Source of the DNA: an uncultured archaeon
GTDB taxonomy: Archaea; Asgardarchaeota; Hermodarchaeia; Hermodarchaeales; Hermodarchaeaceae
Reading direction: 5' to 3'
DNA: 39,692 bases
Assembly (NCBI GenBank): GCA_964347045.1
Contig: CAYFXC010000017.1
Span: 1-39,692 of the forward strand
Position numbers and translations under genes: made by a program
Part shown: positions 1-39,692 of the stretch, in pieces
Layout of the letters: each line of letters opens with the position of its first letter
How positions within the stretch are numbered: the stretch's first letter is position 1
The notes under the pieces: model-generated
Database searches by the model: none
The model's input: only the letters and a program-made list of their open reading frames with translations
Told to the model about the DNA's origin: nothing

Positions 1-465
1 GGCTTGCATTGCGGCTTTTCCTCGTTGAAGCCAAGTATGCTTGTTCCCGGGGTAAACCTCTGGAGACAGGGCTTTTGTCCTGCCACCTTTCTCGCTGGTT
101 TACTGTGCGTGGTGGCGCCTTATAACGGTTACGTTTGGGTGGTGGAGCGAACGTTTAACGTTGAAGAAAAGAGATTTTAGTCGGTTCCATTTTTTATTTT
201 ATGTCGTAAAGGCTCTGATTTTTGATAATTCATCCCTCTGCGTGTTTTACGAGTTTTAAGGCGCGTTTGGCGCTGTTTCACTTATAAATTTAATTTTTTA
301 TCTGTTCTTCGTCTGGCTCTTCTACGTCTTCCTCTAGCCCTTCTTACCAATGTCATTGTAAGCATGATGACAATTTTAAGTGTTCTAATTGTCTCCCTTT
401 TTTTGGTAGGCTTTGTGCTTGACCAGATGAATAGCCATTAGACAAACCTTTATTTCCCGCTTGAT

Positions 466-1617
466 GTGCTGATGAGGATGGGTGAGTTTACACTGCCACG
501 AGCTTTGCTGGCAATGTTACGGCGTGATGTGCATGATCATATTGAGTGGCCACTCCAATTAGAAGAGTTTCTGAGTCTTGTTGAGGCTGCCGGGTTTGAA
601 GTTATCGAGACCGTGTTACAGACCCGTATGCGCCGACATGGGGGATTTTTGTTTGGACGGGGTAAAGTAGATGAGATCGCTGGGCTTGTTGCGTTGGAGG
701 ACATTGAAGCCGTTGCAATTTACAATGTACTAACGTCGATGCAAAAATACAATCTGCAACGCACATTGGGTGTGCCTGTTTATGATCGATATGAGATTGT
801 ACTGCAGGTGTTTGGACGGGAAGCTCGTGATCGCGTTTCGCAGTTGCAGCTAGAACTGGCTGCCCTACAGAAGAGCTATCCATATATCAAGGTCACCGAG
901 AGCGAACGATTGCTGCGTGAACGTCCCGCTCGACGTGGTGGACGGGGACCAGGTGAGTATGCGTATCACGCGCAATTACGACAACTGCGGAAGCGCATTG
1001 CAAAGGTAACTGCAGAGCTATCACGTTATCGTAAGGAGCATCATCGACGAATGCGCAAACGTCGAGAATTACAAATTCCCATGGTTTGTATCGTGGGATG
1101 TTATAATGCTGGAAAAACAAGTCTGTTCAACGCATTAACGGGAGCTGAAAAAGAGGTGAGTGATCGCCCTTTTACTACTTTGGCTTCAAAATGGTCGATG
1201 GCGGAAAATCCTGAGCTGTTTTTTGTGGACACCATCGGATTTGCCTTGGACCTAGATCCAGAGTTGATTTCGGCGTTTCAGCTGAATCTTGATGATATGC
1301 GTGGGGCAGATGTTGTTCTTCTTGTAGTAGATGTTTCTGAGCCGATGCAGTTATTGGAAATGAAGATGCTAAGTTCATTAAGAATTCTACGGGATACAGG
1401 AATTGATGAATCACGGATTCTTGTTGTGTTGAACAAGTCCGACTTGTCTGAACCCGGACAAGTGGGTGAAGCGAAGGCTTTCATTGAGAAGACGTTTAGC
1501 CTCCCCGGAGTATTCATCTCTGCTAAAACAGATTCAAACTTCGATGAGCTCTCTGAGTCTATCCACCAATTATTCAAGGAAGTTGGTGCAACTACTCCTG
1601 CTTCTCATATTGAATGA
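466..1617 (+). CDS. hflX: GTPase HflX (ribosome-splitting factor)
   Basis: N-terminal HflX motifs (FGRGKVDEI, VYDRYEIVLQVF, GGRGPGE) and G-motifs GCYNAGKTS / PFTTL / DTIGF / NKSD / ISAK. The start codon is uncertain among 466, 472 and 478. Confidence 0.92.
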   Translation: MLMRMGEFTLPRALLAMLRRDVHDHIEWPLQLEEFLSLVEAAGFEVIETVLQTRMRRHGGFLFGRGKVDEIAGLVALEDIEAVAIYNVLTSMQKYNLQRTLGVPVYDRYEIVLQVFGREARDRVSQLQLELAALQKSYPYIKVTESERLLRERPARRGGRGPGEYAYHAQLRQLRKRIAKVTAELSRYRKEHHRRMRKRRELQIPMVCIVGCYNAGKTSLFNALTGAEKEVSDRPFTTLASKWSMAENPELFFVDTIGFALDLDPELISAFQLNLDDMRGADVVLLVVDVSEPMQLLEMKMLSSLRILRDTGIDESRILVVLNKSDLSEPGQVGEAKAFIEKTFSLPGVFISAKTDSNFDELSESIHQLFKEVGATTPASHIE

Positions 1618-1672
1618 GAATCGAATCTTTGATAAAGCCCTATTCATTACAGGGTCGATAGCTTTGGTGACC

Positions 1673-3325
1673 ATGGTGCCTGAACAAAATGTGTATCAGC
1701 ATTGGATTGATGCCTTGGTTCAGGAAATTATCGACTATTGGGGCGTTGATGCTCCAAAGATTGATTCTAGTTGTGGTCTATCCGTATCCGGTTTGCAGCA
1801 TGTCGGTCGGCTACGTGGTGAAATTACTTTGGCCAACACGGTAATGCATCAAATTCGTCAGAAGGGATATGGCTCTCAGCATTATGTGGTCCGGTACACC
1901 AGTGATGAATGGAAGGGAAAAGACAGGCAACTTGCGCAGTTTCCAAATCCTGATGCCGCCAGAGAATATGTGGGTCGCCGTCTAATTGATGTACCTGACC
2001 CCCAAGATGAGCTAGATAGTTGGGTCGACCGTTATTGGCAAGATTTCGGAGACTACTTAGATCACTTCAGCCGTGATACCACGATCGTCAGTACAAATGA
2101 AATCTACACTCGGCCAAAAATGCATGAGTTAGTTCGCTTTACTATTGAGCATCGCGAACGAGTTCGCGAAATAATCAATAAATATCGGGTGAGAAATCCT
2201 TTTCCCCCCGACTGGTTCCCAATTAACGTCGTCTGTGAATATTGTCGGCGAATAAGTACAACAATAGTCATTTCTGTCGATTTGGATGCATATACTGCTA
2301 ATTACCGATGCGATGGGTGTAATAACGAGGGAACTACAAATATCGAAAACGGCAAACTGTCATGGCGTATCGAATGGGCTGCCCTTTGGATGGTCCTTGA
2401 TGTGGGATTTGAACCTTTTGGAAAAGACCATGCAACTCCTGGTGGATCACGTGATAGCGCTAAAGAAATCGCAGAAATTTTCTTTGAATTCAAGCCCCCG
2501 GTTCCCTATGCCAATGAATGGGTGGGTCTGATTGAAAACGGTGTTGATAAAGGTGACATGGGTAGTTCAGACTTCAAAGGGTTTACACCGAAAACATGGG
2601 TCTCGGTGGCTCCTGGAGAAGCTCTCCGGTATATCTATCTTAAAAACAAATCAATGAAACGTCTCACCCTAGGACTTGAGTACATTCCCAATTATATAGG
2701 ACAATACGAAAGGGCTGAACGAGTCTATTATAAAATCGATACACCCAGAGCCCCGCCTCAGGAAATTGAAGATATTCGTCGAAGTTATGAACTGGCTAAC
2801 CTTGAACCTGTCTCCAAAACACCTCCTCTCCAAATCCCATACTTACATGCCGTGCTCCTCACACAAATTATTCCCGCCGATAACCTTCCGAGGGCCGCTA
2901 TCAAAAAACTCATTGATAGTGAGCTCATAGCTACATCTTTGACAAAAGATCAAATGGCAAAAATCACGACGCTATTTAACCGTGCAAAAACCTGGGTCAC
3001 AAACTATGCTCCTGAAACATATCGTGTCATTACCCTCTCTAATCCACCAGACGGTTTGAATCAAATTATCTCAGGTGAGCTCCGGTCTTACTATCAGCAG
3101 CTATATGAAACTCTCAATCCTGCACATTGGACCGAACGAGCAATCACCCATGCAATGAAGCAGCTAACCCAATCTATGCCTAAAGAAACGCAGCGCGCCT
3201 TCTTCCGTCATCTTTATCAAGCCTTTTTTGGCTCTGACAAAGGACCCCGGATTTCTGCCTATTTTGCCTTCACAGACTCCTCACTGGTACGCTCTCGACT
3301 GCAATATCTTGCAACGCCACCCTAA
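1673..3325 (+). CDS. lysS: class I lysine--tRNA ligase
   Basis: SGLQHVGRLRGE (HIGH-like), two CxxC pairs, KLSWRIEWAALW, FEPFGKDHATPGGSRD, DMGSSDF (KMSKS-like), GPRIS. Start moved to ATG 1673 because the ORF-track start at 1466 overlaps hflX. Confidence 0.95.
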   Translation: MVPEQNVYQHWIDALVQEIIDYWGVDAPKIDSSCGLSVSGLQHVGRLRGEITLANTVMHQIRQKGYGSQHYVVRYTSDEWKGKDRQLAQFPNPDAAREYVGRRLIDVPDPQDELDSWVDRYWQDFGDYLDHFSRDTTIVSTNEIYTRPKMHELVRFTIEHRERVREIINKYRVRNPFPPDWFPINVVCEYCRRISTTIVISVDLDAYTANYRCDGCNNEGTTNIENGKLSWRIEWAALWMVLDVGFEPFGKDHATPGGSRDSAKEIAEIFFEFKPPVPYANEWVGLIENGVDKGDMGSSDFKGFTPKTWVSVAPGEALRYIYLKNKSMKRLTLGLEYIPNYIGQYERAERVYYKIDTPRAPPQEIEDIRRSYELANLEPVSKTPPLQIPYLHAVLLTQIIPADNLPRAAIKKLIDSELIATSLTKDQMAKITTLFNRAKTWVTNYAPETYRVITLSNPPDGLNQIISGELRSYYQQLYETLNPAHWTERAITHAMKQLTQSMPKETQRAFFRHLYQAFFGSDKGPRISAYFAFTDSSLVRSRLQYLATPP

Positions 3326-3435
3326 TGAGAGGACATTAAACCAAAACTTCTTTCCGCAAACAAGACGCAACCTATATATGCTCATATCCCCAAAGTCAAT
3401 TCTATTCCATAATCGGATAACGGAGAGAAGAAACT

Positions 3436-3708
3436 ATGTCAAAACCTGCAGTCAGCGCATTCCGCCAAGCCGTCTACAATGAAGCCAAGGCGCTCAAAAT
3501 CCCAATAGTGGATGAGCGAGCGATTGACAAGCTCGGTATCAACAAAGGCTCTGTCGGTGGAACGGTTGAGATGAGGTACCGAGATGGCGAGGAGACGAAG
3601 ATCAAGACCTTTCTAGCGGTGGCTAAATACCACCATGCTCTTGTGATCTATAAGGACGAGATGTTCTACATATTAGCCAATAACACTATTTGGCGCTTGT
3701 CAACTTAG
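3436..3708 (+). CDS. hypothetical protein (90 aa)
   Basis: Clean ORF with purine-rich RBS (ggagagaag) and an upstream TATATAT box at about 3374-3380. No family recognised. Confidence 0.75.
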   Translation: MSKPAVSAFRQAVYNEAKALKIPIVDERAIDKLGINKGSVGGTVEMRYRDGEETKIKTFLAVAKYHHALVIYKDEMFYILANNTIWRLST

Positions 3709-3803
3709 AGTTTCATTTTCAAGGCAACCTGTTCCTCTCATTTTCTTCCGTCCTCGTAAGAAGACAGTGATGAATGTATCTCGAAGTGAGGATTGGATTT
3801 GAG

Positions 3804-3830
3804 GTTATCACATTAACTTCGTGTGATAAC
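3804..3830. terminator. inverted repeat between convergent genes (possible bidirectional terminator or protein-binding site)
   Basis: GTTATCACA-N9-TGTGATAAC perfect 9-bp inverted repeat, with an A-run just after it, lying between the stops at 3708 (+) and 3852 (-). Confidence 0.45.
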
Positions 3831-3851
3831 TTATGAAAAATAATAGCAAGA

Positions 3852-4469
3852 TTAGGTTTCAAAAATCTCTTTAATCCGCTTGATCTCTGCCATCATTTCG
3901 TTCCGTAAACCTGCAATTCCAGGTGCAGCAGCTGCGGTAGCTGGTGCGGGGGCAGGAGGCGGACTGGTTGTTCCTGCAGGTGGCGCACTAGGAGGTGCCA
4001 TGGCAGGCTGGGCCGCAGGTGGGGCTGCAGGTTCTGCTTTAGGTGGTGCAGTAGGCGGTGCCCTAGGTGGTGCACTGGGTGGCGCTGTTGGTGGTGCTGC
4101 TGGCGGAGCCTCCGCAGGGGGTGTGGGGATAGCCGGTGCTGCAGCTGTAACTTCTCCAAGCAAAATGGATTCAGCTTCGTCACCTGTATCAGCGGTAGCG
4201 ATAGCTGCTGTATCACCTTCAAGAAAATCAAATAACTCGTCTGTTGAGGGTCCTCCGGTACTGAGCTCCGCTGCCATCAAAGGTGTACTTGCCGCAGCCA
4301 TAGGAGTGACCTGTGCCTCTTTCAAATCACTTCGAATTTTATTCAGACTGCTTTGAAACTCGGTGACTTGTTTAGCAACGGTGTTAAGCGCATCGGCTAA
4401 TTCATTGACGGCTTTGGATAAGAATTCGGATACACGAATCAAAATGGCTTCCTTGTCTGAGCCTGACAT
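3852..4469 (-). CDS. coiled-coil / acidic / Pro-Ala-rich protein with C-terminal amphipathic helix
   Basis: ATG 4469 preceded by ggggtg RBS-like sequence. N-terminal heptad helix, xAPP repeats, C-terminal GLRNEMMAEIKRIKEIFET. Confidence 0.8.
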   Translation of the reverse strand: MSGSDKEAILIRVSEFLSKAVNELADALNTVAKQVTEFQSSLNKIRSDLKEAQVTPMAAASTPLMAAELSTGGPSTDELFDFLEGDTAAIATADTGDEAESILLGEVTAAAPAIPTPPAEAPPAAPPTAPPSAPPRAPPTAPPKAEPAAPPAAQPAMAPPSAPPAGTTSPPPAPAPATAAAAPGIAGLRNEMMAEIKRIKEIFET

Positions 4470-4551
4470 TCTTGCTACACCCCGTGTCATCTGCAGCATG
4501 GGGTACTGCAAATTAGGATGTAATAGGCTTACATATAAACTTTGTTGAGTC

Positions 4552-5010
4552 CTATTCGCTAACTGAACCAGTTTTGCGGTCCTCTCCACGCTGGAAGGCT
4601 CCTGACGCATCCAGGATTTGCTGATGATCGAAGGCTAAATTTTCTGGAGCCTCGAAAAATATTTTTGCTTCTAGCGCATCGTCACTAGCCTGAAGAGATC
4701 CGCTCACTATTCGCACAGTGTAGGCGATGCTTATCATGTGACCTCGGGGATCTCGTGCTGGATCAGAAAAAACTCCAATCAATCGAAATGGTTTGACATC
4801 GAATCCCGTTTCCTCTTTAACCTCGCGTATTATTGCCTCCTCAACGGTTTCACCAATTTCAACCTTTCCTCCTGGTAAAGCCCAATGCCCTTGAAAAGGT
4901 GGATATCGCCGCTGAATGAACACGACTCCTTGATCTTTAGATTGGATGACAGCATCCACGGCTACAACTGGTGATTTTTGGCGCATTGCATTCCATTCTG
5001 GATTGGACAT
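4552..5010 (-). CDS. Nudix hydrolase (ADP-ribose pyrophosphatase-like)
   Basis: Nudix box GGKVEIGETVEEAIIREVKEETG, plus RDPRGH and LAFDH. ATG 5010 follows an aagga RBS. Confidence 0.93.
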   Translation of the reverse strand: MSNPEWNAMRQKSPVVAVDAVIQSKDQGVVFIQRRYPPFQGHWALPGGKVEIGETVEEAIIREVKEETGFDVKPFRLIGVFSDPARDPRGHMISIAYTVRIVSGSLQASDDALEAKIFFEAPENLAFDHQQILDASGAFQRGEDRKTGSVSE

Positions 5011-5089
5011 ATCCTTCTTTGCTCCTATCAATTTAGGTGCAGCTTCGGAAGCCTTAAAAGCATTTGTTTACTACGCCACTAGAACGACC

Positions 5090-5584
5090 ATGACAGTAGA
5101 ACCTTGGCAAGAACCCAAACCTACTATTGATCAACTCCGAAGGTTGGTTGAACGAATTCAATCCTATTCGCGAACTAGCCGCATCATGGGTTACCTTTCC
5201 TCTTCCATTCTCATTGTACTCATGATCCAATTGGGCATCCTTGTGTATAGCAATTTCATCCCATTTATCTGGGGTACTCCCCTAGTCATCCTACCTGAAT
5301 GGTTCTATTATGTTATGTTCATAACCTTTGCATTTTCCATGTTGGTTTATGGTATCGCAGGAACTGTCAACGGTCGATTAAATCGATACATTCTTGAATA
5401 CAAGAGGATTGGTGTCGTCGTACAGTTGCGTTGCGAAGAGTGTAACCGCACTAGTGAACGAGTCTGGGAAAAGGAAGATTTCGTTTTCAAAAAAGAGGGG
5501 CAATGTGCTTGCGGAGGAACTAAGTACGTCTCTCAAATGTATATCATGCCGCTCCCATTGAAGAAGGGATCAAAAGAAATCTAA
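5090..5584 (+). CDS. membrane protein (2 TM) with C-terminal zinc ribbon
   Basis: Two hydrophobic segments, then CEEC...EDFVFK..GQCACGG. Start set at ATG 5090 to avoid overlap with the Nudix gene. Confidence 0.75.
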   Translation: MTVEPWQEPKPTIDQLRRLVERIQSYSRTSRIMGYLSSSILIVLMIQLGILVYSNFIPFIWGTPLVILPEWFYYVMFITFAFSMLVYGIAGTVNGRLNRYILEYKRIGVVVQLRCEECNRTSERVWEKEDFVFKKEGQCACGGTKYVSQMYIMPLPLKKGSKEI

Positions 5585-5638
5585 CGGTTTTCAGAATTTA
5601 TCATCTTATTTTCATAATGCTAGACATTGTTCATCAGG

Positions 5639-7414
5639 CTATTCAAGGATCGCCCGCACTCTAAGAGTATCTGCTCCAATGCGTTTTTGCTTCATGATGC
5701 GAAATGTCCCAAGTTTACCAGTTCGACTAACATGAGGTCCACTGCAAATTTCTTGGGATACATTTCCAACCGAATATACTTTGACTTGTTCACCATATTT
5801 TTCACCAAAGAATCCTAGTGCACCCTGCATCCGAGCTTCTTCCGGTGTCATCACCTTAAAACTAACAAGTAAATCGCGTTGGATGATTTTGTTAACCCAC
5901 TTTTCAATTTGTTCAACTTCTTCTGGTTTTAGCTTACGATTTAATTGGACATCCAAACGTAAGCGATCTTTTGTGATATTGCTACCCTTCTGGTAAATTG
6001 AAGGTCCCACAATCTCACGGAGCGCCTTATGAAGTAAATGAGTTGCAGTGTGAAGACGAATAACTTCCTCGGAATGATCTGCTAAACCGCTGGCAAATTT
6101 TTGTTGGGTGGCATCTCGGGAAATTTGTCGATGCTGTTCAAACTCCTTTCGAAATTCTTCCAAATCAACCTGCTGACCATTCTCTTCAGCAATCTGAACT
6201 GTCATCTCTATCGGGAAGCCGTAAGTAGCAAAGAGCGTGAATGCGTCTTTTCCAGTAAGCATTCCTTTCTCCTTTAATGTTTTTTCGGCAATTCGCAGTC
6301 CACGCCGAACCGTTGTACGAAACCTTTTCTCCTCCTTTTCTATTTCGCTTAAAATGCGTTCCTTATTGCGAAGTAGCTCTCCGTATTCATTACCTAGGCA
6401 GGCGATAATTGGTGGGATTAATTCACCTAGGAAGAATTCGTCAATTCCTAGCTGTAATGCCTGTCGAATTGCTACCCGGATTAACCGACGAATAACATAA
6501 CCTCTTTCAACATTAGAAGGCACTAATCCTTGGTCATCTGCTAAAGCCATCACTGCGGAACGAACATGGTCTGCAATTATCCGGATCGACCGTTGCTGAC
6601 CCGTTGAAGGCTTTGTGATTTGGGCAATCTTTTTTATTTTATCTACGATGGGTTTGAAAACATCAGTTTCGAAGACACTGGGAAATTGGTTCAATACTTG
6701 GAGAGTTCGTTCCAAACCCATTCCTGTGTCAATATTCTTTTTTTCAAGGGGTGTCAACGTTCCATCTTCAGCGCGATTGTAGGACATGAAAACAAGGTTC
6801 CATATCTCGACGAATTTCCCACACCCACAACCTGGACGACACGTTTCTGAACAGGTTGGTAAGCCAATATCCACAAAAATCTCAGTATCGGGTCCTTGCG
6901 GTCCCGTATCGCCAAGAGCCCACCAGTTGTCCTTGTAAGGTAAGTAGTGGATATGGTTACGCGGTATCCCAAGGGTTTCCCAAGCATGAGCTGCTTCTTC
7001 ATCTGCGGGAACTTGGTCGTTTCCTTCAAAGACAGTGACATGTAAAACCTCTTTTTCTAATCCAAGGCCGACCTCTGGATTGAGGAGGAATTCCATCGCC
7101 ATTTCTATGGCACTTTGTTTCCAATAGTCTCCTAATGACCAATTCCCCAACATTTCAAAGAAGGTTAGATGAAAAGTATCACCGACTTCATCGATATCAT
7201 CAGTTCGAATACATTTTTGGACATTTACTAGCCGCGTCCCTTCAGGATGGGGTTGCCCTAATAAGTAAGGAACCAACGGTTGCATACCTGCACTTTGGAA
7301 AAGAACCGTTGGGTCAAGCTGTGGTATGAGCGACGCGGAAGGAATAATGGCATGACCTCTTTCTGTGAAATATTGAATGTAGCGTCTTCGAAGTTCCGGT
7401 GCCATCATTCGCAT
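5639..7414 (-). CDS. alaS: alanine--tRNA ligase, compact bacterial-type (no C-Ala domain)
   Basis: DPTVLFQSAGMQPL, VQKCIRT, HLTFFEMLGNWSLGDY, EIWNLVFM, IDTGMGLER, GYVIRRLIR; editing-domain HTATH and EICSGPHV. ATG 7414 follows a gagga RBS. Confidence 0.95.
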   Translation of the reverse strand: MRMMAPELRRRYIQYFTERGHAIIPSASLIPQLDPTVLFQSAGMQPLVPYLLGQPHPEGTRLVNVQKCIRTDDIDEVGDTFHLTFFEMLGNWSLGDYWKQSAIEMAMEFLLNPEVGLGLEKEVLHVTVFEGNDQVPADEEAAHAWETLGIPRNHIHYLPYKDNWWALGDTGPQGPDTEIFVDIGLPTCSETCRPGCGCGKFVEIWNLVFMSYNRAEDGTLTPLEKKNIDTGMGLERTLQVLNQFPSVFETDVFKPIVDKIKKIAQITKPSTGQQRSIRIIADHVRSAVMALADDQGLVPSNVERGYVIRRLIRVAIRQALQLGIDEFFLGELIPPIIACLGNEYGELLRNKERILSEIEKEEKRFRTTVRRGLRIAEKTLKEKGMLTGKDAFTLFATYGFPIEMTVQIAEENGQQVDLEEFRKEFEQHRQISRDATQQKFASGLADHSEEVIRLHTATHLLHKALREIVGPSIYQKGSNITKDRLRLDVQLNRKLKPEEVEQIEKWVNKIIQRDLLVSFKVMTPEEARMQGALGFFGEKYGEQVKVYSVGNVSQEICSGPHVSRTGKLGTFRIMKQKRIGADTLRVRAILE

Positions 7415-7527
7415 AGCTAATATCCTCAATTTATGTTTGTTTAAGACCATCGATTGTAGATTGAGAATAGCCCGTATTATGACTAGTAATGCTCTGAAAG
7501 AAATAGTCCTCTTTAATTATTCGGCTC

Positions 7528-7848
7528 TTACCGACGTGTCCATTTTACAGCGTCATTATACCCAGTCCATCGGGTTCGTCGACCAGCTACCCAATAAAGA
7601 ACAAGAATAACAAAAATCGCTGGAAGTGCAAGCCAAATGAATTCAACAACTATATCGATAGGTGAAGTAGGCGGTTCAAGTGAGAAAACTGAAGGCGCTG
7701 TAGGTTCTAAATTGAATGGAGATACCGAGCCCATCATGGTATGGACTAAGGCAGGAAGAAGCATAACCGTGACACCTATGGCGGCACCTGCCACGAGATA
7801 TATTACGCGTCGCCAATACCATTTAGTTGTCTCGCGTTTGGACATCAT
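7528..7848 (-). CDS. small 2-TM membrane protein
   Basis: Two hydrophobic segments; aggtga RBS before the ATG. Confidence 0.65.
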   Translation of the reverse strand: MMSKRETTKWYWRRVIYLVAGAAIGVTVMLLPALVHTMMGSVSPFNLEPTAPSVFSLEPPTSPIDIVVEFIWLALPAIFVILVLYWVAGRRTRWTGYNDAVKWTRR

Positions 7849-7879
7849 ATTTCACCTTTCATGAAGTGTGTCTTACAAT

Positions 7880-7900
7880 ATTAGACTACGGTTTAGAACA
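7880..7900 (-). promoter_or_regulatory. candidate operator, copy 1 (TGTTCTAAACCGTAGTCTAAT)
   Basis: 18/21 identity to the + strand motif at 8471-8491; lies 31 nt upstream of the gene starting at 7848. Confidence 0.5.
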
Positions 7901-7906
7901 CTCCTT

Positions 7907-8371
7907 TCACGGTCGATTTTTATAAGCTCGCCAGGTTTCATACCAAAACAGAGCAACAGCTCCACCTCCGAAAAGCCAGGCCGCAAAATTACCAAAAGTC
8001 AAATGCTGGGGATAGACGATAAGGAAGATAACTAGTGCAGTTGTGAAGAAAGCAGCATAAAAAAGATGTCGCGGTAATGCTCGATGTCCAACCCAGATAA
8101 ATTGCTTTAGAACTCCGACTTGTACCACCTCTTCCACGGTGTATTCACCCCGTTCCCGTTGAACCAATCCCAGCTCGACTAACTTGTCCAAATGATAAGC
8201 TGCGAGACTTGGGGAGGATAAACCCAATTTGCGTTGCAATTGTCGGGGTCCTACTGGCTCCTTTGCAGATAACATTTCAAAATAGACGCGAAGCGTTCGT
8301 CCACGAAGTTCAGATTCTAAATCAAGCTCTCGATTTCGTTCTGGGGCTTGTTCTTGGTTCACATTTTTCAC
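7907..8371 (-). CDS. membrane-anchored winged-helix (ArsR-like) transcriptional regulator
   Basis: GPRQLQRKLGLSSPSLAAYHLDKLVELGLV HTH followed by two TM helices. Confidence 0.8.
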   Translation of the reverse strand: MKNVNQEQAPERNRELDLESELRGRTLRVYFEMLSAKEPVGPRQLQRKLGLSSPSLAAYHLDKLVELGLVQRERGEYTVEEVVQVGVLKQFIWVGHRALPRHLFYAAFFTTALVIFLIVYPQHLTFGNFAAWLFGGGAVALFWYETWRAYKNRP

Positions 8372-8470
8372 TCTCGAAGCACTGGTAAACTGAATTCTAA
8401 CAATCCATTTTCTGAACTTATTTTTTAATAGACGGGTTCTTGACTAGTTTCTTTTCTGATTGGTTGTGGC

Positions 8471-8491
8471 TGTTCTAAAATGTAGTTTAAT
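8471..8491 (+). promoter_or_regulatory. candidate operator, copy 2 (TGTTCTAAAATGTAGTTTAAT)
   Basis: 18/21 identity to the reverse complement of 7880-7900; upstream of the ICMT-like gene. Confidence 0.5.
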
Positions 8492-8514
8492 GAATTAGCT
8501 TATCACTAATTCTA

Positions 8515-9225
8515 ATGAAAAATACTTATGGAGTTTGTAAAATGAGATTCGTGCAAAAACTCCAGTCGGTTTTATTGCGGATTGGTGGCTATTTAGTTCC
8601 TCTTGTGCAGCAGATTCCAACACTTGGTATTTATGTAGGCTTAATGACGTTGCCCCTGTTTGCAGTTCTGGTTATTCTTTTCACACAATTTCCCTTGAAT
8701 ATTATTGGGGTAATCTCTGACTTACTTATGATGAGTCTCATGTCGATCGGCGTTTTAATCGCCAATTTAGTGACTTTTACAGGTATTCTATTAACTGTAT
8801 ATTCATTCATCTATTTTCAACTTCATAAAAGGGATGGGCTAGTCACAACAGGGCCATATCGATTCATTCGTCACCCGCAATATACTGGATTTCTTCTAAC
8901 GACGCTTGGGCTCACGGCGTTCTGTTACTGGTGGCTTTCCAATACCTTTGGAATGGGATGGCTCTCAAAAGAAGCAACCGTTGCCCTCTGGTTCTTTCAA
9001 CTATTAATCTATGTCAGTCTAGCTCTTCTAGAAGAGTCGCATCTAGCTAGACAATATGGCAAACATTATGTGGCGTACAAAGAACAGACATCATTCTTTC
9101 TCCCACTAGGGAGATTCAATCGCTTCGATATCCCCATCTCAATTGCGATTCTGAGCCTTGGTATGTTCAGTTTAATTCTCACTCAGTTAATCAGACCTAC
9201 ATTCATTTTTACCTTTTTTTTCTGA
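8515..9225 (+). CDS. isoprenylcysteine carboxyl methyltransferase / PEMT family membrane protein
   Basis: LVTTGPYRFIRHPQYTG and EESHLARQYGKHYVAYKEQT..FLP motifs; multiple TM segments. Alternative start ATG 8542 follows a ggag RBS. Confidence 0.8.
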   Translation: MKNTYGVCKMRFVQKLQSVLLRIGGYLVPLVQQIPTLGIYVGLMTLPLFAVLVILFTQFPLNIIGVISDLLMMSLMSIGVLIANLVTFTGILLTVYSFIYFQLHKRDGLVTTGPYRFIRHPQYTGFLLTTLGLTAFCYWWLSNTFGMGWLSKEATVALWFFQLLIYVSLALLEESHLARQYGKHYVAYKEQTSFFLPLGRFNRFDIPISIAILSLGMFSLILTQLIRPTFIFTFFF

Positions 9226-9319
9226 AGACTAAGAAGCCCAAATTAACTATTTAGGCTTGATTCTATGCTTTTTTCAATTTAAAAAAGGGTAACAAGTTTG
9301 ACAAACAAATCTAGCCTAA

Positions 9320-9768
9320 ATGATTGGTAATTCCTGGTCGGTGAATGGAAAGATGAAAAGCAAATTAAAATCAGTTCTAGATGAAACCGGTACCGTTGAT
9401 GTTAGTGCCATATTCTCATTAGAGCTTGGGGGTAAAGCCTTTATGGGAATACATGAAGCAACCCAACGGGACAAAATCATCAATCAAAGTATGAAATACT
9501 ATTCTATGATGTTCCCAATGACACTTTTCGTCGAAAATCCTTCTTCTCCTATGGTTTTATTTACAACAAAGTAGCCTACAAATTTTCGTCACAAGAAATT
9601 CAATTCACAATGGAATCCGAACCCCTTCCACGACAATTCACAGATATGCGTTGGCGATCCTATATAACCAAAGTTTCTCCTGCCATAAACCTTCTTGGGC
9701 TAGAACAAGCAACGAACGGTAAAGATTTTCAAATCTATAACGAGGTCAAACTTGAAAAAATCTCTTAG
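9320..9768 (+). pseudogene. probable frameshifted gene of unknown function
   Basis: The ORF 9320-9574 overlaps a second frame open from about 9457 to TAG 9766-9768 (QNHQSKYEILFYDVPNDTFRRKSFFSYGF...VKLEKIS) that lacks an early start codon. Confidence 0.4.
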
Positions 9769-9862
9769 ACCAAATATGCGAATATGAAAATGCTAGACAT
9801 ACAGACTTAAGAGCAGAACCTCCTTTCCCTTTCTCTGGAAATCTACTCTTTACTCCTATGAA

Positions 9863-10675
9863 GTGAGAGAAATGTTTGTTAAACCTCCTGAAAAAGTTTC
9901 AATTGGTATGATTGGCGGAACCGGTGTGTATGATCCCAAAGTTTTCACTGATATCAAAGAATACAAAGTCTATACACCCTTCGGTGCCCCCTCAGATAAA
10001 ATCATGATTGGCTCATTGGATAAGCGGCGCGTTGCTTTCATTCCTCGACATGGTCGGGATCACAGTTATCCACCTCATTTAGTCAATTATCGGGCAAATA
10101 TCTGGGCTCTTAAATCACTTGGCGTGACACGATTGATTACAGTTTCTGCTGTTGGTAGTCTTAAAGATGAAATTAAGCCAGGAGATCTCTTCATTCCTGA
10201 TCAAGCCATTGACTGGACACGAAGTCGAAAACGTACGTTCTTTGAAGAAGGTCTTGTTGCCCATGTTTCCATGGCTGAACCCTTCTGCCCAAACCTCTCG
10301 AATTTAATCGCGAAAAAAGCAAAGGCACTGAACCTTTCTCATCATTACAAAGGAATAATTATTACCATTGAAGGGCCACAATTTTCAACAATCGCTGAAT
10401 CCCACTTCTACCGTGCTCAGGGCTTCGATATCATCGGCATGACCCTTCATCCGGAAATCTACCTAGCACGGGAAGCACAAATTTGTTTTACGAATGTTTC
10501 TATGATCACTGATTATGATGTGTATGCAGAGAAACCTGTAAGCCACGAAGAAGTTCAAAAAACCATGGGCGAAAACCTCGGCAAAGTCAAAAAACTTCTC
10601 ACCAATGTCATCCCTCAAATATCAATTAAGCAAGATAAATGCCAATGCGGTAAGGCGCTCGAGGGTGCCGTCTAA
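9863..10675 (+). CDS. mtnP: S-methyl-5'-thioadenosine phosphorylase
   Basis: IGMIGGTGVY, TPFGAPSD, FIPRHGRDH, NYRANIWALK, SAVGSL, EGPQFSTIAES, IIGMT, TDYD. Confidence 0.93.
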   Translation: MREMFVKPPEKVSIGMIGGTGVYDPKVFTDIKEYKVYTPFGAPSDKIMIGSLDKRRVAFIPRHGRDHSYPPHLVNYRANIWALKSLGVTRLITVSAVGSLKDEIKPGDLFIPDQAIDWTRSRKRTFFEEGLVAHVSMAEPFCPNLSNLIAKKAKALNLSHHYKGIIITIEGPQFSTIAESHFYRAQGFDIIGMTLHPEIYLAREAQICFTNVSMITDYDVYAEKPVSHEEVQKTMGENLGKVKKLLTNVIPQISIKQDKCQCGKALEGAV

Positions 10676-10746
10676 TGGATTAGAATTGTGAGAAAACAAT
10701 AGCGCTCTGCTCGAACCTTTTTATTCTTCTACGCCTAATCCTAAAT

Positions 10747-11745
10747 ATGAATTACAAAACCCTAGCACGTCCTGATGTATTAGAGTGGTTGCTTGAACCG
10801 TCAAATCCTAGTGTTCGATTTTGGGCGCTCCAGCTTCTTCAAGGTAAATCTCCTACTGATCCTGAGGTTCAGACAACTCAGGAGGCGATAATTCATTCTT
10901 CACCTGTGAGAGCATTTCTAGATGCCCAATCGCAAGAGGGCTATTGGGACATGTCCAATAACATCTACGCACACAAATACAAAGCTACAACCCACACTCT
11001 TCTCTTACTTGCCGAGCTTGGGGTTCCTCGCGTTTTAGAAATCGAAAAAGCCATAGAGCATCTCTTTAAATTCCTGCTTAATTCAGGTCACTTCACTACA
11101 GTTCTCCCCAAAACCTCTCGTGGCTATGCCAGCCAGATCTCAGATACCTGTTGCTTGGATGCCAACATTCTCTATTATCTTACACGATTTGGATACATTG
11201 ATGATCCACGAACCCAAAAAACAATTCAATTCCTTGTAGACCATAACGATAGAGAGGAAGGCGGGTGGAAATGCCGAGCCTATCCTATCAACCCAGATGG
11301 AGTATTCCCCCAAACCTGTTATATGGGGCTTTGCAAAGTTCTCAAATGTTTCTCGGTCTTTCCCAAATCCTTTCGTTCCAAAGTACTTGACGGAATTATC
11401 GATCAAGTCGTTGAGATTATCTTAGAAAACAAAATTTACAAATATCTTCGAAATCCTGATGGTAGCCGAAAAGAAAAAGCCGGATGGAAACGTTTCGGTT
11501 TTCCTCTCTTCTACAATTCGGATATCCTTGATGTTCTCGGCACACTGAGTCGCCTAAAAGTCAATGATTCCCGAATGCAGGATGCTATCAACATAGTCAT
11601 TGAAACACAAAAACCAGATGGAAAGTGGGTGCTTAAACATACCTTCAATGGTAAATTTTGGCAAGACATCGAAAGAAAAAACCAACCTTCAAAATGGATC
11701 ACGCTTCGTGCTCTACATGTACTCAAACATGTGATGGCTAGCTGA
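10747..11745 (+). CDS. prenyltransferase/squalene-cyclase repeat (alpha/alpha toroid) protein
   Basis: QW-like repeats (AQSQEGYW, EEGGWKC, TQKPDGKW), FGFPLFYNSDILD, PSKWITLRAL. Confidence 0.7.
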   Translation: MNYKTLARPDVLEWLLEPSNPSVRFWALQLLQGKSPTDPEVQTTQEAIIHSSPVRAFLDAQSQEGYWDMSNNIYAHKYKATTHTLLLLAELGVPRVLEIEKAIEHLFKFLLNSGHFTTVLPKTSRGYASQISDTCCLDANILYYLTRFGYIDDPRTQKTIQFLVDHNDREEGGWKCRAYPINPDGVFPQTCYMGLCKVLKCFSVFPKSFRSKVLDGIIDQVVEIILENKIYKYLRNPDGSRKEKAGWKRFGFPLFYNSDILDVLGTLSRLKVNDSRMQDAINIVIETQKPDGKWVLKHTFNGKFWQDIERKNQPSKWITLRALHVLKHVMAS

Positions 11746-11813
11746 TTTGGCTAGACACTTTTATGGAAGTGCAACCTTGTGGGCTTGTACCTGCTCTTTA
11801 GGAGCTGTATCTA

Positions 11814-12479
11814 ATGGTTGAACCGATAAAATGCCAATTCGTCGATTTTGACGAGATCTATGATATGTCCAAGAAACTAGCCTTTAAAGTTACAGACTCG
11901 GGGTACGAACCAGAACTTCTTTTAGCTATCGCACGAAGTGGTTTCGTTCCTGGGCGCTTGATGTCCGACTTCATGGGGAATTCCAATCTTCATGCCCTAA
12001 AAGTCGAACACTGGCTAGACACAACAGCTGAACATCAAGAAGATGCCATTATCCCTGTTCAATCACCTTTACCCGTCAAGGGTAAACGTGTTCTTATTAT
12101 TGATGATATCGTTGATACAGGACGGTCTGCGGTCCAGACTCTTAAATATGTCAACAACCTCGGAGCTAAAAAAGTGAAAACCGCGGTTATGCTCTATTTG
12201 ACGATTTCAGAGCATGAACCAGATTACTATTCTGTTAAACAAAGTGAGTGGGTGTGGTTTATTTGGTTCTGGAACCGATTTGAAGACTTGCGAAACCTTA
12301 CTATCAAACTTTTTGACGGCGACATGAAACGAACACTTAGCATAAAAGATATTTTAGCTGGATTGAAACAGCATTTCACATTGGAAGTTGATCAAAAGGA
12401 ACTTGAACAAGTACTAAACACAGCAAGCCGTATAGGAAAACTACACGTGGATGATTTAGACAACATTCAACTTGTTTAA
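11814..12479 (+). CDS. purine phosphoribosyltransferase
   Basis: AIARSGFVPGRLMSD and PRPP-binding loop VLIIDDIVDTGRSA. Confidence 0.88.
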   Translation: MVEPIKCQFVDFDEIYDMSKKLAFKVTDSGYEPELLLAIARSGFVPGRLMSDFMGNSNLHALKVEHWLDTTAEHQEDAIIPVQSPLPVKGKRVLIIDDIVDTGRSAVQTLKYVNNLGAKKVKTAVMLYLTISEHEPDYYSVKQSEWVWFIWFWNRFEDLRNLTIKLFDGDMKRTLSIKDILAGLKQHFTLEVDQKELEQVLNTASRIGKLHVDDLDNIQLV

Positions 12480-12525
12480 CCCGGCCTTTTTTCCATCAGC
12501 TAATTTTCCAAAATGCTTTACAGGA

Positions 12526-13479
12526 TTATACGAAGCCAATTCCAAGTAAAAATAAAAACAGTCCAATAGCTACAAAGGCTCCAATAAGACAAGAAACAAG
12601 ATTAACCATATGATTATCAAGAAACCGATTACCCCGAAGATATGCTGACTGTTCCCCACAATGAGTCTTTTTCTCGGTTTGTTTCCCACACACATTGCAT
12701 GACCAATGTCCTTGAATCGTCGCCCCCAACAAACTGTCAATAGTACAACCAATAATACCCCCTACCATGGCAACGAGCATAAACGTAACAGGTGCGATGC
12801 CTGCTAGTTCAGGCATCAATGTGGTTCCAAACACATTGATCCAGAACGGTGCCGCAAGAATTGCTGCCAATCCACCGATAAGCAATGTTCCTAATACTGT
12901 AGCAAGTTCTCCTGCCACGGAGACACCTCCAGAGGTTCCAGGTGGAACAACTTTTCTGGGGTTCGATATTAAACGGGGCGGCAGTGGATTCAGTAATCCA
13001 ATTTCAGTGGCCAATGTATCAGCGGTTGCTGTTGCTACTGCACCCAAAAATGCAACAAAGGCAACAGCAATTACTAACGATGCCGGAATCACCATAGGGC
13101 CAAAACCAACCTCAACACGCCCATAGGCGTCTATCTGACCAAAAAACAAAATTGTCAAAACACCAAAGAGCACAATGCTCAAAGGCAATCCGCCGTTCGC
13201 AAGAACATGAGACCAATCCCGTGCACCTCCCTTCTCCTGTGCCGCACCATGCTGCCGTTTCGTCTTATATTTATAATGGGTAAACTGGGCGGTCACAACA
13301 AAAAAGATGAGTAGAATAAAAAACCATGTCCATGAAGTTAGCAGCCATACAGTAATGCCTAGAAAGAAAGCTGTAACAAGACCTGATTTAGTGACTATTC
13401 TTCCTTTATACGCAATCAGTGCCAGAATGCCCATAACGAAAAAGACAATTAGTACACTCAATGGATCAAGCGGTAACAT
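12526..13479 (-). CDS. DUF92 (TMEM19-like) integral membrane protein
   Basis: EKGGARDWSHVLANGG, ATADTLATEIG, VPPGTSGGVS, IDSLLGATIQ, LDNHMVN. Confidence 0.9.
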   Translation of the reverse strand: MLPLDPLSVLIVFFVMGILALIAYKGRIVTKSGLVTAFFLGITVWLLTSWTWFFILLIFFVVTAQFTHYKYKTKRQHGAAQEKGGARDWSHVLANGGLPLSIVLFGVLTILFFGQIDAYGRVEVGFGPMVIPASLVIAVAFVAFLGAVATATADTLATEIGLLNPLPPRLISNPRKVVPPGTSGGVSVAGELATVLGTLLIGGLAAILAAPFWINVFGTTLMPELAGIAPVTFMLVAMVGGIIGCTIDSLLGATIQGHWSCNVCGKQTEKKTHCGEQSAYLRGNRFLDNHMVNLVSCLIGAFVAIGLFLFLLGIGFV

Positions 13480-13715
13480 GGGAATTCATCTCAGAGGGTA
13501 TTATCAAATAAATTCTAGATATAGGATTTCTCAGGGAATAGATCGACATAGATTGTGTTCTTTTGCCGAGCTGAGTTCAATTCAGTTATAAACCTTGCCG
13601 TTAGATACTGGAAAAAATCGTTAGGTGTCGAAGGAAACTTAGAGCTTCGGCAGCTTCCTCAACTGCCTATTCTTGTTTGTTTTGAGTTTGTTCTGAATTT
13701 AGTTTATATTTATCA

Positions 13716-14639
13716 TTAAAGGGATTCAGGAAAATCTGATTCACGGCGAAGACTAACTTCTCGAGCAAGAAAAATCGTTGCAACAATGACAATTACAGCT
13801 CCAATAAATTGCCACAGAGAAGGGGGAATCCGGAAGATCACGCCATAAAGGATGAATGTGACGAGTGGGGCAGGCGCAATCAACGCGGTTGCCTTTGCGA
13901 GGTTAATTCGGCTAATTCCTTCGTACCATAGGCTATGGGCGAGTAAAATAACGATTGCTTCGACAAGGATTACACCGTAAATAAGAAACAAGTTGGAAGT
14001 GTAAAGAATTGGTACTCCTAGAAAAATCACACCTAATGCTAGAAGTGATAGTAAAGATCCACCGACAAGATTTCGATAAGCCACTGCTGTCCATGAAGAT
14101 ACACGCTGTAAAGTGGGTTTGGCAAAGGTGTGCCCTGCTGCCCAAGCAATCGGAGTTATCAGGAGTAATATATCACCAATTCCTAAAGCGGTTAATTGAT
14201 TGGTTACAACGACTAACAAAACTCCAAAAACCATTAAAGCCATCCAGACCAATTGGCGTGCTGAGATTGTCTCGTTCAGAAATAGATAGCTAAAAACCAA
14301 AGCAAAAACGAGTTCAGACCGAAGAATAATTGCTGCATTATTTGCACTTGAAAATTGCAATCCGATAAACAGGCAAGTGAAAGCCAGAAAGGTGCCTAGA
14401 ACACCTGCCATAATTAATCGAAGTATATCCGCACGAGAAATATCACGGTTTATTGATGCCGTGGATTTTCGTGTGAAGATCAATGCTATGAATCCTGCGA
14501 TGAACGCCGCAATGGATGCAAACAAAAGAGGAGTAACAAGTAATCCTCCAAACTCCACTACTACCGGATGAATTCCATAGACAAAAAGACCGATGAGAAT
14601 GAAAATAGTGCCAACGTTTTCCTTGTCCATTTCATTCAC
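13716..14639 (-). CDS. EamA/DMT family transporter
   Basis: About 10 TM segments in two repeats; SSANNAAII and FLNETIS motifs. Confidence 0.88.
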   Translation of the reverse strand: MNEMDKENVGTIFILIGLFVYGIHPVVVEFGGLLVTPLLFASIAAFIAGFIALIFTRKSTASINRDISRADILRLIMAGVLGTFLAFTCLFIGLQFSSANNAAIILRSELVFALVFSYLFLNETISARQLVWMALMVFGVLLVVVTNQLTALGIGDILLLITPIAWAAGHTFAKPTLQRVSSWTAVAYRNLVGGSLLSLLALGVIFLGVPILYTSNLFLIYGVILVEAIVILLAHSLWYEGISRINLAKATALIAPAPLVTFILYGVIFRIPPSLWQFIGAVIVIVATIFLAREVSLRRESDFPESL

Positions 14640-14743
14640 TTTCTTGAAGAAAACTCACTGGCGCTACTGATACATATATATGGTGTCCTGTCTCTGAGTA
14701 GAGCCGCCCAATCCACCTTTCCTCTTGTTTGGAGTTCCTATGA

Positions 14744-15286
14744 ATGAGCGATTTCCCAATTGAAATGGAAGTGCTAAGTCGAATCAAAGCGAAAGCAAAA
14801 AAGAATGGATGCACCGAGAAAGAAGTCATCCAAGCATACATCCGAAGAATGAACAAAGAAAATCAAGAGAAATTCCAGAAAATCCCACCGAAGGAACGCA
14901 TTGTTTTTGTTCCACAGTGTCTTCGTGAGTCCAATTGTAAAGCTCCTCTAGGTGAACTTGGTTACGTCTGCCAACACTGCAACATTGAATGTCAAGTTCA
15001 CCAAATTACTGAAGCCGCAGAAAAACTCGGCTACAAAGGTATTTATATTCTTCCAGGCGGCACTATGGTTCAAAAGATTATCGACTTCAGCCAACCTCAC
15101 GCCATCCTCGGAATTGCCTGTGAAAAAGAAGCTCTCCTCGGTGGACTTCTTCTCCAAAAACTAGGTATTATTGGTCGTGCCATTCTTCTTTTTCGCGATG
15201 GTTGTGTTAGCACCTTAGTCAAAGTTGCTGATGTTCTGAAAATTCTTGGGCTTAATCTAAATCGCCGAAAATACACAAAATCCTAA
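14744..15286 (+). CDS. DUF116 domain protein
   Basis: ERIVFVPQCLRESNCKA..GYVCQHCNIEC, ILPGG, GIACEKE, DGCVST. Confidence 0.85.
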   Translation: MSDFPIEMEVLSRIKAKAKKNGCTEKEVIQAYIRRMNKENQEKFQKIPPKERIVFVPQCLRESNCKAPLGELGYVCQHCNIECQVHQITEAAEKLGYKGIYILPGGTMVQKIIDFSQPHAILGIACEKEALLGGLLLQKLGIIGRAILLFRDGCVSTLVKVADVLKILGLNLNRRKYTKS

Positions 15287-15332
15287 TTCTGAGTTCAAGT
15301 AAAAAGAATAAACCAATATCTGTCATTTCAGA

Positions 15333-15740
15333 TTATTCTTTCCAAGCTTTCTTTGGGACCCATTCATACATTTCATCAGCTGCATTCAGCACCTGACGAA
15401 TATACCGTGAAAGTTCTTCTGTGGTAATCTCAGTGTCGGCTGTCTCCACAACGACAGCTAAATCTCCATCTGGGTCTAAACAGAATTTTGTCCCATTATA
15501 GTTCCACGCCTCTTGGAGTAGCATCCTATAGAATTCACTTTTTTGCTTACTAGAGAGCTTGGGGAATTTGCGCCAACCTACAATGGTTAGCCAGATATCA
15601 TTTGGGCTGAAAATAAAGTTTACAACGAGATTTTCCCATTTATCGGTCTTCCAAAGTGCGACGACTGTTTCGTCTTTAAGTTCATATCTGACGTCAAGTT
15701 CATCGAGGAGTTGTGTGATTTCGGTTATGCGTTTTCCCAT
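15333..15740 (-). CDS. YbjN / T3SS-chaperone-like domain protein
   Basis: 135 aa with the FYRMLLQEAWNYNGTKFCLDPDGDLAV pattern typical of the YbjN/CesT fold. Confidence 0.6.
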   Translation of the reverse strand: MGKRITEITQLLDELDVRYELKDETVVALWKTDKWENLVVNFIFSPNDIWLTIVGWRKFPKLSSKQKSEFYRMLLQEAWNYNGTKFCLDPDGDLAVVVETADTEITTEELSRYIRQVLNAADEMYEWVPKKAWKE

Positions 15741-15927
15741 TGTTGTAACCTCGAATTATATTCGGTGTGTTCGTCCCTCTTGATGTAACGGTAGAAAAAC
15801 CTTTTCAAGAGACGCCTTTAGGTGTCAATAGATGCTGCAATTTCGTAACGTAGAACGGGTTTAAAAGGATAAACACTGGGTATTAGCGCACATTTGATGA
15901 GAGCATTTTTTCTCTGATGCTTGTTAA

Positions 15928-16524
15928 ATGCAAGGTGATTATATGCACAAACGAAACATCGCGGCTCTATTCTTTTCAGGAATAGGAGGCATAATTCTCA
16001 TTCTAACAGGTTACTATGGAACCTCAACAGGGTTCTGGGGGTGGGCAATCCAAATCGCTATCAGTATTAGCCCCAATCAACTTATAGCCGACATTCTGAT
16101 TATCGCCCTTTCGATTCTAGCCTTTCTCTCATTTTTGGGTGGATGGACCGTCATCCTGGGGTGCCTTCTGTTGATATTAGGTCGCCATCGGACCGCTGTC
16201 CAGATGATTGGTATTGGCGCTGGAATGAGTCTCTTGGGTCTCATCTGGAATCTAGCCGAGATGTATCTCCTTGGAACCCTTGACCTTGCGACATTTATGA
16301 ACAAATATCAAGGCTTTGCTTGGGTGGGGGTAATCTTCACCATCATTGGTCGAGAATTAATTCGCTATGGAAAAGATGTACCTGAGGAAAAGCCAATACA
16401 AGAACCTAAAGTGGACGAAGATCTTAAAGAAATTCATGATGACTCCACAGCATCAGTAATCACAAATGATGAAGGTGATGAAAATTTCACTGGAGGGTCC
16501 GATTCACAAACGGACGAGATATGA
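15928..16524 (+). CDS. membrane protein with acidic C-terminal tail
   Basis: Several Gly-rich TM segments; ggtga RBS favours an ATG 15943 start. Confidence 0.7.
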   Translation: MQGDYMHKRNIAALFFSGIGGIILILTGYYGTSTGFWGWAIQIAISISPNQLIADILIIALSILAFLSFLGGWTVILGCLLLILGRHRTAVQMIGIGAGMSLLGLIWNLAEMYLLGTLDLATFMNKYQGFAWVGVIFTIIGRELIRYGKDVPEEKPIQEPKVDEDLKEIHDDSTASVITNDEGDENFTGGSDSQTDEI

Positions 16525-16786
16525 TATTTACGCAATGCTCATTCGAATCATCGTTATTCATGGTTATTGCCCCCTTACCCGTGCAGCTCGGTCAACAAAC
16601 TTACCTGTGGATAGGGCAAAGAACATACTTGAATTCTTAGAAGAACGTGGGTTAGTCGAAGTTGTCGAAGAGGAAAAACGCCGCCTTTTCAGAGTTACAA
16701 CCCGTGGACGTCAGTATCTAGAAATGTACAAACGGATGATAGGATTTGTAGGAATGCCGATGCAAGAACCCGTCACGCCATTTTAG
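16466..16786 (+). CDS. winged-helix transcriptional regulator
   Basis: KRTRYDIYAMLI...TRAARSTNL...LEFLEERGLV...FRVTTRGRQYL, an archaeal wHTH pattern. Confidence 0.8.
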   Translation: MMKVMKISLEGPIHKRTRYDIYAMLIRIIVIHGYCPLTRAARSTNLPVDRAKNILEFLEERGLVEVVEEEKRRLFRVTTRGRQYLEMYKRMIGFVGMPMQEPVTPF

Positions 16787-16804
16787 CATGAGAGGAGTGA
16801 ACCC

Positions 16805-17761
16805 ATGACAAACGGAACAACCAACTATGATGTAATAGTAGTCGGCGGCGGACCGGCTGGAATCGCTGCTGCGATGCATCTGGGATTTCACCAACGTGAA
16901 GTTCTCGTCGTAGATCGAAAGACTTCTCCGATGCAATTTGCTAATACTCCCATTCACAATTATCCCGGTGTTCAACCACTAAAGGCTAGTAACGATATCC
17001 TACGGAAACTACGAAAGGAACTCAGTGAATTCAACGTAAAAACCCTCTTCGGAAATGTCATAAGCATTCAAGGTCAAACTCCCTCGTTTCAAGTGCAAAT
17101 CAAAACTTCCAAATCTACACCTCTTCTTTTTAATGCCAAAACAATCGTCTTGGCAACCGGTATTGCCCGGAAACACCCCAAAGTCGATGGCGACTGGAAA
17201 AAATGGCTCCCATTTGCAGCAAAAGATCATATGAGCTATTACTGCCCTGATTGTGATAGCCCGCAAACTTATGGAAAAGACATATTAATAGTAAATGCTG
17301 GAACCGCAAATAGCGCATTGCATGTTGCTCGAAGCATCCAACCTTTTGCAAAGCGTATTCGCATTTTTATGACCGAAGATGGATACGCTCCTTTCACTAA
17401 AGAAGCGGAATCTATTCTGAATCAATCTGGGTTTGAATGGACCCATGGGCTCATTAAAGAAATTAAGATATTGGAACCTGGAAAACGTCAGCAACTTCTT
17501 AGTACCGACGGACAAATTTTCGAGTGTAATACTTTTTTTGTTTCATGGATTGGAGTTCCCCGTAGCGATTTAGCAGTATCAATGGGAATCGAAGTAGATA
17601 ATCGAGGAAGTATAATCACCGACCATCGTGGGGCTACCAATGTTGAAGGTGTATGGGCCGCGGGAGACGTCCGACCCATAACCCAATCAATTGCTACTGC
17701 CGTGGGAACTGGGGTCTATGCTGGGATTATGATTGCCCACTATCTACTGAATCTTGATTGA
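16805..17761 (+). CDS. thioredoxin reductase-like FAD-dependent disulfide oxidoreductase
   Basis: VVGGGPAG, NYPG, LATG, SYYCPDCD (CxxC), TNVEGVWAAGDV; gaggag RBS. Confidence 0.85.
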   Translation: MTNGTTNYDVIVVGGGPAGIAAAMHLGFHQREVLVVDRKTSPMQFANTPIHNYPGVQPLKASNDILRKLRKELSEFNVKTLFGNVISIQGQTPSFQVQIKTSKSTPLLFNAKTIVLATGIARKHPKVDGDWKKWLPFAAKDHMSYYCPDCDSPQTYGKDILIVNAGTANSALHVARSIQPFAKRIRIFMTEDGYAPFTKEAESILNQSGFEWTHGLIKEIKILEPGKRQQLLSTDGQIFECNTFFVSWIGVPRSDLAVSMGIEVDNRGSIITDHRGATNVEGVWAAGDVRPITQSIATAVGTGVYAGIMIAHYLLNLD

Positions 17762-18019
17762 TGTAACCGCTTGAATAATTAAAAACGTATACTAGATAGC
17801 GATAATTCAATCACTTCTCAATTCACTGAATAAACTCGCTGGTTTCAATTCTAAAATTGTAAAAGTTTTAGATAATTCTTTAATCGGAATAAGGGAGAGA
17901 AAAGTGAAGCAAACTTTATTATTTTAGGCACAATTTCTCACCATGAGAATGAAATCAATAGACTTGCTAGGTTAACCTCTGATATGTCTTCGTATAACCA
18001 CTCTTCAATTTAGTCTTGC

Positions 18020-18064
18020 ATCGAAGAAATACATGTATGAGAAATCGAAGAAATTCATGTATGA
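18020..18064. repeat. tandem 21-bp direct repeat (24-bp period)
   Basis: ATCGAAGAAATACATGTATGA (18020-18040) and ATCGAAGAAATTCATGTATGA (18044-18064), one mismatch. Confidence 0.8.
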
Positions 18065-18204
18065 TGATTAAAAAACCTTAAGGGAAGACTGGCTACAGCT
18101 ATCGCTTTTCTGTTTGTTTTGTAATCTAATTTTTCCGATAAACTTTTAGAAATCTTATCTATTCAGATAAAATTTAGAAGTTGTTTAAAAATCGGTGAAA
18201 CAAT

Positions 18205-18438
18205 TTGCCATTTCGGGTAACTATCATCGATCGGCAGGAATGCATTATTTGCTGTAACTGCCATACATACTGCCCAGAAGTTTTCGAACTCAGCCCCGAA
18301 GATGGACTAGCACAAATCAAAGAGGAATTCCAAACTTCAACCCATGAGCTAGGGGAAGGAATAGTACCTGACAATCTGGAAGATTGTGTTAAAACCGCAG
18401 AAGAACTTTGCCCGGTAGAAATCATTGAAGTAAAATGA
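18205..18438 (+). CDS. single-cluster ferredoxin
   Basis: ECIICCNCHTYCPEVFEL...AEELCPVEII; TTG start after a ggtga RBS. Confidence 0.9.
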   Translation: MPFRVTIIDRQECIICCNCHTYCPEVFELSPEDGLAQIKEEFQTSTHELGEGIVPDNLEDCVKTAEELCPVEIIEVK

Positions 18439-18690
18439 GGAATCACCCAAATTCACGCATATTCCACCGAGGGTGTCACGTTCAATTAATACAAACTGTT
18501 TTCCGAGTTCTGATGCCTTTACCGCTGCATCTCCCCAAGAACGAGGTTAGCTAAGCATTCAAGGCACATAAATCCTCGGTTTTTCTGTCTTTGAGAAGAA
18601 TCCGCATCCAAATGAAAAAAGGTTCAGTAAGGCTAGATTTTGCTGTTAAAAGATTTTTAAGGTCTGAACCATGTTTTTCTTCTTGGTAGA

Positions 18691-19194
18691 ATGAGGATGG
18701 AAATTCATGTGGGGTACGATTTTGAGGTATTCAAACAGTACTATGAGGCCTTATGGGGCAAACTTGGTGAAACGGAAAAGGACTACATAAAACAGGATCC
18801 ATCGCAGCTCATCGTCATGACAGAGGAAAATACAATTATTGGGGATATTATTTGGCACAAATCCAGCACAAGAGAACATAAACCGGGAAATCCCCGAGAT
18901 GTGGAAGACACAGAAATCCTCTTGAAGCTTTTAGGAAAACATTGTGAGTTTATTGAATTGCATGAACTCTGGTTGATGAAAGAGCATAGAGAAAGGGGGT
19001 ATGGAAAGAAACTCTTTGATTTTTTTGAAGCGTTCATGCGAAAGCGGGGATTTAAGACTGTAATATATTATGCCTATCACCCTGCGGCAATTGCAATCTG
19101 TCGAAACCGAGGATACGATGAAGCTTGTTGTATAGAACTGCAAAGTATAGAAGGTTCTCATGAAAAAATGCACGTATTTTTCATTTCATTATAG
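18691..19194 (+). CDS. GNAT family N-acetyltransferase
   Basis: ELHELWLMKEHRERGYGKKL acetyl-CoA motif A; AIAICRNRGY. Confidence 0.8.
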   Translation: MRMEIHVGYDFEVFKQYYEALWGKLGETEKDYIKQDPSQLIVMTEENTIIGDIIWHKSSTREHKPGNPRDVEDTEILLKLLGKHCEFIELHELWLMKEHRERGYGKKLFDFFEAFMRKRGFKTVIYYAYHPAAIAICRNRGYDEACCIELQSIEGSHEKMHVFFISL

Positions 19195-19275
19195 GCAACA
19201 GGTTACTATGTGAAATACTAATTCAACATAAGGATCACAATAAGTCGAGGAATCGGATGGTACTGGGTCATGGTA

Positions 19276-19530
19276 TTAGTGATAGTTCTCCCCTTCGCCA
19301 CATAATGTGAGCGTTACCTGATTCTGTGAGTAAAAGGCGTCAGTTAAACCAACTTTTCGAAAATCATCAAAGCTCGGAGGTCTACGGTCTTTCCATGGAC
19401 TTTCAGTTTCCAGTTGTGCAGCGAGCCGAAATAGTGTAGCTTCGTCACCAAAAGGGCCAAGAAACTGTGTTCCTATTGGGAGTCCTTTGGTGTTCCAATA
19501 AAGTGGAACGGACATCGCCGGGATTCCAGA
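19276..19530 (-). pseudogene. amidase (amidase-signature family) C-terminal remnant
   Basis: [46 protein letters not shown] matches the amidase C-terminus; the rest of the gene is absent upstream. Confidence 0.8.
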
Positions 19531-19557
19531 TTTTTACACAACGAGAGTATGGTTATG

Positions 19558-19575
19558 TTATGTGACCCCAACTTG
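19558..19575 (+). repeat. 18-bp direct repeat, left copy
   Basis: TTATGTGACCCCAACTTG; the second copy at 20266-20283 differs at one position. Confidence 0.75.
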
Positions 19576-19680
19576 GAGATTTACTCACATGTTAATAGCT
19601 AGTCGGCTCGCTGATTAACCCCGATTGAAGGGGAGTATCTTTGATAATGATAAGTTTTGACCGTGTTCACAGAAGCCTTT

Positions 19681-20166
19681 TCATGTGTTTTTAATTTTGG
19701 GCATCGGAAGCCTGAGAATGCGGGCACGACTTTCTTTGTAGTGTCGGAGAGGACGATAGATGTAGTTGAGAACAATTACTGTGAAAATTATCCAGATGAT
19801 GAAGCTTGCGATTGTAAGGTAGCTGAGGTTCCAAAGGAAGAAGAGCCATGTGGGGGCGGAGGCTGAGAGGACAAAGAAAAGGAGGGACAAGTAATAACCG
19901 GCGCGTATGAAGGGAGTCATTGGGGGGACGTTTTTGCAGAAATAGGTCATCAGGACACTGATATGACCGACGAGGTATATGCTGAAAAGGAATAGGGCAT
20001 TGAAGAAGAGTAAGATTGCTTGTGATTGAATTGTGGTTGGAAGGGGGAGTTGAGTAAGGAGCAAAGTGAGGACTGTGAAGAGGAAGCCCGCCATAAGGCC
20101 GCCCGCACCCGAAATTCGGGATAAATAAATCAAGTAATTCGAATAATCTGGTTCTTGAGTCGGCAA
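19681..20166 (-). CDS. 4-TM membrane protein of unknown function
   Basis: Four hydrophobic segments; TTG start after ggtgagaagga. Confidence 0.7.
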   Translation of the reverse strand: MPTQEPDYSNYLIYLSRISGAGGLMAGFLFTVLTLLLTQLPLPTTIQSQAILLFFNALFLFSIYLVGHISVLMTYFCKNVPPMTPFIRAGYYLSLLFFVLSASAPTWLFFLWNLSYLTIASFIIWIIFTVIVLNYIYRPLRHYKESRARILRLPMPKIKNT

Positions 20167-20265
20167 ATCCTTCTCACCAGAGCTGCATATTCCAATGTTT
20201 GCTATTAACTATTCGAAATGCGTTAAGATTCCGTCACTATTTCACAACATGTTAGTAAAGTAACA

Positions 20266-20283
20266 TTATGTGACCCCAAATTG
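20266..20283 (+). repeat. 18-bp direct repeat, right copy
   Basis: TTATGTGACCCCAAATTG. Confidence 0.75.
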
Positions 20284-20332
20284 TGAGTCCGCCTTTTAAA
20301 GAAAGAACACTCTGCTTTTATCAGTAAAGTAC

Positions 20333-21541
20333 ATGGAGACATTTCAAATGAATGAAAAATTTCGGTTCAAGAATGAACGCGATCTCAAATTAGGTCACAT
20401 CAAAGGTGATGTGGAACTGAAAAATTGTCCACAGATTTTTCCTGAAAAAGGTGATACAATCGTTGTGGATGGACGAGTATCTATTCGAGGAGATGTAATA
20501 ATTGAAGGTTCTTTGAAAGCTGAATACCTCGAGATCGATGGTAAAAATACTTCTGAAATCCATGGAGACCTAACGGTTGCCCGATCGGTGAATGTACAGC
20601 GTGGTCAATTGACTATTTCGGGATCAGCAACCGCGAACCGAATTGATATTGGTGCTGCATTAAATGTAGGAAAAGATCTACACGCTAGCCGGGTCTCAAT
20701 TGGTGGTGCCCTAAGAGTCGGAGGCGATGCTGAAGTTGAGGAAATTCGAGTGGGAGGTGCAGTGAAGCTTGAGGGAAAAATCAATACCAATGTTCTTGAT
20801 GTTGGTGGGGCTGTTAAGTGTAATACGGGTGTAATTGGCAAAGTAAATGTTGGCGGCGCTTTCAAAGCTGACGGTGCCGTTGAAATTGGAAGTATCGATG
20901 TCGGTGGTGCCGTAGTCGTAGGTCCTAACTCTAAAATCCTCCGTATAGATGTCGGTGGCAGCTTCAAAGGTATTGGTGATGTTTCCTTTGAAGAGCTCGA
21001 TGTTGGTGGTGCTGCGAAATTCACAGGAGAGGCCAAAGGCAAATCCGTTGATGTGGGTGGTGCCGTCAAAGCCGAACTATCGCTTACTTTGACAGAAAAA
21101 TTGGATGTTGGTGGATCTGTCGAGGTTGGTACAAACCTCTTTGTTGGGGAAAAAATCGATATTGGCGGGTCATTGAGGGCTGCTAAGACGATTGAATCTC
21201 CTCGTATTGATGTTGGCGGATCAATCCGAGGTAAACATATTATCGCAGCAGATGAGTTTCGAATTGGAAGACGGGGTGAAGTTTCAGGCTTTGTTGAGGG
21301 TACTGAAATCACGGTCGAGGAAAAAGCTCGAGGAGATTCATTTCATGGTGATTCTATTCGTGTCGAAGAACGCGCTCGAGTGAAGAACCTCTATGGGCGG
21401 GAAATCTATATTGAACATGATGCAGTAGTCGAAGGTGAAGTACTTTATACAGAACGTTTGGAAGCCGAATCAGGAGTTCAATTTGGGAAACAACCTGAAC
21501 AAATCAAAAAACTTCCTAAACCTGAAGATTTAATCAAATAA
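20333..21541 (+). CDS. bactofilin-like (polymer-forming cytoskeletal) beta-helix repeat protein
   Basis: Twelve (I/V/L)x(V/I)G(G/A)(A/S) repeats at 16-18 aa spacing, ending in the IYIEHDAVVEGEVLYTE cap. Confidence 0.7.
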   Translation: METFQMNEKFRFKNERDLKLGHIKGDVELKNCPQIFPEKGDTIVVDGRVSIRGDVIIEGSLKAEYLEIDGKNTSEIHGDLTVARSVNVQRGQLTISGSATANRIDIGAALNVGKDLHASRVSIGGALRVGGDAEVEEIRVGGAVKLEGKINTNVLDVGGAVKCNTGVIGKVNVGGAFKADGAVEIGSIDVGGAVVVGPNSKILRIDVGGSFKGIGDVSFEELDVGGAAKFTGEAKGKSVDVGGAVKAELSLTLTEKLDVGGSVEVGTNLFVGEKIDIGGSLRAAKTIESPRIDVGGSIRGKHIIAADEFRIGRRGEVSGFVEGTEITVEEKARGDSFHGDSIRVEERARVKNLYGREIYIEHDAVVEGEVLYTERLEAESGVQFGKQPEQIKKLPKPEDLIK

Positions 21542-21556
21542 CTTATCCCTCAGCTC

Positions 21557-21590
21557 GGGGTTCGGGGCTCAGATATGCGCTTCGAACTCC
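21557..21590 (+). terminator. stem-loop downstream of the beta-helix gene
   Basis: GGGGTTCGGGGC pairs with GCTTCGAACTCC (12 bp including G-U), followed by T-rich sequence. Confidence 0.45.
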
Positions 21591-21717
21591 ATTAATTCTC
21601 GTTTTTCCTAGGAGCTATTACTTTCATTTCATTATTTTGGATTTCAAAGGAGAATATATGCACAAGTAATGGGATAGTACCCGTGAATCGACTCAATACT
21701 CCTTGGAGTAATAGGAT

Positions 21718-22740
21718 ATGGATGGAAAACAATCTGCAAGTCTAGGTAAGATTCAGCTTAGCCGTGAACTTGAAATTACACCTTTGGCTGCTGAAAGTCT
21801 CGGCGTGCGGAGTCTTGCTACTCATATTAAAACACTTGATACATCCATTCTCATTGATCCTGGTGTGGCTCTAGGGTTCCGTGATCAGTATCATCCGCAT
21901 CCCACAGAGTATCGCCTTCTCGAAACCCTCAGAAAACAGATTATCGCAATTGCGCAATCTGCTGATCTAATTGTAGTCTCCCATTTTCACCATGACCATT
22001 TCATGCCTTTCTTTGAAAACTATGCATATTTTTGGTCTACTCAAGATGACGCAGAATTGATGTATAGTAAGAAAAGAGTATGGTGTAAAGATATTCGAAA
22101 GCGAATCAACTATTCACAGCAGGGACGTGGCTACAATTTCATGCGCAAAGTTCGAAAGATTGCTCAAGAAGTTGTTTATGCAGATGGCAAGGCAACGAAA
22201 TCAGGAGAAACCTTGATTCGGTTCTCACCGGCAGTCCCTCATGGTGAAAGTGGAACTAAACTCGGATGGGTTATTATGACAGCCATTCGGTGTGGCAGTT
22301 TTTCTATGGTGCAGGCCTCTGATGTTCAAGGTCCGATGGTAAAGGAAACCGCTGAATGGATTATAAAGCAAAAGCCAGACGTCTTGATACTTGCAGGTCC
22401 TCCAACTTATCTCTCGCCAGAACGAGTCTCTTCTGAAGTACTTTCAAGTGCGGGTAATATTCTTGGAGCCCTCACGGAGCAAATTCCCATGACGATTGTG
22501 GATCACCACCTTTTACGAGATAAAGAGTGGTATGCATGGCTTAGTTCAATCCAGCAACGTGCTAGCAAAAAGGGGAACCAGGTAATGACTGTTGCAGAAG
22601 TGTTGGGATTAGAATATAACCTGCTTGAAGCGAATCGTAAGGACCTTTATCAAAATCAACCTCCTAGTTCCGCTTTTAAGGACTGGGTGAAGCAGATAAA
22701 GAACTCTCGAATTCGAATTCAGCCTCCAATTGAAGGTTAG
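21718..22740 (+). CDS. UPF0282 family metallo-beta-lactamase-fold hydrolase
   Basis: PLAAESLGVRS, ILIDPGVALG, SHFHHDH, AVPHG, SDVQGP, DHHLLRD. Confidence 0.85.
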   Translation: MDGKQSASLGKIQLSRELEITPLAAESLGVRSLATHIKTLDTSILIDPGVALGFRDQYHPHPTEYRLLETLRKQIIAIAQSADLIVVSHFHHDHFMPFFENYAYFWSTQDDAELMYSKKRVWCKDIRKRINYSQQGRGYNFMRKVRKIAQEVVYADGKATKSGETLIRFSPAVPHGESGTKLGWVIMTAIRCGSFSMVQASDVQGPMVKETAEWIIKQKPDVLILAGPPTYLSPERVSSEVLSSAGNILGALTEQIPMTIVDHHLLRDKEWYAWLSSIQQRASKKGNQVMTVAEVLGLEYNLLEANRKDLYQNQPPSSAFKDWVKQIKNSRIRIQPPIEG

Positions 22741-22745
22741 TTAAT

Positions 22746-23420
22746 TCAGAAGATGGTCTTTGCTGTGGGTGTGGGATTGTAGAAAGGACCATGTACTGGC
22801 AATAGCACTTCTCGGAATGCTTCAGCGTACTCACATCCACCTTGAAGGCCGCGGAGTCGGGCTTTTTGGAGATTGAAGGAAAGATAGTAATCGTCGGCTT
22901 TTTTTAGTTGGCTGTGATATTCAGAGATTGCTTGGGTTTTCAACGCAATAACCTCTGAAATATCAATTAACACAGATGGTTCTGCGAAAAGGTTATTGAT
23001 TTCCATGCTGAACAATCGTTGTGGGCGCCAGGCCTTCTGTTTGTACTGTGTAGAGTGACCTGCCCATTCCGCCGCTCGTTGGAAAGCTTGATGTACAACT
23101 TGGTGATCCGGATGATAATCTGGGGCGCTATGTGATATTATTACTTCCGGCTGAACTTGTTGGATGATTGGGATGAGGGTATTTGTCACATCTTTTACTC
23201 TAGGACTCAAATCCTTCGCTTTTAAGGCAATAACCTTCGCTCCCAGGACTTTACAAGCGGCTTTCAACTCCCGATGTCGTGCTCCAGTTCCTGTAAGACA
23301 GCAAACAGTCACATGAGACCCTTGGGAGGTTTCAAGAGCGATTGTTCCTCCACATCCAAACGTTTCATCATCGGGGTGAGCCCCGATGATTAGTAGGCGG
23401 CGAGGAGTTGATTTTGGCAT
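22746..23420 (-). CDS. bshB1: PIG-L family deacetylase, BshB1-like (GlcNAc-malate deacetylase)
   Basis: AHPDDETFGCGGT, HPDH, RLRGLQGGCEYAEAF; divergent from bshA. Confidence 0.8.
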   Translation of the reverse strand: MPKSTPRRLLIIGAHPDDETFGCGGTIALETSQGSHVTVCCLTGTGARHRELKAACKVLGAKVIALKAKDLSPRVKDVTNTLIPIIQQVQPEVIISHSAPDYHPDHQVVHQAFQRAAEWAGHSTQYKQKAWRPQRLFSMEINNLFAEPSVLIDISEVIALKTQAISEYHSQLKKADDYYLSFNLQKARLRGLQGGCEYAEAFREVLLPVHGPFYNPTPTAKTIF

Positions 23421-23535
23421 GTACTATAGTACACCGGGTTCTTTCCAAAAGGTTTGCTGGCAGGAGGTTTTTACGGTTTTTTTCTGACAAGGTAACACAT
23501 AAGGGCGTGAAAGACTGCGTCCAATGAGACTGATT

Positions 23536-24642
23536 ATGCGAATTGGTGTCACTGTTTACCCAGGCATTGGTGGATCTGGTCTTCTTGGCACTCGGTTGGG
23601 TGTCGAAATGGCCAAACGGGGTCATGAAATTCGATTTATTACTTATGAGGTTCCCTTCGAATTACAAGAAGGTCGGCACGAGAATGTCAAGGTCGACCTT
23701 GTTGACGTTTTAGAATACCCGCTCTTTCGCTATCCCCCTTATACGGTAGCTCTTGCATCTCGAATGGCACAAGTTGTCCAAAAGCACCATCTGGATCTTA
23801 TTCATGTACATTATGCCATCCCTCATGCGCTATCTGCTTTCATTGCGCAGCAAATGACTGGTGTTCCTTATGTTGTCACATTACATGGTAGTGATGTCCA
23901 CACACTTGGTGCAGATCCCTCATATCAACCTGCAACTCGTTATGCAGTCGAAGCTGCTAATGCGGTCACATGTGTTACCAAACATATCTGTCAAACAGCT
24001 GAACAAACTCTTGGAATCCGATGCTCTGTTGAACCTATCACTAATTTCACGAATACTGAAATTTTCAAACCAAATTCTTGCGAATATAATTCCGGTGATG
24101 AGAAGCGGCAATTAATCCATGTTTCAAATTTCCGTCCAATTAAGCGGGTTAGTGACTTAGTAACAGCATTCGCTCAAATTGCTGACAAAGTTCCTAATGT
24201 TGAACTCTTACTACTTGGGGATGGACCTACTCGGCCTGAAGTTGACCGGCTTATTCGGAAATTTGAGTTAAATAATCGCGTCAACTGCCCTGGGTTTAAG
24301 CGTGATGTCTATCAGTATCTTCGATGTGCTGATGTTTTTGCTTTAAGCTCTGAATTAGAAGGGGCGCCTCTCTCCCTTCTTGAAGCAATGAGCTGCGGTC
24401 TCCCAGTCGTCGTAACAGATGTGGGCGGAATCCCTGAGATTATCAAAGATGGTGAAAACGGGCTTCTCGTCCCCTTCGGAGATATTGATGCCCTCGCAGA
24501 AAAACTATATGCCGTCCTCACAGACACTTCACTTGCTGGTGAACTTGGCAGAGCGGCTCGACAATCAATCCTTGAAAATCACACACCTGAAAAGATTCTA
24601 CCACAATATGAGGCTGTATACAAAACTGTACTTCAAGAGTAA
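23536..24642 (+). CDS. bshA: N-acetylglucosaminyl-L-malate synthase BshA (GT4)
   Basis: MRIGVTVYPGIGGSG, YPLFRYPPYTVALASR, IHVHYAIPHA, TLHGSD, IHVSNFRPIKRV are BshA-characteristic motifs. Confidence 0.88.
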   Translation: MRIGVTVYPGIGGSGLLGTRLGVEMAKRGHEIRFITYEVPFELQEGRHENVKVDLVDVLEYPLFRYPPYTVALASRMAQVVQKHHLDLIHVHYAIPHALSAFIAQQMTGVPYVVTLHGSDVHTLGADPSYQPATRYAVEAANAVTCVTKHICQTAEQTLGIRCSVEPITNFTNTEIFKPNSCEYNSGDEKRQLIHVSNFRPIKRVSDLVTAFAQIADKVPNVELLLLGDGPTRPEVDRLIRKFELNNRVNCPGFKRDVYQYLRCADVFALSSELEGAPLSLLEAMSCGLPVVVTDVGGIPEIIKDGENGLLVPFGDIDALAEKLYAVLTDTSLAGELGRAARQSILENHTPEKILPQYEAVYKTVLQE

Positions 24643-24795
24643 TATCAAGTGTTTACTCTGTTTTGCCATAACGATATAGAAGGGAGGTAAATGTAGTCAG
24701 ATACTTCGTCGATCTTGGATTATTATTAGAACTTCCATTTTAGTTTGCTCGGATTTGAGCAAGTCCAATAGAAATAATCTTGCCAAGTCTCGATA

Positions 24796-26559
24796 TTACA
24801 AACCATTATCTACTAAATAAAACGTTGCTGCAGATGGAGTATATTCCTGGTAATGGGAAAGGAGTCTTGTAAAGTGGTTCTCTGGGTTTATTGACATGGC
24901 CACGTCAATCCAGATGAAACTCACTTCTTGGCCAATCCGTTCAGCGGAATAGCGACCAAACATCTGTGATAAATAAATTTGAAGTAGTTGTCGACGCCGC
25001 GTGAGAGTTCCGATAAGTGTTTGGCTTTCTTTTTTGAGTGAAGGATCAGTTATCTCACGCTGGCGAATAATCAATTCCTTCCTTTCTGTCTCCAGTTGAG
25101 ATTCTGCACTGATTAGGCGTGTTGCGGTTTCGCTGATGTGTTTTTTGCAGGCAGCAAATAAAGATTGTACAACGCCTGTATTCTTTTCTTTGTATCCGGT
25201 ATTAATTGCAGACTCTAGTCTTTGTAGTTCATCATGATTTAGCGGCGTGAGATTCCCACGCAGAAGTCGTTGAGCTGTGTGGTTTGTCCATGGGTTTTCA
25301 TAGTAAAGGCGAGTGTATCGAAAGAAAATTGGAACGACGCTATTATTTGCATGGAGGGCAGGTGAAACTTGTGCATGATAACTTGTTTCCCCAGAACCTC
25401 CAATGTGGATGATAACTGGTGTATAACTTTGCACAAGAAATGCGCGGGTGTCAACACGTGGAGAAAGATACATCTTCCAATCTTCAAGATCGGGAGCAGT
25501 TGCTTTGACCTCAATTGTATGAGTCGTGTTACATTTAGGGCACTCAGCTGAGATGATGGTATCTGTTCCTGACGAGTTCAGGCTAAGTGTAGGATCAAGG
25601 CGTGTTCGATTACAGTCTAAGCTAGGGCATTCAATATGGAACGGAACGTAATTGTCTGCTCGCCTACCTATTGCTGGTCCATATCCTTGTTGTTCAAGTT
25701 GAAGGGCGCTTCTATTGAGTGCCTGAATTAAGGTTTGTCGATTTGTTTCAGTTAGCAGATATTCAAATGCAGGTAACATCAGTTCGCGTATTGTGGGATT
25801 TGAAAATATCTGGAATAGTACACCACAATCCTGAGATAGGTTAGTAATACGCATCCAAAGAAAGGTGGTCCATTCTGAGATAGTTTGTGCTCTGTCATAG
25901 GTTGACTCCAGAAGATTTTGAATGATACCCGCTCTTTTTTCATACACACTAAGGCTTTGTTTTCTAGATCCTGCTACTAGCTCATGATACGTTGATATGA
26001 ATTTCTTAATGATTTGCTTTAGCCATTCTTTGGGTGGAAGTGGTAGAACGTGCATGGGTGACATTTTGTACTCTTTGGGAACGGGTAACGAAAAGGTAAG
26101 CCCTCGTGGTCCTGGGCTTGGCAAATGAATAACTGTCAATTCTTTCTGTTCATGATCGTGATCACCAACAAACATAACGGGTGTGGACTGTTGGATTGAG
26201 GCCACCTTTGTAATTGATGCAATTTTGTTAATAACAAAGCCTGGTCCTCCTAGGACGGCTGGTTGGTGTCCTGCTTCGATTACTGCCCCCTGGTCTTCAA
26301 GCTTTGTAAGATTCCGTTTAACCTGTGGCGTGAGCATATTGAATTTTCGATGAATGGATTTGATGGTTTTGCAAAGTAAACTAAGGCGTTCCTGAGTGAA
26401 GATGGGTTGTTTCTTGGGGTATGCGTTCATCAAGGGAGTGCTTAGGGTGATCGCTTCTTTGATGTTCCGTGGAATCGATCCCCAGAATTGAAGTGCAGAT
26501 TCATTGCCGTCAAATACATAGTCCGTATAGAGCTTACTGGGTGGGGGCTGTGGAGTCAT
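24796..26559 (-). CDS. bshC: bacillithiol cysteine-adding enzyme BshC homologue
   Basis: EAGHQPAVLGGPGFVINK, PVMFVGDHDHE, LSPRVDTR, HIGGSGETSYHAQ and a C-terminal coiled coil correspond to BshC motifs GQQ..L.GP.Y..K, EDHD, FS.NV..RP and GPGE..YW. ATG 26559 follows an aggag RBS. Confidence 0.8.
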   Translation of the reverse strand: MTPQPPPSKLYTDYVFDGNESALQFWGSIPRNIKEAITLSTPLMNAYPKKQPIFTQERLSLLCKTIKSIHRKFNMLTPQVKRNLTKLEDQGAVIEAGHQPAVLGGPGFVINKIASITKVASIQQSTPVMFVGDHDHEQKELTVIHLPSPGPRGLTFSLPVPKEYKMSPMHVLPLPPKEWLKQIIKKFISTYHELVAGSRKQSLSVYEKRAGIIQNLLESTYDRAQTISEWTTFLWMRITNLSQDCGVLFQIFSNPTIRELMLPAFEYLLTETNRQTLIQALNRSALQLEQQGYGPAIGRRADNYVPFHIECPSLDCNRTRLDPTLSLNSSGTDTIISAECPKCNTTHTIEVKATAPDLEDWKMYLSPRVDTRAFLVQSYTPVIIHIGGSGETSYHAQVSPALHANNSVVPIFFRYTRLYYENPWTNHTAQRLLRGNLTPLNHDELQRLESAINTGYKEKNTGVVQSLFAACKKHISETATRLISAESQLETERKELIIRQREITDPSLKKESQTLIGTLTRRRQLLQIYLSQMFGRYSAERIGQEVSFIWIDVAMSINPENHFTRLLSHYQEYTPSAATFYLVDNGL

Positions 26560-27775
26560 GATTTGGCTTCTCCTGTGGTTGTCGTCGAATGGTAAGTCCA
26601 ACTAGAAACGTTAGAAAACCCAGTGTGATGATGAGGGCAATTAGTGTTACCATATTAGTCACCAAGTACTCAGTATCAATAATTGGAACCGAACCAAGAG
26701 AAGACCATTCCTCTAATTCAATTCGATGGACCTGATACGAAAATAAGTTCGCTTCTTCTGTTCGTCGTTTAGCAATATAATCGCTGGTAATAATTTGCCA
26801 AAGTGTAACGAATGGCAAATTCGAGGCAAAAAGAGAATCCGTGTAGGCCCTAGCAGCATCTGTTCCCGGTTCTAATGTAAACAGATCGAAGGGTAACCAT
26901 CCCCATGGTGGTACAAATGCCATAGTCCAACCATGACCAGCGGAGTTTTGGTAATCAACATAGCGGTACGCATTCTCCTCTACAGACCCCCAAATAAAAC
27001 CACTTGTTCGTGCGCCCTCTTGAAACCAATGGCCTGTTGTTAAATAACTTGGAATATCAAAAATGCGGAGCAGAGCAATCAGAAGATTGGATTGGTCGTC
27101 GCAATCACCTCTTTGACTCACAATGGTTTCTTCAGGATATTGTGGTTCAGTAACCCCGCTTGAACGGGCAATATTACTTTGTATCCATTGGATTGTTGCA
27201 TATATTAGGGCAAGAACATTATCTTGTTGTTCTTGTGGAAGTTCTTCACGGATAAGCTGTGCAAGTTCAATGAGGCTAATATTCCATGTTTTCCATAAGG
27301 ACGTTGCCTGAATGTACAACAAGTAATCATCGGTGCCTAATAGGTCTTCAATGTCTCCAAGGCGTCCTGATTGCGCGATACCAATAAGTGGTAGCAATGG
27401 GCGTCGATTTGCTACGGTGAATAGCCATTCCTCATCCCATCTTAGGACCTCTTCCGGTGCCAGCATTGAAGTCAAATTTAGTGCTAGACGTGGGTTTCCA
27501 TCGACGTCGATACCTAACTCGGTAGGCATAATCGGGGAGTTATTTAGTGTCAGTTGGAAGGAAAGTTGTTCACTTGTTTGCCATGTTGTATTGCCAATAT
27601 AGTCCCAATATGGTGAGATTGGTAATGAATCATTTCCCGTTGGTTCGATCGATCCCGAGAAATGAACTCGCCAAAAGTGAACGTAGTTAAAAGCTGAAAC
27701 GCTGGGGGGGAGGGGCACAACGACTAAGAAAAGAAGGAAGACAATTATAAAGAGCCATACGCGGTTATTGCGCAT
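26534..27775 (-). CDS. secreted, membrane-anchored transglutaminase-like (Cys-His-Asp) protein
   Basis: Signal peptide, GDCDDQSNLLIALLR, GHGW..FVPPWGWLPFD, C-terminal TM helix. Confidence 0.85.
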   Translation of the reverse strand: MRNNRVWLFIIVFLLFLVVVPLPPSVSAFNYVHFWRVHFSGSIEPTGNDSLPISPYWDYIGNTTWQTSEQLSFQLTLNNSPIMPTELGIDVDGNPRLALNLTSMLAPEEVLRWDEEWLFTVANRRPLLPLIGIAQSGRLGDIEDLLGTDDYLLYIQATSLWKTWNISLIELAQLIREELPQEQQDNVLALIYATIQWIQSNIARSSGVTEPQYPEETIVSQRGDCDDQSNLLIALLRIFDIPSYLTTGHWFQEGARTSGFIWGSVEENAYRYVDYQNSAGHGWTMAFVPPWGWLPFDLFTLEPGTDAARAYTDSLFASNLPFVTLWQIITSDYIAKRRTEEANLFSYQVHRIELEEWSSLGSVPIIDTEYLVTNMVTLIALIITLGFLTFLVGLTIRRQPQEKPNHDSTAPTQ

Positions 27776-28017
27776 ACCTACCAGCCTTGCCCCACTCTTA
27801 CTAGCATGAAATCTAATGATATAAGCTCTCTCCTTTTACTTACTCTTTCAGTGTGTTTCATTTGGATTAAGTTCTTTTTGAAGCATTCTTCTGGTATTAC
27901 CAGTACTTTTTAACAAGAAAGTGGAAAGAATAGGAACACACCTGATGTTTTGAGGGATGCCAATCTTGGGTCCAAAGGTGTAACCTACTTGCTGGTTATT
28001 CCTTTCAGAGAGGAGCC

Positions 28018-28548
28018 ATGCGGCTAACCTTAAAATTCCATGGACTGGGCGAGGATATCGACATGAAATTAGGCGAAGTAGCTAGGCACGTTATTGCCTT
28101 TTTACGAGATCATCCAGAACAAGAATATACGGCCAACACGCTCCTTATGCATCTAGGCTTGCCATTACAGGAAAAACGAAGACTTTATGATGTTATTGAA
28201 GTTCTTTGTTGTGCTGGATTGGTTAATATTCGTAAGGAAGCTCGTAAACGTTATTTCAATTGGAAACCACAACTTGTCATGGCCACATCAGAAACATCGG
28301 AAATGGATATTGCCCCCGATCCTCTTTTCCAAGAAGCTGGAACTATTTTGCACCTTCTGCTTCATCTAGGTCCTGGTGCATTTCAGGAACTGAGTAACGA
28401 TTCCGCGGTTAAAATGCTGGAACGCGATGTTAAGCGAACTATTTGGGGGGCAAATGCAGTTAGTGTGGTGAGAGTTTCACTCCAAAATAGGGAAGGTCGG
28501 ATTTTAAAAGAGACCTCAACTGGAGAGGCAACCACAGCGGCATATTAG
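28018..28548 (+). CDS. E2F/DP-like winged-helix DNA-binding protein
   Basis: KLGEVARHVIAFL...EKRRLYDVIEVLCCAGLVNIRKEARKRYFNWK parallels the E2F DBD consensus SLG.L...F..LL...KRRIYDI.NVLEG.GLI.K..KN.I.W; aggag RBS. Confidence 0.72.
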   Translation: MRLTLKFHGLGEDIDMKLGEVARHVIAFLRDHPEQEYTANTLLMHLGLPLQEKRRLYDVIEVLCCAGLVNIRKEARKRYFNWKPQLVMATSETSEMDIAPDPLFQEAGTILHLLLHLGPGAFQELSNDSAVKMLERDVKRTIWGANAVSVVRVSLQNREGRILKETSTGEATTAAY

Positions 28549-28619
28549 ATGCCTAATCCAGTTGTTTCCGTCTGTAGAGATAGTGGCAACCAACATGATG
28601 GACCTATTTCGCAATAAAA

Positions 28620-29006
28620 CTACTCGGCTAAATCTTTCTTAACAGCTTCATAAAAACTCACTTCGTCTTCACCGCGGCGTTTCACCGTAATTTTTGGCTC
28701 GACGCCTTCTAATTTCCGTTGTACTAAAATCACGCCAGTTTTTGGTATCCGATTTATGAGTTGTCTTCGTAAATAAAGGGTAATTGCTAAATCTTCAATT
28801 CGATTGGCTATCGTAGGTTTAGTTTTTTTCAATTCCTCAAGATATTTAACGGCTTCTGGTAAAAAGAGCGTTTCTATGATCTTTTCTCGTTCTTTTTCGC
28901 GTTCTTTGATTTCATCCTTGATAGCTTCACGGCGCTCTTGCTCCTTGATTAGCGCCTGTATTTTACGTTCACGAATCCGTTTAAGCTCATCAGTATCTTG
29001 AGGCAT
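28620..29006 (-). CDS. PDCD5-family (dsDNA_bind) DNA-binding protein
   Basis: DELKRIRERKIQAL, LPEAVKYL, KPTIANRIED, KITVKRR; ATG 29006 follows agggtgg. Confidence 0.75.
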   Translation of the reverse strand: MPQDTDELKRIRERKIQALIKEQERREAIKDEIKEREKEREKIIETLFLPEAVKYLEELKKTKPTIANRIEDLAITLYLRRQLINRIPKTGVILVQRKLEGVEPKITVKRRGEDEVSFYEAVKKDLAE

Positions 29007-29110
29007 GTATGCCACCCTACGGCGAAAATGGGGCATCTGTCCAGTACTTTTATAGGTTTCGGGTTTTCTGACTTCTTGGTAAGAAAGTCGGCAAGGACCT
29101 GGGTATTTCT

Positions 29111-30199
29111 ATGAATTACGCTCGCCAATCGCAATTAACTATAATTACTGTACTCGGTCTCATATTGCTGGGTCTCCTTATACCTAATATTCCTTCAGCC
29201 TCATTGTTTATCAATTCAACTTCTAATATTGGTAGGTATTCGATTCAAGAATCATTAGAATTCAATGGCACTCGTGCCTTCACATATCTGGAAGAACAAT
29301 GTGCATTTGGTCCCCGACCTCCTGGATCTAATAATCTAACTGCTTGTGGAAATTATATCATTTCAACACTTGAAAGTCAAAACTGGACAGTTCAAACTCA
29401 AACTTGGGTTTATCAGGACACTCAGTTACGAAACATCATGGCCGGAGCTATTGCTTCTCCTGAATATGTGCTATTAGCACATTATGATACGCGCCCAATC
29501 GCTGATAGTGACCCTGATTCCTTGAATCATTCAAAACCGGTATTAGGTGCTAATGATGGTGCCAGTGGAGTTGCCATATTAATGGAACTTGCTGCTGTTC
29601 TGCCCGAGGAAGCTAAAGAAGTTACAATGCTTTTATTTGTAGACGCTGAAGATTCAGGTAATTACAATGGCTGGGACTGGATTGTTGGCTCAACCTACTT
29701 TGTGGACAGCTTGAGCATCGCACAAATTTCGAACATTAACGCCGCTATCTTGTTAGATATGGTAGGAGATGCTGACCTTCAAATTCGACGTGAAATGTTT
29801 TCCACTGAGACTCTGGTTGATACTATCTGGCAAATCGCGGAGAACCTTAACTATGATAATATTTTTCTGAACATAGATGGACCTGCGGTGCTAGATGACC
29901 ATCGCCCGTTCCTAGACGTAGGAGTTCCGGCTATCGATATTATCGACTTATCATATCCTTTCTGGCATACGCTCGAGGATACTCCTGATAAATGCTCTGC
30001 TGCCTCCTTGGAGGCAGTGGGGCGAGTTGTTGAATCATTTATCGAAACCCAATTGATAACCCCAACGCCTTTTACCACTCCTGAACCACCAGATCCTTTC
30101 CCACTTCAATTAGGAATAATAATTGCCATTCCCCTTGTAGTTGTTGGACTCATAATTTGGTTTATTTATCGGCAAAAAATTCAAACACGTATTACATGA
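29111..30199 (+). CDS. M28 family peptidase / glutaminyl cyclase-like, membrane-anchored
   Basis: FGPRPPGS, AHYDTR, GANDGASG, FVDAED, LLDMVG, DDHRPF, WHT; N-terminal signal/TM and C-terminal TM. Confidence 0.88.
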   Translation: MNYARQSQLTIITVLGLILLGLLIPNIPSASLFINSTSNIGRYSIQESLEFNGTRAFTYLEEQCAFGPRPPGSNNLTACGNYIISTLESQNWTVQTQTWVYQDTQLRNIMAGAIASPEYVLLAHYDTRPIADSDPDSLNHSKPVLGANDGASGVAILMELAAVLPEEAKEVTMLLFVDAEDSGNYNGWDWIVGSTYFVDSLSIAQISNINAAILLDMVGDADLQIRREMFSTETLVDTIWQIAENLNYDNIFLNIDGPAVLDDHRPFLDVGVPAIDIIDLSYPFWHTLEDTPDKCSAASLEAVGRVVESFIETQLITPTPFTTPEPPDPFPLQLGIIIAIPLVVVGLIIWFIYRQKIQTRIT

Positions 30200-30381
30200 A
30201 AATAATAATCAATCTAGACAAAAATATTCTAAGACAAAACCAAACATTTTAAAGTTGGTGAAGGGGTATCGGTTCTCCTCACCATGTTGCAGGAGGAGCT
30301 CCTAGTCCCTTCTGCAATACGTCACTGGACAACTGGTGAAACCAGCATACAAACAAACTAGAGATAGAGGAAACTACCATA

Positions 30382-30837
30382 ATGTCTAAAGAAACAGAAT
30401 CTGCTGAGACTACTAAAACCGAAGCAGCCAAAGCGGAAGAGCCTAAAGCTGAAGAAGAAAAGGCCAAAAAGGCTACTAAGAAAAAAGAGACTAAACCCAA
30501 AACTGAAGCTAAGGCCGAAACCAAAGCTGAACCAAAAGCCGAAGCTCCTAAATCACGACGTGATGAAAGTGTCGTGTTTGTTGGTAGCAAACCATTGATG
30601 AGTTATATCACTGCCTGTGTTACTCAACTTAACCGAAATCCTGAAGAACTCGTGATCAAGGCTCGGGGACGCGCTATCAGTCGCGCTGTCGACGTTGCTG
30701 AAGTGCTGCGAAACCGATTCATGCCTGATCTCAAAGTGCGTAACATCGACATCTCTACAGAACAAGTCAAAACCGCAGAGGGCAACGTTGCAAACGTCTC
30801 AGCGATGGAGATTACATTGGTTCGCGGAATGACATAA
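30382..30837 (+). CDS. albA: DNA/RNA-binding protein Alba with long N-terminal K/E/A-rich extension
   Basis: [44 protein letters not shown]. Confidence 0.93.
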
Positions 30838-31066
30838 TACCGCATACAACCTTTGAACCACGGACCAATCGAGTAATCACAGATTGCTTCGCATGCCATT
30901 CCGGCAGGTGAGAACGCTCTGCTAATTTAAGCATCAGCGTTCATCCCTCCTTTCTTTTTGCCGGACTAGGAGAGAGGATATGCTTTTCATCCAAAACATC
31001 AAAAATGGGAGAAGAAATTCATTAGCTGTATTTGGAGGAATGCAAATGGCGCGTCGGATAGGCCCT

Positions 31067-32040
31067 TTGATACCCAAAATTGTCCAACTCTTATCTATTG
31101 GTGATGCCAATATCGAATTGGTTTTTTTTGCCTTTGGAAAAGATGCCTCGGTTTGGTCAAGAGATTGTTGTTCCAATGTTCATTTTACGAGCCGCAGGAT
31201 CTGCAGCGAATTTTGCAATTTGTGGAGCTAGCCTTGGAGTAAAAACTGGATTTGCTGGTCGATTAGCGGTCGACTCTTTTGTAGAAATTGTGTTGAAAGC
31301 TTTTCGCGAGGTGGATGTAGATACAAAGTGCTTACAATTAGTTGAAGACTCAATAACCGGGGTAACTGCAGTGATGATTCGAATAGACGGAGAACGAGGA
31401 TTTGTTACCCTTCAAGGAACCAACGCTGAATTATAATTCGAAGCTCTTGAGAGCTGCCTGAAAAACTGAAACTCCGCCGCGTTGGGTTCATCTAGCTGGG
31501 TATCATTTACTTGACTCTTTGCATGGTAAACCTGCAATAAGATTATTAAAACTGGCTCAATCTCAGGGAGCTACAACATCGTTAGATACAGGTTGGGATC
31601 CTGCTGGCTGGTCTAATGAAACAAAAGGAACTATATTAGATCTGTTCCCGTTCACTGATGTATTTTTTCCCAATGCTAATGAAGTTAGAGCTCTCACAAG
31701 AGAACGTAGTCCTCGGAAGGGAGTTGATACGCTTTTGAAATCCGGAGCCCCAACATTAGTTGTAAAATTAGGAGCAAAGGGTTGTTTACTGGCAACGAAA
31801 AAAGATGTGAATTTAGTTCCGGGTTTTAATGTCGAAGTTGTGGATACCATAGCGGCTGGAGATGCATTCGATGCAGGTTTTGTAGTAAGTATGCTTTCAG
31901 AAGCCACAATGGGGCGTACCGCAGTGTTTGCTAATGCCGTAGCAGCCCTTCGAGTCTCACGTCATCCTGATCAACCGCTATTTCCCAGCCTACAAGAAAC
32001 TTCGGCATTTCTTACGCGAAACCGTCCCTTAGTGGTTTGA
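31067..32040 (+). pseudogene. PfkB-family carbohydrate kinase, disrupted
   Basis: IGDANIE, AGSAANFA, GERGF, SLDTGWDP, FFPNANE, VVKLGAKG, VDTIAAGDAFDAGF. Broken by a frameshift at T8 (31122-31129), an in-frame TAA (31434-31436) and a second frameshift near 31461-31465. The start is approximate. Confidence 0.82.
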
Positions 32041-33588
32041 ATAGACGCATCTTCCACCGACGTAAGTTGCAAGCACTTTGACGTCTTTCAATTCTTTTGG
32101 ATCAATTTCGAATGGATTCTGACTAAGGACAACGAAATCAGCTAGTTTCCCAGGGGTTAGAGATCCTTTATTGTTCTCATCAAAACTTGCATAGGCCGCA
32201 TCAATTGTATACAATCGAATGGCTTCTTCTGTGGTAATTTGAATTGAGGGATACGGATGTGTTGCTGCTGAGTATATACCATACAAAGGATCCATGGGCA
32301 TACAATCAGATCCAAATGCTACTTTGATTCCTGCATCGAGAATTCGCCGGAAATTATTCAACTGTTTAGCACGTTTAGGTCCGAGACGAGAATCATACAT
32401 ACCATTGGGTAATCCCCATCGATGAACAAAATTAGGCTGTTGAAGCAAAAGCAGTTCTAAACGCTTTACCCGCTCAATCAGCGGGGATGTGAGAAACTCC
32501 GCGTGAATAATTGTATGGCGCAATCTGTTCACAAACTCGCGTCTACTCTTATTTTCGTGCGTACGAATAACCATGTCAATAGCTCGGTCTCCTATTGCAT
32601 GGGTGCTTACTTGAAGCCCCAGCGCATTAGCTGTAGTAATCAGGAAGGTATAGTCCTTTTCGTCAAACAATATCAATCCATCCGTATCCGGTTTATCATA
32701 ATATGGTTCAGAAATTGCAGCAGTTTGAGCTCCTATTGATCCGTCAATGAAGACTTTTACTCCGCCCAAACGAAAGTAATCATCACCCAATCCAGTTGGC
32801 GCTCCAAGACCTGCAAGCAAATCAAGAAGTTTCGCTTCCAGGTTTAAGTAGATTCGAACAGTCAGCTCCCCCCGTTGCCGGAGTCTGAGATATGTGGCGA
32901 TAAATGGAAGTTGTTGATTGTATAAATTCTCGTGGATAGAGGTTATACCCACGCTGTTGGCAAAGCGACATCCTTCCATAAGCACAGTTGAAAAATCATC
33001 TTCATCCGATTGGAATTTTTGAATGTCGATAGGAATCTCCCGAAGGATGCCGGTCGGTTCACCCGTTTTAATATCTCGGTCAATCCCAGGATTATCTAAA
33101 TTTAAATCTAATTTTTTGAGGGTCACAGAATTCACACTAATTAAGTGACCACAAACTCGAATTAAGATGACTGGATTATTAGGAGTGAAGGGATCAAGAT
33201 CCTCTTTGGTTAGGTACCGGGGAGTTTCCCAGTTACTCTCATCCCAGTTATATCCTAGAATTAATTTGCCTTTTGGAGATTCATCGACTTTTTCCTTCAC
33301 TAGTCGAAGTGCGTCTTCTACTGAAGCGGTATTTCCAAAATCAAGGTGTAAAATCTTACGACCTAAACCCACTAGATGTGCATGGGTATCAATGAAACCG
33401 GGCAAGATTGTACGTCCTTTCATATCAATGGTCTTTGTTGCATGACTTTGAAATATCTCAACCTCAGCATTACTTCCTATAGCGATGATGCGTTCATTGG
33501 TTATCACCATGGCTTCAGCCTTCGGTATTTGTGAATCCATAGTTCTGATATCCGCATTAATAATTGCAAGATCAACTTGAGAAGGCAT
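32029..33588 (-). CDS. amidohydrolase 3 family (YtcJ-like) metal-dependent hydrolase
   Basis: LPGFIDTHAH, GVKVFIDGSIG, HAIGDRA, IIHAE, FGSD, GSLTPGKLADFVVL. Confidence 0.92.
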   Translation of the reverse strand: MPSQVDLAIINADIRTMDSQIPKAEAMVITNERIIAIGSNAEVEIFQSHATKTIDMKGRTILPGFIDTHAHLVGLGRKILHLDFGNTASVEDALRLVKEKVDESPKGKLILGYNWDESNWETPRYLTKEDLDPFTPNNPVILIRVCGHLISVNSVTLKKLDLNLDNPGIDRDIKTGEPTGILREIPIDIQKFQSDEDDFSTVLMEGCRFANSVGITSIHENLYNQQLPFIATYLRLRQRGELTVRIYLNLEAKLLDLLAGLGAPTGLGDDYFRLGGVKVFIDGSIGAQTAAISEPYYDKPDTDGLILFDEKDYTFLITTANALGLQVSTHAIGDRAIDMVIRTHENKSRREFVNRLRHTIIHAEFLTSPLIERVKRLELLLLQQPNFVHRWGLPNGMYDSRLGPKRAKQLNNFRRILDAGIKVAFGSDCMPMDPLYGIYSAATHPYPSIQITTEEAIRLYTIDAAYASFDENNKGSLTPGKLADFVVLSQNPFEIDPKELKDVKVLATYVGGRCVYSNH

Positions 33589-33760
33589 TGATTTTAACAC
33601 TCCCTGTCAAAGGGCTGGTCAAAGAATACGTCACCACTTCAATTATCTTTGTTTACCATTTTTGAAGAGCGATGAAATTTTCCATTATTAGATCTATGAT
33701 GGCTTTTTCCAAAGAGTTTTTTCTTTGGGTGCCTATCTGCTACTGCGTTGGTGACTCTTC

Positions 33761-34309
33761 GTGGAAGCAACCGATGTATGGATTGTGATAATCCATGGTG
33801 AAGCTGAAGGTCAAGATGTGAGAGTCGCCCTTGATTTTCAAAACACGGGGACATTACTCGGACCGCGTAACTTCATCGTCGGTGATGCATTCATGAACCA
33901 ATTTCTTGATCTAATTCAAACTCAGGAACGCTGGGTCATCAAAACTGTAATTGAAGAGGTAAGAACTCCACAAGAAACCAAACTTTCACTCAATACGCCG
34001 TTATTCGCGATTTTAACGAAAAGTTATCCTCGGGGGCTTTCTGCAGGTGCATTGTTTATAATTGAGGAAGTTGCGCTAAATCTTGAAGAGATTTCCCAGG
34101 AACCTGTTATGACAACGAATTTCATTTTTGAAAAAACAAAACGATTTGCACTCGTTGGGTTATCTCCTGTAGGATTTACCGCTGCTTGTGCTGAAGATTC
34201 TAAACTCTTCACTCGATTCATTTCACGGCTCCTTAAACGTCCTGAAGCCTTTGAGGAGGTATCTTTACTTCTTCCTCGAGACAACCAATTTAGACAGGTC
34301 TTTAAGTAA
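33761..34309 (+). CDS. hypothetical protein (possible divergent roadblock-like C-terminal half)
   Basis: GTG start after ggtga; clean 182-aa ORF filling the gap. The fold guess comes from hydrophobic pattern only. Confidence 0.6.
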   Translation: MEATDVWIVIIHGEAEGQDVRVALDFQNTGTLLGPRNFIVGDAFMNQFLDLIQTQERWVIKTVIEEVRTPQETKLSLNTPLFAILTKSYPRGLSAGALFIIEEVALNLEEISQEPVMTTNFIFEKTKRFALVGLSPVGFTAACAEDSKLFTRFISRLLKRPEAFEEVSLLLPRDNQFRQVFK

Positions 34310-34318
34310 GATTTTTGG

Positions 34319-35086
34319 TTAATCCTTTTTCGCCTTCATTACGAGGAAGAATGGAATTCGATGCTCCCGCTCAAAAAAGGGTTGATTATTGCGTGGTCGT
34401 GGCTCTTCAAATGCTGTTAATCGAAATTTTGCGTTAAGCAGTGTTTTGACATATGTACTAATTGTTCGATGAAAAAAGCTGAATTCTTGTGGAAACCCCT
34501 CTCCCTTTCTTGTTTTCCATCGTACTCGATATTCCTTCTCTACAAAGTATTCATCCATTACAAAGTGTTTACCTCGTCGACGTCTTGACCGAGGATCTTT
34601 CTCTCCTAGCTTCCACTGTCCTGGCCCATAGACATTGAACGCTGGATGAACGATTGAAAAAATCAGGAAGCCCTTGGGTCGAAGCACCCGATGGAATTCT
34701 AATACGCATTCGTTCAAACAATCAAGATTCAAGAGTACCAGGTTACATAAGATGATATCAAATTCCTCATTTTGGAAGTCTTTTAGCTCACATAGATTTC
34801 CAACCAGAAATCTAATTTTATTTTTTTGAGCATGTTTTTTACTAATCTCAATTAGAGTTGGAGAGAAATCAACACCTACAACATCAGCGCCTTTTTGGGC
34901 GTAGTATTTTGAAAGATATCCATCCCCACAACCTGCATCTAGAATTCGGCGTCCTTGGACATTCCCCATTAACCGTTCAATACAAGGGTTGAGTATTTCA
35001 CGATGATGCGGTGTACCTTCTCTGTTAATTAATTGAGCATAGGCTTCAGCATTAGCTTGCCATTGACGACGAAGCTGATCAGTCAT
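34319..35086 (-). CDS. class I SAM-dependent methyltransferase
   Basis: ILDAGCGDG, GVDFS, FDIILCNLVL, RVLRPKG, FSIVHP. Confidence 0.9.
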   Translation of the reverse strand: MTDQLRRQWQANAEAYAQLINREGTPHHREILNPCIERLMGNVQGRRILDAGCGDGYLSKYYAQKGADVVGVDFSPTLIEISKKHAQKNKIRFLVGNLCELKDFQNEEFDIILCNLVLLNLDCLNECVLEFHRVLRPKGFLIFSIVHPAFNVYGPGQWKLGEKDPRSRRRRGKHFVMDEYFVEKEYRVRWKTRKGEGFPQEFSFFHRTISTYVKTLLNAKFRLTAFEEPRPRNNQPFFEREHRIPFFLVMKAKKD

Positions 35087-35137
35087 GAATATTTGTTGTA
35101 GTGAATGGTCTATTAGACTGTGACGACTATTATTGAA

Positions 35138-35752
35138 TCATGTTTTTCCTGCATCAGTGATTTCATCGAAAGAAGCTACAAGGCGTCCTGTGTATCTGTT
35201 TATAGCAAGTGTTAGAATTTGCATGATTAAAGTTGTGATAATTACACCTAAAGCGATAAACACGATTATTAATCCTATCTCATAGAAGAGACTTCCAGTC
35301 AATCCCATTAGATTTAGCCATGCGGCACCCCATGGTTGAAGAAGGTACTTCCAAACCAAATAATATCCATAGATGCCTGCAACTAGTACAAATAATGTTG
35401 ATATGGCAAACAGGGTTAGAACAGTTTTTGTTGCCGAGTCGTCTGCGTCTATTTGCCCTACACCACGACCAACAATGAACCTTCTTACTCTACCATGAAA
35501 TCGGAGAAATACTCCAAGGAGCCAAACGAATAGAAGAAAGGTAAAACCCCCTCCTAGCAACAGGATGAAGATGAGAATATCGTCGTTTGCCACTAAGATT
35601 ATCCAAATGCCTGATAGCATTAGAAGAAAAATGATTCCCGCTCCTAAGAGAATGAGAAACGAGAGGAGTTGTAAACCAAAGGTAACTGAAGCAATTCCGC
35701 CGAAGACACGATCCCAGTCAATTGAACGTTTTTCCTCAGAATTTGTGGACAT
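35138..35752 (-). CDS. 4-TM membrane protein
   Basis: Four hydrophobic segments; ATG 35752 follows ggagtg. Confidence 0.7.
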   Translation of the reverse strand: MSTNSEEKRSIDWDRVFGGIASVTFGLQLLSFLILLGAGIIFLLMLSGIWIILVANDDILIFILLLGGGFTFLLFVWLLGVFLRFHGRVRRFIVGRGVGQIDADDSATKTVLTLFAISTLFVLVAGIYGYYLVWKYLLQPWGAAWLNLMGLTGSLFYEIGLIIVFIALGVIITTLIMQILTLAINRYTGRLVASFDEITDAGKT

Positions 35753-36063
35753 AAATAACACTCCGTTGAAACATTATTCCATTACTAACCCCAAGTAAAT
35801 CGAAAAAGCTTTGCTTTTTGGGAGAAAGGATAATATGCACTATTCGTTGCCAGTCTATTTTTAAGACATATTTTGCGAATCTTGCTTTTACTGAGTTATG
35901 GGAGTTCTTTTTCATCATTCCAAGGATTTCTGTTGATGTTCGAACGGTTACTTCTTGTTTTCCAGTGATATTTTACTACATTCTTTGGATAACGGAATTA
36001 TATTCTACTGTAAAAGAGTGCATCTAGTTCTCGTCTTTTTTTCTTGTCAAGTTAGAATTTTTT

Positions 36064-36429
36064 TTAAACTTGAGAAATTTTTGCACGATGTGAAGCAAAA
36101 GCAGAAGCAAAAAATGCAATACAATTCAATGGTAAAAGAACTTCACCATATAATGCAACGTAAATCGCAATTATAATAAACACAATACCTACTCCCAATA
36201 TGGGGATGAAGCCATATCGTAAGTGCCACTTGTTTTCACTCATTAGATACCCTGCCCAACCGATGAATGCCAACACTAGGGGTAATGGTAAAAGTAATCG
36301 AAAAAATATTGATGTATCAGTTAACCATGATTCAATAGTTATTGATAGAAGGGAATATCCCCAGTAGAAATGAATCACCGGAAAGAACTGGATATGAAGT
36401 AAAGGAATAATATACCCAATTAAAGCCAA
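36064..36429 (-). CDS. small membrane protein (possibly degraded at the 5' end)
   Basis: Hydrophobic 121-aa ORF with a TTG start and no clear RBS. Confidence 0.45.
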   Translation of the reverse strand: MALIGYIIPLLHIQFFPVIHFYWGYSLLSITIESWLTDTSIFFRLLLPLPLVLAFIGWAGYLMSENKWHLRYGFIPILGVGIVFIIIAIYVALYGEVLLPLNCIAFFASAFASHRAKISQV

Positions 36430-36616
36430 AATTGGGGCAAATGTTATCTACACTTTTCGGGAAAACTCGACCATTCCTTAGACCTCATGCTTCGTAAACA
36501 CTGCATAATTACAAAAGCATTACTAAAGGTGGCGTAAACTTTGGTTTCTTAATAGAATGTAAGACTGTTTTCTATGGATTCTTTTCTTGGGCTTTAATGC
36601 CCTTCACCCGTCTTGC

Positions 36617-37180
36617 CTAAACGCTAATTTCCTTTTCTAATTCTTCTACAATTTGCTTGTAGCGTTTATGGACTTCTTTGCCGCCAAGTATATTATCAAA
36701 ACGGTCAAAATCAGCTTTTATTTTGTCTTTTTCGACCTTGCTCAGCACTTCAACCATGGCAGGAAAGACGTCTTCTTCTTCCATTTTGAAGTGGGGTTGC
36801 ATGATATCTAGATACCTGTTAACTGCAGTTATGATCTTATTTCGCGCACCTGGTTTACCTCCGTGATATGATCGAATTCCCTTATGCATTTCGTTAGCAA
36901 GATCCAATGCTTCAATGTGTTCTTCGATAAGTACACCGATGTTAGCATAAACTTCTGCAGGTAAATCAGTGTCATGTTCTCGCATTTGTTCAAAGAGAAT
37001 ATCTTCTTCTTTGCTATGGTGAATGACGTCTGCGTATCCACGAATGAACTCGACTAATTTCCAGAAAATTGGGGTTGGAATTTCTTCTTCATCTCTTAGC
37101 TTATTCCGGACCTTGTTAATAATAGTAAAAACTCTATCAACTAATTTATGTTCATCAAGTAACCTGTCAATCGGGTACAT
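36617..37180 (-). CDS. hemerythrin (HHE) domain protein
   Basis: LLDEH, YADVIHHSKEEDILF, LIEEH, HFKMEEEDVFP; ATG 37180 follows gagggtg. Confidence 0.9.
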   Translation of the reverse strand: MYPIDRLLDEHKLVDRVFTIINKVRNKLRDEEEIPTPIFWKLVEFIRGYADVIHHSKEEDILFEQMREHDTDLPAEVYANIGVLIEEHIEALDLANEMHKGIRSYHGGKPGARNKIITAVNRYLDIMQPHFKMEEEDVFPAMVEVLSKVEKDKIKADFDRFDNILGGKEVHKRYKQIVEELEKEISV

Positions 37181-37298
37181 TAGAGACACCCTCTGCGTCC
37201 AAAGTGTACCCCCGTTACTCATCTACTCTTCAAAAAACTTGCCTTTCTGCAATGTTTTTAGATAAAACCAGTACATCGAAGGCTTCAAGATAAGATTA

Positions 37299-38249
37299 TT
37301 GAAGGTTTTTTGGCGATTTGGAATGGTGGTTCCTCCCGAGCTTTTTCTTGTCGGTGTGTTCATGGGGCTCCTGGGTGCAGCCCTTTTCGGCGTTTCTAAT
37401 GTTGTATACAAATCGCAAAGCGCTGAAATTCAGCCAATCGCTATCAACGCATTCAAAATGTGGATTGCACTTCCTGTTATTGCTTTTGTTGTATTTTTGC
37501 TGTTTTTTCCGACTGGATTTAACGTTCCACTCGCCTCCATTCCCTTTTTAGCTTCATCTATAATCTTAGGTGCGGGGATTGGTGACCTTTTTTATTTAAC
37601 TAGCCAATCACGAATTGGGGTTTCCCGAGCTTTTCCAATCGCCATGACATTTCCAATTATAACATATTTCTTCTCAATTATCTTTCTTCATGAGGTCCTA
37701 CTTATCACTCGCCTTATTGGAGTAATTCTTTCGGTACTTGGAATTAGTGTTATAACCCGTGAACAAGCGTTACAAGAAAAAGATGAATTACACGTAACTA
37801 AAGGGCAATCGAGTTATTTATGGGATTTACTCGGTATTGTGTTTGCAATTATTGCAGCATTTAGCTGGGCTACAGCGACAGTTATTCTTCAAATTGGCTT
37901 AGTTAATGCGGATCCCATCGATGCTAATCTTATTCGTATTTCAATTGGGGCTTTCTTTTTACTTCCTATCTTTCTTTTAGGCCGAAAACAAGGTATGGCT
38001 ATGCCATCTAAACGAGCAACCAAATTTGTACTAATTGCTGGATTTTTCGGAATGGGAATTGGATCTATCTTATATGTCAACGCGGTTTTCCTCACTGGGG
38101 CCGCAGTGACCTCAGTTATTGCTGCAACTGCACCTCTTTTTGCCCTCCCATTTACGGTTATTTATCTTAAAGAGAAAGTTACACTACTAATACTACTCGG
38201 TACAATTCTCTCAATCTGTGGAGTCTGGTTAGTTATCTTAGGATTTTAA
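37299..38249 (+). CDS. EamA/DMT family transporter
   Basis: About 10 TM segments; IGVSRAFPI, FLHEV, YLKEKVT. Likely start ATG 37323. Confidence 0.88.
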   Translation: MKVFWRFGMVVPPELFLVGVFMGLLGAALFGVSNVVYKSQSAEIQPIAINAFKMWIALPVIAFVVFLLFFPTGFNVPLASIPFLASSIILGAGIGDLFYLTSQSRIGVSRAFPIAMTFPIITYFFSIIFLHEVLLITRLIGVILSVLGISVITREQALQEKDELHVTKGQSSYLWDLLGIVFAIIAAFSWATATVILQIGLVNADPIDANLIRISIGAFFLLPIFLLGRKQGMAMPSKRATKFVLIAGFFGMGIGSILYVNAVFLTGAAVTSVIAATAPLFALPFTVIYLKEKVTLLILLGTILSICGVWLVILGF

Positions 38250-38319
38250 AAAAAAGAAAAATAATGCGAACTAGTATTACAGTGTAAACTACTTCGCAAT
38301 TGGAAATCAACTTAAGTAT

Positions 38320-38820
38320 TTATTTAAAGTGCTTCTTCATCGTCTCAAGATCATCCATAATTGCTTCGAGGTCTTCTTCATGTTCAACTTCATCTTGCAT
38401 GATTTTATATGCTAGGTGCTGGGTAATCGGATCCTTTCCTCGAGTCATCTCTGCAAGATTTTTGTAGACTTCAATTGCACATTGTTCGCCTTTGATATTC
38501 TGCTTAAGAACCGCTTCAACATAAGGATCAGAAGGGGCTTCATAGCCACAATTTGTCTTTGTTGTCCAATCCGATGGATTAAGTAGTGGAGTACCACCTA
38601 ATTGTATAATCCGCTCAACTAGCATGACAGCGTGTCCTAATTCCTCGTTAGCATGTTGTTCGAGCTCGGCTACGACCGCGTCCCGCATTGGCCCAACAGC
38701 AACCTTTGCTCCAATCCAATATTGATAATATGCCAGCCATTCGTCAGCTAACGCCTTGTTGAGAAATTTTAGAAGTTCTTTGATGTCTAATTGGATGATT
38801 TCACGACCTTTTGTTCCCAT
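38320..38820 (-). CDS. DPS-like (DPSL / thioferritin) ferritin-family protein
   Basis: LNKALADEWLAYYQYW, EELGH, RIIQLGGTP, a cysteine pair (TNCGY, GEQCAI), DEVEHEEDL; ATG 38820 follows ggaggt. Confidence 0.85.
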   Translation of the reverse strand: MGTKGREIIQLDIKELLKFLNKALADEWLAYYQYWIGAKVAVGPMRDAVVAELEQHANEELGHAVMLVERIIQLGGTPLLNPSDWTTKTNCGYEAPSDPYVEAVLKQNIKGEQCAIEVYKNLAEMTRGKDPITQHLAYKIMQDEVEHEEDLEAIMDDLETMKKHFK

Positions 38821-39129
38821 TTTGAAACCTCCCATAAGTTATTCAGGGATTTTGTGATGGTGAATCTGTCTTTGTTCCTTAAAATACGCTATTATCGTAC
38901 TATTTACAATGATAGTTAATTATGGCAAAGATTCACAACGTTTCTCACACCATTATTTTCAATCTAATTACGTGAAGATTCAAAACAATAACTCTCACCT
39001 ATTTCCATGACCTGAATTATTAAGAATCTACCATTCAATTGTGAATGGCAATTAATTGTTTGTGAATTTTCGTCAAATCTATTTAGAGTTAGTAGTTAGA
39101 TTCATCTAAAATATAAGAAAAAAAGAAAA

Positions 39130-39162
39130 TGCAGATGGGTGGTGCTTTACCACCTTTCTGCA
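39130..39162 (-). terminator. stem-loop plus T-tract downstream of ferritin
   Basis: TGCAGA..GGTGGT-loop-ACCACC..TCTGCA, followed on the - strand by TTTTCTTTTTTTC. Confidence 0.55.
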
Positions 39163-39195
39163 ATGAAGTCATTATTCGTCATCGATTATTGAAAT

Positions 39196-39690
39196 CTACT
39201 TTTCACGCTGACGAAGCCTACCATCGAGCATGAATAATGCGCCTTTATTGTCACCAATCTGTTTCAGCAAGTCTGCAATACGTGAAGTTTGTTCTTCTTC
39301 TTCCACTTGTTCATCGTAGAACCAATTAAGTAATGGAATGGCAGACCTGTCATCCAATTTTTCAGCGAGTTTGCCAATTTTGAAGATGCGATCGGTGACA
39401 ATTTTTTCATGTTCATAGGCGTTTTTCCATGCGGCTAATGGTGAATCCCATTCAGTTCCGGGGGCTTCAATCTCAGTTAGGATAACACGACCTCCGCGAT
39501 CAGAAATATGGGTCCAGAATCGCATTGCATGGTCATATTCTTCACTAGCTTGGATTTTCATCCAATGGGCCATACCGGTTAGGTTTAGGGATTCAAAATA
39601 GGCTGCCATGGAAAGGTAGATGTAAGCAGAATGTAGTTCAAAGTTAATTTGATCATTAATTGCTTCTTGAAGTTCTTTGCTAATTTCCAT
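39196..39690 (-). CDS. ftnA: non-heme ferritin
   Basis: INDQINFELHSAYIYLSMAAY, QASEEYDHA, AYEHEKIVT, LNWFYDEQVEEE ferroxidase motifs. Confidence 0.92.
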   Translation of the reverse strand: MEISKELQEAINDQINFELHSAYIYLSMAAYFESLNLTGMAHWMKIQASEEYDHAMRFWTHISDRGGRVILTEIEAPGTEWDSPLAAWKNAYEHEKIVTDRIFKIGKLAEKLDDRSAIPLLNWFYDEQVEEEEQTSRIADLLKQIGDNKGALFMLDGRLRQREK

Positions 39691-39692
39691 GT

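Follow-up and report, generated by a model that had tools for sequence, protein, structure and literature searches.

A clustered bacillithiol-type gene triad with a divergent BshC-like protein in a Hermodarchaeota archaeon

Three adjacent genes of a Hermodarchaeota (Asgard) archaeon, homologous to bshB, bshA and bshC, are likely to encode a pathway that leads in three steps to a low-molecular-weight thiol of the bacillithiol type, and together they probably make bacillithiol (BSH) or a close relative. The locus is a vertically kept archaeal bsh-type triad. It lies in a 39,692-nucleotide stretch of DNA, referred to here as the window, from a MAG that is 88.9% complete with 3.8% estimated contamination. 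A sequence-only reading of this DNA had claimed a three-gene bsh-type locus in an archaeon, and the open reading frames, the family matches and the archaeal relatives all confirm it.

The basic idea of an archaeal bacillithiol pathway has been raised before. Rawat and Maupin-Furlow (2020) counted 39 archaeal InterPro hits for BshA and as many for BshC, most of them in Asgard archaea (PMC7278568), and proposed that archaea may make BSH (PMC7278568, section 13). Bacillithiol itself is a sugar-cysteine antioxidant measured to date in bacteria alone, with no detection in an archaeon on record (PMC7278568). That paper gives hit counts only and is silent on BshB, on gene clustering, on a distinct clade of BshC, on the Cys cluster and on the lack of recycling genes. 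In a 2025 survey of RefSeq, the bacillithiol pathway was found in no archaeon (PMC12719100) and the matter is therefore not settled in the literature. In public NCBI records, the name BshA is already given to close relatives of the BshA described here (82-85% identity) and the name BshC to proteins of the clade that holds the BshC-like protein; these PGAP names occur in records of Promethearchaeota, Hodarchaeota, Thorarchaeota, Ca. Harpocratesius and Bathyarchaeota. The homologues counted in 2020 and those named by PGAP represent the same gene set as this locus. They were missed in the sequence-only reading, which gave the archaeal thiols as CoA, gamma-glutamylcysteine and coenzyme M. Because the idea is already published and annotated, the window adds detail and not a discovery; the new element is the placement of the final enzyme in a BshC branch of its own with a putative zinc ribbon.

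All three genes were found at the positions first proposed for them. The BshB-like deacetylase gene (22746-23420, minus strand, 224 aa) is divergent from bshA (23536-24642, plus strand, 368 aa), and the BshC-like gene (24796-26559, minus strand, 587 aa from an ATG) converges on bshA across a gap of 153 bp, both arrangements being as previously described. The spacer between the divergent genes (23421-23535) measures the expected 115 bp when bshA is started at ATG 23536. This start aligns with the ATGCGAAT start in 13 of 13 relatives, and the alternative upstream ATG at 23524 does not recur there. A TTG at 26601 is a possible alternative start of the BshC-like gene. Alignment of the spacer from the window with those of 13 related loci showed that two boxes are kept while the remainder is variable: CCAAAAGGTTT at 23445-23455, ending 25 and beginning 35 nt ahead of bshB in its direction of transcription (25-35 nt), and AACACATAAGGG at 23494-23505, 31-42 nt ahead of the bshA ATG. 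From their position, both boxes may be promoter elements. Directly upstream of bshC and on the same strand is a transglutaminase-like (TGase) gene (26534-27775, 413 aa, PF01841 at 43.6 bits) which overlaps the bshC start by 26 nt and is probably co-transcribed with it. Among the 14 Hermod-type loci, the TGase gene holds this position wherever that flank was covered, and it does not adjoin bshC in 10 loci of other Asgard families. Scans of the window for tRNAs and Rfam families gave no matches.

BshA is the most securely assigned member of the triad. It scores 381 bits (E 5.6e-114) against NCBIfam TIGR03999, above the curated equivalog cut-off of 273.7, and 380.6 bits in a six-frame search of the genome. 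The Pfam domains Glyco_transf_4 and Glycos_transf_1 give it the GT-B architecture of the GT4 family, and other models score far lower (MshA 61.5 bits, GlcNAc-phosphatidylglycerol synthase 50.7 bits). BshA and its orthologues account for the five best PDB sequences (266-308 bits), namely 2jjm and 3mbo from B. anthracis (E about 1e-90 at 308 bits), 5d00 from B. subtilis and two S. aureus entries, and the next is TarM at 79 bits. Given this family membership, BshA would carry out the first step by transferring GlcNAc from UDP-GlcNAc to L-malate.

The adjacent deacetylase is assigned less tightly. Its best NCBIfam match is BshB1 (TIGR04001, 104.2 bits, E 8.4e-30), which is below the cut-off of 182.5; it scores 73.6 bits on BshB2, 41.3 on MshB, 39.7 on Mca and 81.6 on the Pfam PIG-L family (PF02585). 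Of the gene names first given to the locus, bshA passes its curated cut-off while bshB1 and bshC stand as best-match names that fail theirs. The best solved relatives of the BshB-like protein are BcZBP of B. cereus (2ixd, 64 bits) and BshB1 of B. subtilis (6p2t, 58 bits), and its AHPDD and HPDH segments align with AHADD/AHSDD and HPDH of these two structures. By analogy with BcZBP, we take A-H-x-D-D and H-P-D-H to be the metal-site motifs. A genome-wide search found this gene to be the sole PIG-L match, and its divergent arrangement with bshA is common to the window and all Hermod-type loci that reach that flank. The family, the motifs and the linkage suggest that this metallo-deacetylase would strip the acetyl group to give GlcN-malate in the second step.

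The BshC-like protein is far more divergent than BshA, as had been noted earlier. Its only NCBIfam match is BshC (TIGR03998, 79.8 bits, E 1.9e-22), so that 24796-26559 does hit the BshC profile and falls short of its curated cut-off of 265.8; it scores 71.8 bits on Pfam PF10079 (Rossmann-like_BshC), above the gathering score of 27. A family profile built from 28 members has a single match in the PDB, the BshC entry 4wbd (E 2.9e-23). The AF2 model (pLDDT 94.2) is predicted to fold like B. subtilis BshC over its full length, with a Rossmann core and, after it, a long helical hairpin (helices 461-502 and 506-534), and 4wbd is its first Foldseek match (E 1.6e-20, TM 0.67/0.72, 594 aligned columns). 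Class I LysRS and MetRS come next (1irx at E 6.6e-08 and MetRS entries), which places the predicted catalytic core within the class I aaRS Rossmann fold; their TM-scores are only 0.2-0.4 and none of the aaRS family models in NCBIfam and Pfam matches the sequence. From its fold and linkage, the BshC-like enzyme would add cysteine to the free amine in the third step. In vitro reconstitution of this reaction has not been achieved with any BshC, and BshC was first identified by its co-occurrence and co-localisation with bshA (PMC5790435).

At the conserved core positions, the archaeal protein partly matches and partly departs from canonical BshC. Residues common to most canonical members are Q99, K112, D135, E140, F307, R320, G388, G390, E391 and Y394 (forming a GxGE..Y motif), P410 and Q544. 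The differences are R368 and D370, which are asparagine and a hydrophobic residue in canonical BshC, together with G104, N111, W550 and an added Cys cluster. The sequence SPRVDSR stands where canonical BshC has S-x-N-V-x-x-R, and this motif is absent from the bacterial-type proteins sampled. The Cys cluster (25531-25629, minus strand) comprises C311, C316, C340 and C343, numbered on the 587-aa protein. All 28 archaeal-type sequences have C311 and C340, 27 have C343 and 11 have C316; of 45 representatives that are bacterial-type or weakly related, 34 lack the cluster. It falls in a region of the model that forms beta strands (307-352) and its pattern is that of a putative zinc ribbon on a small beta subdomain. 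The archaeal-type proteins form a clade (SH-aLRT 98) inside a Cys-cluster-bearing superclade whose separation from bacterial-type BshC has support of 100. The nearest other clade, the sister group of this one, shows no linkage to BshA and adjoins aminotransferase and flavin reductase genes instead. In one BshA-negative genome of family f10 with a weak BshC-like hit, the neighbour is an aminotransferase gene, and neither a GT2 nor a PIG-L gene occurs among the scanned ORFs of at least 150 aa.

The separate clade, the Cys-rich insertion and the replacement of S-x-N-V by SPRVD raise the possibility that the substrate of the BshC-like enzyme differs. BshA and the deacetylase would then yield GlcN-malate, or GlcN on another hydroxy-acid, and the BshC-like enzyme would attach a group other than plain cysteine or use a different activated donor to give an undescribed archaeal thiol or amide. 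The low TIGR03998 score and the different gene neighbours of the nearest other clade also point in this direction, as does the lack of the recycling genes that accompany bacillithiol in Firmicutes. In the 88.9%-complete host genome, no match was found to BrxA/B (PF06491) or YtxJ/BrxC (TIGR04019), and the best Bdr/YpdA match (TIGR04018) reaches 68 bits against a cut-off of 339.9. We nevertheless regard a different conjugate as rather unlikely. The equivalog-level match of BshA makes GlcNAc-malate the simplest first intermediate, the core positions are largely common to archaeal-type and canonical BshC, and in one Asgard family (f12) a BshA of this kind is partnered by canonical BshC above the cut-off. 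In total, 11 Asgard genomes, mostly of this family, carry BshC at about 375-389 bits, and the pairing suggests that archaeal-type and canonical BshC are interchangeable partners of BshA. A related proposal, which we also consider unlikely, is that archaeal-type BshC is mechanistically distinct, with the Cys3-4 element binding zinc and either recognising the cysteine thiolate, as in CysRS and MshC, or docking an activated-cysteine donor.

The bacillithiol-type pathway remains the preferred reading, in which the homologies, the predicted fold, the conserved gene clustering and the residence in archaea are observations, and each chemical step and the product are inferred. The same three enzyme families make up the bacterial BshA-BshB1/B2-BshC system of B. 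subtilis, B. anthracis, S. aureus, Deinococcus and Thermus, and the archaeal proteins resemble it in the equivalog-level BshA, the aligned deacetylase motifs, and the fold and most core residues of BshC. As in this locus, bshA and bshB are neighbours in a B. subtilis operon (PMC5790435). The archaeal system differs in its Asgard host, in the clustering of all three genes, in BshB-like and BshC-like proteins that are below their cut-offs, in the Cys3-4 insertion and SPRVDSR, in having a single deacetylase with no BshB2/Bca paralogue, and in the recycling genes, which were not found. The mycothiol enzymes MshA-MshB-MshC of Actinomycetes form a parallel series of GlcNAc transfer by a GT4 enzyme, deacetylation by a PIG-L-family enzyme and attachment of cysteine by an enzyme resembling class I aaRSs. 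Both MshC and CysRS use an active-site zinc. The archaeal proteins score low on the MshA and MshB models, no match of MshC/CysRS type was seen for the BshC-like protein, and the predicted acceptor is malate, in contrast to the inositol phosphate of mycothiol synthesis.

A GT4 enzyme and a PIG-L deacetylase also form a generic two-step module, which is common to PIG-A/PIG-L, MshA/MshB and BshA/BshB. The pair could thus serve glycolipid or envelope synthesis (for example of GlcN-phosphatidylinositol or archaetidylinositol) next to an unrelated BshC-like gene, and the sub-threshold BshB1 score would agree with such a role. This is very unlikely in view of the wide margin by which the GT4 enzyme prefers the BshA model over those for MshA and GlcNAc-phosphatidylglycerol synthase, and of the distribution of the genes. 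BshA was found above the cut-off in 146 of 400 Asgard genomes and nearly always has a BshC-like neighbour. BshA and the BshC-like protein occur in 15 and 16 of 18 genomes of family f1, in 30 and 29 of 31 of f7, in 12 and 11 of 12 of f9, and in 76 and 76 of 89 genomes of three unlisted families. Among the listed pairs, bshA and bshC are mostly within about 2 kb of each other on the same contig. All three genes are clustered in families f31, f8 and f12, where bshB is next to bshA, and lie within 13 kb in f9; in f7, the stretch read contained bshA and bshC alone, with no bshB near bshA. The archaeal-type BshC is widespread in Asgard genomes and also present in Bathyarchaeota-labelled MAGs, one of which has the same triad in a thiol-linked setting, clustered with a thioredoxin-fold gene, two DinB_2 genes and a MerR regulator. 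BshA and the BshC-like gene adjoin in most of the listed Bsh-positive genomes, across many Asgard families and this Bathyarchaeota-labelled MAG, and such linkage is not expected by chance.

At 55-71% identity, the nearest relatives of the BshC-like protein come without exception from archaeal-titled MAGs, labelled Hermodarchaeota, Promethearchaeota, Odinarchaeota, Thorarchaeota or simply archaeon. The order bactofilin, MBL, bshB, bshA, bshC, TGase, E2F-like, orf138 and M28 is shared by 14 independently assembled Hermod-type MAGs (Hermodarchaeota/Promethearchaeota) on contigs of up to 232 kb, which answers the synteny check proposed at the outset. BSH genes are typical of bacteria and the MAG has some estimated contamination, but bacterial DNA mis-binned or chimerically assembled into it, a concern raised with the first description of the locus, is effectively ruled out by this synteny, by a G+C of 0.42-0.45 across the locus that equals that of the flanks, and by flanking genes of archaeal or Asgard type (class I LysRS, DUF92, DUF116 and an E2F/DP-like gene).

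Should the product be confirmed, Asgard archaea, which are the closest prokaryotic relatives of eukaryotes, would have bacillithiol-type thiols as a major redox cofactor, as might Bathyarchaeia, and a thiol regarded as bacterial would reach into a second domain of life. Within the pathway, the BshC step alone is still unsolved, and a well-conserved clade with a putative metal site would offer a second, independent form of the enzyme. If this clade does contain a distinct zinc-binding BshC, it could allow the reaction to be reconstituted, and the product might be a bacillithiol variant, the first glycoside thiol in Archaea.

The role of redox buffer originally assigned to the thiol is overstated, being itself inferred and set beside a host genome in which the Firmicute recycling genes were not found; recycling would have to proceed through enzymes other than the Firmicute Brx/YpdA set. 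Two further genes of the window were considered and rejected. For the TrxR-like gene at 16805-17761, the scores are 124 bits as a thioredoxin reductase and 40 as YpdA, so it was not taken as YpdA/Bdr, and the methyltransferase at 34319-35086, a candidate for the N-methyl-bacillithiol synthase NmbA, has generic class I methyltransferases as its NCBIfam and PDB matches, none of them named NmbA. A gamma-glutamylcysteine ligase of the GCS2 type was not found. DinB_2 is the fold of the bacillithiol and mycothiol S-transferases, and the thiol may serve such DinB-family enzymes as well as general thiol protection. The host genome has four DinB_2 genes, which are putative thiol transferases, and in each Bsh-positive Asgard family almost all genomes carry the domain. 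It is also found in the BshA-negative families f10, f11 and f3 and is therefore weak support for bacillithiol.

The source MAG comprises 2.58 Mb in 83 contigs (88.9% complete, 3.8% contaminated), and the window is the whole of its contig C17, 39,692 bases long. A complete bacillithiol-type triad had been reported here by the sequence-only reading. The open reading frames and the NCBIfam and Pfam scores bear out the presence of the three genes at this place, but only BshA passes its curated NCBIfam cut-off. The first gene, bshB-like (22746-23420, minus strand, 224 aa), carries a PIG-L domain and is matched best by the BshB1 model TIGR04001, with 104.2 bits against a cut-off of 182.5. The second gene, bshA, was listed at 23524-24642 on the plus strand (372 aa), where Glyco_transf_4 and Glycos_transf_1 domains were found and the best model, BshA TIGR03999, gave 381 bits (cut-off 273.7). 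The third gene, BshC-like, occupies 24796-26601 on the minus strand, encoding 601 aa from a TTG or 587 aa from the ATG at 26559. Its sole NCBIfam match is BshC TIGR03998 at 79.8 bits (cut-off 265.8), and the Pfam domain Rossmann-like_BshC, whose gathering score is 27, reaches 71.8 bits. The product of the locus is most likely bacillithiol or a close thiol of the Cys-GlcN-malate type. The main rival explanation, which we consider unlikely, is that the divergent BshC-like enzyme makes a modified product.

The solved structures closest to the window BshA are the B. anthracis enzymes 2jjm and 3mbo at about 308 bits. After them come 5d00 from B. subtilis and a pair of S. aureus structures, and then TarM with 79 bits only. 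The N-terminal motifs GGSG, YPPY, HVHYAIPHA and TLHG(S/T)D were observed to be nearly identical in the window protein and the solved BshA aligned with it. The genome has no PIG-L gene apart from that of the deacetylase. Among solved structures, BcZBP (2ixd) and B. subtilis BshB1 (6p2t) are closest to this enzyme, and its AHPDD and HPDH motifs line up with theirs.

As a single sequence, the BshC-like protein gives a weak match of 32 bits to B. subtilis BshC. When a profile of its relatives (28 sequences) is used, 4wbd is the sole match, with an E-value of 2.9e-23. In Foldseek, 4wbd aligns with the whole length of the AlphaFold2 model (pLDDT 94.2, pTM 0.93) at E 1.6e-20 and TM 0.67/0.72, and class I LysRS and MetRS are the next matches. 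Residues Q99, K112, D135, E140 and R320 and the GxGE..Y motif are common to most sequences of the archaeal type, to which the window protein belongs, and of the 45 weaker matches with which 28 archaeal-type sequences were compared. The archaeal type has a Cys cluster, located in a beta subdomain of the predicted model (residues 307-352), where C311 and C340 are invariant while C343 is found in 27 and C316 in 11 of the 28 sequences. In the alignment, this cluster is wholly missing from 34 of the 45 weaker matches, and the same 34 sequences have S-x-N-V-x-x-R at the position of the archaeal-type SPRVDSR.

We searched 1.84 billion cluster representatives exhaustively with HMMER, using the BshC-like protein as query. 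This returned 42 clusters at E < 1e-30 and 59 with E-values up to 1e-10, and the aligned full-length matches of the top tier share 23-55% identity with the query. Matches of 520-550 aa, assigned to the bacterial type from the later alignment, begin at about E 1e-11 and weaker. The maximum-likelihood tree, which is unrooted and samples the bacterial type only through sequences reachable from this query, splits the BshC family in two with an SH-aLRT of 100. Three Asgard sequences are nested inside the bacterial-type clade, a pair from f12 and the sequence of genome G286 (f24), and this placement makes a separate acquisition of BshC in these lineages probable. The superclade with the Cys cluster has two branches, the archaeal type with a support of 98 and a third group with 100. 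Members of this third clade have the Cys cluster and no BshA partner. The gene of Longilinea arvoryzae (L038:8001-9575) adjoins flavin reductase and aminotransferase genes, and that of Asgard family f10 (L046:6155-7846) also adjoins an aminotransferase gene. These neighbours, together with the missing BshA partner, suggest that this branch of the fold may carry out a different, undescribed reaction.

Among 400 Asgard genomes, BshA was found over its cut-off in 146 and a BshC-model match in 166, only 11 of which exceed the BshC cut-off. Presence of the two proteins agrees family by family. BshA and BshC-like proteins were observed respectively in 15 and 16 of 18 genomes of f1, 30 and 29 of 31 in f7, 12 and 11 of 12 in f9, and 10 and 11 of 12 in f12. 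Both occur in the single f6 genome and in all three of f8, and each has a count of 76 of 89 genomes in three further families combined. The large family f20 has BshA in none of its 135 genomes and five weak BshC-like matches only. As the genomes are related to one another, these counts describe the distribution and do not test it statistically. Ten loci were sampled from other Asgard families, and bshB, bshA and bshC form one cluster in those of f31, f8 and f12 and lie within 13 kb in f9. In f7, bshA adjoins bshC and bshB was not found within the stretch read. In the f12 loci (L016-L026, L032 and L037), the BshC beside bshB and bshA is of the bacterial type and, at about 375-389 bits, exceeds the curated cut-off.

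The next-closest organism-named BshA sequences outside the Hermod clade, at 49-54% identity, are labelled Bathyarchaeota or Bathyarchaeia. A Bathyarchaeota-labelled MAG, GCA_018648905.1, has an extended thiol-linked cluster (L039:6291-13399 and L040), a fuller set than that of the window, in the order PIG-L, Amidohydro_2, BshC-like, Thioredoxin_9, BshA (384 bits), two DinB_2 and a MerR/GyrI-like regulator. Bacillithiol and mycothiol S-transferases have the DinB_2 fold, and the gene context in this MAG thus points to a thiol. Four DinB_2 genes and one Thioredoxin_9 gene were found in the window genome. DinB_2 occurs in nearly all genomes of each Bsh-positive Asgard family, is present too in f10, f11 and f3, and is rare in f20 (16/135); this distribution is supportive but weak backing for thiol use. 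In the 88.9%-complete genome, BrxA/B (PF06491) and YtxJ (TIGR04019) had no match and nothing came close to the cut-off for YpdA; a gamma-glutamylcysteine ligase of the GCS2 type was also not found in the genome. A thioredoxin-reductase-like flavoprotein gene at 16805-17761 (plus strand) was rejected as a bacillithiol disulfide reductase, with 40 bits for YpdA and 124 bits for TrxR (cut-off 343).

An earlier survey listed 39 archaeal InterPro matches each for BshA and BshC, mainly from Asgard archaea, and proposed bacillithiol synthesis in archaea as possible, the thiol having never been detected there (Rawat and Maupin-Furlow 2020, PMC7278568). A RefSeq-only search found no archaea with the pathway (Hammerstad et al. 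2025, PMC12719100), and the BshC reaction is still unreconstituted (PMC5790435). Our literature search for bacillithiol with Asgard or Bathyarchaeia found no further paper. NCBI already applies the names BshA and BshC to members of these clusters, in records from Promethearchaeota, Hodarchaeota, Thorarchaeota, Ca. Harpocratesius and Bathyarchaeota. The present locus is a further member of this already noted archaeal set. To it are added the definition of an archaeal-type BshC clade with its SPRVDSR motif and Cys cluster, the strict pairing of this clade with BshA from one Asgard family to the next, the Bathyarchaeota-labelled MAG in which the genes stand among DinB and thioredoxin genes, and the finding that the Firmicute recycling proteins were not detected in this incomplete genome.

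The locus is archaeal. A scan of species-representative genomes gave 14 loci at 55-71% identity to the BshC-like protein, and every one of these MAGs has a title that names Hermodarchaeota, Promethearchaeota, Odinarchaeota, Thorarchaeota or just an archaeon. In tblastn searches with ten window proteins, gene order was the same in these loci as far as their contigs extend, up to 232 kb: bactofilin, MBL-fold protein, bshB, bshA, bshC, transglutaminase-like, E2F/DP-like, orf138 and M28 peptidase (identities of 72-87% for BshA, 60-79% for BshB and 55-71% for BshC). A bacterial chimera in the assembly is ruled out by this shared order, by a G+C content of 0.42-0.45 in both locus and flanks, and by the flanking class I LysRS, DUF92, DUF116 and Asgard E2F-like genes.

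The transglutaminase-like gene (26534-27775, minus strand) overlaps the start of bshC by 26 nt. It holds this upstream position in the Hermod-type loci that extend there, and in none of the ten loci sampled from the other Asgard families was it seen next to bshC. In several Hermod-type relatives (L002, L003, L004-L006 and L010-L012) the gap between bshC and bshA is about 600 bp, and in L003 it contains a 170-aa nitroreductase-family frame on the bshC strand (L003:7865-8377; BluB and NADPH-nitroreductase models, 59-62 bits). The window gap is just 153 bp and has no such gene. Elsewhere in the window, the alanyl-tRNA synthetase frame at 5639-7450 (minus strand) has just 603 aa and stops right after its tRNA_SAD domain, with no additional C-terminal domain in the Pfam scan.

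In the bshB/bshA spacer alignment, the ATG at 23536 lines up with a ATGCGAAT start in all 13 relatives, and the ATG at 23524 does not recur at that position among them. With bshA starting at 23536, the spacer is 115 bp long, as the sequence-only reading had given it. Two boxes, CCAAAAGGTTT (23445-23455) and AACACATAAGGG (23494-23505), are conserved between the window and the 13 relatives. The spacing between each box and one of the starts resembles that of a promoter, and we infer that the boxes are candidate promoter elements.

Follow-up and report, generated by a model that had tools for sequence, protein, structure and literature searches.

The protein that we describe here, 161 amino acids long and encoded by an uncultured Asgard archaeon of the Hermodarchaeaceae, is, judged by its sequence, genuinely related to the eukaryotic E2F/DP transcription factors in the domain that reads DNA. 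Its gene lies in a stretch of 39,692 nucleotides, which we call the window. The explanation that best fits our observations, and one that we consider quite probable, is that the protein is a small sequence-specific DNA-binding regulator of the Asgard E2F/DP family, in a Hermod-type form that carries a tail of its own. The gene find itself is not new: E2F/DP homologues in Asgard archaea were reported by Eme et al. 2023 (Nature 618:992, Suppl. 4.1.5 and the ESP sequence table), and because that table holds an orthologue of the window protein, the family, including its Hermodarchaeia version, has to be regarded as published in 2023. What goes beyond the literature is the tail domain, together with conserved E2F-type words that precede two genes, orc1/cdc6 and ftsZ1.

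The assignment to E2F/DP comes from profile searches and from the pattern of conservation. A preliminary description of this DNA had proposed a stand-alone E2F/DP-type winged-helix protein in an archaeal genome, with a comparison to Pfam profiles as the obvious check, and the proposal stands: E2F_TDP (PF02319) is the best profile match, covering residues 18-82 and profile positions 5-63 of 65 at 34.2 bits (E 2.1e-8; 35.6 bits in a genome-level profile search), above the curated gathering cut-off of 25.7 bits. The next Pfam family, TrmB, reaches 15 bits, below its cut-off of 25.6, and NCBIfam held nothing relevant for the protein. None of 14 control genomes, among which three are archaeal (Haloferax, Sulfolobus and Methanosarcina), yields a match above the E2F_TDP cut-off; within the phylum such a match occurs in 136 of 400 genomes, spread over 40 of 85 genera, and several families show none. 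Searching 5.8 billion proteins returned 32 homologues with 54-91% identity, all of them with PF02319, and those that bear names come from Asgard MAGs (Thorarchaeota, Promethearchaeota, Hodarchaeota). Conservation of RRxYD among close homologues had been set beforehand as a test of kinship, and in 25 aligned homologues the motif is invariant, as are all of K53, R54, R55, Y57, D58, V59, E61, V62 and L63; the wing tryptophan, W82, is nearly so, down to 53% identity. The R, R, Y and D of the motif are also invariant across 19 diverse Asgard forms, and RRxYD, the V-L that follows it and the wing Trp are kept even where these forms are very divergent. One departure from the eukaryotic pattern, a Glu after the motif where eukaryotes have a conserved Asn (DVIEVL vs DITNVL), was pointed out in the same description and proves to be invariant in the 25-homologue alignment; in other Asgard forms the residue here is Ala, Asn or Asp.

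When the family profile was compared with the PDB, the best two entries were E2F8 (E 0.005) and E2F4 (E 0.03), both weak matches, and in E2F8 the RRxYD helix was the point of alignment for each of the two domains. The second DNA-binding domain of E2F8 has precisely RRLYD, and a resemblance to that domain of E2F7/8 had been suggested from the letters of the window; matches as weak as these do not bear out a specific kinship. An HMM search of 1.8 billion representatives gave only nine proteins at E <= 1e-3, with no named eukaryotic E2F/DP among them, and a search for longer relatives led to one protein of 747 aa. Tandem arrangements do occur among small proteins: P0036, P0038, P0039 and P0040 (195-228 aa) each carry two E2F_TDP domains in a row, as E2F7/8 do.

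The limits of the gene itself needed a correction. The open frame first described, from 28018 to 28548 on the forward strand, is present with an identical translation, and its RRLYD codons can be read directly from the sequence where they had been placed, but translation probably does not begin at 28018. The ATG at 28063 is kept in 16 loci and that at 28018 is not kept in 15 orthologous loci; since homologues are moreover mostly 161 aa long with the start MKLGEV, and since a GAGGA is conserved just before the downstream ATG, the shorter frame is most likely the coding sequence (Table 1). The leader block that contains this GAGGA is identical in 12 of 13 loci of the same genus and has a 1-nt deletion in the remaining one, and the GAGGA is retained in a second genus too. 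What looks like conservation of a peptide, GLGEDI, in the 5' extension is a conserved nucleotide block with a Shine-Dalgarno sequence.

Table 1. Features at and around the E2F/DP-like gene, in window coordinates.
Feature	Position	Strand	Remarks
Putative promoter	27893..27914	+	GGTATTACC at 27893-27901, then TATA-like TTTTTAAC at 27907-27914
5' extension of the open frame, probably untranslated leader	28018..28062	+	Without a conserved upstream start
Conserved leader block GGACTGGGCGAGGATATC	28042..28059	+	Contains Shine-Dalgarno GAGGA
E2F/DP-like CDS, most likely	28063..28548	+	161 aa plus stop; homologues mostly 161 aa, start MKLGEV
E2F_TDP winged-helix DNA-binding domain	28069..28263	+	Pfam PF02319; placed at C17:28069-28263 by genome-level search
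RRLYD recognition-helix motif	28177..28191	+	Codons CGA AGA CTT TAT GAT
Lineage-specific C-terminal domain	28318..28521	+	F-Q-E-L-S-N ... M-L-E-R-D-x-K-R ... beta hairpin; many invariant columns
PDCD5-like dsDNA-binding protein, convergent neighbour	28620..29036	-	Pfam dsDNA_bind 25.7 bits, just under cut-off 26
Alba chromatin protein	30382..30837	+	Pfam Alba 71.7 bits; Lys/Glu/Ala-rich N-terminal tail

The C-terminal half had been described as free of any obvious marked box or Rb-binding region, and indeed it matches no Pfam family, even at E 10. It is nevertheless a domain of about 65 aa whose conservation across the 25 homologues equals that of the DNA-binding domain, and in an AF2 model it is set off by a disordered linker (residues 71-85 of the 161-aa form) that is poorly conserved. 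Folded alone (AF2, 23 sequences) it forms a small alpha/beta unit with pLDDT 79.6; for this fold the best match in a wide VIA-align search had a Z of 3.1 (SEA/dystroglycan-type alpha/beta), and Foldseek found nothing below E 2 in the PDB. Outside its own family, an HMM of the domain matches only a distant form, of 152 aa, that belongs to a different Asgard family (f26). A language-model search for look-alikes of residues 98-176 brought up DP/E2F clusters at 0.76 only, which is a lead and not evidence. Most other Asgard E2F_TDP proteins, read at loci L010, L032, L033, L017, L020, L028, L019 and others, have the same N-terminal domain with RRxYD and an unrelated tail. In the commonest form, of 170-190 aa, about 40 aa of coiled coil come after the winged helix, and then a conserved beta-rich module with the motif KTEFNT..LRVR..GFKRV..EV.IET..PG..VDP. 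The HMM of the Hermod-type domain does not match these coiled-coil/beta-tailed proteins, and the two kinds of tail have no profile similarity (hhalign probability 0.06%). The order of parts in the coiled-coil-tailed forms, which have no Pfam match in their tails, recalls that of eukaryotic DNA-binding domain, coiled coil and marked box; shorter Asgard forms of 119-121 aa have no coiled coil.

The published account and ours meet at the DNA-binding domain. Among the entries in the table of Eme et al. 2023 is a Hermodarchaeia protein of 161 aa with the start MKLGE..., the helix KRRLYDVIEVL and MLERDIKR in its C-terminal region; P0011, a near-twin of that entry, is 76% identical to the window protein, which falls in the same orthologous group (arCOG02749). 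Eme et al. [quoted passage not shown] Their description is of the DNA-binding domain only and does not extend to the Hermod-type C-terminal domain, target sites or promoter. A 2024 review of the archaeal cell cycle likewise lists E2F homologues as present in Asgard genomes.

Set beside eukaryotic E2F/DP (PF02319; structures E2F4-DP2-DNA 1CF7 and E2F8 4YO2), the window protein has in common the winged helix, RRxYD, V-L..G-L and the wing Trp. It differs, apart from the Glu after the motif, in being only 161 aa long, in having none of the coiled coil, marked box (E2F_CC-MB) and DP dimerisation domain of E2F1-6/DP, and in having no transactivation or Rb-binding tail. It also has a single Pfam match, in contrast to the two tandem domains per chain of E2F7/E2F8. 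Where eukaryotes form an E2F-DP heterodimer, this genome, which is 88.9% complete, has one E2F_TDP locus above cut-off and no second paralogue. The RB_A model of Rb has no match here, nor in any control genome, and Cyclin_N gives a 19-bit match, below its cut-off.

E2F/DP drives the G1/S transcription programme of eukaryotes, in which CDC6 and ORC1 are among the classic targets, and the eukaryotic E2F consensus is TTTSGCGCSAAA; the candidate sites TTGGCGCCAA and TTTTGGCGCG match it. We chose the orc1/cdc6 and ftsZ1 loci with a prior expectation, and the evidence that follows is phylogenetic footprinting at these two. The best-scoring orc1/cdc6 gene (C1:66261-67496, minus strand) has upstream of it an origin-like region with ORB-type boxes, TCCAGTGGAAA..GGGGGG. 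At -151 to -159 from its ATG, the word (C/G)GCGCCA(A/T)(A/T)T is found in 13 genomes, and in three of the 13 it reads exactly TTGGCGCCAA; the candidate site has the sequence TTTACGCGCCAAAT and the word sits centrally in a longer palindrome of about 30 bp, TGTTNACA ... TGTGAACA. Upstream of orc1/cdc6 in the distant family f26, which has the C-terminal domain in common, GGCGCC stands between TTCACA/TGTGAA arms, accompanied by TTTTGGCGCG. No such word precedes orc1/cdc6 in five genomes of the E2F-less families f7 and f3, a control that is weak because these families are distant and AT-rich. In f7 (L127, L128, L129, without an E2F_TDP match) a small winged-helix ORF, ...PRTTLYDNLARLI.EGYV..., lies directly upstream of orc1/cdc6.

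The second candidate is the E2F-type palindrome TTGGCGCCAA upstream of a cdrS-like gene paired with ftsZ1. It is identical in all 13 genomes of the genus amid surroundings that have diverged, and it is one of only four invariant blocks of at least 7 nt in the 720-nt stretch upstream of ftsZ1. It lies at -441 to -454 from ftsZ1 and about 255 nt before the cdrS-like gene, and is thus far from the nearest start codon. The spacing to that gene is constant, but the spacing to a tRNA-Leu on the opposite side differs because of insertions. This tRNA-Leu(TAG), which has an intron of 28 nt and its CCA end encoded (L083 c[1081,1196]; C1:100880-100995), was found by ARAGORN with introns allowed; ARAGORN run without that option and Rfam at gathering score both missed it. 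The cdrS-like gene encodes a 55-aa RHH protein (Pfam RHH_1; L083:1609-1776, C1:101408-101575), is kept before ftsZ1 in 13 genomes and ends 7 nt before ftsZ1 (C1:101583). A cdrS-ftsZ arrangement is known from haloarchaea, and the pair in this Asgard archaeon resembles it.

Across the genome as a whole, E2F-type words are not enriched. Because TTGGCGCCAA occurs only three times in the genome, once outside coding sequence, the case for targets rests on conservation at the two loci. Words with a GCGC core are not enriched in the non-coding DNA of contigs of at least 10 kb, where CGCGCG ranks 1989 of 4096 hexamers. We discarded the idea of a genome-wide regulon defined by word enrichment, since the 2.5-fold excess of (CG)3 in non-coding DNA comes entirely from small contigs. 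On large contigs the genes beside (CG)3 or TTTSGCGC sites are a mixed set, apart from orc1/cdc6 and one ribonucleotide reductase, an anaerobic one, which is 521 nt from its GCGC-core site. The small contigs in question (C49, C53, C57, C69, C76, C80, C59, C54 and C67, of 1.5-4 kb) carry (GC)3-5 tracts at 1-3 per kb, compared with about 0.1 per kb on large contigs; the tracts often lie within 100-200 nt of contig ends, with AT-rich flanks, and the contigs encode ordinary metabolic genes. The cause could be assembly breaks, a strain-variable region or foreign DNA that was binned with the genome.

The E2F-like gene has a conserved putative promoter of its own. Autoregulation through a GCGC site was considered and dropped, as the gene's upstream region contains none. 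GTAWTACCA and TTTTAAC, by contrast, are kept upstream of the gene in all 16 orthologous loci, which come from two genera. The palindromic 9-mer GGTAWTACC has 13 copies in the genome, and the six outside coding sequence (window 27893-27914; C1:101346, C2:128687, C2:163180, C8:92214 and C12:27109) each lie just upstream of a TATA-like box; the genes that they precede are the E2F-like gene, cdrS-ftsZ1, Cdc48, a Xer-type recombinase, NurA and a cytidine deaminase. This set may be a small regulon of division and DNA-maintenance genes that belongs to another factor. Given the GTAWTACC element and a promoter with no GCGC site, the E2F-like gene is probably under such a factor together with these genes.

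Around the gene, a block made up of a transglutaminase-like gene, the E2F-like gene, the convergent PDCD5-like gene, an M28 peptidase gene and Alba is collinear in 15 loci from two genera, which on its own reflects close kinship only. A PDCD5-like gene is also found near the E2F-like gene in the distant family f26, and in families f8 and f14 the distance between Alba and the E2F-like gene is 0.3-1.2 kb. The Alba protein of the window carries at its N terminus a tail of about 55 aa in which Lys, Glu, Ala and Pro abound and which resembles a histone or H1-like tail; its sequence varies across the genus, and in the sister genus it is shortened to about 15 aa. Further upstream, at 22746-26601 of the window, three adjacent genes match PIG-L deacetylase, GT4 glycosyltransferase and a BshC Rossmann-like domain. 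Together these are the enzymes for making a bacillithiol-type thiol, and to have them would be unusual for an archaeon.

How else might the protein be read? One could suppose an ordinary archaeal winged-helix regulator, ArsR-, TrmB- or MarR-like, whose likeness to E2F/DP is convergent or superficial and which binds unrelated sites. Structure comparison leans in that direction: the AF2 model (17 sequences) has three helices and a beta-hairpin wing (H3-16, H24-31, H35-50, E54-59, E62-67; pLDDT 78-92), and with the whole model Foldseek puts ArsR/HlyU, Hop2 and Zalpha winged helices on top, VIA-align puts Hop2 first (Z 11.6), Fur-family winged helices also rank high, and E2F/DP chains are absent from the 50 matches listed in Foldseek and from those in VIA-align. 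With a single sequence, phmmer against the PDB likewise places an ArsR chain (3f6v, E 0.6) slightly ahead of E2F4 (E 1.2). VIA-align, however, returns 302 winged-helix chains at Z >= 8, and structure comparison therefore places the domain no more precisely than 'winged helix'. The sequence evidence points the other way: E2F_TDP scores above its curated cut-off and TrmB far below its own, no control archaeon reaches the E2F_TDP cut-off, the family profile puts E2F8 and E2F4 first in the PDB, and the conserved motif, V-L and wing Trp persist across very divergent Asgard forms. The assignment by Eme et al. 2023 agrees, and we regard this alternative as very improbable. We find it harder still to believe that the protein is a Zalpha-like binder of left-handed (CG)n DNA and not a reader of B-DNA sequence. 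Zalpha domains do rank near the top of its structural matches (Z 10.9, rmsd 1.9 A over 64 residues), the recognition helix has a Tyr and the wing a Trp, and some small contigs of the assembly often contain (CG)3-5 tracts; yet Pfam z-alpha gives no match even at E 10, the crowd of chains above Z 8 makes the structural rank unspecific, and (CG)3 is not enriched in the non-coding DNA of the large contigs.

A different kind of alternative accepts the domain and questions the function. The word before orc1/cdc6 could belong to origin function or to another protein, and because it lies inside a larger palindrome beside ORB boxes, it could be an origin element. In that case the protein might not be a transcription factor; it might be an origin- or chromatin-associated DNA-binding protein that acts on the oriC palindrome with Alba- or PDCD5-like partners and modulates replication initiation or local chromatin. 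The best-conserved orc1/cdc6 candidate site does lie among ORB-type boxes, family f26 has a similar GGCGCC-centred palindrome, and in four Asgard families an Alba or PDCD5-like gene is found close to the E2F-like gene. But the surroundings of the ftsZ1 site are not those of an origin, the order of genes near Alba changes from one family to another, and inside the genus the block as a whole is just collinear. We think such an origin protein unlikely.

We favour a sequence-specific regulator, and its mode of action can be sketched as follows. Like its counterpart in eukaryotic E2F/DP, the RRxYD helix would read the GCGC core, and the protein would occupy TTGGCGCCAA-type palindromes as a pair, perhaps joined through the C-terminal domains. 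Homodimers had also been proposed in the preliminary description; a two-copy complex prediction scored 0.13 and 0.19 against a mark of 0.42 and weighs neither for nor against pairing. The best candidate targets would be the site beside the origin boxes upstream of orc1/cdc6 and the site upstream of the cdrS-like RHH gene and ftsZ1, and the regulator's own gene would probably be controlled by another factor through GTAWTACC, along with division and DNA-maintenance genes. The full proposal, that the Asgard factor binds TTGGCGCCAA palindromes at the orc1/cdc6 promoter or origin and upstream of cdrS-ftsZ, pairing through its own C-terminal domain, is one that we put forward tentatively, on conserved sequence, and that we hold to be less likely than not.

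Taken alone, the gene is an ordinary find, a further orthologue of a catalogued eukaryotic signature protein. If the proposal above is true, the link between the E2F family and the gene for the replication initiator, which is a hallmark of G1/S control in eukaryotes, would be older than eukaryotes themselves and would reach into archaeal cell division. And if the protein binds the E2F-type words before orc1/cdc6 and ftsZ, the way in which cell-cycle transcription arose before eukaryotes would become directly testable.
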